From: Pirellula sp.
Lineage (GTDB): Bacteria; Planctomycetota; Planctomycetia; Pirellulales; Pirellulaceae
Direction: 5' to 3'
Assembly: GCA_046344995.1 (NCBI GenBank)
Contig: JBKDKR010000092.1
Coordinates: 27,396-91,395, forward strand
Length of the DNA stretch: 64,000 bases
Shown: positions 1 to 64,000 of the stretch, piece by piece
How positions within the stretch are numbered: position 1 is the first letter of the stretch
Layout of the letters: every line of letters starts with the position of its first letter
Translations under genes and position numbers: made by a program
The notes under the pieces: model-generated
Seen by the model: the letters and a program-made list of their open reading frames with translations, nothing else
The model's database searches: none
What the model was told of the DNA's origin: nothing

Positions 1-107
1 ACTTTATTGAGAAACAAGCGATTGTCGAATCGCTGACCCCAAGGGTCCAATCCGAGTTCAGTAAGCTTCTGCAGCTTCTCAAGCCGAGATGCTTGGTGAA
101 CCCCTAA
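1..107 (+). CDS. 3' end of an unknown CDS entering the window
   Basis: Open frame FIEKQAIVESLTPRVQSEFSKLLQLLKPRCLVNP ending TAA at 105-107; no recognisable motif. Confidence 0.35.
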   Translation, partial: FIEKQAIVESLTPRVQSEFSKLLQLLKPRCLVNP

Positions 108-270
108 ACCCGCGTTGTCATGATTTGTCGAATCGGCCATTTTGAAGATTTTTGGTTAAAGTTCGATGCGAGACCCTCAAGCCGAAGGCGTTCGCGTGAC
201 GATCTGCTTCCTATCCCTCAGAATCCCTGAGTGGGGCAGATTGTAGGGAAAAGCTAAGGAAAACCAAGCG

Positions 271-711
271 ATGAAACCTCCGATGCTTCTGATTGTCGAG
301 AACGACCCGCTACTTCTCACTGGAATGGCTGCGATTCTCGATAAACGTGGCTACCGTTGTTTTCTAGCCAGAAACTTGGAAGTCGCCCAACAAGCGGTCG
401 AATCTATCACTTTTGACTTGATTCTTTTCTCGTTTTCTCGAGATCCCCTGGCCGCCGCCGAGGCCGCCGCTTCTTTGCGACAACATCAACAATCCAAAGA
501 TCTCCCAGTGATTTTCCTGGCAGATGATTTTGACCAAAACTGGATCGAGCCTCTCCACTTGGCTGGCGGGGTCTATTGCTTGCCCAAACCCTTCGAGCCG
601 GACGTTCTCCTGGATTTGGTCGATAAAGCTTTCTGCCTCCCTCACTTAGCCGCAAAAAAACACACCCCTCCCGCTCCCCACTTTGCCCACGAATGGGTCC
701 GCCTCAGCTAG
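271..711 (+). CDS. Single-domain CheY-like receiver protein, probably a pseudo-receiver
   Basis: LLIVEND, DLILFSF, LPVIFLA and LPKPFE follow the receiver fold; the phospho-acceptor Asp position is Ser. Confidence 0.85.
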   Translation: MKPPMLLIVENDPLLLTGMAAILDKRGYRCFLARNLEVAQQAVESITFDLILFSFSRDPLAAAEAAASLRQHQQSKDLPVIFLADDFDQNWIEPLHLAGGVYCLPKPFEPDVLLDLVDKAFCLPHLAAKKHTPPAPHFAHEWVRLS

Positions 712-748
712 TCCCCGCAATTCAGCCGCAACGTATTCCCGACTAAAC

Positions 749-895
749 GTAGGCCGAAACCGTCGTAGGCCGGAACAAGCAAAGCCCCGTTCCGCCCTCC
801 CCCCCACTCATAACTCCCCGCCAATCACTGCCCCAACACCGCACCATGCCCCTTTGCGCAGTTCCGGCAGTTCTCTCGCGCTCATAACGCAAGCC
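749..895. repeat. GTAG-type REP-like sequence with a degenerate C-rich tandem copy
   Basis: GTAGGCCG at 749 and 765; GTTCCG...CTCATAAC units at 789-814 and 861-888. Confidence 0.45.
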
Positions 896-1033
896 ACGCA
901 TTAATGCATGCATTTCTAAAAATTTAAAGCCTGCCATTTCCCGAAACCAACGCACTCATTTTTTTGTTACTATTGAGGCATAAGTTAATAAAACACAATC
1001 ACCTATCTCACTATTTATAAAGGGCTCACGCTT

Positions 1034-1807
1034 ATGCTGATCTTAGGACGTAAAGCAGACCAATCGATCGTCTTCCCCTCCTGCGGAATCACCATTCGCA
1101 TTCTTCAAGTCAACGGCCGCGTCGCAAAAATCGGCATCGAAGCACCGGAGCAAATCGCCATCGCTCGCGGCGAAGTCCTTAACCAGTACGAACCTGCTCA
1201 CGACGTGGGCTCTCAAAATGAAGTCGACTCTCTATCTCGATTCCGAACGCAACTCGAAGAGGTTAAGAATCTCCGAGAAAGTGGATTCGACGACAAATCC
1301 GATCGACTTCTCGAACGCATACTTCTCGAACTAAACACTCTCGACCGCTCCAGTACCGAAACCGCCGATTCCGTCTCCGAAGCCACCACTTCTTACTCTG
1401 CCCATTCTGGAGAAAGCAACGCGGCATTGACACCTCGCCTACTATTTGTTGGTTCACCCGCATTAGAATACGAAGACGACCTTCAAATAATGAAACGACG
1501 AACAAGTCGATTCACCGCAGCAGCCGATTGCCAAGCGGTCGATTTCCTCGTTAAAGCCGAGCAATCCGATTGCATCATATTTGACATGGAATCGTGCGGT
1601 CCCAACATATCCTCCAAAATCAAAGAACTTCGCGCAGGACTCGAACAACGCCCCAAGATCATTTGCATCTCGCAATACGCCCCATCCATTTACGGATTTG
1701 ATCTACTGAGACCTGCTTTCGACGGTTGGATTTGGAAACCATGGGACTACGATCGCGCGTGGACCCATATCCAAACCGTACTCCGACCAATGCCTCAGGA
1801 AGCTTAA
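1034..1807 (+). CDS. csrA: CsrA-domain protein fused to a C-terminal receiver-like domain
   Basis: N-terminus MLILGRKADQSI...IGIEAPEQIAIARGEV matches CsrA; C-terminus IIFDM...IICIS...WKPW is receiver-like. Confidence 0.85.
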   Translation: MLILGRKADQSIVFPSCGITIRILQVNGRVAKIGIEAPEQIAIARGEVLNQYEPAHDVGSQNEVDSLSRFRTQLEEVKNLRESGFDDKSDRLLERILLELNTLDRSSTETADSVSEATTSYSAHSGESNAALTPRLLFVGSPALEYEDDLQIMKRRTSRFTAAADCQAVDFLVKAEQSDCIIFDMESCGPNISSKIKELRAGLEQRPKIICISQYAPSIYGFDLLRPAFDGWIWKPWDYDRAWTHIQTVLRPMPQEA

Positions 1808-3276
1808 TGAGCTCAGAGCCCTTCTCCAGCGATCTTCTTAAATCTCGATGCCTCGTCCATGGACAATGGGCTTGCTCTGTAACCGGCAAAACGTTTTCCG
1901 TTAACAATCCAGCGGACGGCTCCTTGATCGGTACCGTCCCAGATATGGTAGAAGATGACTTTTCCGACGCTCTCGATAGCTCCAAAGAGGCCTTCTACTA
2001 CTGGAAATCGTCTCTCGCCTCCGATCGATCCGCAGCTCTCAAAGCATGGCATGCGGCCATCATAGCTAACCAAGACGCACTGGCCCGGATCTTGACCCTC
2101 GAACAAGGAAAACCACTCCGAGAATCGCGGGCCGAAATTCGTTATGCGGCATCATTCGTCGAATGGTACGCCGAAGAAGCCAAACGTCTTAACGGTGAGA
2201 TTATTCCACCTCATCAATCTTCTAAACGAGTCCTAGTCCTTAGACAACCTGTTGGCGTCGTCGCCGCGATCACGCCATGGAATTTCCCAGCCGCGATGAT
2301 CACTCGCAAAGTCGCACCCGCTTTAGCAGCTGGCTGCACCGTAGTTTGCAAACCCGCTCCACAAACGCCACTTACGGCTTTAGCTCTTGTGGAATTAGCA
2401 AATCGCTCCGGCATCCCACCGGGAGTCTTTAACGTTGTTACGACTACTGATGCAGAAACGTTTGGTCGACTTGTTACCGAGAATAGTCTAGTTAGCAAAA
2501 TTAGCTTCACCGGCTCCACTGCGATTGGCAAGAAACTTATGGCAGCATGCGCTCAGAACGTGACGCGCATCTCTTTGGAACTCGGTGGTAACGCTCCCTT
2601 CATCGTATTCGATGACGCCGATGTCGATTCCGCCATCGAAGGGGCATTGCTTAGTAAATTTCGAAACGCAGGACAAACATGCGTTTGCACCAATCGATTT
2701 CTTGTTCATCGTCGTATTAGCCAAGAGTTCGCAAGCCGACTATCTCTCGCCGTCAGCAACTTGAAAGTAGGTAGTGGTCTCGATGTGAACACTGACATCG
2801 GCCCACTCATCGATGAGAACGCTCTCAACAAAGTAGAGACATTGCTTTCCGAGGCGCGAAGCAGTGGTGCGAGCGTCGTATGTGGCGGATCTCGGCACAG
2901 CATGGGGGGCAATTTCTTTCAACCAACGGTTCTAGCTGGTGTGAAGCCTAATATGCGAATCGTCCAAGAAGAAATCTTCGGCCCGGTTGCGCCGATCTTG
3001 GAGTTCGCCTCTGAACAAGAAGCTATATACATGGCCAATTCGACAAGATCCGGTTTGGCAGCGTACTTTTATACTCGCGACTTTGATAGATTCTGGCGAG
3101 TCTCAGAGGCTCTCGAATACGGTATCGTAGGTCACAACACGGGGCTTATCTCCACCGAGATCGCCCCGTTCGGCGGAGTTAAAGAATCGGGACTTGGCCG
3201 AGAAGGCTCCCATCACGGAATCTTGGACTACACCGAACTCAAATACATCTGCGCCGAAGTCAAACGGGAAGAGTAA
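1807..3276 (+). CDS. gabD: NAD(P)-dependent succinate-semialdehyde dehydrogenase
   Basis: ITPWNFP, FTGST, ELGGNAP, FRNAGQTCVC, EEIFGP; ATG at 1807 overlaps the upstream TAA. Confidence 0.93.
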   Translation: MSSEPFSSDLLKSRCLVHGQWACSVTGKTFSVNNPADGSLIGTVPDMVEDDFSDALDSSKEAFYYWKSSLASDRSAALKAWHAAIIANQDALARILTLEQGKPLRESRAEIRYAASFVEWYAEEAKRLNGEIIPPHQSSKRVLVLRQPVGVVAAITPWNFPAAMITRKVAPALAAGCTVVCKPAPQTPLTALALVELANRSGIPPGVFNVVTTTDAETFGRLVTENSLVSKISFTGSTAIGKKLMAACAQNVTRISLELGGNAPFIVFDDADVDSAIEGALLSKFRNAGQTCVCTNRFLVHRRISQEFASRLSLAVSNLKVGSGLDVNTDIGPLIDENALNKVETLLSEARSSGASVVCGGSRHSMGGNFFQPTVLAGVKPNMRIVQEEIFGPVAPILEFASEQEAIYMANSTRSGLAAYFYTRDFDRFWRVSEALEYGIVGHNTGLISTEIAPFGGVKESGLGREGSHHGILDYTELKYICAEVKREE

Positions 3277-3283
3277 GCAACCC

Positions 3284-3417
3284 ATCAGCCGCAGAGCGCT
3301 TGCTCACGGTTGTCCGCAAAATCAGCCGTAGAGCGCTAGCTCACGGTTTTCAGTATATAATCCTAAAATCGGCCTCTTCGAAATCACTAGCTGGACGCTA
3401 GCGATTTTCCGCTGATG
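3284..3417. repeat. REP/REPIN cluster upstream of the RAYT
   Basis: 28-bp ATCAGCCG(C/T)AGAGCGCT(T/A)GCTCACGGTT at 3284-3311 and 3321-3348; degenerate inverted copy at about 3389-3417. Confidence 0.85.
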
Positions 3418-3449
3418 ATGGTTTTCGTATGTTTAGCTGATCGCGTATC

Positions 3450-3938
3450 ATGAATAGCGATGAACCCCTAGCCTACTTTATTACTTGGTCGGTTTACGGA
3501 ACCCATCTCCAAGGTGCAAGCACCGGTTGGAGAAAGTATGGAAAAGGAGAAATGCGTCCACAACCTTTGCTTGAGTCTTGGCGTCGGGAACGTCTCAATC
3601 ACTCGGTTGTGCTTCTTGATCAGAACCATCGGGATGTTGTACTGAAAGCGGCAGAAGAACATTGTATTCATCGAAACTGGCACCTTTGGGAATGTAACGC
3701 CAGGACTAATCACGTACACGCTGTAGTAACCGCTACTGGTCAATCTGGAAAAGTAGTGCGAGATCAACTCAAGGCGAATTGCACGCGTAGTCTTCGTGAG
3801 CGTTTTGCGATCTTCCGTGATCGACCCGTTTGGACAGTTGGCGGAGATTGGAGATGCATTAATTCAGAAAGAGAACTACATCGTGTGATAGAATATGCTC
3901 GAGATGCACAAGACCGAAAAAATCGCGACATCCCATAG
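3450..3938 (+). mobile_element. REP-associated tyrosine transposase (RAYT / Y1 HUH transposase)
   Basis: AYFITW, NHVH (HUH) and C-terminal EY...Q helix; flanked on both sides by palindromic repeats. Confidence 0.85.
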
Positions 3939-4001
3939 CTCAATTTTCATCAACCCAAGAACTTTTGAACAGACGAGGAGTTCTTGTGAATCACCGGCTG
4001 T

Positions 4002-4152
4002 CGCGTGACAACCGGACGCTAGCGCGTTCCGGCTAATCAGCCGCAGAGCGCTAGCTCACGGTTGTCGGTATGTAAGTCCAACATCACCCAGTACCCCCCC
4101 TACCATCTAACGCGTGACAACCGGACGCTAGCGCGTTCCGGCTAATCAGCCG
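4002..4152. repeat. REP/REPIN cluster downstream of the RAYT
   Basis: 42-bp exact direct repeat 4002-4043 = 4111-4152; AACCGGACGCTAGCGCGTTCCGGCTAAT abuts ATCAGCCGCAGAGCGCTAGCTCACGGTT (4036-4063). Confidence 0.9.
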
Positions 4153-4321
4153 GGTTCCACCCAATTTTCCCACACAAAACCATAACTACTCGGGTATAAT
4201 GCACAGCCTTCAGTTCGTGCTGACGACCGCACCCGCATTGACTTAACCGCTTCGGCCAAGTCGCAAGAACCTGCCGTCGCTAGCATCCCCTCTCCCCCAC
4301 CTTTTGGAAAGATTTTTAATC

Positions 4322-5194
4322 ATGAGTCGCGTTTTTACAGCCTGCCTTCCCCTGTTACTTCTCGTCGGTGGTGCGAACCTCGCATCAGCCGAAAAACCGA
4401 TCCCTCCAAGCTCCATCAAAACCGATTCGCGAATCAATGGCTTCGCGGTCAGCGTTCAAGCTTGGAGCTTTAACCGCTTCACAACCTTTGAAGCGATCGA
4501 AAAAACAGCCGCCTCCGGTGCTAAGTGCATTGAGTTGTTTCCCGGCCAAAAGATGACTGCCGACCAAGATGCCAAAGTCGAGCCCGGAATGCCTGCCGAA
4601 GCCCTCAAGGCTCTCAAAGATAAACTCGCCAAACACAACATCAAAGCCACCGCGTTCGGCGTTGTTGGCGTCTCGAAAGATGAAACCGAAGCTCGCAAAC
4701 TCTTCCAATTCGCTAAGGAGCTCGGCATCACTTGCATCAACACGGAATCAACGGACGCAATCGACACCATCGAAAAGCTTGCCAAAGAATTCGACATCCG
4801 CGTTGGTATTCACAATCACCCACGTCGCGACAACGACCCTAACTACAAAGTCTGGGACCCAAAGTACATTCTCGAACTAGTAAAAGATCGCGATCCGCGA
4901 GTTGGCGCTTGTGCTGACACCGGCCACTGGGTTCGTACCGGTCTCGATCCTATCGAGTGCTTGAACATTCTCAAGGGCCGCATCGTTAGCAGCCACTTCA
5001 AGGATCTCAACCAAAAAGGAAACGGAGCACACGATGTGCCATGGGGAACCGGGATCTCGGATGCCAAAGGTCAGTTGGCTTTCTTGCGAGCATCAGGTTT
5101 CGATGGTCCAATGTCAGTCGAATATGAACACAACTGGGATAACAATCTCCCTAACATCACCGACTGCGTTGAGTTCGTAAAGAACTTCAAGTAG
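4322..5194 (+). CDS. Exported sugar-phosphate isomerase/epimerase family (AP-endonuclease-2 TIM barrel) protein
   Basis: Signal peptide; IHNH, ADTGHW, HFKD and SVEYE metal-binding motifs. Confidence 0.85.
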   Translation: MSRVFTACLPLLLLVGGANLASAEKPIPPSSIKTDSRINGFAVSVQAWSFNRFTTFEAIEKTAASGAKCIELFPGQKMTADQDAKVEPGMPAEALKALKDKLAKHNIKATAFGVVGVSKDETEARKLFQFAKELGITCINTESTDAIDTIEKLAKEFDIRVGIHNHPRRDNDPNYKVWDPKYILELVKDRDPRVGACADTGHWVRTGLDPIECLNILKGRIVSSHFKDLNQKGNGAHDVPWGTGISDAKGQLAFLRASGFDGPMSVEYEHNWDNNLPNITDCVEFVKNFK

Positions 5195-5224
5195 CCACCA
5201 GCTTCACTCTCCTCAAGTCTTCAT

Positions 5225-5280
5225 CCTCCCCAAACAACGTTTGGGGAGGGTCAGCCCGCGTTAGCGAGGCTGGGGAGGGG
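5225..5280. repeat. CCTCCCC/GGGGAGG hairpin between convergent genes (REP-like element or terminator)
   Basis: CCTCCCCAAAC-AAC-GTTTGGGGAGG perfect stem, followed by a CAGCC...GGCTG stem. Confidence 0.55.
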
Positions 5281-5351
5281 CTGTCTCGTTCCAAAGTCAA
5301 TCGGTAATAAATCGCCATTGTCTTCCACGCGCGCGATTTAATCGAACCCTC

Positions 5352-6377
5352 TTAATCGCAACCTTTGACGACAACTTTTCCGAAATGCTTCGCGGAATAC
5401 AAATACTCAAACGCCGCGTCCGCTTGCTCAAATGAAAAGACCCGATCGATAACTGGTTCGATCCTCGACTTTGACAAGAATTCGTTCATCTCTCTAAAGT
5501 CTTCCCTCGACCCAACATAGATACCGTTGAGCCGGATATTCTTTGCTAACAGCGGAAACAAACTCGTCGAGGGTGGCCCGAATCCGGTTAACACGCCGAT
5601 CAAGGCAATATGCCCCCCAGGCGCAACGGCTTGTAATGACTGTCCCAGGGTGCCCTGACCACCCACCTCAACCACATGATCGACACCTTTTCCGTCAGTC
5701 ATATGCATTACTTCTTGACCCCAATCTGGTGTGGTGTGATAGTTCAAAGTTTGCGTAGCTCCCAGAGCCTTCGCTCGATCCAGCTTCTCGTCGCTGCTCG
5801 ACAAAATGATTACCTTGGCCCCTAGAGCGGTTGCAAATTGAAGAGCGAAAATAGAAACCCCTCCGGTCCCAATGCAAAGGACCGTCTCTCCGCTTTGGAG
5901 CATCCCACGATGAACCAGCGAATACCAAGCGGTTAGTCCTGCGCACGGCAGCGTGGCAGCTTGTTCATAGCTCAGATAATCGGGAATGCGAACCACGCCT
6001 GTTTCCGGCAGGTCGATCAGTTGTTGAAGCATGCCGTCGATTGTCCCACCAAGATCATTCCGATGATGAATCATTTCGAATCGGCCTGACATCCAAGTTT
6101 GGAAAAAACAGCCAGCAACACGATCTCCGACTTTAAGGTCGCGGATGTTGGAACCGACGGCGATGATTTCGCCTGCTCCATCGGAGCAGGGAGTTCGCCC
6201 GTCGACCGGTCGTCCGGCGAGATTTTTCCAGCCCACGATATCCCGATAGTTTAGGGAAACTGCGTGGATCCGGACGCGAATCGAGTTAGCGGGAGGCAGT
6301 TCGGGCAGAGATACTAATTCTGGTTTGAGGGCGTACTGAGCCCCATCCTTTCGGAATTTCCAAGCTTTTGCGTCCAT
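5352..6377 (-). CDS. MDR-family NAD(P)-dependent alcohol dehydrogenase / quinone oxidoreductase-like protein
   Basis: SLNYRD, SDGAGE, LPCAGLTAW, GTGGVS, HFGKVV. Confidence 0.9.
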   Translation of the reverse strand: MDAKAWKFRKDGAQYALKPELVSLPELPPANSIRVRIHAVSLNYRDIVGWKNLAGRPVDGRTPCSDGAGEIIAVGSNIRDLKVGDRVAGCFFQTWMSGRFEMIHHRNDLGGTIDGMLQQLIDLPETGVVRIPDYLSYEQAATLPCAGLTAWYSLVHRGMLQSGETVLCIGTGGVSIFALQFATALGAKVIILSSSDEKLDRAKALGATQTLNYHTTPDWGQEVMHMTDGKGVDHVVEVGGQGTLGQSLQAVAPGGHIALIGVLTGFGPPSTSLFPLLAKNIRLNGIYVGSREDFREMNEFLSKSRIEPVIDRVFSFEQADAAFEYLYSAKHFGKVVVKGCD

Positions 6378-6455
6378 TTTGTCTCCTCTAAGGTGAAATT
6401 CGTCAAATTCTTGGCTTGTTCGACCGATTGTCGACGATATGCTTTAGGCCGACTA

Positions 6456-6537
6456 GGAGGATAAGCGAATGGTTAGCGGCTTCATTGGAAATGAAGTGCC
6501 CCGTAAGGGGTTGCGGGTTCGAATCCCGTGTCCTCCG
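6456..6537 (+). tRNA. tRNA-Ser(GGA), long variable arm, no encoded CCA
   Basis: Acceptor GGAGGAT/GTCCTCC; anticodon arm CTTCA-TTGGAAA-TGAAG; variable arm CCCC/GGGG; T arm GCGGG-TTCGAAT-CCCGT. Confidence 0.85.
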
Positions 6538-6847
6538 CTGATAAAATGCTATAAATCAAAGGCTCTTTGCGTTTTTCCTCAGGAAGTCCGAGCCTTTTCA
6601 TACTGAGGTACAGCGCTGCATCGTCGGATTCTGCGCCTACCCGGCGCAGTTTTTCGGGGTGTAATGCTCCGCTTAGGATCGTAGTCTTGCGATCCGATTC
6701 TATGACTGACCAATAGTTCCGGTTCTCGACTTTCTCATTGATACCCAACCAATCGCAAATTTCATGCTGGGGTTGTTGTCGCTCTAACGCGGTCCGCCAC
6801 CTAGCCCGCATCGGGTGGAATAAACGAGACCACGGCCTCTCGCGCAG
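6482..6847 (-). pseudogene. C-terminal relic of a tyrosine integrase running into the tRNA 3' end
   Basis: In-frame PWSRLFHPMRARWRT...CDWLG...RNY resembles the catalytic H-x-x-R, LG and Y region of planctomycete phage integrases; in-frame TAA just upstream. Confidence 0.65.
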
Positions 6848-7130
6848 TTAAAACTGGGATCCGCCGTTATTAAGTTATTCCATTTGGTTAGAGAATAACT
6901 GTCAGTCTTCTCCGATCGAATGGAGTAATCAATCAACGGGGTCGAGGCAGGGCAGATACTGCCTAGCAAATTCGATCATCCTATAGCAATCGAGCGGGCA
7001 GCTCAATTTGCCGTGTTTCAAGTCGCCTTTTGGTTGCATTTGGGCACCTTCGTCCGATAGTTTTTCTCCCATTTTTCAAAGGTTCTTCGCCATTCGGACT
7101 GAACTTCGGCTGGTAGGGCCTGTCCTGATT

Positions 7131-7171
7131 ATCACACTTTTTCTTGACACAAACCCAGAAAATGTGATACT
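7131..7171 (+). promoter_or_regulatory. Sigma70-like promoter overlapped by an inverted repeat (candidate TA operator)
   Basis: TTGACA 7144-7149, 16 bp, GATACT 7166-7171; imperfect IR ATCACACTTTT / AAAATGTGAT. Confidence 0.5.
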
Positions 7172-7223
7172 TTTGTTGGAAATCGATCGCTGGAAAAGTA
7201 ACCTGGAAAGGAAGTGACCCGAG

Positions 7224-7664
7224 ATGACGATGTTACCAGGAAGCATGACGGGTAGTTACTACGTCCGTGCGATAAGACCAGCTTTTCAGGATGCCAGGCA
7301 CTGGCTCCCTGCAATGCGAGATCGTGCGGTTCTACGTCGTCATGCTCTTAAACTTCGATTTTGGGGACCAGTTGGAATGGTAGAAGATTTGGACTGGGAT
7401 TGGATTCAAGCGAGAAGGGATGAGAGGATTGGCGAGGTTCGCATCGGCGATGTTTTAGGCGGATGCGACAACCTGCGTGTGATAACTTGGCATCCCAAAC
7501 GACTGACTCGGCCAAGCTGGAATCCTACTGGCGCGCCAGTTCTACACATTTGGATTCTCGCTGTATTTCAGAAGAAGAGAGATGAATTCACAAAAGGCAA
7601 CCTCAAAACATTTGATTTGCGTCGACAAACTGTCATAGATCGTTTTTATGATGGCATTGTATAG
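7224..7664 (+). CDS. RelE/HigB (Gp49-like) type II toxin candidate
   Basis: GEVRI...LRVI...WILAVFQKKR pattern; toxin-first order before an XRE HTH gene. Confidence 0.65.
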   Translation: MTMLPGSMTGSYYVRAIRPAFQDARHWLPAMRDRAVLRRHALKLRFWGPVGMVEDLDWDWIQARRDERIGEVRIGDVLGGCDNLRVITWHPKRLTRPSWNPTGAPVLHIWILAVFQKKRDEFTKGNLKTFDLRRQTVIDRFYDGIV

Positions 7665-7706
7665 ATGACGATCACCTTTTCCCTTCCTACATCTGATCGA
7701 AAAACC

Positions 7707-8207
7707 ATGGATACCCTAGAAAAGCAAATTGTCGGCATCAAATTCCTCCATGCATTCATGGAATGCTCTGATGAGATACAGAAACTCGTAAAGGAGTTGA
7801 TTAAGGAAGTCATCCTATCAAATGAGTCTGACAGCGACGAAAAGCAAATGGCTATGTTCTCTGTTGCGGATGCGTTGTTCCCAAATCCGCACAATGGGCT
7901 TCATGGTATGGACTTGTTTGAGAGCGAGATAGTGGCTTCTGCCCAAGAACCTGAGCTAGCAAAGATTGTGTCCAACATGGACGCTGAGGAGCTTTCGTTT
8001 TCTGAGCGATTGCGTGCAGTGATGAGCGAGAATGGAATGACGCAGCAAGAACTTGCTGACGCGGTTGGCCTACGTCAATCTGCAATCGCTAACATCCTTT
8101 CTCGCGATTGTCGACCTCAACAGCGAACAGTAAGAAAAATTGCCGAAGCACTCGGAGTTCAGCCATCTGAATTATGGCCTGCTTTCGCTGGCGAAGTGCT
8201 CAAGTAA
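7707..8207 (+). CDS. XRE-family HTH protein (HigA-like antitoxin) with long N-terminal extension; alternative start 7665
   Basis: C-terminal MTQQELADAVGLRQSAIANILS...KIAEALGV. Confidence 0.8.
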   Translation: MDTLEKQIVGIKFLHAFMECSDEIQKLVKELIKEVILSNESDSDEKQMAMFSVADALFPNPHNGLHGMDLFESEIVASAQEPELAKIVSNMDAEELSFSERLRAVMSENGMTQQELADAVGLRQSAIANILSRDCRPQQRTVRKIAEALGVQPSELWPAFAGEVLK

Positions 8208-8254
8208 GAATTTGCGAAGGCCATTCGTGTGTAGACTCGAATGGTTTTTTGTTG

Positions 8255-8473
8255 CTAACCCTGGCTTGCTCGGAGTGTCTCGTACAGTCGCGCTGGGCCA
8301 AGAAGAATCGCCTTCAATCCGCTTCGAGCATATTCCGAACTGAGTGCCCGGTTACTCATCAAATTATGCGCGTCGAGCGCATCAACGATCGCATTCATCA
8401 ACGATGCGTCGAGGTCAGGCGAGTTTGAGAATTGCTCCTTGCTGTTGTTCAATGCCTGTTTTTCATTTCTACA
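8255..8473 (-). pseudogene. hsdR: C-terminal tail of a type I restriction enzyme R subunit
   Basis: QALNNSKEQFSNSPDL...NAIVDALDAH...GLKAILLGPARLYETLR matches a recognised HsdR C-terminus; in-frame stop upstream. Confidence 0.7.
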
Positions 8474-8596
8474 CTAAAGTGGTAGACGTGTAGGAAAGAA
8501 AGGCATTTGTCACTAATATAGGTTATTGTCGCTAAAATTGCGTAAACTAAACGATATTGATAACCATTCCCGACCATTGACGATTGGCCACCTTGC

Positions 8597-11500
8597 ATGA
8601 CTTCTGAAGAAGATCTCGATCCAACCGTTCACATACAAAATGGGGAGCAAATTCGGGAAAGGAATGACGCTGACTTTTCGATTGATGCGGAGGCAGTGAT
8701 TCGCATCGGACGATATCTGCTCGTCGACCGGCTTGGACAAGGGGCGTTTGGGGTTGTTTTCCGTGCACAAGATGAATCGCTAGAGCGATTCGTTGCGATT
8801 AAGCTTTTAACAAAATTCCAGTCTTCATCTCAGGTCGACGCTTGGATCCAGGAAGCTCGTGTTCTTGCAAAACTGGATCATCCCTCCATAGTACCTGTCT
8901 ACGACATTGGCAAGACGGATGCGGGCCAACCATTTATCGTATCCAAGTTGATTGAAGGGGGGGATTTGACGAAGCGATCTACTGAGCCGAGTTGGTCGCT
9001 AGATGATTCGGTAAAGGCTGTAACGCAATTGGCAGGAGCGCTCGATTACCTACATCGACGTGGCGTGATGCACCGCGATGTGAAACCCTCTAACATTCTG
9101 ACGACAGAAACCAGGGATGCTGTACTGGTAGATTTCGGTCTGGCTCTTGCTGAGAATACTTATGGTCGAGGGGCCCGTTTTGTTGGTACACCAGCATACA
9201 TGAGCCCAGAGCAAGCACGCTACGAGGGGCATCGCGTGGATGGTCGATCCGACATCTATAGTTTGGGTGTAGTGCTCTATGAATTATTGACAGGCTCGCG
9301 TCCGTTCGTTGCTAAAGATCAGGAAGAACTCCTGGAGTGCATAAGAAATGTGGAAGTGAGACCCCTGAGGCAACTCAATTCTGCCGTTCCTCGGGAGTTG
9401 GAACGCATTTGCCTGAAAGCTCTTTCCAAAAAGGTATCGGATCGCTACTCCACGGCATCGGACATGGCGGATGACTTAGCCCACTGGCGATCAGTAAGTC
9501 TCGGTTCCCTAAATGTGCCTACCACGGCTGCCAATCCCCTAAGCCCCGGGTCAACAACGGAGGGCCAGAGTACACAACAATCGATCGATATCGAAACGGT
9601 TGGCGTTGTACCACACGGGCTTAGACCATTCGCACAAAACGACGCTGACTTTTTTCGATATTTGGTCCCTGGCGCACGCGATCGAGGCGGAGTTCCCGAG
9701 AGCATCAGTTTTTGGGTGCAACGGATTTCCAGCCGCGATCCGAATCACACATTTCGCATAGGTGTGTTGATGGGACTCAGCGGCAGTGGTAAATCATCAT
9801 TGATTCGCGCTGGAGTTTTGCCGCTTGTATCCGAAACGTGCAACGCTGTTTTCGTCGAGGCCAAACCTAACGATCTGGAAGCCGATCTCGTCAATGGTAT
9901 TCGTCGCACGTTTCCACAATTTGAATCAGAGACTAATCTTCGCGAACTATTGATACGGATACGCTCTTCAGGTAATCCGAATCGTCCAAAGCTAGTCTTG
10001 GTGATCGACCAATTCGAACAATGGCTGAATCTCAATCGTGGTTCAGATATAACATCACTTCATGAAGCGCTCCGACAATGCGATGGTTCGAATGTGCAAA
10101 CACTGTTGCTAGTACGAGATGACTTTATGCTCGGATTGTCTAGCTTTATGGATCAGCTCGACGAATCGTTATTGCAGAACCAAAACTTTGCAACGATTGA
10201 GGCGTTTGGCGTATCACATGGACGGAAAGTTCTGGCTGCCTTTGGACGTGCCTTTGGAACAGTTAGCCAGCCCATGACGAGCGGCCAGGAGGCTTTCATC
10301 GATACGGCCATCGATGAACTCGCCAACATTGGACGACTAGAACCTGTTCAGATTTGTCTCTTATCGGAAATGGTCAAGAATAAGCCATGGACAACTGCAA
10401 CTCTACGAGAGCTAGGGGGAATTCAGGGGCTCGGAATCGCGTTTTTGGAAGAGCGACTGACCGGAACCAGCGCCCACCCAATGTTGCGAACAAACCTAGA
10501 GGTGGTGAAGCAAATCCTTCGTGAATTACTACCTGCAGATGATACAGTAATCAAACCACAAGCATGTCATCAAAGCATTTTACTCGACCGACTCGCGGGG
10601 ATTGCTTCAGAGGAAACCCTGTCCCGTCTCTTGCACTTGATTGACACTGAAGTGCGATTGATTACACCCAGTAGCAATCCGAACGTCAGCGCCACATCTT
10701 CGTCTGCATCGTCGTCAAAGGATCCCGCTTACCAACTGACCCACGACTATCTGGTGCCCACGATTCGAAAATGGCTCGCATCTCAAAACACGAGTACGCG
10801 CGAAGGACGGGCCGCAGAACAGCTTCGAGAACTATCTGTTTTGTGGAATGCCAAACCATCGAGGAAGCGATTGCCGTCATTTATCGAATGGGCCATCATC
10901 CGCTGGTACGTACCAAAGAAAAATTGGTCCCTCAACGAATCTCGGTTGATGAATGCCGCAGGGAGAGATTTTCTGTCGCGTGGTGCCGTGGTAATCGCTT
11001 TATTGCTTGTCGTGGCGCTCGGTTCATGGTATTGGCTGAAAGAATCGTTGTCGCGTTCTCTTGTGGCGAGGCTTTTGGAAGCGAAATCAGAAGATGTTGT
11101 TACCGTTTTGGAAGATATACAACCGCATGCTAGTTGGGTGATTCCAAAACTGCCAGCGTTATCGATTGGGGATGATTCTCAGCCCAAAGATGAGACCGAA
11201 CAATTTCGAGTTTCGTTAGCACAGCTTCGTCAGAATCCATCCGTTAGCGATACCGTGCTCGATAACTTATCTTTGATCGAAGAGCGGCACGGAAAACTCT
11301 ATCTAGACTTTCTAACATCGTCATCAAGTCTATCCGATGAGACTATCGCATCGAAAGCCAAGACTGCGCTTGAGCGAGACAATCCAGCGGGTGTTTTTTT
11401 AGCTGCATTGCTCTGCTCCCGTAACCCGAATCATGATTCATGGGCACAGCTGTATCGGCCTGTCTGTAAAAATCTGCTAAGCAAAAATGCAGTGCAGCTC

Positions 11501-14494
11501 CCTCTTTGGATCGAGTTATTTCGACCGATTCAAAACGAATTAGTCAATGAGTTGATTACCCTCGGCGAAGAGAACGAAAGAGATTCTTCAGAGGATCAAT
11601 CGTTGGCCAAACAGAATTTAGCAGTCCTGGTTACGGCGCTAGCATCCAGTGATTCCAAGAGCTTGTCGAGAGCATTGACTTGGATTCCGGTTAACGCAAT
11701 ACCTGCATTGGTCGACGCGGGAAAATCATCAAAAGATTTCGCTCTTGAACTCCGTGAATTGCTAGCCAGAGAGTCGACTAGTTCTCGTCCCCTGCGACAG
11801 GTTACTAAGCAGGCATTGGATATCGAGCGCGAGTTTTACGGTCAAGTCTATGAGAATGGCGGATGGCTTGAGCGTATTCCTCTCGACAAAATCGATTCTT
11901 GCTTAAGCCTCATGAAATCACTTGGTTTGGCACCTAATTCCATGCGGCATTATACGGATAACGGTCAGTCGTACATCGCGTCGACATGGACCGCCCCTGC
12001 AACCGAGAGCATCGTTTTGGTAAATCTTTCGAACCAAGAACTAGAAGCTCAGTTCGCCTCTAAACAATCAGACGGATGGGCTCTCGTTGACTTTTCAAGT
12101 TACAGCAAGCAAGACCTGGTTAACCAAGACGACGACCTACGCTGGATCGGTGTTTGGAGACTGGCCCCTGAGTCATCCAATCAACAAGTACTATTGCTTG
12201 GAGAGACGGAATTCGAAATAGCTCAACAAGCTCGACAAGCGAGAATCGGAGGCTTGATTCAGCAAAGGGCCGAAACTCGATTGGCTACGAACGGAGAGTT
12301 GCTTCACGATTCTTTGTGGGGCCAAGATTCGGAAGGCGATGTGGAACAAACCCGGGTAAGTCGCCTCGAGTTTGCTATGGGGGACCTCTATCCTGGTTAT
12401 CTCCAGACAGACGTTCGCGCGACGTACACTCTTCCAGAGATGGATCGTTCACGGAGTTGGACAGAATACTACACCTACTACTTAACATCCCTGCGATTAC
12501 AGAGGAGGAGTCCCGCCGATCTCGTATTGATCGCAAGCCGGCTTTCTGCTTGTGGCGAGCTGGAACAGGCCATCGAAACACTTGACGAAATCCGTCCAGA
12601 CGACTGGAAACAATTGAGGGAATCTGAACGCGCTAGTCGTAAACGAACCTTCTACCGAATCAAGGGGCGCACGCTTGCAAAGCTAGGCCGTTTAGACGAA
12701 CTCAAATCGCTAGTTAATGAAGTCACTACAGGGAGCATTTTGCCTGTTCGAGATTTAGAAAACCTGCGTCTTCGAGTTGATTTATTGGAGGGTAATACTG
12801 ATCGAGTCAGAGAGTCACTTCAATTGCTCTCTTCAACGCAAGGCAGTTCTTTGGCAGAGATGGATGTGCTCTTACGATCCCTAGCGTTGATCTCGGCATC
12901 TGATCGTATTGGTGAACTCTCAAAAGTGGCACAGGGGCGGCTGTTCGAATTAGCGGTCAGTCTCCCAACGATTTTTCCTGATTTAATCGATGTATTGATG
13001 GATTCCGATTTTGATCCGCTGCGCACAAACCCATCGTGGCTGAAATTGTTGGATTCGTTAAAACTCGGGACACGTTATACAGCATGCTATCACGCCAGCA
13101 ATTCATGGGAGTCACTCGCGCTGCTAGGGAAAACGGCAGAAGATCATGCAGCGTCCAGCACGAAGCTCATCGAGACTGGCTATCTGCCGGCAGTTTTGAC
13201 CATACATCACGAGCCACTTAAAGGATCTGTGGTTTCATCTGTCTGGGCGAGAAAAAAGATCACACTGCAGGAAAAGTCTGCCAAGGCCAATAGAATCGCG
13301 ACCCTCTGCTTAACAATGGCGGACCTTGGAGAATTGGACGCTTTAAACGACTGTATTCATCAACGCTGGGGCAGAACAGCTCAATCAGCCCTGATAGAAC
13401 TTTCCCCAAAACTGCTCGACAGCTCCGTGTTGGTTTCCATGCTGAAATCGGAAACGGACAGCAGTTCGCTCTCGAACATACTTTCCATTCTTGCCAACTA
13501 TCGTACCAGCGAGTTCGCAGAATCGGACCTTCGTTACGTGAATTTGAGACTGCGGGATTGGAGCCAATCGTCCAAGGATGCGGCCTTATTGAACATGGCT
13601 ACCTATTGCTTAGACAAATTCGGCGAACCTTCGTCGGAAGTATCCGATAATAAGAATGCGCCACCCGGAGCCAATTGGTCTGTCAATTCAATCGGAATGC
13701 AATTCGTTGACATACAAGTGCCCGATAAGGTACTGGTTGGCGGAGAAGAGGAGAAAATGATTTGGACTCGCATCGGTCGACGCTACTCGATTTCTTCTGC
13801 GGAAGTCACTGGAGAACAATTTGCTGAATTCTACCGAGACCCTCGATTTCAGACTTGGATCGCGGAAAATCGGCAACGTCGGTTGTTTCAGCTAGTCGAA
13901 GGCAACAAGCCACAGAATGCCGTCTCATGGCTCGTCGCTGTAAAATATTGTCAGTGGTTAAATGAGCGAGAAAAGATTCCGGAGCAGGAGTGGTGCTACG
14001 AAAATGTATGGAGTGAGAAAGATAGCTACCCTGTTCCGAAACCTGATCATCTAAATCTCAAAGGCTATCGATTACCAACCGAAGCGGAATGGACATTGGC
14101 ATGCTCTGGTGGCTTTCAAAACACATGGCACTTTGGCGATAATGAAAAACACACCAAGTACTATGAATGGACCGAACCACATGCAGCCAACACCAGCCAG
14201 GTGATCGCAACACTCCGTCCCAACTCATTCGGATTGTTCGATATGGGCGGAAATCTCGCTGAATGGACTGACTCAGCCTATCAACAGCCTTTAAGGCCAC
14301 AATTTCAGTCCTTTGTAAACGACGAGCGAGACTCCACCAGCGAGAAGCCTATGTTCTTCGTTTTGGCAGGCGGCAGATTCAAGCAATCGACACTATCCGC
14401 CGCGACCAGCACATCGACCGTCAATGCGCCGGAATATCTCTCTATCACAACAGGTTTTCGTTTGGCCAGGACCATCGAGATCCGCAACAAATAA
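8597..14494 (+). CDS. 1965-aa Ser/Thr kinase + STAND-type NTPase + TM + repeats + FGE-sulfatase-like domain
   Basis: LGQGAFG, VAIK, HRDVKPSN, DFG; Walker A GLSGSGKSS and Walker B VIDQFE; TM helix; RLPTEAEW...PNSFGLFDMGGNLAEW...GFRLAR. Confidence 0.9.
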   Translation: MTSEEDLDPTVHIQNGEQIRERNDADFSIDAEAVIRIGRYLLVDRLGQGAFGVVFRAQDESLERFVAIKLLTKFQSSSQVDAWIQEARVLAKLDHPSIVPVYDIGKTDAGQPFIVSKLIEGGDLTKRSTEPSWSLDDSVKAVTQLAGALDYLHRRGVMHRDVKPSNILTTETRDAVLVDFGLALAENTYGRGARFVGTPAYMSPEQARYEGHRVDGRSDIYSLGVVLYELLTGSRPFVAKDQEELLECIRNVEVRPLRQLNSAVPRELERICLKALSKKVSDRYSTASDMADDLAHWRSVSLGSLNVPTTAANPLSPGSTTEGQSTQQSIDIETVGVVPHGLRPFAQNDADFFRYLVPGARDRGGVPESISFWVQRISSRDPNHTFRIGVLMGLSGSGKSSLIRAGVLPLVSETCNAVFVEAKPNDLEADLVNGIRRTFPQFESETNLRELLIRIRSSGNPNRPKLVLVIDQFEQWLNLNRGSDITSLHEALRQCDGSNVQTLLLVRDDFMLGLSSFMDQLDESLLQNQNFATIEAFGVSHGRKVLAAFGRAFGTVSQPMTSGQEAFIDTAIDELANIGRLEPVQICLLSEMVKNKPWTTATLRELGGIQGLGIAFLEERLTGTSAHPMLRTNLEVVKQILRELLPADDTVIKPQACHQSILLDRLAGIASEETLSRLLHLIDTEVRLITPSSNPNVSATSSSASSSKDPAYQLTHDYLVPTIRKWLASQNTSTREGRAAEQLRELSVLWNAKPSRKRLPSFIEWAIIRWYVPKKNWSLNESRLMNAAGRDFLSRGAVVIALLLVVALGSWYWLKESLSRSLVARLLEAKSEDVVTVLEDIQPHASWVIPKLPALSIGDDSQPKDETEQFRVSLAQLRQNPSVSDTVLDNLSLIEERHGKLYLDFLTSSSSLSDETIASKAKTALERDNPAGVFLAALLCSRNPNHDSWAQLYRPVCKNLLSKNAVQLPLWIELFRPIQNELVNELITLGEENERDSSEDQSLAKQNLAVLVTALASSDSKSLSRALTWIPVNAIPALVDAGKSSKDFALELRELLARESTSSRPLRQVTKQALDIEREFYGQVYENGGWLERIPLDKIDSCLSLMKSLGLAPNSMRHYTDNGQSYIASTWTAPATESIVLVNLSNQELEAQFASKQSDGWALVDFSSYSKQDLVNQDDDLRWIGVWRLAPESSNQQVLLLGETEFEIAQQARQARIGGLIQQRAETRLATNGELLHDSLWGQDSEGDVEQTRVSRLEFAMGDLYPGYLQTDVRATYTLPEMDRSRSWTEYYTYYLTSLRLQRRSPADLVLIASRLSACGELEQAIETLDEIRPDDWKQLRESERASRKRTFYRIKGRTLAKLGRLDELKSLVNEVTTGSILPVRDLENLRLRVDLLEGNTDRVRESLQLLSSTQGSSLAEMDVLLRSLALISASDRIGELSKVAQGRLFELAVSLPTIFPDLIDVLMDSDFDPLRTNPSWLKLLDSLKLGTRYTACYHASNSWESLALLGKTAEDHAASSTKLIETGYLPAVLTIHHEPLKGSVVSSVWARKKITLQEKSAKANRIATLCLTMADLGELDALNDCIHQRWGRTAQSALIELSPKLLDSSVLVSMLKSETDSSSLSNILSILANYRTSEFAESDLRYVNLRLRDWSQSSKDAALLNMATYCLDKFGEPSSEVSDNKNAPPGANWSVNSIGMQFVDIQVPDKVLVGGEEEKMIWTRIGRRYSISSAEVTGEQFAEFYRDPRFQTWIAENRQRRLFQLVEGNKPQNAVSWLVAVKYCQWLNEREKIPEQEWCYENVWSEKDSYPVPKPDHLNLKGYRLPTEAEWTLACSGGFQNTWHFGDNEKHTKYYEWTEPHAANTSQVIATLRPNSFGLFDMGGNLAEWTDSAYQQPLRPQFQSFVNDERDSTSEKPMFFVLAGGRFKQSTLSAATSTSTVNAPEYLSITTGFRLARTIEIRNK

Positions 14495-14507
14495 CCCAAT
14501 GTTCCAG

Positions 14508-15158
14508 TTAAGGATTGACGACAATCAACGACAGGGACGCACCAGGAGCATTTTCACCAAATGTTGCTGATGGCGCCCGTCGAATCTCTTCCTCTTCGCC
14601 AAGATCATCAACGGGTGGCCCGCCACAAGGGTCAGGAGTGCCAACGATCTTGTTGTGATCCAAACGAATCACCACGCTTGAGGACAATCTGGATTTATTG
14701 CCTCGAATAAAACTCAAATAACCGATGCGGATGGCATCCCCTGTTGCAGGTGTATACATCATGCTGAAGACATCTTGAAACTTGCTGCTGGTTTCTTTCT
14801 CCAACTTAAAAGGGACCAACTTCATCGGAGGTGTATTTGTAGTTGTGGTCAACTTGATTTCAGTATCTTTGTCTTCGAATTCTTCGTCACCCTTGGAATA
14901 GCGACGAAGCTTGCCCACCAGTTGTAAGCTGCTGTCCCTGTACACGGAAACGGCTATCGCTTCTTCATTGCTGCGGCTGACCCAACAATTCAGTTGATTG
15001 GGGGATGAAGCTGGTGAATTTTCAATGGGCTTATCGTCCGGTAACAAAACGGGAGTCGGAGTTGGACCAGTCTCTCCACCAAGCTGAGCAGAGACATTTG
15101 CAGCAAAGGAATTGCAGAGTAGGGCAAACGCGACTAGGGCAGATTTAGAATACATCAT
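14508..15158 (-). CDS. Secreted hypothetical protein
   Basis: Signal peptide MMYSKSALVAFALLCNSFAANVSAQ; long ORF with no competing gene. Confidence 0.7.
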   Translation of the reverse strand: MMYSKSALVAFALLCNSFAANVSAQLGGETGPTPTPVLLPDDKPIENSPASSPNQLNCWVSRSNEEAIAVSVYRDSSLQLVGKLRRYSKGDEEFEDKDTEIKLTTTTNTPPMKLVPFKLEKETSSKFQDVFSMMYTPATGDAIRIGYLSFIRGNKSRLSSSVVIRLDHNKIVGTPDPCGGPPVDDLGEEEEIRRAPSATFGENAPGASLSLIVVNP

Positions 15159-15482
15159 AGTGATTCTCATAGGGAACGCATCTAAGTGAGATGGGGGCTA
15201 CAAAGCGGTTCAATTGATAGAACCGCAAAGAACTTAGTATATCTGTGCGATACAGCAATATGTTTCGTTCCTTGAGATAAAGCGAAGAAACTCTAGGTAA
15301 TTCGATTCCTGATTTCTCGCTTTATAAATCGGATTTCGATATCTTGGGCAGGATCGACCTTCGTCCCTGGCAGCCAAACACAGCGTATAGAAACCGTAAA
15401 AGTCGATCGCTTTCCTATTTCGCGTCGACGAGCCCCGTCGCCGGGAGCCTTGATAATCGATAAATGATGGCTGACTATCATG

Positions 15483-15510
15483 TTGACTCAGCTAAACTAA
15501 TGGTGATACT
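15483..15510 (+). promoter_or_regulatory. Sigma70-like promoter for the metal-efflux cluster
   Basis: TTGACT, 16 bp, GATACT, about 70 bp before the ATG at 15580. Confidence 0.4.
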
Positions 15511-15579
15511 ACGAAGAGAGCTCGTGCGCTGAATTTGATAGTGTTCGACCGACCAACCAACGAGGCTTGGAAAACACAG

Positions 15580-16041
15580 ATGCTGCGAAAATCCCTTCTA
15601 ACCCTATTGCTGCTTGCGATTGCGTATAGCCAAATCCTAGGGGGGATTGCATGTTGTTGTTTCGTTCGATCGGTTATCGAATACCTACCAAGAAGTCATG
15701 TAGCGAAAGTTGCCGAGGCTCCGAAGTTTGCTTGTCCAAAATGCGCTGCACAGTCAAAGAAAGATGCTTCACGGGAATCTCCAGCGTTAGCCAATTCCGG
15801 GGTAGGGCTTGGCAAAATAACCCAAATTGAAGCACCGTGTGGTTGCAACAGATCATACTTGGTTGGAAGCGAATCGTCTGAGTCGCCAGTTCTTCAGACA
15901 AAGCCTAGTAGATCCGTTTCCGTAATTGTCTATGACCTCAAGCCATTTTGTTATGGTTCTCATCTAGCTAGGCAATACATAGCACCGCCGCCACTTGGCG
16001 GACACTCTTGGCAATCTATAGCCTGCATTTGGACGAATTGA
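15580..16041 (+). CDS. Cys-rich exported hypothetical protein heading the metal cluster
   Basis: Hydrophobic N-terminus; CCC, CPKC and PCGC motifs. Confidence 0.6.
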   Translation: MLRKSLLTLLLLAIAYSQILGGIACCCFVRSVIEYLPRSHVAKVAEAPKFACPKCAAQSKKDASRESPALANSGVGLGKITQIEAPCGCNRSYLVGSESSESPVLQTKPSRSVSVIVYDLKPFCYGSHLARQYIAPPPLGGHSWQSIACIWTN

Positions 16042-16377
16042 AACCGGTCAGTGGATCTTTAAATCCGTGTCCTATCGGTATACTAGTTTCTAGCTAGTAA
16101 CGTTTCATCAACATTTCCTTTCCAGATGTAATTGCTGAGCAGGAATCGCGTTTCCACCCATCGTTGTATCTTTGTTCGCCCATGCACATAAAACGATGTT
16201 TTCCAGTTGTCAAACACACTGCGATATGGATCTGCCGGCCTTCGAATTTTCAGAAACCAATAACGTCAATCGATAGATCTCGATCAAGTCACATTGGTCT
16301 AGATACAACACCCCTCAGCAAACCTAGATTTGAATTAACCAATAGCCCATTACCTTCCCAACTTCGTAAGGAATACC

Positions 16378-16848
16378 ATGATCAAATTTAAGAGATTTTT
16401 CATTTCCCTAGCCGCGTTGCTAGCTTTTGCATCCCAAAGCTTTTCCCAGTCAACGAAAGATGAACCCAAAGACCAACGTAGAGAAAAATTGCGATTGGCA
16501 GTTCAAGAAATCTGTCCAATGACGGGAGAGCAGCTCAAATCACAGAGCAAACCACTGAAATGGACCGACCCAAAAACGAAGGAGACTCTTTATGTCTGCT
16601 GCGAAGAATGCATGAAATCAAAACCTGATGAAAAACACTTAGAGACGATCCGTAGTAACTTTGCAAAAGCTCAGGCACACTGCCTTGTCATGACCGACAA
16701 CGAGATCACGTCTGAGTCCAAATTCGGAATAGTTGAGGGGCACGCCGTTTTCGTTTGCTGCCCCCCATGTATCAAGAAAATGCAATCCGCACCGGAAAAA
16801 TTCTTGAAGAAGCTTGATGATCTCTACGAAGCCCATCTAAAGAAATAA
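16378..16848 (+). CDS. Exported protein with two YHS/TRASH-like metal-binding motifs
   Basis: Signal peptide; CPMTG...VCCEEC and HCLVM...VCCPPC; RBS AAGGA. Confidence 0.8.
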   Translation: MIKFKRFFISLAALLAFASQSFSQSTKDEPKDQRREKLRLAVQEICPMTGEQLKSQSKPLKWTDPKTKETLYVCCEECMKSKPDEKHLETIRSNFAKAQAHCLVMTDNEITSESKFGIVEGHAVFVCCPPCIKKMQSAPEKFLKKLDDLYEAHLKK

Positions 16849-16879
16849 GGGAACACCACAGCATTAAGGAGTTAATCAT

Positions 16880-17779
16880 ATGACTAAGAATATTCGATTT
16901 ACGAATCCCCTTTTCTTCACACTGCTGGCTGTTCTTGCCGTTTCGATTGGTTGCGGTTCACCAAAGCCACCTGACATCGCTTCACCAGAAGCCCCTCATC
17001 GCAACGAGGTACCAAATGTTGCTGGTAGTCCCACCACGTCATCTGCTTCTCCAAACAATGCCGAAGGTGATCATGAACACTTACCTGGATCTCACGGCGG
17101 AATCATGATTTCGCTCGGTCGAGATAGCTATCACGTAGAGGCTGTCGTGGAAAGCTCAGGGACCATTCGGCTTTATACTTTGGGTAAAGATGAAAGTCGC
17201 GTTATCGAAGTCGATGCTCAAACGCTGAATGGATTTGTCAAGGAAGAAGGGGGTGTTGATTCCACCGCCATGACATTCGAACCAGCCCCACAGGATGGTG
17301 ATACCTCAGGCAAGACGTCCCTGTTTGTCGGCCAATTGCCCTCGGAGTTTGTTGGTAAGAAACTCGATGTCACGGTACCCAATATTCGCATAGACGGGGA
17401 ACGCTTTCGTTTGGGATTCGTAACAGGCCAGGACGACCATTCCGATTCACCTGAGATGCCCGACAAAATCGCCGACCAAGCGGAACGTGATTTATACCTT
17501 ACCCCCGGGGGACGTTATACCATCGCGGACATTCAGGCAAACGGAAATGTAACCGCTTCGGAAAAGTTCAAGGGGATCAAATCGGAACATGATATGAAGC
17601 CCAAAGTCGGTGATATGCTCTGTCCGATTACAAGCACCAAAGCGAATGCCAAGTTCACTTGGATTATCGACGGCAAGCCCTATCAATTCTGCTGCCCTCC
17701 CTGCATCGACGAGTATATCAACACGGCAAAGACGTCGGCCGATCCACTTCCCGATCCAGAAAGCTTCATCAAGCGATAA
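16880..17779 (+). CDS. His-rich lipoprotein with C-terminal YHS-like motif
   Basis: Lipobox SIGC; HEH...HGG; CPIT...FCCPPC. Confidence 0.8.
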   Translation: MTKNIRFTNPLFFTLLAVLAVSIGCGSPKPPDIASPEAPHRNEVPNVAGSPTTSSASPNNAEGDHEHLPGSHGGIMISLGRDSYHVEAVVESSGTIRLYTLGKDESRVIEVDAQTLNGFVKEEGGVDSTAMTFEPAPQDGDTSGKTSLFVGQLPSEFVGKKLDVTVPNIRIDGERFRLGFVTGQDDHSDSPEMPDKIADQAERDLYLTPGGRYTIADIQANGNVTASEKFKGIKSEHDMKPKVGDMLCPITSTKANAKFTWIIDGKPYQFCCPPCIDEYINTAKTSADPLPDPESFIKR

Positions 17780-17783
17780 GCGT

Positions 17784-20018
17784 ATGATCAAGAGACTAGC
17801 AATGTTTCGTGCCGGGCAAGCTGCAGCTGTAATCTTTGCGAGCTTGCTCTATTCAATGGCAATGCCTTTGTTCGCTCATGAAGGCCATCAGCCTTTACCA
17901 ACTAAGGGTGTTCAAGTTGACACGGCTCGTGGCAAGATCACCTTATCCAAGCAGGCCCGAGACTCCATAGGGCTTGTTGCGGATGAAGTATCGATAGGAA
18001 ACGTGGCAACGCTGACCCAGGTTTATGCGGAGACTGTTACTCCATGGCAGTCTACAGCCTTTGGATCAGCGCAAATCTCAGGTCGAATCGCAAAACTTTT
18101 GGTTCGACCCGGTGATCACGTGAATCAAGATCAGATTGTCGCCGAGTTAAGCAGCCGGGAATTGGAAGTATTACGCACCGAATTTTTGCAAGCGAAGCGC
18201 GAACACCAGCTTAATGAACGCTTACTGGACATCACACGTCCAACGGCGCAATCAGGCGCGGTGCCAATGCAGCGTTTGCTGGATCTCGAGACTGCTCTTG
18301 AGCAAAGCCATAATCGTATGGATATCGCCATTGTCCGAGCTCAGAGTTTGGGTATTGAGCATTCGAATGATTGGGAAAGCAAGGAGATGCTTTACCCGAT
18401 CCGTTCTCCCATAGCTGGCCTCATAGTGCATTCGGATCTTGCGGAAGGCAAGTTCGTGGAGGCGTTCGAACATCTGTTCGAGATAGTCAATACAGACCAA
18501 ATATGGGTAAGGTTTCAAGTACTAGAAAAAGATAGTTTCAAGGTCAACACGGGAGGTCGTGTTGCGATCCATTTTCCCGACGCGGCAGTGACGATTGATT
18601 CGGTGATCGATCGCATCGACGCGGGATTTGATGCAAAAACCAAAATCACCTGGGCATGGTCCACTATCTCCCATCCTAAAGTCATCCCGGGCATGGTTGG
18701 AAAAGCTGAGATTCAAACCTCGTTGAGCGAAGGTAAATTGGCAGTTCCTCACAGCGCCGTGTTTAGCGATGGTCTTCAAAATTATGTGTTTGTCGAAGAA
18801 GCCTCAACCAAGAGTTCGTCAGAGTATCAAAAGAAATACGTAAAACTCGGCAATCGAGTCATCATCTCCGATAGCTCGGCAGAGACTCTCGTTGAAGTCG
18901 TTCAAGGCGATATTTATCCAGGTGATCGAATCGTACGAAAGGGAGGGCATGAACTTTCGAGTTTGTTTTTTCTGGGCGTTCTCAAGCTAGCGGATGCTGA
19001 CAAAAAGAGGCTCGCTATTACCACGAGTCGCGCAGCAATACGAGAATTATCTCAAACCAGCCTTTTGCCTGCGACCATTGTGCTTCCTCCCGCCAATCGA
19101 ATGCAGTTATCGAGCCAGCTAGGCGGCACCATCAAGTCTCATGCACTCAGTCCCGGTAAAGCGGTCAATGCTGGCGAGCCGTTGGTTAGTATTGCATCGC
19201 CCGATTTTTTTCGAATGCAACTCGATCTCATTTCGGCCGAGTTGGAAGGTCGACTTTTGAGAAGACGGGCGGAGCGACTCGCAACAATACAAGGCGACGC
19301 GATTTCGACACGCGCGGTTCTAGAGATTCAGTCGCAAGCCGAACAACAAGAAATTCGCTCGCAGGGATTGCAGCGAGAACTCTTATCGCTTGGTTTGTTA
19401 CCGCCAGAGATTCAGTCGATCATCGAGGATCGACGCATCCTGAATAGCTTGCCGTTGCGATCTACGCTCCACGGGGCCGTTACATCATCCGCTGTCATCC
19501 TTGGCGACACCGTGAGTGCCAGTCAAGCCTTGGTTGAGATTCAAGACTTAAGTCAATTTTGGATCGAAGCGAATGCTCCGTCGAGTACAACAGGCTCTTT
19601 GAAGGCGGGGGCAATCGGAGTCGCCACTTTTCTTGCGAACTCCGAGCTCCGCATTCCCGTTAAGCTAACGCGCATCAGTCCCATCATTGATGAGACAACA
19701 CGAACGCAAAGACTTTGGTTCGAGCCCGTGTCATCGAATGCAGCTCCCAAGATGCGTGCTGGCATGATGATGTCCATTTCTATTTCTTCAGAGCCTGGTG
19801 TGAATTGCCTATCAGTTCCGATCCAAGCCATTATCAAGGACGGAACTAGTTACTTCGCCTTTGTGGAAAAAGAAAATGGATATGTTGAACGACGACGTGT
19901 CGTGATGGGACGATCCGATCTAGAGCATGTGGAAATTCTACAAGGAATAGCGTCAGGAGAAACGGTCATTGTCTCCGGAAGTCGTGAGTTGCAAACCGCT
20001 TTCGCATCGCTGAGGTAA
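17784..20018 (+). CDS. RND periplasmic adaptor (CzcB/CusB-like) with two tandem MFP modules
   Basis: Two hairpin/lipoyl/beta-barrel units (VRPGD...RSPIAG...PGM and PGKAV...RSTLHG...AGM); HEGH after the signal peptide. Confidence 0.88.
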   Translation: MIKRLAMFRAGQAAAVIFASLLYSMAMPLFAHEGHQPLPTKGVQVDTARGKITLSKQARDSIGLVADEVSIGNVATLTQVYAETVTPWQSTAFGSAQISGRIAKLLVRPGDHVNQDQIVAELSSRELEVLRTEFLQAKREHQLNERLLDITRPTAQSGAVPMQRLLDLETALEQSHNRMDIAIVRAQSLGIEHSNDWESKEMLYPIRSPIAGLIVHSDLAEGKFVEAFEHLFEIVNTDQIWVRFQVLEKDSFKVNTGGRVAIHFPDAAVTIDSVIDRIDAGFDAKTKITWAWSTISHPKVIPGMVGKAEIQTSLSEGKLAVPHSAVFSDGLQNYVFVEEASTKSSSEYQKKYVKLGNRVIISDSSAETLVEVVQGDIYPGDRIVRKGGHELSSLFFLGVLKLADADKKRLAITTSRAAIRELSQTSLLPATIVLPPANRMQLSSQLGGTIKSHALSPGKAVNAGEPLVSIASPDFFRMQLDLISAELEGRLLRRRAERLATIQGDAISTRAVLEIQSQAEQQEIRSQGLQRELLSLGLLPPEIQSIIEDRRILNSLPLRSTLHGAVTSSAVILGDTVSASQALVEIQDLSQFWIEANAPSSTTGSLKAGAIGVATFLANSELRIPVKLTRISPIIDETTRTQRLWFEPVSSNAAPKMRAGMMMSISISSEPGVNCLSVPIQAIIKDGTSYFAFVEKENGYVERRRVVMGRSDLEHVEILQGIASGETVIVSGSRELQTAFASLR

Positions 20019-20024
20019 CGGATC

Positions 20025-23000
20025 ATGCTCAATAGTGTTATTCGGTTCTCGCTGACCAATCGTGCGGTTGTGGCCTTTGTGTCTCTGATGTGCGCGCTCT
20101 TTGGCATTTTTCTGTTTCGCGAGTTACCGGTTGATGTATTCCCCGATCTGAATCGACCTACCGTGACCATTATGACGGAGGCTCCAGGGTTGGCACCCGA
20201 GGAAGTTGAGGTGCTAGTCACGCGACCGATCGAATTGCTTCTCAATGGAGCTACGGGGGTCAAGCGAGTACGATCGTCGTCGGCTATTGGCTTTTCTATT
20301 GTATGGGTCGAGTTCGATTGGGGAACCGACATCTTCATCGATCGGCAGATCGTTAACGAAAAGCTACAGCTCGCGCAATCTAAATTGCCACCGGGCACCA
20401 ATCCTACGTTAGCTCCGATTTCCTCCATCATGGGCGAAATCATGTTACTGGCAATTCGAAGCGACTTCGAACCTGCTACGCAAGCCGAGACGGATGCCAA
20501 GGCAATGGAGCTACGTACATTGGGGGAGTTTACCGTTCGCAATCGACTTCTCGCGATCGAGGGAGTATCTCAAGTCTCCGTCATGGGGGGCATCTTAAAG
20601 CAATATCAGGTCCTCACGTCCCCATCTAGGCTGGCCGCTCGAAATGTTACCCTGGCTCAGTTGAGTGAAGCGACCGCGAAAGCTAACGTCATTGCCGGCG
20701 GAGGTGTCATGAATCGAGGGGACAAAGAGTCTCTTTTGAGAATCCAGGGACAATCCCTCACCTTGGAGGAAGTAGCATCGACACCGATCCTTTGGAGAGA
20801 TCAAGTTCCGATCCGGATAAGGGATGTCGCAGACGTTCGTTTAGGCGGGCCTATTAAACGAGGCGATGCGTCTGTGGTCGTAAAGATAGAGCCTGATATC
20901 AATGCCGCAGTCGACGGTCGAAGCAGCGATGAGGCACGTCCGTTTCAGGCTCTGCGGGGCGGCTCCGCCGTTATGCTAACAGTTCAAAAGCAACCGGATG
21001 CTGACACGATTCTATTGGACCGAAGAATCGACCAAATGTTGACGTCTTTGAAGAAAGAACTACCTGACGATATTCAGATCGAGTCAGATGTATTTCGACA
21101 AAGTCATTTTATCGAAGCAGCTATCGAGAACGTCAGCGAAGCCGTGCGAGATGGCGCGGTGTGGGTGGTGATAGTACTATTCCTTTTGATGGGAAACTTT
21201 CGGACCAGTGTCAGTTCGCTAACGTCGATGCCACTATCGATTTTTTTGACGTTAATCGTTTTCTATCTATTCGGCATTACCATCAACACGATGACTCTAG
21301 GAGGTATCGCGGTTGCGATTGGCGATCTGGTTGATGATTCCATTGTCGATGTAGAAAATATCTATCGTCGACTGAGGGAGAATACACTCATGCCCCTAGA
21401 ACAAAAACGACCCGTCCTCGATGTTATCTATTCCGCGTCGTGTGAAATACGAAACTCGATCGTTTACGCAACACTCATTGTCGTTCTCGTGGTTATGCCG
21501 CTATTCACAATGTCCGGCATTGAGGGCAGGCTATTCGCTCCCTTGGGAATTGCGTATATCGTGTCCCTCCTTTGCTCACTGGTTGTGGCCATTACGTTTA
21601 CACCAGTTTTGGCGACTGTTCTCCTTCCCAACGCGCCAGTCCTTGCTCAAAAGCGTGAGCCATTGCTAATGCGTTGGCTCAAACACTGGGCGGAACGGAT
21701 GATTCGTTGGACTTTAGAGCGTCCTCGATTGGTCTTGGTGGTGGTTAGCATATTCGTGTTGTTAAGTTGTTCTACGTTGCCGTGGATGGGAGGCGAATTT
21801 CTACCTCCCTTTAACGAGGGGACCGCCACCATCAATTTGCGATTGGAACCGGGCACATCATTAGCCGAAAGTCAACGAATTGCAGGTAGGGTCGAAAACG
21901 AATTGCTAAACGTGCCCGAAATTCTCTCAGTCTCAAGAAGAACCGGAAGAGCAGAGCTAGACGAGCACGCCGAGGGTGTTAACAACTCCGAGCTGGAAGT
22001 GAGGTTGGCGGAATACAAAACGGAGCGAGGAGGATGGATGTATTCCATACTGCGTGTGATTCCCGTTGCACACCTTTGGAGCTTCGAGTACCACGGTCGC
22101 CCTCAATCGGACGTAATAGCCGATATCCGAGATCGTATCTCGAGCATCCCCGGCGTCGCGGTCAACATTGGTCAGCCTATATCGCACCGACTGGATCATA
22201 TGATGTCGGGAATCCGCGCTCAAATCGCTGTAAAAGTGTTTGGGCCCGATCTCCGTGAGCTTCGAACAGCAGCCTTTGATATTCAGGCCCGTATGCAAGA
22301 GATTCCTGGCGTTGTTGATTTGCAAATTGAACCTCAAATCGAAGTCTCGCAATTGCAAATGCGCGTTAAACGTGAGGAGGCATCTCGATATGGATTAACG
22401 CCGGGCGACGTAGCGGAGGTTCTAGAAACAGCTTTCAAGGGGCAAGTAGTATCTCAGATCATCGAAGACGACAAGTACTTTGGATTGGTCGTATGGTACG
22501 ACGAAGAGTCACGGGAAAATTTGTCCGTTATTCAAGAGACCATTCTTGAAACACCATCCGGAGCCAAAGTTGCTCTCTCCCAAGTGGCAGAGATACTAGA
22601 TACGACCGGCCCCAACGTTTTGAATCGAGAGAACGTTCAAAAACGTGTGGCTGTGTTCTGCAATGTACAGGATCGCGATTTGGCAAGCGTAGTACAAGAC
22701 ATTCGAAATGTTCTCGTACCGATCGAAGATGCACTTCGAGTTTTACCAGGGGAGTATTACCTCGACTATAGCGGACAGTTCGAGGCTCAGCAACAAGCAA
22801 CGCTCAGGCTATGGGGCGCCACACTGTTTAGTATCGTGGGGGTTTATTGGTTGCTGATCAAGGCGTTGGGATCTCATTCGGCAGCGTTACAAGTGATCGC
22901 GAATGTGCCTCTTGCGGCCTTAGGTTCGATTGTTGCGTTGCTCGTCTTGAACCGTCCCGATATGCAATTACTTCTGCAGCAACCGTGGTACGACTGGCCA

Positions 23001-23396
23001 GTCGTTTGGATCCAGTCAACGCATTTATCGTTGGCTCACTGGGTAGGGTTCATCACCTTGATTGGGATCGTTAGTCGAAATGGAATTATGATGATATCGC
23101 ACTACCATCATTTAATGGAGGTTGAGGGATTACCATTCGGCAAAGAGATGATTGTGCGCGGTAGTTTGGAAAGACTTGCGCCGGTCATGATGACAGCCAT
23201 GACCAGTTTCGTAGGTTTGATACCTTTGCTATTTGGATATGGTGAGCCCGGGAAAGAGATTTTGTACCCACTTTCTGTGGTATTGCTGGGAGGCATGATC
23301 GCATCGACTCTCTTAGATCAGCTTGTAACTCCCGCACTCTTTTATCTAGTTGGGAAACCAAAACGCAACGTGAATGGTAGCCCAACTCAAATGTAG
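20025..23396 (+). CDS. CusA/CzcA-family heavy-metal RND transporter
   Basis: DVFPDL, GLAPEEVE, AIGDLVDDSIVDVENI, GFITLIGIVSRNGI, RLAPVMMTA. Confidence 0.93.
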   Translation: MLNSVIRFSLTNRAVVAFVSLMCALFGIFLFRELPVDVFPDLNRPTVTIMTEAPGLAPEEVEVLVTRPIELLLNGATGVKRVRSSSAIGFSIVWVEFDWGTDIFIDRQIVNEKLQLAQSKLPPGTNPTLAPISSIMGEIMLLAIRSDFEPATQAETDAKAMELRTLGEFTVRNRLLAIEGVSQVSVMGGILKQYQVLTSPSRLAARNVTLAQLSEATAKANVIAGGGVMNRGDKESLLRIQGQSLTLEEVASTPILWRDQVPIRIRDVADVRLGGPIKRGDASVVVKIEPDINAAVDGRSSDEARPFQALRGGSAVMLTVQKQPDADTILLDRRIDQMLTSLKKELPDDIQIESDVFRQSHFIEAAIENVSEAVRDGAVWVVIVLFLLMGNFRTSVSSLTSMPLSIFLTLIVFYLFGITINTMTLGGIAVAIGDLVDDSIVDVENIYRRLRENTLMPLEQKRPVLDVIYSASCEIRNSIVYATLIVVLVVMPLFTMSGIEGRLFAPLGIAYIVSLLCSLVVAITFTPVLATVLLPNAPVLAQKREPLLMRWLKHWAERMIRWTLERPRLVLVVVSIFVLLSCSTLPWMGGEFLPPFNEGTATINLRLEPGTSLAESQRIAGRVENELLNVPEILSVSRRTGRAELDEHAEGVNNSELEVRLAEYKTERGGWMYSILRVIPVAHLWSFEYHGRPQSDVIADIRDRISSIPGVAVNIGQPISHRLDHMMSGIRAQIAVKVFGPDLRELRTAAFDIQARMQEIPGVVDLQIEPQIEVSQLQMRVKREEASRYGLTPGDVAEVLETAFKGQVVSQIIEDDKYFGLVVWYDEESRENLSVIQETILETPSGAKVALSQVAEILDTTGPNVLNRENVQKRVAVFCNVQDRDLASVVQDIRNVLVPIEDALRVLPGEYYLDYSGQFEAQQQATLRLWGATLFSIVGVYWLLIKALGSHSAALQVIANVPLAALGSIVALLVLNRPDMQLLLQQPWYDWPVVWIQSTHLSLAHWVGFITLIGIVSRNGIMMISHYHHLMEVEGLPFGKEMIVRGSLERLAPVMMTAMTSFVGLIPLLFGYGEPGKEILYPLSVVLLGGMIASTLLDQLVTPALFYLVGKPKRNVNGSPTQM

Positions 23397-23591
23397 CAAT
23401 AGCACACCTTTTCTCGCTTCATTGTAGGGATGCCTACCAAAACAATAAGAATGGCCGGGATATGAAAAAACGTCGAATGGTAACCTATTTTCGTAAGACT
23501 ATCCTGGAGCGCAACGTCTAACGTTAGAGGATTGTGCGAAGCGAATACGTGGATCGCTAACATATCAGAAACGTCACGAAAGGAATGACCA

Positions 23592-23865
23592 TTGAACCAA
23601 GACTATTCTGATCGTGATTTGAGGGAGGAGATTACTCCGTACTCAAGTTACATTCATCGCCGCAAATTCATGAAAGCAGTGGGCGCTGCCGGTACTTTGG
23701 CTGCGTCCGCTGGACTTTATCGTTGGTTCAATCCCGTACACAAAACGGAATTGAATACCGAGGATATTGGGGAACTGGCTGCGACAGAGCTAACGTCCGA
23801 GCCACGTATGGAACGAGGATTCCTAGTCGACGAACCATTAACTAGTGAATCGAGCATCATCAATG
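23592..23865 (+). pseudogene. msrP: 5' fragment of a Tat-exported MsrP-like molybdoenzyme
   Basis: EITPYSSYIHRRKFMK and DEPLTSE; homology stops where NNFYEF would be expected. Confidence 0.65.
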
Positions 23866-23866
23866 A

Positions 23867-24430
23867 GTCGGTTCCCAAGCCTTGCACGATACAGTCCAGT
23901 CTGGCGATCAACTGCGAATCAGCGCGCCGGCTGGCAAGTTTTTCTTTGAAGACCAAGGTGTTGACGGAATAGTTTTGATATCTGGTGGTGTAGGTATAAC
24001 GCCACTCATGTCGATTTTGAGATACCTTACCGATCGAGTCTGGTCACGCCCCATTTACTTGGTAAATGCTCTTCGCACTTCGAGCGACTTGATCTATGAA
24101 GCAGAGCTGAGGCACCTGGCGGAGCAGTTCACCAACGTCAAGATGCTGCACTTCTACAGTCAAGCACCCAGCAATTTGCCCGATCAATCTAAATCCGATC
24201 GATGGCAGGAACAGACGGGCTACATAAGCGCCCAAGAGCTCGACGCGTTTGTTCCGAATATCGCGAAGTTACCAGTTTTATTTATGCGGCCCGGATGCGA
24301 TTATGCTTGCTGTGCGTCAATCGCTTGTCATGCTTGGCGTTTCTGATAAGCAGATTTCTACCGAAGAGTTTGTCTCCGCTAGTAGTACTACGGGCACTAT
24401 TACCGAAGACAATGAGCCTTATCAAGGCTA
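23867..24430 (+). pseudogene. Internal fragment of an FAD/NAD ferredoxin-reductase-like oxidoreductase, frameshifted
   Basis: LHD...SAPAGKF...SGGVGITPLMS; extra T in 24276-24279 shifts VYLCGP...TEEF. Confidence 0.8.
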
Positions 24431-24434
24431 TGAA

Positions 24435-24956
24435 TCATCCGCACTGGATAACGAGCATGGCGATTGCTCGGCCTGGAAGTGGGGCGCGAGCATCAGTGCG
24501 TGACTCTACAAGTCGATGCTCGGTTGCATTGTAGGTCTTCCCGTCAATGACATAGGTATGAAAGCCATTTATGACATCGGGATGCGTCATCTTGGTCGCT
24601 TTACGAATCTCGGTGAGCTTCTGTGTGCTAACCCGAAGAAGTGCAGAGGAAACGTCTGTTTCCACCCCATTGAGCTTCAGGTACAGGCCTTGCCTGGAGT
24701 ACTCATGACCAGCGGTTCTATGAGCCGCATTTAAGCTCTTGGCACCTTGGGTGACGACAGACCCAATCATATCGACTAAATGAGAAAACAGAATCTCGCA
24801 TTCTACTTGTATCTTTGCGTGATCTTGGAAGATCTTGTTGAGCGATTCTTCAGAAAGAACACGCTCGAAGATGCAGCGAAACATTGCTGCAGCGGGAGCT
24901 TTGGAAGCGAGTTGCTCGATCAATTTGCTACCCATTTCGATACCTCCTGTAGTCAA
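24435..24956 (-). mobile_element. IS4-family transposase 5' fragment
   Basis: KAPAAAMFRCIFERVLS...LFSHLVD...DGKTYNATEHRL...PLPGRA; truncated shortly after the first DDE Asp. Confidence 0.7.
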
Positions 24957-24995
24957 AAGTGATGCGTTTTTTCTATTATACGCATCACACTTTTG
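24954..24995. terminator. Hairpin downstream of rsmF (possible terminator or IS-end structure)
   Basis: CAAAAGTGATGCGT ... ACGCATCACACTTTTG. Confidence 0.4.
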
Positions 24996-25028
24996 CTGGC
25001 TTTACAGGATTAATTGAGGGCAATTGTG

Positions 25029-26411
25029 CTACTTTGGTTTTAGGCCTGTGGTTCGTGCCCAGGTGGGCAAATGATTCTTGACCTGACCTTGAGAGTATCT
25101 GCCCCAGCCTATGGGCATGCCATTCCACATTATGCGTGTCCATTCCGTGGTTGCTGATTGCTCTAGCCCACGAAGTGATTCACCTGTCAGAAAACTTATG
25201 GCTTGTGCACTGTCTAAAGAGATCGATGCTGAGGATTGGAACCATGACTTTCTCGATAAAGCTAGTGTATGACTAGGCTCTCGTCTTCTTGCCGCTTGTA
25301 CCATCACCAACGGCGGCTGTGCGACGGTCCGGTGCGATTCATACAGATCCCAAACCTCTTTCGTTCCGTAATATACTTCTTCGTTTATACATCGAACCTG
25401 CCCATCAATGACATCACCGATAGATTCAAGTTCTTCAACTGGATCCACAGTGTCTTTCTTATTCAGTCGCGAATGGCGTGACTGATTTCGAGCAGCTTGA
25501 AATTTTTTGGTTCCCTCACGCCGGTGGTTACCGTGGCCAATCTCCTGTTCAAATTCGCTAGACAGTAAGATTCCACCGGCGAATCCTCCTGCACATGAAT
25601 CGCGATGGGGCCAAAGCCGATAACAGCCTGCTTGAACTGGTGACACCCAGCTCTTGAGATCATCACTACACAATGGGGTTACCCCTGATTCGAAATGACT
25701 GAGCAGCCTCGAAAGCTGCATTTCATTTTCCTCCAAAGCAAACGTACAGGTCGAATAGACAAGTCGCCCGCCAGGCCGCAAAAGCTTAATGGCAGCGTCC
25801 AGGATTCTTTGTTGTCTTGCGGCGCTATGCTCTATCTGGCGACTGGACCATGCGTTGGAATCACGTTTCTCTCTCGATACCATCATCTGCCCGCTACAGG
25901 GAGCATCTACCAAGACAGCATCAAACTCGCCTCCAAACTCCTGAGCCATTTGATCGGGATCCAATTCCGTCGTCAGATAGTTTGGTAAACCGGTACGTCC
26001 CAGCATATATTTGAGGACGTTGGTACGTGAACGAATGGGCTCGTTAGCAACTAGCACCCCCTGGCCATTCATTCGCTCCAAGATGGCCGTTGATTTACCT
26101 CCAGGCGCTGCACATAAATCGCAGATGACTTCGCCAGGTTGCGGGTTTAATAGCTTCACAGGCAACAGGGAACCGGCGTCCTGGATGTAGTAGCAACCGG
26201 CAGGGTATTCGAGATATGCACCAGGCCGACATTCCGTATCGGCCAGGAAGAACCCCCGATCATTCCATGGAACAGGGATCGTTTCGAATGGTAACGAAGA
26301 CACTGAGAAATCGTCGCGGAGTCTTACGGCCCGTCGAGGATGATTGCTCAGCGATGTCTCAAAGGCGCCTACTTCCGAAGACGGAAGCAATGATTCAAAG
26401 ATATTAAGCAA
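25029..26411 (-). CDS. rsmF: RsmF/RsmB-family RNA m5C methyltransferase
   Basis: DLCAAPGGKS, DAPCSG, LVYSTCT and C-terminal PUA-like HLP motif. Confidence 0.85.
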   Translation of the reverse strand: MLNIFESLLPSSEVGAFETSLSNHPRRAVRLRDDFSVSSLPFETIPVPWNDRGFFLADTECRPGAYLEYPAGCYYIQDAGSLLPVKLLNPQPGEVICDLCAAPGGKSTAILERMNGQGVLVANEPIRSRTNVLKYMLGRTGLPNYLTTELDPDQMAQEFGGEFDAVLVDAPCSGQMMVSREKRDSNAWSSRQIEHSAARQQRILDAAIKLLRPGGRLVYSTCTFALEENEMQLSRLLSHFESGVTPLCSDDLKSWVSPVQAGCYRLWPHRDSCAGGFAGGILLSSEFEQEIGHGNHRREGTKKFQAARNQSRHSRLNKKDTVDPVEELESIGDVIDGQVRCINEEVYYGTKEVWDLYESHRTVAQPPLVMVQAARRREPSHTLALSRKSWFQSSASISLDSAQAISFLTGESLRGLEQSATTEWTRIMWNGMPIGWGRYSQGQVKNHLPTWARTTGLKPK

Positions 26412-26426
26412 GCCGAAGCACCGATG

Positions 26427-28322
26427 TTAGGGGTTTCCAGCAGGGAGTTTCTTTTCCCGCCAAGGCTTCTTCTCTTCGTAGCTTTTCAACTCTTCACGAA
26501 GTTGATCGATTTGCTCGCTCTCTTCCTTTTCTCCTAACTCGACAGCTTTCTTAGCGTATTCAACCGCCTTATCAAAATCACCCGTCTCTGCGTAGGCAGC
26601 AGCCAACGTGCTTACCAAGTGAGCCTCGGCAAAGTCGGTCAATTCGCAAGCCTTTGTTCCGAGTTCTAAAGCACGCGCTCCGTCGCGAGCCTTATCTTCG
26701 GGGCTCGTGGAAAGTATCCAGGCATAGTTATTGAGCAAGTTCGATTGCTGAGCTGCGGTTGCTGTTTCCGGCATAAGTCTCAGTGCCTTTTCGTAAGCGA
26801 CTGTGGCTTCCATGTGATCTCCGGTCCCCAAGTAGATTTCGCCACGCAATCGGAAAGCATCCCAGCTGCTTGAGTTCTGCCGAATGACTTGATCTAGAGT
26901 CTTTAGTGCTTGTTTGATTTGATCCGCTTGCCAATAGGCAACAGCAAGCTTCTTGAGCAGCTCTTCTTTTTGGGGTGTACCATCCGCAAATTGGCCAGAT
27001 AGTGTTTTGAAATCTTTGGCAGCGCGCTCGAAGTTGCCTTCAGTCATCGCTAGCTCACCGCTGAACAGCAGAGCTTCTAAATTTTGCTCTTCGGCTTCCA
27101 AAACCATGTCGACGTCCCTACGGGCGCCTTCGGCATCTTCCATTTGAGCTGCTAGGCGAGCTCTCAAAAAGATCGATTGGACATTGTCTTTCATCAATTT
27201 GAGAGACTCATCGAGATCCGCTTTGGCTAAGTCCAAAAGCGTCTTGGCTTCTTCGTCGTTCTTCTTTTTCTTAGCCTCGTCTTCGGCTGCTTCGTCTGCT
27301 GTCGCTCCAACGGTCAAGCCTGCAGATTTGGATTGATACAGCAAAGCGCGTTGTCTAAGCAAAGCAGCTCTGGCCTCATCCTCAGTAGCCAAGCCGATGC
27401 ATTTCGAACTGAATTCAATGGCTTCGTCTGGTTTGTTCAACCGAAGAAGTGTCGCGATCTTCGTGGAGATCAACTCGACATTCTCAGAATTCAACTCCAG
27501 CATTCGATCCAGAGTGGTAAGCATTTTCTCGAACTGACCGGTTTGGCCGAGACCTGCCAAATACCTCTTGCTGAGCACATCGTCGAAAGGGTTGATCTCA
27601 GTCGCTTTTTCCAAATCGGCTAGCTGCTCATTAGGCTCATCGCCCGATTCAGCTCGAGCGAGATACAACTTGGAAAGACTCTGCCGATTTTCACTACTCT
27701 TTTTGGCTTCGTAGAGCGGCGTAAAATACTCGATACCTTGGTTCAACACTTCTCGAGCTGTTTCAAACTCTTGACGATCGATCAATATCTGTGCTTTGAT
27801 CGTGTAAGCATCGGTTTGTGAGGCATCGTATTCGATTGCATTGGATACATCGTCTAATGCATCTAGAAGTAGCTTACTGCGACGCGATCTAGGACCGCCT
27901 CCCTGGAGAGCGGTTTGAATACTGACCTTTGCCTTTTCTGTGTAAGCAGAACCCAGAAATCGCTTAGCTGCAATTTCGCTGTCCTCAGATAGCCCCTTCG
28001 AAATGGCGGATTCCGCTAGTCCAATGGCTTCCTTCAACTGATCAGTCGAATCCATTTTGATTCGCAACTGAATCGCTTTATCGAAATCCTCTTCGCCTGG
28101 CTTTGGAACCGGAATGACTAAGGCTGGGGGATCGGCTTTTTCGGTTTTGTCCTGAGCCATGCTCGTATTCGGACCAGCGAAAGTCACCATTCCCAGCGCT
28201 GCTATCCCTAATGCTGTACAGCCGACACGATTCTTACGTGCGACGATACCCTCGAGCATATGCTTCAACAATGCATTGCGAGTTCGTAGGGATTGCGAGT
28301 TTCGATATCTTCTGTTTTTCAT
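26427..28322 (-). CDS. Exported TPR-repeat protein
   Basis: Signal-like segment; TPR helices; NNYAWILST...ALELGTKAC...STLAAAYAETGDFDKA. Confidence 0.85.
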   Translation of the reverse strand: MKNRRYRNSQSLRTRNALLKHMLEGIVARKNRVGCTALGIAALGMVTFAGPNTSMAQDKTEKADPPALVIPVPKPGEEDFDKAIQLRIKMDSTDQLKEAIGLAESAISKGLSEDSEIAAKRFLGSAYTEKAKVSIQTALQGGGPRSRRSKLLLDALDDVSNAIEYDASQTDAYTIKAQILIDRQEFETAREVLNQGIEYFTPLYEAKKSSENRQSLSKLYLARAESGDEPNEQLADLEKATEINPFDDVLSKRYLAGLGQTGQFEKMLTTLDRMLELNSENVELISTKIATLLRLNKPDEAIEFSSKCIGLATEDEARAALLRQRALLYQSKSAGLTVGATADEAAEDEAKKKKNDEEAKTLLDLAKADLDESLKLMKDNVQSIFLRARLAAQMEDAEGARRDVDMVLEAEEQNLEALLFSGELAMTEGNFERAAKDFKTLSGQFADGTPQKEELLKKLAVAYWQADQIKQALKTLDQVIRQNSSSWDAFRLRGEIYLGTGDHMEATVAYEKALRLMPETATAAQQSNLLNNYAWILSTSPEDKARDGARALELGTKACELTDFAEAHLVSTLAAAYAETGDFDKAVEYAKKAVELGEKEESEQIDQLREELKSYEEKKPWREKKLPAGNP

Positions 28323-28433
28323 GTTCGTCGGGAGGCGGTAGGTTGGAAGGGCGAAGCTTAAGAACCCAATGATGGCATCGTTCTCAGTGCTCCATTGTAT
28401 AACTAGAACAACTTGGCGTTCTAGATCGATTAT

Positions 28434-28952
28434 TCACTCTTCGGAAAAACTACGAGGAACCCTGGCCTTTGGATCAGGCCAAAATGCTACTTTTTCGTTA
28501 CCCCAGTCCTTTTCGACTGTCGAGAAAACGTCAGAAAGACTGCAAAAGGGTACAATCTCTCGCTTTCCGACCAAGAGATCTTGGTTAGGAGAAAGGTACA
28601 TCCAACACGATATTGTTGAATCTGGGTCTTCCGCAGAAATACAGTTTTCCGGAAAGACACAATGCGCGTCCACGACATCTCGGACATATTCGTTGTTGGA
28701 CGCCCCGGGCTCGTACCCTTCTATTTGGTCGAGAACTCGCTTGGTTTCGGCTAAGTCCAAATGCTGGAACTGCCAAATCTCGCCAAGCAACCACACATCT
28801 CCGTTTAGTGCAGCCGGATAGGGCCCTAAATCAAAAAGTCTTGCTCGAACAACTCCAGGCACTACGCTCGCTGGCTGTCTGGGCCACATGCCTCCTCGAA
28901 GCTGCTTCTTTTTGAGCGTTCCATAGACAAAAAACGCATTGGGTTCGGTCAT
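28434..28952 (-). CDS. Gamma-glutamylcyclotransferase (AIG2-like) family protein
   Basis: FVYGTLK, LGPYPA, LDQIEG. Confidence 0.85.
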   Translation of the reverse strand: MTEPNAFFVYGTLKKKQLRGGMWPRQPASVVPGVVRARLFDLGPYPAALNGDVWLLGEIWQFQHLDLAETKRVLDQIEGYEPGASNNEYVRDVVDAHCVFPENCISAEDPDSTISCWMYLSPNQDLLVGKREIVPFCSLSDVFSTVEKDWGNEKVAFWPDPKARVPRSFSEE

Positions 28953-28964
28953 TCTCTCTTGGCT

Positions 28965-31658
28965 CTACTCCTTGTAGGTGACGGTCCAGCTACTTACCTC
29001 CCCGTCCATCGCTACAACAATGCGAACACCGTCATCCAATGCGTTGATGGAACCACCAAATATACGACGGCCAAACGACATTTGATCAGGTGCTTTGCCA
29101 CCGATGGTCTGAAGATGCAAAACTCGATTAGGGGCTGTAAGTAAAAAATAGAAAGCTCCGGTCTTACTTGAGATGGAGGAAAGCAGTCGGCATTGCTCGG
29201 GACGTGTTGCCAAAGACTGAGTGGATAAGCTCTTAAACGACTCATCCAATACCACTGCGGCTGACTCACCGCTCGGTATTCTCGCGAGGCCTACCAATCG
29301 GGGGCCAACTGGAGAGGAGCCCCACAACCAAGGTCCCACTTCTGGCTTAAACAATAGCGATTGTGGCTTTGCTAGGTCGCTCGCTGGCACTTTTGATTCG
29401 ATGTATTCGATTGATCCGTCGGCACGAACTAAAGCCCAAGCATCCGGAGAACTCTTACTGTTTAGCTTCGGAACAATACTGTTGATAGCAGCTTTCTGTT
29501 TTGAATTATCGACAGGCACTTCACTCGCCTGAGTCGTTGGATTTATCGCGATAACTCTCGACGAACTCGTCATCAAGCAAAATGCAGGTTGGCTATCAGC
29601 CAAAACCCATGACGCATTGACAATGGTCTCATCGGCAGACAATGGAAACTCGTCAACCTTGAGTGGTTTCCAATTTGGAGGAACCGTTCTAGGAGCGACA
29701 GCAAACCAAAAGCGGGATAGCCCTTCCGGAACGATGTAGATAATTTCGTGCTTCCACGGGTCGGGATAGATCCAGAATCGCTTCGCATTTTCTGTACTCT
29801 CAACAGGAAGTGTTGCCACGATGGTTCGATTTCCTCTTTGATCAATCGACCAAAGATTGCCCACATCGTCCAACACGGTCATCACGCGAGTCGATGGATA
29901 TCCCACGCCGTAAATCTCTGCTGGATCCACGACGGGCTTATCCAATCCCGCTGAAAACATCTCGCCGACAGCCGCGACGATTCCATCCTCAAACGAGATT
30001 TTCCAGTCCTGTTTCATTTCGTGAAAGAAGAACGGAAAGCTAGCGATCTCCTGATAATCCGCTGGCAATTTTTTCAACTCATCTCTTGCAAGAGCAAATC
30101 GATGTAACAGTGCACTGTAACGCGCTTCGTTGTCGACCGCATTTTTGATCGCTTGCGTGGCTAAATCACCACCCTTTGCAAGACTAGGAACATCGGACAC
30201 CATACCCAATGGCAATCGCTGTTGACTAAAGTGCTGAATTCTATTGTCCGTTCCAACCACAACGGTCGCGGGAGTTTCTTCGACGCCCCAGCTTTTCATT
30301 AACAAGCCGTCCGTGTCGATTGCAAGCGGCAGCGTACAATTCCACGAGGCCATGACCGCAGCCATCCGATCCGCAGGCCGATTCGAAACCAATATGGTTT
30401 CATACTCATCACCAACCCCACGATCCTTGAGCTGTCGACGAACTACATAAAGCTCATCTATGTAGCTTCGACTGGCTTCCGTATCGTCGACGAAATGAAA
30501 CGAAGTGACCGTCGATTTGCGCTCAGCAAAATCAAAGAATATCTTGCCATCAACATCCTTTAACGAAAACGGTTCAACCCTGCTTCCAAGCTGCCGGGGA
30601 ACATCTCTAGCAGGCGTTGCAATAAATCGCCTCAATTGCAAATCGGTTTCGCGAGGCTTAATCGCCCACGGAGCCCAGTCAATTCGTTCGTTCGTCTTCA
30701 CCCCTAGATAATCGATTTGACAAACAACATCGGAAGCCGCAATCGTCGATGGGATCGGCGGCAAAACACCTCGCAATACAGCATGAGGGAACTCTTGTCT
30801 CAGTAGAAGACGATTAGGTTCATCGATCCAATAAACCCAGCTGACCTCTTGCAAGTTCACTTGAATTCTCTCACACTTAACGCCATCAATTTCGGCAGGG
30901 CTCAACCATCGAGTGGTCACTTCGTTTAAAAATGCTTTGCTTCCACTCTCATCCAAAAGAAACCCAATGTTGAGTGGCAAGCCGAACATGGGATTGATCA
31001 ATTGCTGCTCGAGATGGTCTCTTAAGAGCCAATCGCTGGTCACATTTTCTGGAAGAGGCCGGACCAATCTTTGATTGGGATGTAGGGTCGATTTCCCATC
31101 TTCGTAAACAGACTCGAATGTTTCTGGAGTCCACGACGATTTAAGTAACTCAACCTCTAGTGCTAACTTGTTCGGCTTTTCCCAAGCGACCCGACAAGGA
31201 ATCAACTCGTTAACTGGATTTGTAGGATAAGGCACTTTCAGTTTGAATACTGCTGCATCTTCATACGACTTAAGATCTCGATAATGCTCGATGCAGGATA
31301 CGATCAATTGCTTGGCCTTTTTCTGTAGATCCTCTGAATCCGCGACTACGGAAACCACTTCACTTGGTGCACTTGGAGAAATTTCGCCTTTGCCTTCGGT
31401 AGGGATCTTGTTCGCTTCGCCGCTGGTTTCTTTAGTCACATCCTTTTGAGTTTTCGAACCATCCGGATTCGAGGTCCCATCAGTTCCCGACGCAGGCTTT
31501 TCCCCATTCGCGTTAGGATTTGCAGGTGCCGAGACTTGCTTTTCTTTGCTTCCCCAATCGCAACCAATAACGCCAGTCGCAAGAAATAAGACGGCAAACG
31601 AAACAATCCATTGACGAAACGCATTTGGATTCCATGTATCGTTGGTGAGGATGATCAT
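28965..31658 (-). CDS. Lipoprotein with LolA-like, CxxC-less redoxin-like and C-terminal beta-rich domains
   Basis: Lipobox VIGC; DGVKCERI...WIDE; FSLKDVDG...WGVEETPATVVV; start set at Met45 of the ORF to avoid overlap with the kinase gene. Confidence 0.7.
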   Translation of the reverse strand: MIILTNDTWNPNAFRQWIVSFAVLFLATGVIGCDWGSKEKQVSAPANPNANGEKPASGTDGTSNPDGSKTQKDVTKETSGEANKIPTEGKGEISPSAPSEVVSVVADSEDLQKKAKQLIVSCIEHYRDLKSYEDAAVFKLKVPYPTNPVNELIPCRVAWEKPNKLALEVELLKSSWTPETFESVYEDGKSTLHPNQRLVRPLPENVTSDWLLRDHLEQQLINPMFGLPLNIGFLLDESGSKAFLNEVTTRWLSPAEIDGVKCERIQVNLQEVSWVYWIDEPNRLLLRQEFPHAVLRGVLPPIPSTIAASDVVCQIDYLGVKTNERIDWAPWAIKPRETDLQLRRFIATPARDVPRQLGSRVEPFSLKDVDGKIFFDFAERKSTVTSFHFVDDTEASRSYIDELYVVRRQLKDRGVGDEYETILVSNRPADRMAAVMASWNCTLPLAIDTDGLLMKSWGVEETPATVVVGTDNRIQHFSQQRLPLGMVSDVPSLAKGGDLATQAIKNAVDNEARYSALLHRFALARDELKKLPADYQEIASFPFFFHEMKQDWKISFEDGIVAAVGEMFSAGLDKPVVDPAEIYGVGYPSTRVMTVLDDVGNLWSIDQRGNRTIVATLPVESTENAKRFWIYPDPWKHEIIYIVPEGLSRFWFAVAPRTVPPNWKPLKVDEFPLSADETIVNASWVLADSQPAFCLMTSSSRVIAINPTTQASEVPVDNSKQKAAINSIVPKLNSKSSPDAWALVRADGSIEYIESKVPASDLAKPQSLLFKPEVGPWLWGSSPVGPRLVGLARIPSGESAAVVLDESFKSLSTQSLATRPEQCRLLSSISSKTGAFYFLLTAPNRVLHLQTIGGKAPDQMSFGRRIFGGSINALDDGVRIVVAMDGEVSSWTVTYKE

Positions 31659-31680
31659 CTGGTAGGTCTTGGATTTAGTT

Positions 31681-33294
31681 CTAAAGTTCTTTGGTTTTGG
31701 ATAGCCGAGATTGCGCACGTTCAACTTGTGGCGCCATTTCTCGATTGTTGGTATACAGACTGATGATTCCATCCCAAATTTGTTTTGCACCCAGCAAATC
31801 TCCGTCGTTGTACTTCTTGTCAGCTTCTTCTAGCTTAGTCTGCAAAAATTCACGTAGCTCGTTTGCATCGGGAGGGCTATCTTCAATTTTTTGGATTTGG
31901 CGTCTCGCGAGGTTAACAAACGGCTTCTCTTCTTCGACGTCCTTTAAAAGGTTGACGATAGCTCGGTATTTGTCGAGAGCGGTGACACGGTCCCCGAATT
32001 GTTCGAATTGATTTGCCTCGACATATTTTCGTTCCCCTTCGCTATTCGGTTCGCGACCAAAGCGGCGATTGGTCTGAATACGCTGTTCCGCATTGACCAT
32101 TTCGATTTCTTCGAGTTGATCCCTAGCCCATTCCGCAGTAACAGAATCTGGAAATCGTTCAATAATCGGGATCAAGTATCGATCTCGAGCTTCATTCAAA
32201 GAACCCACGTCCCCTTGATCTAAAAACCACTTGGCTCGCGTTTCCAGAGTCGATAAACCGGGCGGCTGCATCAGATACACGATCAACCCGACGATACCGA
32301 CCAAGATGGCACCTAAAACGATCGGTCGTTCCAGCATGCCTGGCTGGTCATCGATCTCATTTGATTCCGCACGTTTCTTTCGTTTCTGCTTCTTTTTACC
32401 GAGCACTACTTTTTCGGCTTCGTCTTTATCAACATTGAGTTGCAAAGGGCTAAATCCGGAGAGTGCGTGCTGCATGACACCGACTCCCGACTCGGCCCGC
32501 TTTTGTGCTTCCCGCAAGGCCATGGCTGTTGCCGTAGCTGAAAACGGACGCTTGAGCGGATCTGGCTGCATAAGCTGCTCCACGATCGCGCTGAGCCAAA
32601 CAGGGCAATCGTAAACCAACGTTGCGACAGGAGGCGGAGGACTGGCCAAAACCGCTTGCCGAACTGCCCCCGCATTTTCTCCTTGATAAGGGCGCTTTCC
32701 GGTCAGCGCATAATATAGTGTTGCACCTAAGCCATACAGGTCGGATGCAATCTCGATAGCTTTCTTGCCTTCTATCTGCTCCGGTGATTGGTAGATCAGT
32801 TCGTCCGGTCGAGGTGGTCGCTGCTGTATGGGCCCACTCCAAATCTCATTGAGTTTGACGACTTCTCCGCCCAAGGTCAGCAGCAATTTATCAGGTCGAA
32901 TCCGTCCATGTATCCAACCCGACGAATGGGCATATTGCAATGCATCACAAAGCTGCAATCCATAATCCAATGCAACTTCCCATGTTAGGCGTTCACGCCG
33001 GGACAAATGTACATCTAATGATTCGCCCTCGATTAATTCATAAACGAGATAAGCATCTTTGGCATCAAAGCCACCTCCGTAACAGCGGACAATACCCGGG
33101 TGTTTTAACTGCTTGATGCGCTCAAGCGATTGAGCGAAATCTTGTTTGCGTTCCGGGGTCATGCCCATGGGCATAGAAAAAACTCGAACCGCAACCTGCG
33201 ATCGCTGCTGAACGTGAATGGCTCGATAAACACTGGAACCCTGCGGGCCCAAAGGGGCTTCTAATGCGAGCGGACCAATGCGAGAACGAGCCAC
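31681..33294 (-). CDS. Membrane-anchored Ser/Thr kinase-like protein (probable pseudokinase)
   Basis: Kinase C-lobe YQSPEQ and SDLYGLG intact; VAVR, HGRIRPDK and LNE replace VAxK, HRD and DFG; one TM. Confidence 0.85.
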   Translation of the reverse strand: MARSRIGPLALEAPLGPQGSSVYRAIHVQQRSQVAVRVFSMPMGMTPERKQDFAQSLERIKQLKHPGIVRCYGGGFDAKDAYLVYELIEGESLDVHLSRRERLTWEVALDYGLQLCDALQYAHSSGWIHGRIRPDKLLLTLGGEVVKLNEIWSGPIQQRPPRPDELIYQSPEQIEGKKAIEIASDLYGLGATLYYALTGKRPYQGENAGAVRQAVLASPPPPVATLVYDCPVWLSAIVEQLMQPDPLKRPFSATATAMALREAQKRAESGVGVMQHALSGFSPLQLNVDKDEAEKVVLGKKKQKRKKRAESNEIDDQPGMLERPIVLGAILVGIVGLIVYLMQPPGLSTLETRAKWFLDQGDVGSLNEARDRYLIPIIERFPDSVTAEWARDQLEEIEMVNAEQRIQTNRRFGREPNSEGERKYVEANQFEQFGDRVTALDKYRAIVNLLKDVEEEKPFVNLARRQIQKIEDSPPDANELREFLQTKLEEADKKYNDGDLLGAKQIWDGIISLYTNNREMAPQVERAQSRLSKTKEL

Positions 33295-33297
33295 GGT

Positions 33298-34248
33298 CTA
33301 GGCTCCCCCGGTTTCTTGACCCGCGAATCTCAATCCGTTGATTACACAGTCCTTGACCGCGTCAGCATCGACCGATGTAACGATTTCAACCCCGCGTTGA
33401 TGCGCGGCGAAAGCACGCCGATCCACGATGGTCGCACCGCGCGTTAGCTCACCCAGCTCTTCGACCTCGAGACCTCGCTCTTCAGATTGGAATAGCATCG
33501 GCTCGACCAAGTAGGCGATGCCAATCGCAGCTTGTAACGCGATGGTCTCCTGCGCTCGATGTTGGCGGTAGCTTCGGAACAAATGAGATAGCATCGGATG
33601 CAACACTTCACCCGCTCGGGAATGTTTTGGCGGAATCTGATTGAGTAAGTTCAAGTCAAAGGTAACTTGATTGGTTGTCTCGAGAGGGATCAGAGTTTTC
33701 GTCGTGTGTGATCGAAAAACTGATGATGCACTCGAGGGATCAAAGTGCATATTAAATTCTGCAGCTGCTGTGACATCTCCGATACAATCAACTGAGCCGC
33801 CTACCACGACCACTTTGTCGACGAGTTCCATGATCGACGGATCTCTCTGAAATGCTCGCGCAACTCCCGTCAATGGACCCAAACATAAAATAGTAACGTC
33901 ATCCGGATCCGATTTGATCGTCTCGACTATCAGCTTTTCGCTGCTGACTTGATGTTGCCGCTGCATGGGGGAGAATCCCAAATTCCCAATACCGTCGATT
34001 CCATGTAGAAATCGATTATCCGAAACGGGCGCATCCTCTGGATCAGTTCCTGCGCCGACACGAGGGATCCTCGGAGGATCCAATCGTTCCAAAAGACCCA
34101 GCACGTTTTGAGTGCAGCGATCACTCTCGACCGTTCCCGAACAGGTCGTTATGGCAACGACATCCAATCGTGGGTCAAAGAGCGCGAGGATCAAGGCAAC
34201 GGCGTCGTCAATGCCTGGATCGCAATCGATGATAACTTTTCGTGCCAT
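33298..34248 (-). CDS. Nucleoside hydrolase (IU-NH) family protein
   Basis: DCDPGIDD, HGIDG, AAEFN. Confidence 0.88.
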   Translation of the reverse strand: MARKVIIDCDPGIDDAVALILALFDPRLDVVAITTCSGTVESDRCTQNVLGLLERLDPPRIPRVGAGTDPEDAPVSDNRFLHGIDGIGNLGFSPMQRQHQVSSEKLIVETIKSDPDDVTILCLGPLTGVARAFQRDPSIMELVDKVVVVGGSVDCIGDVTAAAEFNMHFDPSSASSVFRSHTTKTLIPLETTNQVTFDLNLLNQIPPKHSRAGEVLHPMLSHLFRSYRQHRAQETIALQAAIGIAYLVEPMLFQSEERGLEVEELGELTRGATIVDRRAFAAHQRGVEIVTSVDADAVKDCVINGLRFAGQETGGA

Positions 34249-34489
34249 GTTTTTGCCGTCTGAATTTTCTGTTTTTGAACCGCTGTGATCTGGAGCGTAG
34301 ATTACGCAACTCCAATGTTTTACGACACTTAGCTTTGATTTACCAGTCTATACGGCTTCACCATGGCCGCTTTCCCCTAGTAGTGGCGATTCTTTTCTCA
34401 AGATTGTGTAAAACGCCGAGTCGAATCCAGGGCAATAGTCAATCAGATCCCATAGATCGCGCTGGCTAGGGACGGCTTTTGTAAAGCTT

Positions 34490-35161
34490 TTACGCGGCGC
34501 GGTAGACGATGGCGTTACCGCGTTTGTCGCAGACCTTGGTAGCACCGCATGATTTGAGAACATACGCGATCTGCTGAGCAAACCACCGTGGTTCTCCGAT
34601 CGCTTCCGCAAGCTGTTGTGTATCGAAGCGTTTCGGTAGCTTGGGACGGTCTAACAAATCCCAAAGATCGTTTAGTGTCGCCAATATAATAGCTTCTGAC
34701 GGATCTGGAACTCTAACTAAATCAACGTCCAGAGTCTTGTACTGCTTTCGACGACCTCGGCGTGGAGTATCTACTCGTATCTCGACACTATCCACAAACA
34801 GCAGCTCGAGCGTAAGCTGAGGATGAGGGTAGACCTGCGTAAAGTGAATCAACTCACGGAATATATCGATCGGACGAATCTTCTTGGGGCTTTTTCGTTG
34901 CCTGAGAATGGATTGCGTCTCTGGGTCTATCGTCGCGACCAACTTCGACTGCAAACATGGCTTTACGATGCGAACGTAGTAATCGTCATCCAGAAGCTGG
35001 CGGATCTTTTTCCGGATCGCTCCCAAGCCCGAATGCTGAATCTCAACGATAACTCCATCGTGATCGATAGCGTCAATACGGTACTTTGACTCCACAACCT
35101 CGATGCATTCAGGACTCGCAGCGTAGAGTTCCTTGAGCTTTCGATGAAGTGAAGTTTCCAT
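34490..35161 (-). CDS. Conserved hypothetical protein, PD-(D/E)xK nuclease-like
   Basis: METSLHRKLK...RIDA...VEIQ; start taken at ATG 35161. Confidence 0.65.
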   Translation of the reverse strand: METSLHRKLKELYAASPECIEVVESKYRIDAIDHDGVIVEIQHSGLGAIRKKIRQLLDDDYYVRIVKPCLQSKLVATIDPETQSILRQRKSPKKIRPIDIFRELIHFTQVYPHPQLTLELLFVDSVEIRVDTPRRGRRKQYKTLDVDLVRVPDPSEAIILATLNDLWDLLDRPKLPKRFDTQQLAEAIGEPRWFAQQIAYVLKSCGATKVCDKRGNAIVYRAA

Positions 35162-35520
35162 GGCCGCTAAGCTATACCGTTGCGATATCGTCAAAAACTC
35201 TAGGGGGAAGCAGCCTGCGGCTGGTTTCCCTGTTCGATGTAGAAATTGCCCGACATACTGTAAATCGGCCGAATATCTTGTCGGGAATCGTAGCAAAACG
35301 ATTATGTTCGCAACCAGAGCAGCTAGAACGGTTTCAGCAAAGGGCCGCGATCCGTACGGCACGACCGCCACGCCAGGCATTGCCGGCTTGGTATCCTCAT
35401 CTGCGGCGATTTGGCCCTGCGAAAATTAGTGTTTCGTGCCACAATCTTGCGGTTCTTCGACTCGGTTCGCAGTTTAAGCACCCGTCCGATGTCCCTTTCC
35501 CAATCTTTCAAGATCCTGCT

Positions 35521-36747
35521 ATGTGTTTTGCTCAGGAAAAGTCCTCGTTCTCGAACTTAGGCAGCATTGCTTTGCTGATTTGTTCCGCAGGGATTTTGGC
35601 TTCCGGATGCTCAAAACCTGCTTTCGAGCCCAACAAATTGGCTGCAGCGAGCTTTCTGGAGTCTCAGGAGCCACAGAAGGTTGACGAGCTGGCGAGATCC
35701 GTAGGGGAACTCGTGGAACAGCTGTTCGGCCCCCCAGACGCTCCAAAATGGCCTGAAGGGGCCCCTGCGGCCGTTGATATGGCCGAAGTAGAACGCTGTG
35801 CGGGTCCGGTAGGGCGAGCCTATGACAAGGTAGAGCGAGGGTTGTATCGCAAGCATTGCGTCCAGTGCCATGGAATCACCGGTGACGGTGCAGGCCCGGC
35901 TGCTTCGCTGTTAGCACCCTACCCAAGGGACTTTCGCCGAGGGACCTTTAAATTCAAATCAACTAGCATCGGCAGCAAACCGCTGCGATCCGACCTAGTA
36001 AAAGTCATCGAACATGGCTTGCCTGGCACGTCGATGCCCGCGTTCGGAGCCCTCCGAAACCGTCCCGAATTCCAAAAAGACATCGAGTCTCTTGCTGAGT
36101 ATGTTGTGTTTCTTGCAGTACGAGGTGAAGTCGAAAGACGACTTTTAAAGCGAGCTGTCGATAGCGAAGACCTACCGAACTTGGAAGACGCCACGCGAGT
36201 CGCGTCAACCGTTGCCGAAACCTGGGTCAATGCTCCTTCCAACGTCGTCGAAATACCGATGATTCCCGAGTTGCCCTCCGCCGAACTCACGGCTTCAATC
36301 GACCGGGGCAAAGCTCTGTTCACGAGCGACAAAGCATCCTGCCTCAAGTGCCATGGTCTCTATGGCCAGGGCGATGGCATCTCGCAGGATTACGACGAAT
36401 GGACCAAGGATTGGACGATTCGCGTCGGCATCGACCCAGCCAAGAAATCGGAATGGAAGGTCATGAAACCATTCGGTGCACTGAAGCCAGTTGTGGATCG
36501 GTCTCGCAACTTTAATCTCGGAGGTCTGCGTGGTGGTTCGACGGAACAAGACATTGTTAAGAGGATTATTCTTGGCGTTGATGGCACACCGATGCCTGCA
36601 GCTACCTTGAGTGAAACAGACCCGAATGCCTTCAGCCTCGAAAACGTTTTTGATTTGGCTAGGTATATCGCGAGCTTGACCGGAGCTACATCGGCACCGG
36701 CATCGGTGAGCCCGACCGCGATAGACTCGACGAAAGGAGCACAATAG
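35521..36747 (+). CDS. Di-heme cytochrome c lipoprotein
   Basis: CVQCH and CLKCH; PRDF...GTSMP and GTPMP; lipobox LASGC. Confidence 0.85.
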   Translation: MCFAQEKSSFSNLGSIALLICSAGILASGCSKPAFEPNKLAAASFLESQEPQKVDELARSVGELVEQLFGPPDAPKWPEGAPAAVDMAEVERCAGPVGRAYDKVERGLYRKHCVQCHGITGDGAGPAASLLAPYPRDFRRGTFKFKSTSIGSKPLRSDLVKVIEHGLPGTSMPAFGALRNRPEFQKDIESLAEYVVFLAVRGEVERRLLKRAVDSEDLPNLEDATRVASTVAETWVNAPSNVVEIPMIPELPSAELTASIDRGKALFTSDKASCLKCHGLYGQGDGISQDYDEWTKDWTIRVGIDPAKKSEWKVMKPFGALKPVVDRSRNFNLGGLRGGSTEQDIVKRIILGVDGTPMPAATLSETDPNAFSLENVFDLARYIASLTGATSAPASVSPTAIDSTKGAQ

Positions 36748-36750
36748 GTC

Positions 36751-37794
36751 ATGGCAACCACCAGTGATTCCGCCTTGTCGAGCGGAGCGAATAAATCACA
36801 ATCCAAAAAAGTATACTTCTGGGCGGCCTTGGTTTCTTGTTTGACATTTCCACTTATTTGGCTTGGCGGTTTAGTTACAACCCATGACGCCGGCATGGCT
36901 GTCCCGGACTGGCCCGGTACGTTCGGCTACAACATGTTCTTGTATCCCTGGACGACTTGGTTGTTCGGCCCATTTGATTTGCTTGTCGAGCATGGACATA
37001 GGCTGTTAGCCAGTCTCGTTGGCTTGATAGCCATCATTCTTTGTTTTGTTGCTCGCAAACATGAGCCGCGGCGGTTTGGTCGAATTGCGTGTTGGCTGTT
37101 GCTGCTCGCGATCATCAGCCAAGGAATTCTAGGTGGAGTACGTGTTTTGCTAGATGCTAGAATTGTTGCTCTGATACACGGTTGCTGCGGTCCCCTGGTT
37201 TTTGCTCTGGCATGTGGCATTGTGATGATCAACTCTAAAGATTGGAGGACTGCCCCGAAGTCGATTCAATCCAACTCACTCCGCTGGACGTTGCGAATAT
37301 TGCTAGTACTAACGATTGTTCAGTTGATTATGGGTGCACATTTGCGACATGCTTTGCCACAGTGGAAGCCGTCCTTGTTTCTATCGTTCGTGCATACCCA
37401 TTTGCTTGTAGCCACTTTGATCACCGGGATCATCTTCGCTGTGTTCTGCACCGTGATATCGCCCAAGTTTCGCGGTGTAACCGGATTAAAAGTGCCAGCA
37501 ACGTGGATGGTAGGCTTGGTGCTGGTCCAAGTTTGCCTGGGAATAGGAACATGGATTAGCAGTTATGCATTACCTTGGCAAGAACTCAACGAATTTTTCG
37601 CCCAATACACGATTGATGGCCGAGGTTTTGTGGAAACAATGATTATTAATGGTCACCAGGCGACCGGTTCGCTGTTGATAGCTGGCTCACTTTGGTTACT
37701 ATGTCGTGTCGAAAGACGATATCAAGCGGTGCCTGCCTTCGAAACGATCCCGGCGCGTCTCGCTGATGCCAACACCAGTTCACTCGCACACTAG
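36751..37794 (+). CDS. ctaA: Heme A synthase (COX15/CtaA)
   Basis: GMAVPDWP, EHGHR, IHG, HTH and GHQ; multiple TMs. Confidence 0.9.
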   Translation: MATTSDSALSSGANKSQSKKVYFWAALVSCLTFPLIWLGGLVTTHDAGMAVPDWPGTFGYNMFLYPWTTWLFGPFDLLVEHGHRLLASLVGLIAIILCFVARKHEPRRFGRIACWLLLLAIISQGILGGVRVLLDARIVALIHGCCGPLVFALACGIVMINSKDWRTAPKSIQSNSLRWTLRILLVLTIVQLIMGAHLRHALPQWKPSLFLSFVHTHLLVATLITGIIFAVFCTVISPKFRGVTGLKVPATWMVGLVLVQVCLGIGTWISSYALPWQELNEFFAQYTIDGRGFVETMIINGHQATGSLLIAGSLWLLCRVERRYQAVPAFETIPARLADANTSSLAH

Positions 37795-37836
37795 TCCCTA
37801 AAACGCAACTCCATTCGCCTTATTTCCTGGTCCTTC

Positions 37837-38811
37837 ATGAGCACAGCCACAACCATCAGCCATGAGGAACAGGGAGCGATTCCACCCACGTCCGGCCCAG
37901 TTAGCAAGCCATCCGTGACTGGGGATTTAGACACGGTTCCGTGGTGGAAAGACTACTTAGCTCTGACCAAACCCAGAATCACGCTGATGATTCTGCTGAC
38001 GGTGGCCGTGGCGCTCTTTGCAGCCCAGCAGATTCTCGATACCACGATCGGTGCGTGGGTTTGGCTACATACGCTCATTGCGACCGCGATGATAGCCAGT
38101 AGCGCCAGCACATTGAACCAATGGTTCGAACGAGAGCGGGATAAGCTCATGCCACGAACCATGCGCAGACCCTTGCCGAGCGGCAGGCTTACAGGATTTG
38201 AGGCAGCCACGTTTGGTTGGCTATTAGTCATTCTCGGGAGCTTGTACATTGGGCTATGCGTTAACTATGCGGCCATGGGATGTGGCTTGGCAACTTGGTT
38301 TGTCTACTGCTGGGTTTACACTCCGCTCAAATCAGTGACGTGGTGGAACACCGCTGTTGGCACACTACCTGGCGCTTTACCGGTGATGATTGGCTGGACG
38401 GCGGCTGGAGGTGGACCGTTTGATAGTGATGGATGGGCCATAACATGGATTGTAATCTTATGGCAGTTTCCACACTTTATGGCCATTGCGTGGCTCTACC
38501 GCGAGCAATACGCCACAGCTGGTTTTCGGATGATCACCAACGATGAGCCGACAGGCGTTGCTGCAGGCTGGCACGCAATCATTGGTGCGGTTGCTTTGAT
38601 ACCGTTGTCGATCATTGTCCTGAGTCCGGTTTCGGTTTTGACCTGGGGAATCGCGTTGCTAGGCGTTCTGGCATGTTGGTCACAAGTGATTGCTTCGTGG
38701 CGATTCCTCAAAGACCGAAATGATAAGACAGCTCGCAAGCTTTTAAGGGCTTCGCTTGTTTACTTGCCTGCCATCATGATGCTAATCGTTTTGCGTTGGG
38801 TTCTTCCTTAG
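37837..38811 (+). CDS. cyoE: Heme O synthase (protoheme IX farnesyltransferase)
   Basis: LTKPRI, ERERDKLMPRTMRRPLPSG, YTPLK, WQFPHFMAIAW. Confidence 0.93.
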   Translation: MSTATTISHEEQGAIPPTSGPVSKPSVTGDLDTVPWWKDYLALTKPRITLMILLTVAVALFAAQQILDTTIGAWVWLHTLIATAMIASSASTLNQWFERERDKLMPRTMRRPLPSGRLTGFEAATFGWLLVILGSLYIGLCVNYAAMGCGLATWFVYCWVYTPLKSVTWWNTAVGTLPGALPVMIGWTAAGGGPFDSDGWAITWIVILWQFPHFMAIAWLYREQYATAGFRMITNDEPTGVAAGWHAIIGAVALIPLSIIVLSPVSVLTWGIALLGVLACWSQVIASWRFLKDRNDKTARKLLRASLVYLPAIMMLIVLRWVLP

Positions 38812-38850
38812 TTTCCCGAACCGCGAACCAGCACGTGTCTGTACGATATT

Positions 38851-40350
38851 ATGCGCACTTTAAGACAAGATTTAAGCGAAGTCATATCTACGGCTTGGCC
38901 GCTAATGCTTTCGACAGGATTGTTTTCGATCACGCTATTCGTAGACCGAATGCTCCTTTACAAATGGAGTGAAGGTGCAGCAGCTGCGGCAATGACAGCG
39001 GGTGTCGTATCCTGGGCGATCACCTGTTTACCGATGGGAATATGTGGTTATACCAATACGTTTGTGGCTCAATACTTAGCAGCCAAGCGTCCAGATCGAG
39101 CAATGCAGTTCGTCTACCAAGGTCTTTGGTTGGCGGTCGCCGTGCTTCCGATCCTGGTTCTTTTTGCAGTCTTCTCTCGGCAGTTCTTTCTGCTAGTTGG
39201 CCATTCTGAGACGTTGGCAACGATGGAGGCAGAGTATTTCAGGTGGCTGGTACCAGCCTCTGCTTCATCGATTCTTTCCGCGGCACTCGTTGGGCTTTAT
39301 GCCGGTTCTGGCCGGACACGTGTCCTGCTTATATCCGATGTGGTCGCGACAACGCTAAATGTTGTGCTCGACTATCTATTTATCTTTGGATTGATGGGCT
39401 TTCCTGCGTGGGGAACTGCTGGAGCGGCATTGGCCAGCAGTATCGCAATATCGCTCAAGCTCGTGGTATTGATCTACTTTGCTTGGCCAGATTTGATCCG
39501 AGGAGTTGCCCGTTCGAGACAACCAGAGACTGGACGATTAGACTCCATTGACAAGCTTATCTCCGATTTACCGGCAACATCAACCATCATCGATGGAACA
39601 TCCGATTCGCCAGCAGATAATCGGCCTCACAGGGAGGTACGAGGAGGCAGGATGGTACAATGGAAGCTCATGAAGCAATTGATCGATTATGGCTGGCCCG
39701 CTGGGGTTTCCGTCGTTGCGGAATCCTGGAGCTTTATGATCATCATGATGATTGTTGGGCAACTGGGCGAACAAGCAGCTGCGGCCACCACCTTAGCGCT
39801 AGGGGTCAATATCATCGCGTTTATCCCATTGGTAGGATTAGGCACAGCCGTGGGAGTGTTAGTTGGCAAATATCTAGTCACCGATGAGCGAGAAACCGCT
39901 AGGCGAATCGTGTTTAGTGGCCTGCTAATAGGCATTGCCTATAGCCTGATTTATGTCGTGCTATATGGTGGATTCCCCGATCTGGCGATGACCGTTTACA
40001 CCTACGATGTCGATCCAGTTCGATTTGAAGAGATGCGCCCTATTCTTCGGCCCTTGCTATATTTTATCGCATGCTACTGTGTTTTTGATGCCTTCCAAAT
40101 CGTATACGTTGGAGCACTAAAGGGTGCAGGCGACACCTACTTTGTCTTGGGTGGCCACATCTTTGCGGGAGCGTCAACGGTTATCGGTGCATTGATTGTC
40201 CGACAGCTAACTGGTTGGAACAGTCTCTACTATTGGTGGGGAGTAATTACTGTCTGGGTGATCTTATTGGCGATCATCTTTACAACTCGCTACCTACAAG
40301 GGGGCTGGCAAAACAAACGAGTGATCGATCCAACATTGATGATCGATTGA
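38851..40350 (+). CDS. MATE family efflux transporter
   Basis: NTFVAQYLAA, NVVLDYLFIFG...WGTAGAALAS, GALKGAGDT; about 12 TMs. Confidence 0.9.
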   Translation: MRTLRQDLSEVISTAWPLMLSTGLFSITLFVDRMLLYKWSEGAAAAAMTAGVVSWAITCLPMGICGYTNTFVAQYLAAKRPDRAMQFVYQGLWLAVAVLPILVLFAVFSRQFFLLVGHSETLATMEAEYFRWLVPASASSILSAALVGLYAGSGRTRVLLISDVVATTLNVVLDYLFIFGLMGFPAWGTAGAALASSIAISLKLVVLIYFAWPDLIRGVARSRQPETGRLDSIDKLISDLPATSTIIDGTSDSPADNRPHREVRGGRMVQWKLMKQLIDYGWPAGVSVVAESWSFMIIMMIVGQLGEQAAAATTLALGVNIIAFIPLVGLGTAVGVLVGKYLVTDERETARRIVFSGLLIGIAYSLIYVVLYGGFPDLAMTVYTYDVDPVRFEEMRPILRPLLYFIACYCVFDAFQIVYVGALKGAGDTYFVLGGHIFAGASTVIGALIVRQLTGWNSLYYWWGVITVWVILLAIIFTTRYLQGGWQNKRVIDPTLMID

Positions 40351-40377
40351 TCGCGGCTTATCGGCAAACCGAACAAC

Positions 40378-43300
40378 CTATCTATTCCAGAACTTCCATC
40401 GACGATCGGCTGATCGCTTCTCAGGCTCAGGTCGATTTTGAGCCTCCGGTTGTTTGGCGATCGGGACGTCCAGCTTAGAGCTCGAGATATTCACTGGGGA
40501 TTCCGGGCCGTTATCGTCAGCATCCTTCATCCATAAAAGCAGCGTGCGAACGAGCGTTGAATCGAGCAAGCGATAGATTGCTTCCGATGAGCCTTCGTTT
40601 AACGAACGTCGAGCCAAAAACAGAGAATTCCGGAAATCGATTCGCTCCCGTTCTAGCAAATAATCCGTTGCGATAGAGACACTATCGATGTCCATGGTAC
40701 AGTCACCTTGGACATCCAACTGGAGCCTGAACGTATTGCTCTCATTGATACCGAAATCTGTAAGCTCTTCAGAGAAGTCCTCTGTCCACTTGCCCCAGTT
40801 GTCGGTTCGCTTGCTAAAGTCCACCGATGCACTGCGGCGTGACACAACATCAAAACGAGAGTTGTTTTCATTCCAGATGAACAGAGTCCACTGCAAGTTC
40901 ATCGTGTTGCCTGGCTGAACTCTGTAGTGCATCGTGGCTTGCAATCGATTTGATTGCAGCTGAAATGTCGATGATTGCAACCAAGCAGCGGCGCCTGCTT
41001 TATCGCATTCCACTCGCAGGTGATTAGGTGTCGAGTGTGGCGAGTCGGATTCTAGAGTGATGCGAGCATTGGGATTGATTGAATTCCCCCAACCCGGAAT
41101 AAGATCCCCTTTAGACCCCGCTAGTGTCTGATCGAAATCGGAATTGAGTAGCAAATCATTCCGACCGGCCGGGATGCTGTACAGATTTACGGCAGCCTCA
41201 ACCCGTTGCAAAGCCGACTGATAAGATTGCATCGATGGAGACTCGTCCGTACCCCATGTATGAAGGGTTGCGTTAGGATTTTCCCAATTCAAAACCACGA
41301 TTTGATTTGCAGGAATGGTTAGAATTCTCGCCGTTGGCGATTGATCCACATCAACAAGATTGCATCCCGAATTGTCTACTCTCAGATTCTGAGGAATCAC
41401 ACTCCATTGTAAATTGACTGCGCTTTCCCATGGGTTCGCATTGAGGATTGCTGCACGAGTCGAGTCCTGAGACCTCCATGCTCGAATGCGATCGATGCGT
41501 CGCTGTAAAGCCTGCCCTTCAATGGGTATCGCGGTCGTAAGCCATTGTGCATGAGCCGGCATAACGCTTCTCATATCAGCCTGAGTATCCATAACGTTTG
41601 TCTGGTAAGCAATCGGCCGAAACCCATCTAACCACCAGCGGCGAGCAATCCATGCCCCAAGATTGGGGCTAGACGCATGAACGTAGACCATAGACGGACC
41701 ACCGGTTTGTGCTAGATCCACAACTGATGGCGGAATATCTGTGAATAAGTAAGCCAGATCACAATTCCATTCATTGATTATGCCCATCAACGCTTGCTGA
41801 TGCTTTAAGTAAATGGCATTGCCACTCAGTTGGCTAAGTGCAACGCGACGTTCCGCCATTTCGTTGGGAATTCGGCCATACTGATCCGACAGTAGCTTGT
41901 TAACAATCGGATCTGAAATCTGATCGATGGACTCAGCCAAAGCCAAATTACTCCCTTTGCCTAAGTGAATTGCATACCCTCGATATCCCTTGAGCTGACT
42001 GTATCGCCGCTCAAATTCCTTAAGAACGGACTTCATCTCGGCTTGTATTTCTGGGTGGTACGGATTCCATCTACCCGCGTCCCCTGCGAGCTCCCCTCCC
42101 TGAGTTCCCCACATGTCCTCTTTTATCTGCAGGTTTTTAAAGATGTGCAATGAACAATTCCATTCGAAGACTGGTATAAAATCGAGATCGTACCTATCGC
42201 ATAGAACGTAAATCCAATGAACGATATCCTTGGTGCTCGGATCTCGAGCAGCGGAATCGAAGACGCCTGTATTCAGCAATGGGCTGGATAGCATCCGCTC
42301 CGTTGGGTACAAAGTCGAGCCCGAAGAAAGCACCGGAATGGCAACACAACTTGCGCCACGATCTTTGCACAGCTTGAGCCAATCCTCAACAGCTTGAGCC
42401 ATCGTAGACCAAGTATCGTAACGACTCCTGCCTCGCTGGTACCGACCTCGAGTCAGCAATGTCCGCCATTGGTCAGCCTCCATGGTCTCGATGATCTTCG
42501 GCGCATCTTTGTGCCTAGACATATCATGACTGAGCTTATATTGCTGCTTGCCATCGGAGTGTTGAATTCGAAATTGGTTTAAAGTGATGGTTCCGTGTGC
42601 ACGCATACTGGTGATTCGAACGAGGGCTCGCGTGCTCGAGGATGTGAGTCGATACGAATAGTTTTCGTTATAAACCGCTGGCGAGTTGGCAAGCAAACGT
42701 CCAATAGTTGGCTGAATTTTGGAAACGGAGATAGGACGAACCTTTGTCTCACCGCCAGACTCGACGATCTCCGAAAAATGGAGTTCGAGTCCATCCATCG
42801 TCGATTCTGTGGAAAAGGAAAACAGGTATGGTTCGCGAGATTGCAAATCATCGATTGGCAAACTCAAGCTTTCACGAGGTCCGAGCGAAACCGATCGCAG
42901 ATCATCATCCTCTTTGCTCAGCGCTAACTTTCTAAGATTGTTGGTAACGCGCCCCCATGGCCGAACAGAAACAGGAAGAGATCTACCGGGCAGAAACTCA
43001 TTACCTAGCGATGAGTGCTCCCAATCGATTGATGCGTCACGGTTGCGATTGTTATCGTCCGGAGAATCACTGGTGTTTACTTCTGATGAAGCAACAATGA
43101 ATTGGATACGACGTTCAGCAATGCTACTCTGGAATACTTGCGTAAAGCTCCGTCGAGGCCTCAATTGAATCTGAATTTCATAAACACCGGGTCGGAGAGG
43201 AGCGTTGATCACCCCTAGACTCACTGCAGTCGATGAACCGCTGTCGTCCAAACTGACTGATACCGATCCTCGTTCGATCGAATTCGAATCTCCATCAGCC

Positions 43301-43923
43301 AGCATCTCCCAATCGAGAGTCCCGTTTTGGCTATGAGCAGTCGTAAGATTTGGGGTGATTTGAATGGGAAGCGATTCCCCGGGTGCAAACACCCAACTAG
43401 GACGTACGTTGCTAACGCGAAGCCTATCACCTGGAACACGATCAACGACCACTCTCGACTTTGAACCCAACACAAGCTCTTTAGGACCGGATAGGATTTG
43501 CTCCAGAGTGAATTGTGTTTCGAGTGGCTCAGCGGAATCATCTATCGGCGAGCCACGACTCGTTTCCGGCTTGAACCTCAATCTCAATACAGAGTCCAAC
43601 TTACCCGTAACTGATATATCGCACCCACCGAACCGAGTTTCGGGGTCCAGCACCAACACTCGATTAGGTTGATCAGATTTCCGGATCGTTCCGGTTCTAT
43701 CCAAGCTCAACTCGTGCGAAACTTTGAGAGGACTGTCCTCATGCTCGATTTCACCGATGTAGGAATTGAGCTCGTTTCCCCCCCAGACAATGCGCAACCC
43801 TAACTCCACGATAGGAGTAGAGCGTTGTACCCCAAACGTATGCTGGGCGCACGAAACGATCACAATCGACATCGCGACCATCAGAAATGCTGTAGATTTG
43901 ATTATTCTAGGCGGGGTCAACAT
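40378..43923 (-). CDS. Large exported hypothetical protein with glycoside-hydrolase-like TIM barrel and CBM-like domain
   Basis: Signal-like N-terminus; GSTLYP...LCDRYDLDFIP...WNPYHPEIQ; LLNSDFD...PGW; family assignment tentative. Confidence 0.65.
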   Translation of the reverse strand: MLTPPRIIKSTAFLMVAMSIVIVSCAQHTFGVQRSTPIVELGLRIVWGGNELNSYIGEIEHEDSPLKVSHELSLDRTGTIRKSDQPNRVLVLDPETRFGGCDISVTGKLDSVLRLRFKPETSRGSPIDDSAEPLETQFTLEQILSGPKELVLGSKSRVVVDRVPGDRLRVSNVRPSWVFAPGESLPIQITPNLTTAHSQNGTLDWEMLADGDSNSIERGSVSVSLDDSGSSTAVSLGVINAPLRPGVYEIQIQLRPRRSFTQVFQSSIAERRIQFIVASSEVNTSDSPDDNNRNRDASIDWEHSSLGNEFLPGRSLPVSVRPWGRVTNNLRKLALSKEDDDLRSVSLGPRESLSLPIDDLQSREPYLFSFSTESTMDGLELHFSEIVESGGETKVRPISVSKIQPTIGRLLANSPAVYNENYSYRLTSSSTRALVRITSMRAHGTITLNQFRIQHSDGKQQYKLSHDMSRHKDAPKIIETMEADQWRTLLTRGRYQRGRSRYDTWSTMAQAVEDWLKLCKDRGASCVAIPVLSSGSTLYPTERMLSSPLLNTGVFDSAARDPSTKDIVHWIYVLCDRYDLDFIPVFEWNCSLHIFKNLQIKEDMWGTQGGELAGDAGRWNPYHPEIQAEMKSVLKEFERRYSQLKGYRGYAIHLGKGSNLALAESIDQISDPIVNKLLSDQYGRIPNEMAERRVALSQLSGNAIYLKHQQALMGIINEWNCDLAYLFTDIPPSVVDLAQTGGPSMVYVHASSPNLGAWIARRWWLDGFRPIAYQTNVMDTQADMRSVMPAHAQWLTTAIPIEGQALQRRIDRIRAWRSQDSTRAAILNANPWESAVNLQWSVIPQNLRVDNSGCNLVDVDQSPTARILTIPANQIVVLNWENPNATLHTWGTDESPSMQSYQSALQRVEAAVNLYSIPAGRNDLLLNSDFDQTLAGSKGDLIPGWGNSINPNARITLESDSPHSTPNHLRVECDKAGAAAWLQSSTFQLQSNRLQATMHYRVQPGNTMNLQWTLFIWNENNSRFDVVSRRSASVDFSKRTDNWGKWTEDFSEELTDFGINESNTFRLQLDVQGDCTMDIDSVSIATDYLLERERIDFRNSLFLARRSLNEGSSEAIYRLLDSTLVRTLLLWMKDADDNGPESPVNISSSKLDVPIAKQPEAQNRPEPEKRSADRRWKFWNR

Positions 43924-44288
43924 ACCTCGGATCTAAGAGTTGGAGACAGGCATCGCCCGAAGAGTACACTTTTTCCCCCAGTTGCGACTACTCCAATCTT
44001 GCAAGCAATTTTGCTAGCACAGCCGCAAGTTGGGAGACTTTTATAGGTAGTTGGTCGCTAGCCAAACAAACAAAACGCCTGTTGCCTCGCGACTACAATT
44101 CGACTCAAACGCTAGCGAAATGCCCACATCTCAGATGTCTGCTGACCGACGGTCATTTTGCATTCGATGGGCAACTACGCTACAACAGTACTTGCCATGC
44201 TTAGAAAACGCTGCTTTCTAAGCCATTTGAGAGGGTTCGATCAACATGCCGCAACCATTTCGGTACCGCTCCGCAAGAGGAACAAAAA

Positions 44289-45389
44289 TTGCCAAAGCCC
44301 CATAACCCCCATTCGACGAATCACTCTAACGATCTTTCCCACGATCGAAGACGCTTTCTCTCTGGCTTGGGGATTGCTGGGTTAAGCCTAGGACTGCAAT
44401 CACCCCTTTCAGCACAAACGAGGCGAGCAACGGATCGCAACCCGGACTGGGAAAACTCGATTCGACGGGGACTTGATTATTTAACAAAGACCCAATCGAG
44501 CCGAGGACAATGGAATACGCCCCCTTATCCAGTCGCGATCGGTGCATTGGCCGGAACTGCTATGATTTGCAGTGGTTCAACCATCACCCAAGGTCCCTAT
44601 TCCAAGTACATCGCGAGGGCGGTGGATTATTTGATAAGCCAATGTCAACCGACGGGCCTCATCGGCGATCCCATCAACGACTCGCGATACACCTATGGTC
44701 ACGGGTTCTCTATGTTGTTCTTGTCACAAGTCCTCGGTGAAGAGGGGCTTCAAGATCGACGAGACGATCTAGTTGATGTATTGACCAAAGCGGTCAAATT
44801 CTGCGGACAAGCACAAACGCCCGATGGTGGGTGGGGATATCTTAGCGCCAAAGACGACAATAACTTTGACGAAGGCTCAACAACCATAACTCAGGTCCAA
44901 GGACTAAGAGGTTGCCGAAACGCCGGCATCCCCGTTCCGAATGAAATCATCGAAGCAGCCAAACGTTACATCTACAAATGTCAGAACGATGATGGTGGCA
45001 TCAGTTACTCAAGCCAACAGCTAGGTAGCTCGCGGCCCGCAATTACCGCCGCGAGCTTAGCGGCTCTATACAATGCAGGTGACTACGACAGCAAAAAAGT
45101 CCCCGAGATGCTCGCTTATTGCCGTAACGCACTGTATTCCATTACGGCTGGCGAATCCCTTTTTGGTCACTGGCACTATACCTATATGTATTATTCCCAA
45201 GTTGTTTATCGACAAGGAGACGAAGACTGGATTCCTTTCCGCGATCGATTGTACGACCGCATCGTCTCCGAGCAATCTAGCGATGGAGGCTGGGAGGTTG
45301 AAGGAGGGATCCACAAAGTCTACACGACCGCTTGTAGCTTGATTATGATGCAGCTCGACAAAGGCTACTTGCCCATCTTTCAACGATGA
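44289..45389 (+). CDS. Tat-exported prenyltransferase/squalene-oxidase repeat protein
   Basis: RRRFL Tat motif; QW repeats QSSRGQW, QTPDGGWGY, QNDDGG, QSSDGGW. Confidence 0.85.
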   Translation: MPKPHNPHSTNHSNDLSHDRRRFLSGLGIAGLSLGLQSPLSAQTRRATDRNPDWENSIRRGLDYLTKTQSSRGQWNTPPYPVAIGALAGTAMICSGSTITQGPYSKYIARAVDYLISQCQPTGLIGDPINDSRYTYGHGFSMLFLSQVLGEEGLQDRRDDLVDVLTKAVKFCGQAQTPDGGWGYLSAKDDNNFDEGSTTITQVQGLRGCRNAGIPVPNEIIEAAKRYIYKCQNDDGGISYSSQQLGSSRPAITAASLAALYNAGDYDSKKVPEMLAYCRNALYSITAGESLFGHWHYTYMYYSQVVYRQGDEDWIPFRDRLYDRIVSEQSSDGGWEVEGGIHKVYTTACSLIMMQLDKGYLPIFQR

Positions 45390-46531
45390 ACCATCGACAA
45401 ACACAAGACTCATCAGCGCAACCTTATGTTCAAGTCTCTCTGATTTGGCTACCGATTGTCTGGATCGTGGTCTGCGTATTCGCTCCAGGCCTTTTGTCAG
45501 GAGATGAATGGGAGGTCGTCAATCTAGCTGGCACAGGAAAGGCCGGATTTCGTGGGGAAGGAGGTCCTGCAGTTGAGGCAGAGCTAAACAACCCATTTGG
45601 AGTAATTCGTGGACCCGATGGCTGCATATGGTTCTGCGAGTACTCAGGCAATTTGGTTCGCAGAATCGACTCCAACGGAATTCTAAAGACTATCGTAGGA
45701 AACGGAGAAAAAGGTTATCGAGGAGATGGAGGACCGGCTCGCAAGTCATCTCTAAATCTTCCGCACGAGATACGGTTTGGTCCTGATGCAAAGCTGTATA
45801 TTGTCGACATGGGCAATCATGTCGTTAGACGAGTCGATCTCCAGGCAGACCGAATCGACACGATCGCGGGTACTGGTGAACCAGGATACTCGGGAGACGG
45901 CGGCCCGGCTGTACAAGCCAAGCTGAAACAGCCGCATAGTATTCAATTTGGCCCTGATGGCAGACTTTACATTTGTGACATCGGTAATCATGCGATTCGA
46001 GTGGTCGATCTAAGCACCGGCCAAATATCGACGTTTGCAGGAGGTAAACCACCAGGCCCAACGTCCGATGGTTCGCACCTAAACGATGTCACCTTTAATG
46101 GACCTCGCTCCATTGATTTCGACAAGCGCGGTGATATGTGGTTAGCAACACGCGAGGGGAATCAAGTCTTTCGTATCTCCATGACCGATCAAAGAGTCTG
46201 GCATGTTGCAGGTACAGGCGAAAAAGGATTTACTGGACACGGAGGAGAGGCCAAACGAGCGAAGCTGAGTGGACCTAAAGGCATTGCGATCGATTCGCGA
46301 GGCGATGTGTGGTTGGCCGACACAGAAAGTCATTCCGTAAGGCGGATTAGCGAAGAGGGAAGAACCATAGACTTAGTCGCGGGAACTGGCGAGGCCGGGG
46401 ATGGGCCCAACGGAGAGGCTTTGCGATGTCGATTAAATCGACTCCATGGGATTTACGCCGACGATGACGATTCGATTTTGATTGGCGATAGTGAATCGCA
46501 TCGCATCCGCGAATTGCGACGCAAAAAGTAA
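45386..46531 (+). CDS. Exported NHL-repeat beta-propeller protein
   Basis: Repeated AGTG...GDGGPA...L..P..I...PDG.LYI.D..NH. Confidence 0.88.
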   Translation: MNHRQTQDSSAQPYVQVSLIWLPIVWIVVCVFAPGLLSGDEWEVVNLAGTGKAGFRGEGGPAVEAELNNPFGVIRGPDGCIWFCEYSGNLVRRIDSNGILKTIVGNGEKGYRGDGGPARKSSLNLPHEIRFGPDAKLYIVDMGNHVVRRVDLQADRIDTIAGTGEPGYSGDGGPAVQAKLKQPHSIQFGPDGRLYICDIGNHAIRVVDLSTGQISTFAGGKPPGPTSDGSHLNDVTFNGPRSIDFDKRGDMWLATREGNQVFRISMTDQRVWHVAGTGEKGFTGHGGEAKRAKLSGPKGIAIDSRGDVWLADTESHSVRRISEEGRTIDLVAGTGEAGDGPNGEALRCRLNRLHGIYADDDDSILIGDSESHRIRELRRKK

Positions 46532-46605
46532 ACGAAAGCCAATCGCTCGATTCGTTAGCATTGCCTGCATTCATCCGAATAATTCGATAAATAAAGATTT
46601 ATCTA

Positions 46606-46634
46606 TTGACTCGGAATAACCGCAAGTCGATACT
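46606..46634 (+). promoter_or_regulatory. Sigma70-like promoter about 270 nt upstream of the RRM gene
   Basis: TTGACT, 17 bp, GATACT. Confidence 0.6.
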
Positions 46635-46904
46635 TAGGTATCGATGAATTAACAGGTCGTCCGCCCATTCTTGATAAGATCCGTCTTTTTGAGATCTGAT
46701 TGTCTGCTGGTTTGACTCGGTAAAGTTTAGCGATTCGGTGTTTAGAATCGAGCACGTGCTTCGATTACTGGATCAGCTTCTTCTTAGGTTTTCTGATTTG
46801 CTCGCGTTGTCTTCAAGATCTTGTGGTTTGCCGGTTTTAGAACCGATCGAGATTGCTTGTCTATTGTCTGATGATCGATGTGTGGATTGGATAGGAGTAT
46901 TGTT

Positions 46905-47276
46905 ATGACGAATATTTACGTTGGAAACCTTTCATTTCGTGCGACCGAAGGCGAATTGCGTGATGCATTCTCCCGTTTCGGCGATGTGACCAAGGTTAGC
47001 ATCATCATGGACCGCGAAACCGGCCGCTCACGTGGCTTTGGCTTCGTTGAAATGGGCAATTCGCAAGAAGCCCGCGCAGCAATCCAAGGCTTGAACGGAT
47101 CCACAATCGCCGACCGCGAAATCTCGTGCAACGAAGCACGTGAACGAGAAAGCCGACCTTCGGGCGGTGGCGGCGGATACGGTGGTGGTGGCCACGGTGG
47201 TGGTGGTGGCGGATACGGCGGCGGTGGTGGTGGCGGCGGACGTCGCGATCATTCCAACCGTGGTGGTCGCTACTAA
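46905..47276 (+). CDS. RRM RNA-binding protein with Gly-rich tail
   Basis: RNP2 IYVGNL, RNP1 RGFGFVEM; GGY repeats; RBS AGGAG. Confidence 0.95.
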   Translation: MTNIYVGNLSFRATEGELRDAFSRFGDVTKVSIIMDRETGRSRGFGFVEMGNSQEARAAIQGLNGSTIADREISCNEARERESRPSGGGGGYGGGGHGGGGGGYGGGGGGGGRRDHSNRGGRY

Positions 47277-47312
47277 GCGATCTCGGTTACAACACAAATA
47301 AAAACACTTAAA

Positions 47313-47346
47313 ACCATCGGCGATAATCGCCGGTGGTTTTTTATTT
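47313..47346 (+). terminator. Intrinsic terminator, possibly bidirectional
   Basis: 11-bp stem ACCATCGGCGA-TAA-TCGCCGGTGGT followed by a T run. Confidence 0.8.
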
Positions 47347-47411
47347 GCCCAACGAATGATAGACCAATTGAGACTTTCGCTGTCCACCCAAAGTTGTCTC
47401 AACGAGAGGGT

Positions 47412-47984
47412 CTATTCGCCAGCGGTCGCGTGGTGAACCAACTCACGATACGTCTGCCGAAGTGTTGGGTGCAAAAAACGAGCGAATGAACCATCCAGTT
47501 TGCGAACGGCAATCAATTCGACAACGTCAGCGAAGTCTTTGTGGGTCCGTCGCAGATTGCTTTGCCCACACGCAAGCTTCATCTCGATCAATCTCGAAAG
47601 ACGCACAACGGACAAGCCATCTCGCTCTTCAACATTTGATTCTCCAACCGGTTCCGGAATTTTGACTTCCGCACCCTTGCCGGCTCGCTCACCTGCCATA
47701 AGAAACTGCACCGGTATGCCAGACGAACTTCGAAACTCCTTTAGCTCTTCATCCCACACAAAAGATTCGCCGAGAAATAGGTCTTTCACTGCGGCAGCGT
47801 CGATCGGGTTGATGATCAGATCGAGGTCCGTCGTATTACGTTGATACCCATGCAAACAAACGGCGACTCCACCACAAATCGAGTGTGGAATATTGGACTG
47901 TTTTAAGATTTGGTGTGATCGCAACGCGATCTCCCAAAGAGACTCGTTTCCAAGCATTGCGTAAACCTGCGCCGTTGTTGTCAT
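47412..47984 (-). CDS. Pol-beta-like nucleotidyltransferase family protein
   Basis: GGVAVCLHGYQRNTTDLDL; KLA...R...D..D; RBS GAGGAG. Confidence 0.75.
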   Translation of the reverse strand: MTTTAQVYAMLGNESLWEIALRSHQILKQSNIPHSICGGVAVCLHGYQRNTTDLDLIINPIDAAAVKDLFLGESFVWDEELKEFRSSSGIPVQFLMAGERAGKGAEVKIPEPVGESNVEERDGLSVVRLSRLIEMKLACGQSNLRRTHKDFADVVELIAVRKLDGSFARFLHPTLRQTYRELVHHATAGE

Positions 47985-48042
47985 TATCTCCTCATGTTTG
48001 CTAATAGTATAGCACACGAAAGCCATGCTTTTGCTATCAGAC

Positions 48043-48111
48043 GTAGCCGACCTGGGCAAAGATTGGACGTATTGCTGGCGTGCTATCCAAAGTCTTGGCG
48101 ACTTCGGCTAC
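48043..48111. repeat. GTAG-footed REPIN-like inverted pair
   Basis: GTAGCCGACCTGGGCAAAGATTGG ... CCAAAGTCTTGGCGACTTCGGCTAC. Confidence 0.65.
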
Positions 48112-48133
48112 CGGATGTAACCGTTCTACTCTG

Positions 48134-49672
48134 TTAATGAAAGATGTCGCGGTCAAGCATGCGGTAATTGATGGCTTCTTCGATGTGATGAGGCTCAATC
48201 GACTCACTGGATTCCAAATCCGCGATCGTCCTGGCGACTCGCAAGATCTTGTCATGAGCTCGCGCCGATAACCCCATATCGGTCACGGCCGCTCGCATCC
48301 GCTCCCGTTGAATAGACCCTAGTTTGCAATGCTCTCGAATCTCGCGACTACTCATCTTAGCATTGGATCGAGTCGTTGACTTCGCAAACCGCTCGTCTTG
48401 CATCGATCGCGCCACATCGACCTCAGCACGCATCTCCGCACTACTGCGCCCCGGGGGGCCAGCGGACAGTTCGTTAAACGACACAGCTGGCACCTCGATA
48501 TGAATATCAATTCTGTCTAAGAGTGGGCCCGAAATACGGCCCATGTAGCGCTCGATTTGAGGTGCGGTGCAGTTGCATGTTCGGCGCGGGTCTGTCCGAT
48601 AACCGCATGGGCAGGGATTAAGAGCAGCCACCATCATGCACTGTGCGGGAAAAGTCGTACTCCTCATGGCTCTCGAAATGGTGACAACACCATCTTCGAG
48701 AGGTTGTCGCATAACTTCCAGTGTCTTGCGATTGAATTCTGGTAGTTCGTCTAAAAACAAAACCCCATGATTTGCTAACGATACCTCGCCCGGTGCAGGA
48801 GGGCTGCCACCACCGACAAGTCCCGCATCACTTATTGTGTGGTGTGGCGATCTAAAGGGCCGTTGGGCCATGAGCGCTTGGCCGGTTTGCAATCGACCTA
48901 AGGCAGAATAAACACGCGTGGTCTCGATCGACTCCTCTGCGGACAAGACAGGCAGAATAGATGGCAGACGTTTGGCTAACATAGTCTTGCCCGACCCAGG
49001 AGGTCCTAACATGAGGAGATTATGGGAACCTGCGGCTGCGATGGTGAGCGCACGCTTGGCCATATCTTGTCCACGTACGTCGCTAAAGTCGATGTCGTAT
49101 TGCGAGAACGTCGCAAACAACTCATCCAGTCGAGAGGGAACGGGATCGATGTCGAGCTGACCATTTAAGAAGCCGACGGCTTCTTGCAAGGTATGAACAG
49201 GTATGATCTCAAGCGATTCGACAACCGCTGCTTCTTGTGCGTTCACCGCAGGCACAATCATCCCTTTGATGCCAGGCTGCTTAGCGGCAGCCATAGCCAT
49301 TGAGAGGATTCCCTTGACGCTTCGCATGTGCCCTTCGAGGGATAGTTCACCCACGGCAGCGTATTGGCTAAAGCGATTGGCATCGAGCTGATTGGAGACG
49401 GACAGTATACCGAGCGATATAGGCAGGTCAAAGCTGGAGGCTTGCTTTGGGAGCTCAGCGGGTGCTAGGTTTATAACAATCCGATCATGAGGAATCATAA
49501 AGCCAGCGTTGTGCATAGCACGTTCCACACGATGGGTACTTTCTCGGACTGCTTGTTCGGGGAGACCTACCAAGACGGTTTTGGGTAGAGCAGCGGGGGA
49601 GAGGTCAACTTCTACTTCGACCGGTAGAGCTTCGATTCCAAGCAAGGAATAAGTATGGAGCTTGGCCAACAT
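48134..49672 (-). CDS. comM: ComM/YifB Mg-chelatase-like AAA+ helicase
   Basis: INLAPA, GPPGSGKT, FRSPHH, LFLDELPEF, NPCPCG, LLDRID, LSARAHDK. Confidence 0.95.
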   Translation of the reverse strand: MLAKLHTYSLLGIEALPVEVEVDLSPAALPKTVLVGLPEQAVRESTHRVERAMHNAGFMIPHDRIVINLAPAELPKQASSFDLPISLGILSVSNQLDANRFSQYAAVGELSLEGHMRSVKGILSMAMAAAKQPGIKGMIVPAVNAQEAAVVESLEIIPVHTLQEAVGFLNGQLDIDPVPSRLDELFATFSQYDIDFSDVRGQDMAKRALTIAAAGSHNLLMLGPPGSGKTMLAKRLPSILPVLSAEESIETTRVYSALGRLQTGQALMAQRPFRSPHHTISDAGLVGGGSPPAPGEVSLANHGVLFLDELPEFNRKTLEVMRQPLEDGVVTISRAMRSTTFPAQCMMVAALNPCPCGYRTDPRRTCNCTAPQIERYMGRISGPLLDRIDIHIEVPAVSFNELSAGPPGRSSAEMRAEVDVARSMQDERFAKSTTRSNAKMSSREIREHCKLGSIQRERMRAAVTDMGLSARAHDKILRVARTIADLESSESIEPHHIEEAINYRMLDRDIFH

Positions 49673-49932
49673 GGGAGCGTCTCAACGAAAAGGTGCTTAG
49701 CAGCGACAAACAAGTTGCAAAATCAATGGGCCAATAGTTTAACACGACAACGGTGGTCTGTGTTCGATGGGCCTCATAAAATGGGCTTCGCTCCAAAGAA
49801 GCTTTCAAAAGATCGGCAAAAAGATGTGGGGGCAAAAAGATGTAAGAACTCTATTTGCCGATTGTCCTTTTAGTTCTTCAAGTTAGAAGCAAAGATCAAA
49901 TGGGAAGTACTCTTGATCGAGACTTTGAATGT

Positions 49933-50163
49933 TCATCCGATTGATAATGGTAAATCTCGTTCTTCCATACGCCAGGCTGCATAGGCCAAGCATTGGTCAA
50001 TATCCTGATCTTCAAGGTGAGGGTAGGCTTTAAGAATTTCCTCGCGAGATCGACCCGTCGCTAGAAGGCCTAGGATGGTTGACACGGTTATTCGCATACC
50101 GCGAATACACGGTTTGCCACCCATCACAGACGGGTCAAAGGTAATACGATCGATTTGAGCCAT
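49933..50163 (-). CDS. DUF433 family protein (antitoxin-like)
   Basis: RITFDPSVMGGKPCIRGMRI...YPHLE...I...L.YA. Confidence 0.88.
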   Translation of the reverse strand: MAQIDRITFDPSVMGGKPCIRGMRITVSTILGLLATGRSREEILKAYPHLEDQDIDQCLAYAAWRMEERDLPLSIG

Positions 50164-50423
50164 TTTCGAATTTGAATTTCTTGGCACGGTTAATCTGCGG
50201 GCAGTGTCTAACCCCCAGTATAGTTTAGCTAATGATTAAGCTGAAGGGTAAAGACACAGTAGTTTTCTAAGGCTTTGGTATTGCTACGACTACAGGCACC
50301 TCTCCGAGATCCAATTAGTTCCATTTCCCGTCGTACTATCACGGTGACGCAAACGGAAAGATCGAAACGAGTCACACGGGCTAGGTTGGAAGCGGCAACG
50401 CGACTAAGAAAACAGTCTACGTA

Positions 50424-51626
50424 GTGGGGCATGATCAGATTTCACAAACCATCTATCTTCCGGAAGCAGGTGCTGGTGGTAGTTGGGATGAAGGTGAAAC
50501 CAACATGTTCGGCACCGACGGACACGGCAGCGTCCGCGTTCTTTACGATCTCGCAGGGGTCATAGCCCGCGATGACCAGCAGCGAATGCAAGTCTATTTC
50601 TACGACGCCTATGGCAACCTTCTTGCCCTCGGCGGTTCCTCACTAACGTCTAGCACCTTACCCCTCACAACTTACCTCTACAGTGGTGAAGCGTTTGACT
50701 TCCGCATTGGTCAGCAGTACTTGAGAGCACGCTGGTACGACGCCAGAACAGGCCGTTTTGATCGCCTCGATCCATTCGCAGGAAACTCGCAGGATCCTCA
50801 ATCCTTTCACAAATATGGATATGTACATGGCGATCCGATACAAGGTATCGATCCTTCGGGGATGTTCTTCGGCGTAGCTGGTTTAGCTATCGGACTGGGA
50901 GGCGCGTACGCAGGCCGGAAGTACGACTTTAATGCGATGATAACAGGAGGCAACCTAATGTTCTTGTTTACGACTTTCGGCATCGCACCAGCTATGGGAA
51001 TCGCCTTTGCCAATAGCTATTACAACTCGCTTACGGAACCGATTTTCGTTGGGAATCGACCGGATTTTGACTCGAACTCGCCGCGGCATCTCTGGCAGAA
51101 AAACATTGAGGATACGTTAATTGCAAGAGCGCGTGCAAACGGTGGAACGCAGGCAGATGAAATTGCAGCTAGGGAAATTGCCAGAAGATATGTCGACCTC
51201 GTAAGCGATAGAGGCCATCGCTTCCATGGGCTTCAAGGCTCGAATGCACAAATGTTTGGTTATGGGGGGAATTATGGCTGGTTAGAAAATTGGTATTCTG
51301 GCAAGCGTACGGGAGATCAGAAAGACCAGTGTAAGTGCTATGCATGGGCAGATGCAATTCATCGTGAAATCGTCGGTTTAACGCATGGTACCCACTGGAA
51401 GGTTACGCGGTATGTTGATGCGACCAAGTCCTATGATCCTTTTGCATCGCTGTTTGGTTGGTTAACACACAATTTCGTTACAATTGACTTTGCGAAAAAT
51501 GAAAACGAACTAGCCGCAATTCCAGATTTTGTTCTCGACCCATGGGCGACAGGCCGACCGGATATCTATGAAGGCTCAACCTTTAATCGCGCGTGGCCTT
51601 TCGCTTCAGCAACGGACAGACTCTAA
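50424..51626 (+). CDS. Orphan Rhs C-terminal module (core end plus toxin domain)
   Basis: YDAYG, YSGE, QYLRARWYDARTGRF, DPIQGIDPSG; upstream core interrupted by a TAG. Confidence 0.88.
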   Translation: MGHDQISQTIYLPEAGAGGSWDEGETNMFGTDGHGSVRVLYDLAGVIARDDQQRMQVYFYDAYGNLLALGGSSLTSSTLPLTTYLYSGEAFDFRIGQQYLRARWYDARTGRFDRLDPFAGNSQDPQSFHKYGYVHGDPIQGIDPSGMFFGVAGLAIGLGGAYAGRKYDFNAMITGGNLMFLFTTFGIAPAMGIAFANSYYNSLTEPIFVGNRPDFDSNSPRHLWQKNIEDTLIARARANGGTQADEIAAREIARRYVDLVSDRGHRFHGLQGSNAQMFGYGGNYGWLENWYSGKRTGDQKDQCKCYAWADAIHREIVGLTHGTHWKVTRYVDATKSYDPFASLFGWLTHNFVTIDFAKNENELAAIPDFVLDPWATGRPDIYEGSTFNRAWPFASATDRL

Positions 51627-51632
51627 CGCAGT

Positions 51633-52082
51633 TTGAAGTTTAACCAACTTATGATTGATCCCTACATTCCTCCGAAATTTAGAACTCCGTCTCCACGCTT
51701 TACGATCCCATCCCGCGTTTTGTATTGTTATTCGACGTTTGCATTTTGCTTTCTCGTCTTGGCATGGCTCTATCTGCCTTATCTGCGAGCGAACGATGTG
51801 TTGTTAGGTGCTCTATTAATCGCCGCATTTGCTAGTGGTGCTTCAAGGGTATTAATAGGGAACAGAATGGTGTTACCGTCACTCATGGGAATCGTAGCCG
51901 CAGCAGTTTGGGTAAGGCTTCCTTACCAATGGTATGATTTATTAGCACAGTCAACTTCCCTTTACCGTGTTCACCATTTGGTTTTTGATACCGGACTTCT
52001 TGCTTTGCCGATCGAGACTCTTGTGTTCACTTTCATCACTCGTCATTTCTCGCTCTTGAGCGTTGAAAAAAGTGAGCGATAA
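51633..52082 (+). CDS. Membrane protein, candidate cognate immunity
   Basis: 3-4 hydrophobic helices; begins 6 bp after the toxin stop. Confidence 0.6.
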   Translation: MKFNQLMIDPYIPPKFRTPSPRFTIPSRVLYCYSTFAFCFLVLAWLYLPYLRANDVLLGALLIAAFASGASRVLIGNRMVLPSLMGIVAAAVWVRLPYQWYDLLAQSTSLYRVHHLVFDTGLLALPIETLVFTFITRHFSLLSVEKSER

Positions 52083-52225
52083 CAAAAACTGTTACGGGCC
52101 GAATTGTTGCGAATTTTGGCGCGGACCAATTCGACCTCACAAGCCGAGTCGATATTCTTGGGACCAGTGCTTGTTGGCTGTTACGGATCTCATGATGTAC
52201 GCCCCCGACCTCGTCGGTTTTGATC

Positions 52226-52424
52226 CCCTAGGGATTGAAGCTTGTAGCCGGAGGTTGAGCGAATGCGACACCTCCTGTTGAGATGCGCACGGGTTTTGCA
52301 TCCCGGTAGGGATGCCAGCCATGTGTATGTCTCTGCCATCCTTTCTGGATGGGAAGAAGGATTGGGATCGAATCCAGGGGTGTCGCTAGCGCTCAACCCC
52401 TGGCTACAATCTATAAACCCTAGT
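52226..52424. repeat. GTAG-footed REPIN-like inverted pair
   Basis: TGTAGCCGGAGGTTGAGCGAATGCGACACC (52243-52272) versus the reverse complement of 52379-52408; central GCATCCC/GGGATGC hairpin. Confidence 0.8.
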
Positions 52425-52473
52425 GTGAGACAAAGATTAGATTCGCCATAGAACACAAACGCCGAGGTTAGAC

Positions 52474-53037
52474 ATGAGAGTGTTTCGCGTTAGTATCGAC
52501 TACGGAAAGAGCGGCAATGAGCTTGCAGATGAGATCAACGGGTTTGGCTTTTCATTTACGAGTCCGGAGTTGCTCGAAGAGCAATTGTTAAACCATACTG
52601 CTGAAGTCGAATCCAATGGGCGGACTTGCCATTTTCTGCCGTATGGCGCGGTGGACAAATGTATCCATGAAAGTGCTATCAAGCTACTACCGCCACTTGA
52701 TGCTAAACTGGTAAAGATCAATCTAGATGCGATTGAGATGGAGAAATTTCAGCATCCCTTCAATGAGGGAGCTTGGTTTGGTGTCCGTCCGACGCAAATT
52801 GTTGAAATGCATCCGACAGCAAAAGTTACATACTTTACTGGCCCTGGAATCAAGGAGAAGATGTTTCGTAACGTAAAGACTTACGTCTTTGAGGGCAAGA
52901 AACTGGACAAGCTTACTCTGTTCTGGATTGTTTCACATGGGGCGGAATTGTTTGCAACGGATCAGTTCGAAGCTGCCTATCGAAAAGCAGGACTAACAGG
53001 CTTGAAATTTGTTGACACCAACTGCAAGATTGTTTGA
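52474..53037 (+). CDS. Imm11 (DUF1629)-like immunity protein
   Basis: C-terminal LFATDQFEAAYRKAGLTGLKF. Confidence 0.6.
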   Translation: MRVFRVSIDYGKSGNELADEINGFGFSFTSPELLEEQLLNHTAEVESNGRTCHFLPYGAVDKCIHESAIKLLPPLDAKLVKINLDAIEMEKFQHPFNEGAWFGVRPTQIVEMHPTAKVTYFTGPGIKEKMFRNVKTYVFEGKKLDKLTLFWIVSHGAELFATDQFEAAYRKAGLTGLKFVDTNCKIV

Positions 53038-53068
53038 TGCAGGATACGCAAGAGTACGAATAAATGAT

Positions 53069-53448
53069 GGTCCATCCGGGATTACCGTGGGTCAAGGTCT
53101 GGTCCACCGGAGTAGAAAAAGATTCCTGTTTTGAAATTCTCTCTATTGCGAAAGCCGCCTGCTCCTCTCTTGATGGACATGATCTTACTGTTGATGCCTT
53201 CGACCACTGAATTCGTTATCCCGTGAGTACAGTAAGTTACGATGTTATCAATTCGCTTCTTCAAAGTGCGTGCGAGCCTCTTCATCGGTTCACCTGAACA
53301 GCAATCTCTGCGGCATGCACGTTAAGCTTCACTTCCTTGACCGTCCAAGGGGTCTTTATTCCTGGTAAGTGCTGTATAATTCTTTGTCTTCCATGGGGTC
53401 TCCTTTGACCCAAAATCATACCAAACCCACGGTAATCCCGAATGGACC
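53069..53448 (-). mobile_element. Internally deleted ISL3-family element (380 bp)
   Basis: 23-bp terminal IRs with 1 mismatch; transposase N-terminus MEDKELY...PWTV (frameshifted) joined to the C-terminus TNSVVEGINSKI...GFRN. Confidence 0.9.
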
Positions 53449-53927
53449 ATATTCCTCTTGAAGACGACTTGTATTTCCGAGGTGTGGGTAAGCGATTTAG
53501 CGTAAAAGAACTGCAAGAATTGCCGAATTCTAATTTACCCATCGCATATCTTGAATTCCTGTCGAAAAACAATGGTGGTACGCCCAACAAACAGGAATTT
53601 CGCGTACCTATCTGTGGTGTTGCAGTGTTAGTCAACCTACTTTGTGCGGATGTGTTCGGATTTCGTGCTTCAGAAAAGCCCCTTGAACACAGTCTTTCCT
53701 GGTTTGCATATAGGTGCGGGAAGTATGTGCCAGAAGATTGGATGATTATAGGGGTGGTCAACAGAGATGATTTTTTGGTGTTACACAGAAGCGTGGGATC
53801 TATAGGGATTGTCTACTGGGAGCAGGTTATGGAATTGCTGGATAAACCATCGGATTCAGTTGTAGTAATTGTTGCACCCACAATTCTCGCGTTCCTACTA
53901 ATGCTGGAAGAATTTATCGATGAATGA
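53442..53927 (+). CDS. SMI1/KNR4 family immunity protein
   Basis: LP..YLEFL..NNGG.P...VPEDWMIIG...DFLVL...IVYW. Confidence 0.8.
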   Translation: MDHIPLEDDLYFRGVGKRFSVKELQELPNSNLPIAYLEFLSKNNGGTPNKQEFRVPICGVAVLVNLLCADVFGFRASEKPLEHSLSWFAYRCGKYVPEDWMIIGVVNRDDFLVLHRSVGSIGIVYWEQVMELLDKPSDSVVVIVAPTILAFLLMLEEFIDE

Positions 53928-54178
53928 TGTGTTTACGTCCGGATGAGAATCGCATTTTTAGGCCGAATTACTGTCTCTAAAGAATTGCGAGCGTTTGGCA
54001 AAGCGATAATCATCGAATGCGACTTACTCGAAAGTTAATCTCACTCCCGAGTTAGAAATTCGTGGGATTCTTGGGATTTTCAAGCTTTGGGTACCCCCTT
54101 TGATTGCTCGGTGTAAAATAAAAAACGTTCATGGCAGCGTCGTAGGAACATCCGCTCGTCATGTCCTCGGTTTCTCCA

Positions 54179-54422
54179 GACCCAGGAGGTCCTAACATGA
54201 GGAGATTATGGGAGCCAGCGGCGGCGATGGTTAGAGCACGCTTGGCCATGTCTTGTCCACGTACGTCGCTAAAGTCGATGTCGTATTGGGAGAACGAGGC
54301 AAACAACTCATCCAGTCGAGAAGGAACGGGATCAATATCCAGTTGACCATTGAGAAAGCCGACTGCTTCTTGTAACGTATGAACAGGTATGATCTCAAGT
54401 GATTCGACGACCGCTGCTTCTT
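54179..54422 (-). pseudogene. comM: Diverged internal copy of comM (codons about 146-227)
   Basis: 244 bp collinear with 48993-49236; 22 mismatches by manual count, one amino-acid change. Confidence 0.93.
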
Positions 54423-54504
54423 CCATGGACCTGTTTTCGCTCCGCGACGTATCGTTGCTGCGAAGATCAGATTGTGCAGCATCGGAGAGAAGAACACGAA
54501 ACAC
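54423..54504 (-). pseudogene. 5' stub of a ParE/RelE-like toxin fused in frame to the comM copy
   Basis: GTG start overlaps the upstream TAG; FRVLLSDAAQSDL resembles a ParE N-terminus. Confidence 0.6.
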
Positions 54505-54728
54505 TATGTTCCGGTCCGTTTTGCAAAATTCATTTCTTCTTGAAATGCCTTGTCAACCTCATCGAGTGGAGTCACTCGGCCATCGCGTACGTCATCAATA
54601 CCAACACGAATTGCCGCAAGATCCGCAGCCTGCTTGATCGTTTTATTAGCATACTCCTCAACGCTAGAAAAACCGGCTTCGGCAGCCAACTTGATAGCAG
54701 CGGCTTCGTGTACGATATGAACTTGCAT
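54504..54728 (-). CDS. Small ParD-like antitoxin
   Basis: 74 aa; AAIRVGIDDVRDGRVTPLDEV tail typical of ParD/addiction antitoxins. Confidence 0.65.
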   Translation of the reverse strand: MQVHIVHEAAAIKLAAEAGFSSVEEYANKTIKQAADLAAIRVGIDDVRDGRVTPLDEVDKAFQEEMNFAKRTGT

Positions 54729-54966
54729 AGTGAGTAGCTTCCTTTAGAGGTGCGCCGGTCCTTTATTCTGTCACCCGAGGGATTAGTTGTCAAAGTCAGC
54801 TTTTCACTCTTTCGTCGTGCCCAAGCTCTGCCAGACTTTGTATCGATCCTTCGATTCGTGCGAAAGATGCGAGACTCATTTTTCTGCGTTCGATGTTTCT
54901 GCCATATCACGGTTTTTGTTCTTTTTGGACGGCGAGAAAACAATCATAATGCGAATCGGCAGCTCA

Positions 54967-55240
54967 CGATTAGTACCTAGGGGGATTGGCGTTCGGGTTG
55001 CTAATGCTTCGGGGACGTTTACTGGCCATCGATCCCTTTGCTCGCGCAGCGGGCTGGTATTACAAGCCCGAAAGCGCGAGGTGAGGGATTGCCCCGTTCT
55101 AATTCAAGCCTAAATCGCGCGAACCGTTGATGCGATCCTTCGCATGCGATTAGCACCTAGGGGGATCGGCGTTCGGGTTGCTAATGCTTCGGGGACGTTT
55201 ACTGGCCATCGATCCCTTTGCTCGCGCAGCGGGCTGGTAT
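54967..55240. repeat. 94-bp direct repeat with 180-bp period containing REP arms
   Basis: 54967-55060 = 55147-55240 with 2 mismatches; opposite arm TACAAGCCCGAAAGCGCGAGGTGAGGGAT at 55061. Confidence 0.9.
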
Positions 55241-55245
55241 GGGGA

Positions 55246-58200
55246 TCACTTGGCTGCTGCGGTGCCGGTTACATTTCGCAACTCCAACTGCTGATTGTGC
55301 CTTAGCAAGAACGCTACGTTCACTTGGCCAACATGCTGCTGTGCATTTAGCTTTTGTAACGGTTGGGCCTTGTCCACAATTTCTTTTTTGAGCTGCTCCA
55401 AGTCCTTATCCTTGGTGTCGAATGTTCCCAAGTTAGGAACAAAGATCGTACTCTCTTGTGACACAATCACAGGGAACCCGGCAATGGGTGTTCGCGTACC
55501 GGCTTGGATGACCGGTGGTTCCCCACTAGCCAATCCCGAGACAAAGATCGACAGCGTATCCCCCGGCTGAATGAAACGTGCCAGTCTCTCCTGATCTTGC
55601 TCATAAAGCTTGTAAGGGCGGTCGGCCAATTCGTTAGCGTCCATTCCGAGTAGTGTACCCGTTTGCACGTAGATTAAATGGTTGACCAATGCTGGGATCT
55701 GCTTGACGGTTGGCGTAGTGTTGACCTGCACTCTTGATAGTTTAAACAACGACGCCAAAACATTGCAATTGATAAGATCGCGTCCCATCAATTCTGATTT
55801 CTCATGCAACGCTTGAATTGCAGTCTGGCATGACAGAGAGGGTACGAATAACTCATCAGCCTTGAGTCGTAACAAATAGCTATTTGCGAGTCCGATCTCG
55901 CAAACACCTAACTCGTCAACCATTGAGGGAAAAACGCCTCGAAAAAAGCGTTGAAATAGACCGTCGAGAGAATCACTCAGCAACGATAACTCTGCCAGCC
56001 TCCGATTGGCGACTACCTCAAAGGCATCATCAACGGGAGTCATTACGAGACATTCTTCCGGATTCTTGGCCCATTGCTCCAGCTTCGACTCAATACTCTT
56101 TCGTAACTCGTCTCGAACTGCTGGTGCTAACCGGCTGGTATCTTCATAGCTATGCAAGACGATTATCCATGCGTGACAACGTAACTTGTCACTGTACTCG
56201 TCTTTAGCGGCCAAGACTTGTATCGCTTTGCGGAGAACAGCCAGACGCATTGGCTCGCAGTACGAAATACTTCGGAAATGGGACTCATGGAGCTTTGGAT
56301 TGTAAAGAGGCGACTTGAGCCAAAAGTCCTCGGCTCCTAATCCCGAATAGGACTCGAGCCGATCCGCGATGAGTTGCTGGCACTCCACGCTGACGTTCTT
56401 TTGCTCGAAGACGAGTCGTGCGAGAAAGTCTACTATCGCTTCCGAATCCGGGTTTGACATTATGGATGCTTGATCTCGCAATTTCTCGTCACACCATTTG
56501 AGCAGCACCTCCATGGCACCAGGATCATCGCATCGAAAATCTTCCAATCTAGAGAAGTCTCTATACAAAAGAGCTAAACGAGCTTCTTTGTCGAGTCCCT
56601 CTGCCACCCTCGCTAAACTAGCGGGAAATTGGTTTCCATTGACATGACTCAATAAGCTGATATGCAAATGGCCGATAACCGCTTTGAGATAGTCAGCGCT
56701 CCCTTTTTCGATGAGTGTGCTTTCCAGTAATTCGGAAATCTGCAAGTCTTTGTTGTTGTTGTAAAATGCTTTTAACCTATTTAGGCCATCGGAATCTTCG
56801 GCTCTGATCTTTTTCGCATATTCAGCAACCTGGTAATCCCAATCGGGTTTTTTCATAGTCGCGAAACGGGCAAAGATTGCTGCATTGTCTTGACCTAGTG
56901 TCGCTGCCACTTGACCGTAGACCAACTGACGTAGCAAAAGCTGATTAAACTCAGTCGGCGCGTCGACAGCGATCGCTAGCCAATCATAATTTGGTGCCCG
57001 GGTGGTCAATTCGAAAAGCGTCTTACCGAAAAGTCGCGTTGCATCCAACTCTTCGAGCAACCTCAGCAACTGCGGCTTCATCTGCTCCTGTAACTTGGCA
57101 GAGTCAATTAGATTAAGAGCCAAAATCGTGCTATCAACACGTACATTTCGCTCCTTGTGTCCGTTGGATTTGGTATGAAAAAAGGGACCAGTGGAAGCCA
57201 GAAAACCTGTGCTCCATTTGGGCAAAAAACAATCCTCGGAAAACGAGAATACATCAACCACTGGCAGAGTCGAGGCTGGAACGCCTAGCAATGGGCTAAG
57301 ACTTTCAACAAGCTTCGCCGTTTCCTCTTGCGATAGCATGTACCCGTCCTCGATCAGCTTTCTCATCATCAGGAGCGCGAGAGCAATTTCTTCCTTCGAG
57401 GTTTCGGCATCAGAGAGACTCGCTAGGACTCGTCGAACGGTTTCGCTCGCGAGCACCTCGCCGAAAGACTCGGCGTTTCCACCGAGTGGGCTTGTCGTAC
57501 GAAACCAGAAACTCTCGTTGTTTAACTCTTTGCAACGGCCGAGAATCTCGACCACCTTCTCTTGAAACTCTTTCGGTATCGGGCTTTGCCCAGAGACGCA
57601 TGCAAGACTGCGCAATGTAAAGGCTACATCAAGTCTTTGATCTAGGCCTGCGGATTGGACGGATCGTTCAAGATAAGGATAAAGCCTCTCAAATGGCTGT
57701 TTAGCACCTGATGTGGAAAAATACATCACGCTTGATAACGAACGTAGAGTGTCAGATGTGTTTACAATTACCGGATTGCGATCGAGAAAATCGGCCAAAC
57801 GTTCAACATATCTATCCGGATTGCAGTGATAAAGAATGTAAACCGATAATCGGAAAAACGAAGGCTTTCGTAGAATCAAATCCGTGATGGGTACAGAAAT
57901 CAGATCATCTACAGATGGTTCAGCAATCTGGCTCAGTGCTGTGATCGCTTTCTCAAGTTCCGAAACGCTACGTTCGTAACGAATTATCTCTAGCCACTCG
58001 CGCAAAGACTTTCCTTCATAGACGATTCCCGTGAGACGGGGATCAGATGACGTTTCCTTTACCGTATCAACCGTTGGCGATGTCACTTCGTTTTTGGAGT
58101 CTTTCTTTGTCACGGTCGCGACAATCACCTCGCCATTTTTAATGGAGAACGATCCGTTATGAACCACAAACGAATCGCTAGCTCCCTCTAGCACAATCTC

Positions 58201-59670
58201 GTATTTGCCACTCCGCAACCGTGTCGCCTTGGTACCCGGCATGATCTTTAGATCATCGATATCGGTCTTGGTACCCGATTCATCGACACTTACCAAGCGA
58301 ACTTGGACATTAGCCTCGGAATCGATGACTAATTGCCCTTTACTGGTCTCAATCACAAAGAGAATTCCACCCAATGCCATCCCACCGAAACAAGCGGCCG
58401 CGATCCATTTTCCCCAACCACCAAATCGCGAACGACTTGGCGAAAGCTTGGGCGCAATAGATGGTTCCTCAACCAAGCCTCGTTGCCAAAGTGGGTTCCA
58501 GTTCATATCCGATTCGTCTCGAATAGGATTGCTCTTTGCTCTTTGCAAAAGACCGATCAAATCCGCATCGCTGGCATAAGGTTCCAGTAGCTCGGCGGCA
58601 TGAATCGCACTGGCAGGTCGCAGGGCTGGATCTCGTGAGAGCATGGAGTCAACGATGTCACCTAGTCCACTCGGTGCATCGGGGCGCAACGATCGCAAAC
58701 GAGGTGGCTTGTGACTGCCGAGCAATCGCCGTTTCTCAAGGGGTGTCAAATTCGGAGCGGCAGCTAGTGGAGCGCGGCCCGTGAGCAGCCGGAATAGCGT
58801 TGCTCCTAGCGAATATAAATCGGCTCGGTAATCCACCGCGCCACCTCGTTCGGCTTGTTCGGGTGCCATGTAATCGAGGGTCCCCATCAATTGACCCACC
58901 GTCGTAATCTCGGCGGATCCTGAGTCCCAAAAGCTGATTTGAGCTAGCCCGAAGTCCAATATGCGAACTTGTCCATTGCAATCGAGCATCAAATTGGATG
59001 GCTTCACATCGCGATGCACGATTCCCTTTTCGTGCGCATGAGCTAATCCCATGGCGGTTTGTTTGATCAGCTCACACGCGTCCGCGGTGGTGAGTTTTCC
59101 TTCGGCACGTGCGATATGACTTAGGTTGAGTCCATCGATCACATCCATGACGAGATAGTGGATCCCGTCTTGTTGGCCCGCATCGGTGGTCCGCACAATG
59201 GCGGGTGCATCGAGTTTGCCAGCCGCACGCATTTCGCGTTGAAAGCGAGCGACAAATTCTGCGTTCTGCGATGGCAAGGCTGGCAATAGTTTTAATGCTA
59301 CCTTTTTATCGAGGCTTTGATGGCGAGCTAGATAGACCGCTCCCATGCCGCCACTGCCGAGTAGCGAAAGCAATTCGTATTGCCCCAACTGCTTAGGGAT
59401 ACCATTTCGGAGCGAAGAGGTTGGCGGTTCCGAAGCGGGAGTCGAGTTAACGATCGGCAGCGAAGCGTTCAGCTCGGACGAATCGGGGGTATGAGGTTGT
59501 TTGAGAATTTCTACGAGTGTATCGGGTTCCGCTTCGAGAGCGATAACGGTTTGTTCGCAATCTTGGCAAGCGAGCAAATGTTCCGAGAGAGAATCATAGC
59601 CATCTTGTTCGAGCAGTCCTGCTAGATAGGCTTTGATTTGTTCAGGTGGTGGGCAGCGATTCTCTTTCAT
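55246..59670 (-). CDS. ZAS anti-sigma finger + Ser/Thr kinase + TM + duplicated helical region + Poly_export-like domain
   Basis: HLLACQDC; LGSGGMG, HRDVKPSN, DFG; TM; IQPGDTLSIFV...IFVPNLG...LEQLKKEI. Confidence 0.9.
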   Translation of the reverse strand: MKENRCPPPEQIKAYLAGLLEQDGYDSLSEHLLACQDCEQTVIALEAEPDTLVEILKQPHTPDSSELNASLPIVNSTPASEPPTSSLRNGIPKQLGQYELLSLLGSGGMGAVYLARHQSLDKKVALKLLPALPSQNAEFVARFQREMRAAGKLDAPAIVRTTDAGQQDGIHYLVMDVIDGLNLSHIARAEGKLTTADACELIKQTAMGLAHAHEKGIVHRDVKPSNLMLDCNGQVRILDFGLAQISFWDSGSAEITTVGQLMGTLDYMAPEQAERGGAVDYRADLYSLGATLFRLLTGRAPLAAAPNLTPLEKRRLLGSHKPPRLRSLRPDAPSGLGDIVDSMLSRDPALRPASAIHAAELLEPYASDADLIGLLQRAKSNPIRDESDMNWNPLWQRGLVEEPSIAPKLSPSRSRFGGWGKWIAAACFGGMALGGILFVIETSKGQLVIDSEANVQVRLVSVDESGTKTDIDDLKIMPGTKATRLRSGKYEIVLEGASDSFVVHNGSFSIKNGEVIVATVTKKDSKNEVTSPTVDTVKETSSDPRLTGIVYEGKSLREWLEIIRYERSVSELEKAITALSQIAEPSVDDLISVPITDLILRKPSFFRLSVYILYHCNPDRYVERLADFLDRNPVIVNTSDTLRSLSSVMYFSTSGAKQPFERLYPYLERSVQSAGLDQRLDVAFTLRSLACVSGQSPIPKEFQEKVVEILGRCKELNNESFWFRTTSPLGGNAESFGEVLASETVRRVLASLSDAETSKEEIALALLMMRKLIEDGYMLSQEETAKLVESLSPLLGVPASTLPVVDVFSFSEDCFLPKWSTGFLASTGPFFHTKSNGHKERNVRVDSTILALNLIDSAKLQEQMKPQLLRLLEELDATRLFGKTLFELTTRAPNYDWLAIAVDAPTEFNQLLLRQLVYGQVAATLGQDNAAIFARFATMKKPDWDYQVAEYAKKIRAEDSDGLNRLKAFYNNNKDLQISELLESTLIEKGSADYLKAVIGHLHISLLSHVNGNQFPASLARVAEGLDKEARLALLYRDFSRLEDFRCDDPGAMEVLLKWCDEKLRDQASIMSNPDSEAIVDFLARLVFEQKNVSVECQQLIADRLESYSGLGAEDFWLKSPLYNPKLHESHFRSISYCEPMRLAVLRKAIQVLAAKDEYSDKLRCHAWIIVLHSYEDTSRLAPAVRDELRKSIESKLEQWAKNPEECLVMTPVDDAFEVVANRRLAELSLLSDSLDGLFQRFFRGVFPSMVDELGVCEIGLANSYLLRLKADELFVPSLSCQTAIQALHEKSELMGRDLINCNVLASLFKLSRVQVNTTPTVKQIPALVNHLIYVQTGTLLGMDANELADRPYKLYEQDQERLARFIQPGDTLSIFVSGLASGEPPVIQAGTRTPIAGFPVIVSQESTIFVPNLGTFDTKDKDLEQLKKEIVDKAQPLQKLNAQQHVGQVNVAFLLRHNQQLELRNVTGTAAAK

Positions 59671-59753
59671 TTTTCTTTCCTCGAGTCACTATGTTAACCG
59701 GAAAATCCGACAATAATGAAATCGAATCGAGTGTGACACGATGTTTTAGACCC

Positions 59754-59829
59754 TAACCCGCAGCGTGAGCGAGGGATGACTGGCTTGGGATCGTCGCTAT
59801 AAATCCCCCGCCCACGCTTAGAGCTTGTG
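59754..59829. repeat. REPIN-like pair of the CCCG-AGCG-GAGCGAGGGAT family
   Basis: TAACCCGCAGCGTGAGCGAGGGAT and a degenerate reverse copy at 59803-59829. Confidence 0.65.
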
Positions 59830-59926
59830 ATTGGTATACTCACAGCCGCCGACGAGAATTACGACTCTCGAGTCAAAGGCCTTCACCCCATCAGCGACAA
59901 TCATCCCTTTCTTGAGAGCCCCCCAA

Positions 59927-60511
59927 GTGCCAATTTCCAGCACCACCAATCAGAGCCTCATCTCCCGCATTCGGCAGGAAGATGGAACGGCCTGGACTGA
60001 GCTGGTGGCTTTGTACGGTCCTCTCGTTCATTACTGGCTTCGTCGACAAGGAGTCTCTCAGCAAGATATTCCTGATCTCGCGCAAGAGATCTTCTTTGCT
60101 GTTTCCCGTTCCATCGAGCGCTATCAACCAACTGGAACGAGCGGCAGCTTTCGAGCTTGGCTCTGGTCTCTTTCACGCAACAAAATGATCGATGCGTTTC
60201 GCCGACATTCGAAAGCTCCTGAGGCTCGCGGCGGGAGTACGGCCATGATTTACTCACAAAACATTCCGGATCAGATCGACGAAAACGATTCGTCCGAGCA
60301 GACCGAATATCGATCGTTGGTTCACCGAGCTATGAACCAAGTGCGTAGTGAATTCGAAGCCAGATCGTGGCAAGCGTTTTGGCGAACGACTGTTGATGGT
60401 ATAGGAGTTGATCAAGTAGCGGAGGAGTTGCAAATGAGCAAAGCGACCATAAGGCAACATCGCTCCCGTGTGCTCAGGCGATTAAGGCAGCAATTGGGGG
60501 AGATCGAGTAG
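59927..60511 (+). CDS. ECF sigma-70 factor (planctomycete kinase-associated type); ORF open from 59831
   Basis: STTNQSL...AWTELVALYGP...DLAQE...FRAWL...FWRT...VRQ-like HRSRVLRRLR. Confidence 0.9.
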   Translation: MPISSTTNQSLISRIRQEDGTAWTELVALYGPLVHYWLRRQGVSQQDIPDLAQEIFFAVSRSIERYQPTGTSGSFRAWLWSLSRNKMIDAFRRHSKAPEARGGSTAMIYSQNIPDQIDENDSSEQTEYRSLVHRAMNQVRSEFEARSWQAFWRTTVDGIGVDQVAEELQMSKATIRQHRSRVLRRLRQQLGEIE

Positions 60512-60513
60512 CC

Positions 60514-61026
60514 ATGATCAGCACTCGATCGTTGGGTTTGATTTTGATTGCGATGTTAGTGATCGCAAACGGAGTTGGCTTAACGCTGCATTGGTACTAT
60601 TGGGAACGATTGCCCGAACAAGTGGCTACACATTTTGATGCCAAAGGTCAGCCTGGGAACTTTGCACCGAAGTGGCAAGCAACCTTGTTATTGGCGGGAG
60701 TCGAGGTTGGGTTGTCCTGGTTTATGGTTCTTATTGGCATGGCCATGTTTTACATTCCAAATGGTATGATCAACATTCCCAATCGCAACTATTGGTTAGC
60801 CGGAATGCGTCGGAGTGAAACATTGAGTTTCATGCGAGTCGTGCTCAATGGGATTGGACTCTTGACAGCATTGTTTCTGATGGTGATTTCTTATTCGATA
60901 TTCATTGCGAATCGGGATGGCAAACCGCTCGACAGCGTAATCTTCTGGAGTAGTTTCATTGGCTACATGGGATCGATGATTGCCATCGTGATCATGTTGC
61001 AGTTACGTTTTCGATTGCCTAAATGA
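60514..61026 (+). CDS. DUF1648-domain membrane protein
   Basis: LPEQVATHFDAKGQP; NIPNRNYW; 4 TMs. Confidence 0.8.
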   Translation: MISTRSLGLILIAMLVIANGVGLTLHWYYWERLPEQVATHFDAKGQPGNFAPKWQATLLLAGVEVGLSWFMVLIGMAMFYIPNGMINIPNRNYWLAGMRRSETLSFMRVVLNGIGLLTALFLMVISYSIFIANRDGKPLDSVIFWSSFIGYMGSMIAIVIMLQLRFRLPK

Positions 61027-61127
61027 AGGGCATTAAATGCACCGCTCCGCATTGCTCTTCCACAAAAAATGGTAGACTTGATTACAAAATTGCGAGGGAC
61101 TTTAATGAAAATAGACTGGGGTGTTTA

Positions 61128-62141
61128 ATGTTTTACACGGATTGCATTTCCTCGAAAACTTTTCCGGCAGGAGATATCCCCAAGTGGGTGGCGGAAGTTG
61201 AAAACAAACTCAAGTCTGTTCGCCGATACGAGCAGCTCTGCAGTTTTCGTGCCAAATGGAGTTTGCAGGAACCTCCCACATTTCAATTTGTTGTACCTAC
61301 TCCTGTGAATTTCGATTGTTTTGATCCCAAGCGTCTCAATGATGTCGTGGAGGCCGTGTTCGTATCAAAATCAATGCCGTGCAAGCAAGGCGCGACGCAG
61401 TATTCGAGAATTCTTGACTACCTTAGTAGCTCGAAATGTAAAACTGCTCTTGTGAACTGCGATTTTGAGAACGAACACCCATTAATGATGCTCAATATCG
61501 CCAATGGTATTCAAGGTACATTTCATCCGTTTTCGTCGCTAGACAAACTATCTCCCGAGGAAGTGTGTCAGATCCTAAATGATAGAATGGGGGCAATCGC
61601 ATCCATCGCCAACTTTGAACCTTCCTACGTTGTAGAGGGAACTGCCGTCAGGTGGAAAGGAGGGACAAGTGACGTCGTTCAAGTATTTCCACCATTTCTA
61701 CAAGATGAAAAGGGAGACAGAGTCGACATAGTCATGCCCATGGAACGTTGTGCAGCCGTTTCGCAAGCTCATGCCAAGCTGATTTCCGATTCAGACACAA
61801 ATGTTGTAATTGAGGCCCGAGTGCTTGTTGAGACATCGCGGATCGAGGGGTATTTGAATGAAGGACCGTTCCGCGATGGGTGCTTCCATTTTCTGATCGA
61901 GGCACCTATTTCCAAACCGTTCCAAAAGTACTTGATGGGAACATCAAAGCCCATTGCGGGGTTTTGTCCCGCTTTTGAATATTTGGTGAAGGATGGTCCA
62001 TGTTTTCACATAGGCTTTTTAGCCAGCGATGATCTAGCGCAGTGCGTTGTCGGGATTGTCGACGAAGAGGAGCCATGGGACGCAGAGGTCTTTAGAGCGT
62101 TCACCAAAGACGCCGGATTAAGCCCCATTTTCCCAACCTAG
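61128..62141 (+). CDS. Hypothetical protein (ORFan-like); ORF open from 61023
   Basis: Long ORF, no recognised family; C-terminal half resembles the next gene. Confidence 0.7.
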   Translation: MFYTDCISSKTFPAGDIPKWVAEVENKLKSVRRYEQLCSFRAKWSLQEPPTFQFVVPTPVNFDCFDPKRLNDVVEAVFVSKSMPCKQGATQYSRILDYLSSSKCKTALVNCDFENEHPLMMLNIANGIQGTFHPFSSLDKLSPEEVCQILNDRMGAIASIANFEPSYVVEGTAVRWKGGTSDVVQVFPPFLQDEKGDRVDIVMPMERCAAVSQAHAKLISDSDTNVVIEARVLVETSRIEGYLNEGPFRDGCFHFLIEAPISKPFQKYLMGTSKPIAGFCPAFEYLVKDGPCFHIGFLASDDLAQCVVGIVDEEEPWDAEVFRAFTKDAGLSPIFPT

Positions 62142-62157
62142 TCGAGGCACACAAGAC

Positions 62158-63198
62158 GTGAAAGAAGTTATTGCAACCAAACTCCTTGTTCATTCAATGC
62201 CATTTGCGACCAAGGACTTGGCTTCAGTTTTGACCAGGACGCGAAGCCGGTTGACTTCTGAAGATGGCTACTGCTTGGACTATGATTTTCTCGAGAACGA
62301 TCCATCAACCTATGTCTGCGGTGCTCTTGCGAATCTTCCCAACCTGGACCATATCAATGTTGACGACGATTCGGAACGACTCGACGTGTGGTACTATTCC
62401 AAGTTCATGCACACGAACGGAATGGGAAAAATATTTTCGAATTGGTCGACACTTAGTGATCGTTTTCTGTCCGAGCAACGAATTGAGAATGCATTTTTGA
62501 CGGTCGGATTTGTTTCGGAGTTTGATGACCTGGAATTGACGTATCGATCAACTGGGGATTCAGGTGCCGTCTACGATATCGACTTGAACCCAGGCGACGG
62601 GTTCATCGACGAACACGAAGAACTCAGCTGCGAGTATCTGAACCGATTGCTAGGGTTTCTTTCCTCTATTTCGCTTGATCGTTCAGAATTTGTGGTCGAT
62701 CCAAGCAATAAACGGCTGGAGTTCCGTGCGGATCCCAATAGTTCGATAACTCCGGTGGATGCCCAAGAACGATGGGCGTTTCCAGTACGAAGGTCTGAGT
62801 CTGCCAGTGCAGCTCAAGCACTGATGGCATATATTAGAAGCGTTGACAGTTATTGCAGACTTGGATGCCGATGGTCACTTACCAAGGAGCAATGGAAGCG
62901 AATCACTCTCGATGCTGGCCTACCGAGCGGGCACTACGCATTTCGCATCGACGGGATGCTCACGTCGGAAGCGAGGGACATTTTGTTGGTTGGACGGGAC
63001 GCATTTCACGGATTCCTACCAGTGTTGCGGTACCAAGTAACTGATGCGATTCCGCGGTTCGAACTGAACATCGGGGTAATCTGCGAGGGAGATCGCTCTT
63101 GCATGGTCCTCAGCGCAGGTGACGTAGACAATGACATCTACGAGGAAGAAAAAGTGCTGCTTAAGCGATTTGCCAGCATCATTCCCGGGAAACATTGA
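62158..63198 (+). CDS. Hypothetical protein (ORFan-like)
   Basis: 346-aa ORF with GTG start and a GAGG RBS-like motif. Confidence 0.7.
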   Translation: MKEVIATKLLVHSMPFATKDLASVLTRTRSRLTSEDGYCLDYDFLENDPSTYVCGALANLPNLDHINVDDDSERLDVWYYSKFMHTNGMGKIFSNWSTLSDRFLSEQRIENAFLTVGFVSEFDDLELTYRSTGDSGAVYDIDLNPGDGFIDEHEELSCEYLNRLLGFLSSISLDRSEFVVDPSNKRLEFRADPNSSITPVDAQERWAFPVRRSESASAAQALMAYIRSVDSYCRLGCRWSLTKEQWKRITLDAGLPSGHYAFRIDGMLTSEARDILLVGRDAFHGFLPVLRYQVTDAIPRFELNIGVICEGDRSCMVLSAGDVDNDIYEEEKVLLKRFASIIPGKH

Positions 63199-63269
63199 GT
63201 CAAAATGGACTCGTTGGGAACATACTGATTAATGCCATAAAACACCTTTATGCAATTGACGTGTCGAAT

Positions 63270-63563
63270 GGTGAGAAGCACATGAGCCGAGAGAACTACA
63301 ATACGGGTCGGGATTGGGGGGACAATGAGCCACTCTTTGGGGGCTTTAATAATGACAATCATCGCAGCGTGCATCCGTTTTGGCCGTTGATGCGCGATCG
63401 GCGAGGTGAGATGTCGATTGGAAGTTTCGGCTCAGCACATAGTGCTGGCGTGAATTTTGTGATGTGCGATGGTTCGGTGCAGTTGGTGCCGTATACGATT
63501 GATGTGCGAGTGTACCGGAATCTCGGTAACCGACGCGACGGGAATGTGATGGCCAAGTGGTGA
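63270..63563 (+). pseudogene. 3' fragment of a DUF1559 (planctomycete prepilin-like) gene
   Basis: GEKH...FGSAHSAGVNFVMCDGSV (H-X9-DG motif); N-terminal methylation motif absent. Confidence 0.8.
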
Positions 63564-63742
63564 CCGTTTAGCAAGCATTCACCTCGATATTGGCCCTGGT
63601 AGGCAAGTGTAGCCGGAGATAACCCGCGGGATAGTTGTATTGTTTCAACGATCGCGAAATCCTAGAATCGCCACTCGGCGTGCATAGCAGTGAATGCTGT
63701 CGAAGCCCAGGTTGACCATTTACTATGACAAGGAAAGTCGCG

Positions 63743-64000
63743 ATGAAGAGTTTTTTGGATGGTATCGCTCGGGGAACTCGACATATCGCATTGCAAAGTA
63801 AACTGGCCCGAATGACCCGACGATTTCAACATTGGTCAGGAGAGGATCAAGGTCGATTGGACTTCTACAGCCAATTCGCGGGTCCTGGCTCTCTAGTGTT
63901 TGATGTTGGGGCTAATGTTGGCAATCGCTCAAAGGTCTTTATAAAACTGGGAGCCAAGGTCGTTGGTGTTGAGCCTCAATCTTTTTGCGCAAACTTCCTA
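63743..64000 (+). CDS. FkbM-family SAM-dependent methyltransferase, 5' part (runs off the window)
   Basis: My translation: LVFDVGANVGN...VVGVEPQ; RBS AAGGAAAG. Confidence 0.85.
   Translation, partial: MKSFLDGIARGTRHIALQSKLARMTRRFQHWSGEDQGRLDFYSQFAGPGSLVFDVGANVGNRSKVFIKLGAKVVGVEPQSFCANFL

What the first reader, a model, noticed from the sequence alone, without database searches (positions are those of the whole stretch)
48984..54422. Toxin/immunity cassette bracketed by intact comM and a foreign-looking comM copy that breaks at the Walker A codons
Seen: 54179-54422 is collinear with comM 48993-49236, in the same orientation. By manual alignment there are 22 mismatches in 244 bp and only one amino-acid change (T to S). 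The copy ends at GPPGSG, continuing ET instead of KT. About 5 kb of DUF433, Rhs-CT, immunity and IS cargo lies between the two. Known: comM is a recurrent target of integrases, serine recombinases and Tn7-like elements. Inference: the near-purely synonymous divergence means both copies evolved inside functional comM genes. One model is an element that integrates at the Walker A site and brings its own replacement comM 5' half, so the host keeps comM. The alternative is that comM acts as a homology anchor for importing polymorphic-toxin cassettes. No recombinase remains in the interval.
Basis: partly seen in the sequence, partly recalled or inferred. Interest (0 to 1): 0.78.

Follow-up and report, generated by a model that had tools for sequence, protein, structure and literature searches.

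The report
Relic cassette at comM insertion hotspot
A 247-base leftover of an older comM gene front half marks where mobile DNA once cut into comM at its ATP-binding codons. The gene stays whole because the 5-kb toxin/immunity insert carries a second complete front half, a variant of a known kind of scar rather than a new system.

Summary
Window 54176-54422 equals comM nt 437-683 (48990-49236): 247 bp, 23 mismatches, no gaps, 21 synonymous and 2 non-synonymous changes.

It is not a one-off or an assembly chimera.
- The same breakpoint, followed by the same 46-100-nt non-comM "end", recurs on two other contigs of this genome and in two sister species.
- A relative (G009) holds a decayed comM 3' piece that starts within 5 nt of that breakpoint.
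- G009 also carries a complete large-serine-recombinase (LSR) island splitting comM about 20 nt upstream.
- A genome of another genus (G318) shows the same layout, displaced 5' copy, 6-kb cargo and intact comM, with a decayed LSR in the cargo.

Best reading, in two steps:
1. A site-specific insertion into the Walker-A hotspot created the junction.
2. The junction, a whole comM 5' half with about 109 bp of upstream DNA, and the cargo now form a recombinase-less cassette. It is flanked by direct comM repeats and exchanged among sister species by homologous recombination.

Support: 5' halves and flanks are 94-98% identical between species whose background is 73-90%. dS is 0.25 in the 5' half against 0.79 in the 3' half. 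Cargo differs between species.

The scan noted similar comM scars in other genomes. The mechanism of step 2 is inferred.

The parts
48134..48989 (-). comM 3' part (nt 684-1539), inherited with the chromosome
   Evidence: Belongs to the intact 512-aa ComM ORF. It is 87.7% identical to G003 with dS 0.79. The downstream flank is syntenic with G048.
48990..49672 (-). comM 5' half (nt 1-683), the exchanged or replaced half that ends at the Walker-A junction
   Evidence: It is 94.4% identical to G003 and 93.6% to the C1 copy, with dS 0.245 against 0.786 for the 3' half.
49673..49781 (-). 109 bp upstream of comM that travels with the 5' half
   Evidence: Homology with G000:C1 runs 48990-49781 = C1:10635-11425 at 92.9% and stops there.
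49933..50187 (-). DUF433 gene (antitoxin-like), cargo
   Evidence: Pfam PF04255, E 6.5e-27. No counterpart at this place in G003.
50294..50518 (+). Conserved Rhs-core remnant that opens the orphan toxin module
   Evidence: Matches C1:13027-13150, G048:C349 and G003:C104. It encodes ...GHDQISQTIYLPEAGA, as do the Rhs genes on C1 and G048.
50424..51626 (+). Orphan Rhs tip: end of the Rhs core plus a variable C-terminal toxin domain
   Evidence: TIGR03696 Rhs_assc_core at aa 60-147, E 2.9e-14, above the cut-off. The motif ...DPIQGIDPSGM precedes the tip. The tip is absent from G003 and G048.
51633..52082 (+). 149-aa membrane ORF directly after the toxin tip, putative immunity gene
   Evidence: Position and hydrophobic sequence. 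No family match. The role is inferred.
52097..52437 (.). Copy of a dispersed repeat (repeat A)
   Evidence: About 85% identical to C46:35652-35995, with partial copies on C1, C36, C11, C97 and others.
52474..53037 (+). 187-aa ORF of unknown family, cargo
   Evidence: ORF list. No Pfam or NCBIfam match.
53082..53285 (-). ISL3-family transposase C-terminal remnant
   Evidence: PF01610 E 7e-16, profile positions 186-238 of 240 only.
53442..53927 (+). SUKH/SMI1_KNR4 gene, the type common among polymorphic-toxin immunity proteins
   Evidence: PF09346 E 4.4e-6 and PF14568 E 5.4e-5.
54130..54175 (-). Conserved non-comM 'end' after the break, putative element-side half of the old attachment junction
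   Evidence: Shared with C1:10589-10634, C36:208261-208312, G003:C232 and G048:C349. A 10-nt inverted repeat (54155-54164 / 54195-54204) is centred on the junction.
54176..54422 (-). Displaced comM fragment (nt 437-683, aa 146-228), now dead
   Evidence: 247 bp, 23 mismatches, 21 synonymous and 2 non-synonymous against the intact gene.
54052..54504 (-). Chimeric ORF: ParE-like N-terminus, ComM aa 146-228 and a tail read from the 'end'
   Evidence: ORF list. The same fusion occurs in G003:C232 (127 aa).
54504..54728 (-). ParD-like small gene. Its stop overlaps the start of the chimeric ORF. It forms the left conserved flank.
   Evidence: ORF list. About 96-97% identical to G003 and also present in G048:C349. 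No significant family hit, so the name rests on sequence pattern only.

Best explanation
The interval is the relic of mobile DNA that entered comM at its Walker-A codons. The explanation has two steps.

Step 1 is the better supported part. A site-specific element, most likely carried by a large serine recombinase like the other comM invaders of this family, recombined within TCGGG (comM nt 679-683). This created the hybrid junction 'comM...GPPGSG | end'.

Step 2 is inferred. The junction became packaged in a recombinase-less unit together with a complete comM 5' half, about 109 bp of its upstream DNA and part of the element's cargo. This resembles an aberrantly excised, lambda-dgal-like defective element. 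Such a unit can integrate only by RecA-type single crossover with the comM 5' half of a host.

That crossover leaves three things in order: a truncated 5' copy next to the old upstream neighbours, then the cargo, then an intact comM. The host keeps comM, and the cargo sits between direct comM repeats.

The repeats and the flanks now serve as homology arms. Through them the cargo (Rhs toxin tips, immunity-type and toxin-antitoxin-type genes) and the 5' half itself are swapped among sister species.

In this window a later deletion fused the displaced copy, from nt 437, to a ParE-like gene stub.
For: Shown:
- Same break plus a homologous 'end' at five places in three species: C92, C1, C36, G003:C232 and G048:C349. 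The junctions also appear in separate public records.
- G009 holds an inverted, decayed comM 3' fragment whose homology starts at nt 679. It overlaps the 5' fragments' ends by TCGGG and is preceded by a non-comM arm.
- LSR islands split comM at nt ~663-666 in G009 (766-aa LSR) and at aa ~69-78 in G253, and probably in G362, where the two comM parts lie ~13.5 kb apart on one contig (content not examined). In G222 the parts are on two contigs.
- G318, in another genus, has a 744-bp 5' copy (98.9% identical) ending at the G009 site, with an element-side arm matching G009's in 8 of 9 nt. It also has 6 kb of cargo with a decayed LSR, then an intact comM.
- The C1 copy is the circular-permutation form: upstream DNA, comM 1-683 and the 'end' in one piece. 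It lies away from the comM locus.
- Horizontal exchange. The C1 copy and the G003 copy differ at 5 of 247 sites. Over 692 bp (copy, 'end' and downstream repeat) they are 96% identical. ParD-ParE' is ~96-97% identical between the species and the 5' halves ~94-95%. Neighbouring chromosomal DNA is 73-90% identical.
- The two halves of comM differ in history: 5' dS 0.245 against 3' dS 0.786, p = 2.5e-8.
- Mosaic copies.
- Cargo differs between species.
- No recombinase in the interval.

Literature: Mg-chelatase/ComM-type genes are the target of 12.4% of predicted site-specific LSRs (PMC10083194). Phage WO sr1WO integrates there (PMC9203015).
Against: - No intact element of the 'end' type and no recombinase specific for it was found in 67 genomes of the genus or in one metagenome scan. 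The LSR assignment for this junction is by analogy only.
- The aberrant-excision step and the RecA-dependent integration are inferred.
- The best change-point in G000-G003 divergence is nt 791, with a support interval of 687-806. Nt 683 fits slightly worse (LR 23.1 against 27.9).
- Both independent cases keep only a short stretch upstream of comM: 109 bp here, and some 45-80 bp in G318 (boundary read by eye). The model explains this only by selection for a working, compact unit.
- The genome is a MAG. The G003 bin holds contigs 100% identical to two G000 contigs, so assigning C36 and C67 to this organism is not certain.
Confidence: 0.55

Rival explanations
1. Gene-end replacement by the element's own integrase. 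An integrative element has an attachment site consisting of a full comM 5' half plus promoter, joined to the 'end'. It recombines site-specifically at the Walker-A core, displaces the host's 5' half and supplies its own. Serial integrations leave a row of displaced halves. This is how dusA-, prfC- and icd-targeting islands work.
For: - The layout fits exactly: displaced fragment, 'end', cargo, short promoter region, new 5' half.
- All fragments end at one base.
- C1 has the expected free-form junction.
- The divergence step lies at or just after nt 683.
- A 10-nt dyad is centred on the junction.
- Precedent: dusA islands replace the 5' end and leave a remnant (PMC4482086).
Against: - No integrase lies at any of the five 'end' junctions.
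- The relic right-hand junction at the same core in G009 has a non-comM arm.
- Complete islands in the genus split comM without replacement.
- In G318 the recombinase remnant is an LSR. By established knowledge of LSR directionality, an attL-like site (B arm plus P' arm) does not recombine with attB.
- A replaced segment of 683 + 109 bp is far longer than in the known cases.
Confidence: 0.2
2. Pure homologous or illegitimate recombination scar with no site-specific origin. A single chance illegitimate join at nt 683, for example homology-facilitated illegitimate recombination during import of a toxin cassette, created the junction. All copies descend from it, and the Walker-A position is a coincidence.
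For: - All 'end' junctions are homologous, so one founding event suffices.
- Homologous exchange between copies is evident.
- No recombinase was found.
Against: - An independent 3' fragment in G009 starts within 5 nt of the same position, with an unrelated partner sequence.
- Two other element types hit comM within 20 nt.
- The G318 parallel carries an LSR remnant.
Confidence: 0.12
3. Artefact or in-situ duplication. Either the copy is a metagenome assembly chimera between co-occurring strains, or it is a local tandem duplication that diverged in place.
For: The genome is a MAG with 109 contigs. The bins of G000 and G003 share identical contigs. Reads could not be checked.
Against: - Both edges of the copy are novel junctions rather than switches inside comM.
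- The ParE'::comM' junction and the comM'::end junction recur in G003, in G048 and in separate public records.
- Divergence in place would be neutral, yet 21 of 23 changes are synonymous.
Confidence: 0.04

Closest known systems
Large-serine-recombinase islands and prophages that integrate into comM / Mg-chelatase-like (YifB) genes (Durrant et al. 2022, PMC10083194; Wolbachia phage WO sr1WO, PMC9203015)
   Same: Same target gene and the same most-conserved part of it. A hybrid junction of gene sequence plus an element arm is present. Complete LSR islands occur in relatives (G009, G253), and a decayed LSR occurs in the parallel case G318.
   Different: Here comM is intact. No recombinase and no right-hand junction are left. 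A whole second 5' half with its promoter region stands at the other end of the insert. The crossover position (nt 679-683) differs from that of the complete islands seen (nt ~663-666 and aa ~69-78).
Integrative islands that replace the end of their target gene: dusA-specific islands (PMC4482086), SXT/R391 in prfC, and e14/phage 21 in icd. The last two are cited from my own knowledge.
   Same: The gene stays functional because the insert supplies a new end. The old end is left as a remnant on the far side. The differences between old and new ends are largely synonymous, as in icd.
   Different: Those elements carry a tyrosine integrase and replace tens to about 165 bp. Here 683 bp plus 109 bp upstream are duplicated, the break is at an internal catalytic motif, and no integrase is present.
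Defective specialised-transducing elements (lambda dgal type) integrated by homologous recombination, giving a partial duplication or 'heterogenote'. This is classical phage genetics, cited from my own knowledge.
   Same: Host DNA from one side of the attachment site, the hybrid junction and only part of the element travel together. Integration by host recombination duplicates the host segment and leaves the host gene intact. The direct repeats allow loop-out.
   Different: No phage or packaging is implied here. The cargo is toxin/immunity genes. Aberrant excision was not observed. This comparison describes how the cassette may work and is not a family membership.
Orphan Rhs / polymorphic-toxin tip-immunity arrays
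   Same: The module is 5'-truncated and keeps a piece of the Rhs core before a variable tip, followed by small genes. SUKH-type immunity genes are present. Arrays of such modules occur on C1.
   Different: The array is bracketed by comM repeats rather than lying behind a full-length rhs gene. The main rhs gene start on C67 lies 170 bp from another comM relic.

Membership tests
LSR-borne integrative element in comM | A large serine recombinase gene (Resolvase + Recombinase + Zn_ribbon_recom) inside the element | tested here: not met
   Pfam and NCBIfam scans of the interval's main ORFs found no recombinase. A PF07508 search of the genome finds LSR genes only on C90, C66 and C36:134 kb, far from any junction.
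LSR-borne integrative element in comM | The target gene is split into two parts flanking the element (attL and attR) | tested here: not met
   comM is an uninterrupted 512-aa ORF. Only a left-hand type junction exists.
LSR-borne integrative element in comM | Junction at a fixed position of a conserved sequence, with an element-side arm conserved among copies | tested here: met
   Five junctions share the break and 46-100 nt of 'end'. The G009 relic 3' fragment starts at nt 679.
Gene-end-replacing integrase islands (dusA, prfC, icd type) | Restored ORF plus a displaced remnant of the old gene end on the far side of the island | tested here: met
   Intact comM at 48134-49672 and a remnant at 54176-54422.
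Gene-end-replacing integrase islands (dusA, prfC, icd type) | A site-specific (tyrosine) integrase gene at the edge of the island | tested here: not met
   None in the interval. An integrase-like N-terminal stub beside tRNA-Arg on C1 had no family hit.
Tn7-like comM-targeting transposons (AbaR / Tn6022 type) | tnsABC/tniQ-type genes, a 5-bp target duplication and Tn7-type ends | tested here: not met
   No transposition genes except an ISL3 stub. The junctions show no 5-bp duplication and instead share a 247-bp direct repeat (792 bp for the C1 copy).
Orphan Rhs toxin-immunity module | Rhs-associated core domain ending in the DPxG[LM] motif, followed by a variable tip | tested here: met
   TIGR03696 at aa 60-147, E 2.9e-14, 53.3 bits against a cut-off of 32.5. 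The sequence ...GDPIQGIDPSGM is present.
Orphan Rhs toxin-immunity module | No N-terminal and YD-repeat body (truncated module), with a cognate immunity gene directly downstream | tested here: inconclusive
   The ORF starts inside the core, so truncation is met. The 149-aa ORF 7 bp downstream has no family match, and its immunity role is inferred from position.
Homologous-recombination (Campbell-type) cassette, lambda-dgal-like | Integration and excision depend on host RecA and on the duplicated host segment, not on a site-specific enzyme | not testable with these tools
   Only indirect evidence: direct repeats, a permuted junction on C1, mosaic copies and the lack of a recombinase.

The most novel reading that the evidence does not exclude
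A class of recombinase-free 'homology-anchored' cassettes. Defective remnants of comM-targeting islands have kept the hybrid junction plus a complete, promoter-bearing 5' half of the target gene. They use that half as their own integration arm, so they insert by host recombination without inactivating comM. In this way they ferry polymorphic-toxin, immunity and toxin-antitoxin genes between related Pirellulaceae-like species. The same outcome arose independently at two neighbouring sites of comM in two genera (the G000 clade and G318).
Probability: 0.35. Interest if true: 0.7.

Novelty: new variant of a known kind. Interest (0 to 1): 0.45.

Why it matters
comM is the commonest target of site-specific serine integrases, and insertion normally kills the gene. 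Here, and independently in another genus, the gene is whole again because a second 5' half came with the insert. The resulting repeat-flanked slot holds different toxin/immunity cargo in sister species.

If the cassette really moves by host recombination alone, two things follow. It would show how dead islands keep spreading cargo at no cost to the host. It would also explain why the two halves of a strongly conserved gene can have three-fold different synonymous divergence.

For annotation, it warns that short, synonymously diverged gene fragments near comM are insertion scars and not assembly errors.

Tried and rejected
- In-situ duplication followed by divergence. Rejected because 21 of 23 differences are synonymous.
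- Distant foreign origin of the copy. Rejected because all 5' halves of G000, G003 and G048 form one clade at most 34 of 247 differences apart, against 61 or more to other species.
- Identity of the 'end' with the arms of the G009 and G318 LSR elements. No similarity was found.
- tblastx of the window cargo against the G009 element and the G318 cargo. Nothing was found.
- Search for the 'end' junction in 67 genomes of the genus and in metagenome contigs. Only the same three organisms turned up.
- Search for the G318 junction in 201 genomes of the family. Only G318 itself was found.
- Attempt to define the ancestral comM neighbourhood. The downstream flank is shared with G048 only. G003 differs by a large inversion whose breakpoint abuts comM. 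In G021, G011 and G009, comM lies next to udk-sdhBAC. The upstream neighbour is a Ser/Thr kinase in G021, G009, G318 (copy side) and G000 (copy side). These kinases are only 27-38% identical outside the G021/G009 pair, so the synteny is suggestive only.
- C36 and C67 as the two flanks of one secondary insertion. This could not be tested, because the matching G003 contigs stop at the same repeats.
- The C67 comM relic as a second junction at nt 683. The alignment is solid only for nt ~585-660, so no claim is made.


Full report
**Observation.**
- comM lies on the minus strand at 48134-49672. It encodes 512 aa with ChlI, Mg_chelatase and Mg_chelatase_C domains.
- Window 54176-54422 is collinear with 48990-49236, which is comM nt 437-683. 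The match is 247 bp with 23 mismatches and no gap.
- The differences are 21 synonymous and 2 non-synonymous, with dS 0.48 and dN 0.011. Neutral decay would give so few replacements with P = 2e-11.
- The copy stops after ...GPPGSG and reads on as ETEDMTS....

So the sequence observation holds, and the copy spent its divergence inside a working comM.

**Anatomy of the interval, read in the comM sense from high to low coordinates.**
- A ParD-like gene at 54728-54504.
- About 25 codons of a ParE-like gene fused in frame to comM' (54422-54176).
- A 46-nt conserved non-comM 'end' (54175-54130).
- Then the cargo:
  - a SUKH/SMI1_KNR4 gene;
  - an ISL3 transposase stub;
  - a 187-aa ORF;
  - a dispersed repeat;
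  - a 149-aa membrane ORF;
  - an orphan Rhs tip whose Rhs-associated core domain is significant (TIGR03696, E 2.9e-14);
  - a conserved Rhs-core remnant;
  - a DUF433 gene.
- Then 109 bp of upstream DNA and the intact comM.

No recombinase is present. G+C in the cargo is 45-49%, against about 50-55% in comM and the DNA below it; the kinase side is 45-55%.

**More copies in the same genome.** A search of the whole assembly found three further pieces.
- G000:C1:10635-11316 is comM nt 1-683 at 93.6% identity, with one frameshift. The same 109 bp of upstream DNA is attached.
- C36:208228-208312 keeps about 30-48 nt of the Walker-A coding stretch.
- C67:2008-2081 keeps nt ~585-660. It lies 170 bp upstream of the start of a full-length Rhs gene.

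The C92, C1 and C36 pieces end at the same base. They continue with homologous DNA (GGAGAAACCGAG.ACATGACGAG...) for 46-100 nt. A 10-nt inverted repeat with 9 of 10 matches is centred on the junction. That is a weak, post-hoc hint of a recombinase site.

**Relatives.**
- Of 67 genomes of the genus, only G000, G003 and G048 carry this junction. A metagenome scan returned only records of the same organisms.
- G003 has the same ParD-ParE'::comM'(437-683)::end fusion. Both junctions of the copy are therefore reproduced in separate assemblies.
- Cargo is not shared. Apart from dispersed repeats, the IS and the Rhs-core piece, window 49782-54129 has no counterpart in G003 or G048.

**Identity levels are very uneven.**
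- Neighbouring chromosomal DNA is 73-90% identical between G000 and G003.
- ParD-ParE' is about 96-97% identical.
- The intact 5' halves are 94.4% identical.
- The G003 copy differs from the G000 C1 copy at only 5 of 247 sites. It differs from the positionally equivalent C92 copy at 30 sites.
- Three of those five differences are C92-like and lie at nt 495-519.
- The G003 copy therefore joins a C92-type left flank to a C1-type comM'/end/repeat module.

These are recombination mosaics, and the module has moved between species recently.

**Two histories within one gene.**
- Between the intact comM genes of G000 and G003, dS is 0.245 for nt 1-681 and 0.786 for nt 685-1536. dN is alike in both halves. 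Fisher p is 2.5e-8.
- A change-point scan puts the step at nt 791, with a support interval of 687-806. Nt 683 is only slightly worse, LR 23.1 against 27.9.
- Tree topology is not discordant, because G000 and G003 are sisters in both halves. The discordance is one of depth.
- Other species pairs of the genus also show steps near the middle of comM.

**The site is a real recombination hotspot.**
- The complete genome G009 has comM split by about 34.4 kb at ...NLLML|GPP (nt ~663-666). The insert carries a 766-aa large serine recombinase, and its arms form an inverted repeat.
- Inside that island, next to its left junction, lies an inverted, decayed comM 3' fragment. Its homology begins at nt 679 (TCGGGCAAGAC...) after a non-comM arm.
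- The 5' fragments of the G000 clade end at nt 683. The two kinds of fragment therefore overlap by TCGGG, as expected for the two products of one site-specific crossover.
- G253 carries an LSR island in comM at aa ~69-78. G362 has a ~13.5-kb gap between its two comM parts at the same place, not examined further. In G222 the two parts lie on separate contigs.
- Published work agrees. Mg-chelatase/ATP-dependent-protease genes are hit by 12.4% of predicted site-specific LSRs (PMC10083194), and phage WO sr1WO integrates there (PMC9203015).

**An independent parallel.** G318, in another genus of the family, has the following layout.
- A 744-bp copy of the comM 5' half plus roughly 45-80 bp of upstream DNA, 98.9% identical to the intact gene, lying 6 kb upstream of it.
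- The copy ends at the G009 crossover and continues with TAACCAGTT, where G009 has TATCCAGTT.
- The cargo holds a Doc toxin, a GNAT gene, an IS and a decayed LSR remnant.

So 'left junction, cargo, short promoter region, whole comM' has arisen at least twice, once demonstrably from an LSR element.

**Mechanism.**

*Step 1, a site-specific insertion that made the junction.* This is well supported by the evidence above. That the enzyme was an LSR is an analogy.

*Step 2, how comM became whole again.* This is inferred.
- By established knowledge of LSR directionality, an LSR reaction cannot deliver the 5' half. A site made of a gene-side arm and an element-side arm is an attL, and attL does not recombine with attB.
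- The G009 relic shows that an element using this core had a non-comM right arm.
- The simplest route is the one known from defective specialised transducing phages. An aberrant excision takes host DNA from one side (upstream DNA plus comM 1-683), the hybrid junction and part of the element. The resulting circle can then enter a naive comM only by a single homologous crossover.
- That crossover produces exactly the observed order and leaves comM intact.
- The C1 copy is the permuted circle-junction form of such a unit. It is 95-97% identical to the G003 comM-side DNA. It lies 3.6 kb from a tRNA-Arg gene and not at the comM locus.
- Afterwards the direct repeats and conserved flanks act as homology arms for swapping cargo. 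This explains the mosaics, the shallow 5' half and the species-specific cargo.

I rate it at 0.2.

**Caveats.**
- The genome is a MAG with 109 contigs.
- The G003 bin contains contigs 100% identical to parts of G000 C36 and C67. Those two contigs may be shared or mis-binned.
- C92 and C1 behave as one species: C1 core genes are 78% identical to G003 and those of C92 73-90%.
- No element of the 'end' type with a recombinase was found.
- The ancestral neighbourhood of comM could not be fixed.

**Verdict.** This is a real feature, not an artefact, and a decayed insertion scar at a known hotspot. The less common twist is that the target gene is kept whole by a duplicated 5' half, and that the scar now serves as an exchangeable slot for toxin/immunity genes. 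Earlier notes of this scan describe similar comM scars in unrelated genomes. I used them as leads and not as evidence.

Noticed in passing
window 54052-54728: A ParD-like gene is translationally coupled, by a one-base overlap, to a chimeric ORF made of a ParE-like N-terminus, ComM aa 146-228 and a tail. The fusion and the open frame are kept in G003 as well. Whether the product is made or has a role is unknown.
   Followed up: partly
window 47348-48133 and G000:C47:27711-28014: G000 and G003 differ by a large chromosomal inversion. One breakpoint lies directly downstream of comM, next to a ~70-bp repeat (48042-48111) that is dispersed in G000 and tandemly arrayed in G048 contigs. The other breakpoint lies on contig C47. 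G048 shares the G000 arrangement.
   Followed up: partly
window 54862-54930, 54967-55240, 52097-52437; G000:C1:10480-10513: Several families of dispersed short repeats are present, with tens of copies each. One 34-nt motif (CAATTCGGCCAAAAATACGACCACAATTCGGCCC) is 100% identical in at least 10 species of the genus and often lies at contig ends and between Rhs modules.
   Followed up: no
G000:C1:1-14978 (L005): An island beside tRNA-Arg(ACG) has an integrase-like stub. It holds three orphan Rhs tips, an ankyrin-repeat gene, an IS21 (IstA/IstB), a PIN gene and the full-length displaced comM 5' half.
   Followed up: partly
G000:C67:1-2125 (L006): The start of a full-length Rhs gene lies 170 bp from a 74-80-bp comM relic (nt ~585-660). 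The contig ends inside the Rhs gene, so its link to the orphan array on C1 is only a guess.
   Followed up: partly
G009:C1:2002122-2038121 (L037/L038): A complete 34-kb LSR island sits in comM and carries a defence-like set of genes: an SNF2 helicase, AIPR, a DNA methylase, a second small serine recombinase and an IS110-like gene. It also holds an inverted relic of a comM 3' fragment from an older insertion.
   Followed up: partly
G253:C1:4095268-4110041 (L098); G362:C154; G222: A second comM insertion site at aa ~69-78 is seen in other genera of the family. G253 carries a 644-aa LSR and about 30 nt of the gene is duplicated at both ends. In G362 the two parts lie ~13.5 kb apart (content not examined), and in G222 they are on separate contigs.
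   Followed up: partly
G002:C37, C75, C107 contig ends: comM is broken across contig ends at aa 281/282. Extra comM pieces (aa 243-295 and 273-320) lie at positions 3-146 and 82417-82575 of contig C107, perhaps its two ends (its length was not checked). This may be yet another island at a third site.
   Followed up: no
G003:C118:34-3762 and G003:C7:2370-6071: Two contigs of the G003 bin are 100% identical to G000:C36:204499-208227 and G000:C67:2299-6000, although the two genomes are otherwise 73-90% alike. Either the bins share contigs or large segments were transferred very recently.
   Followed up: partly
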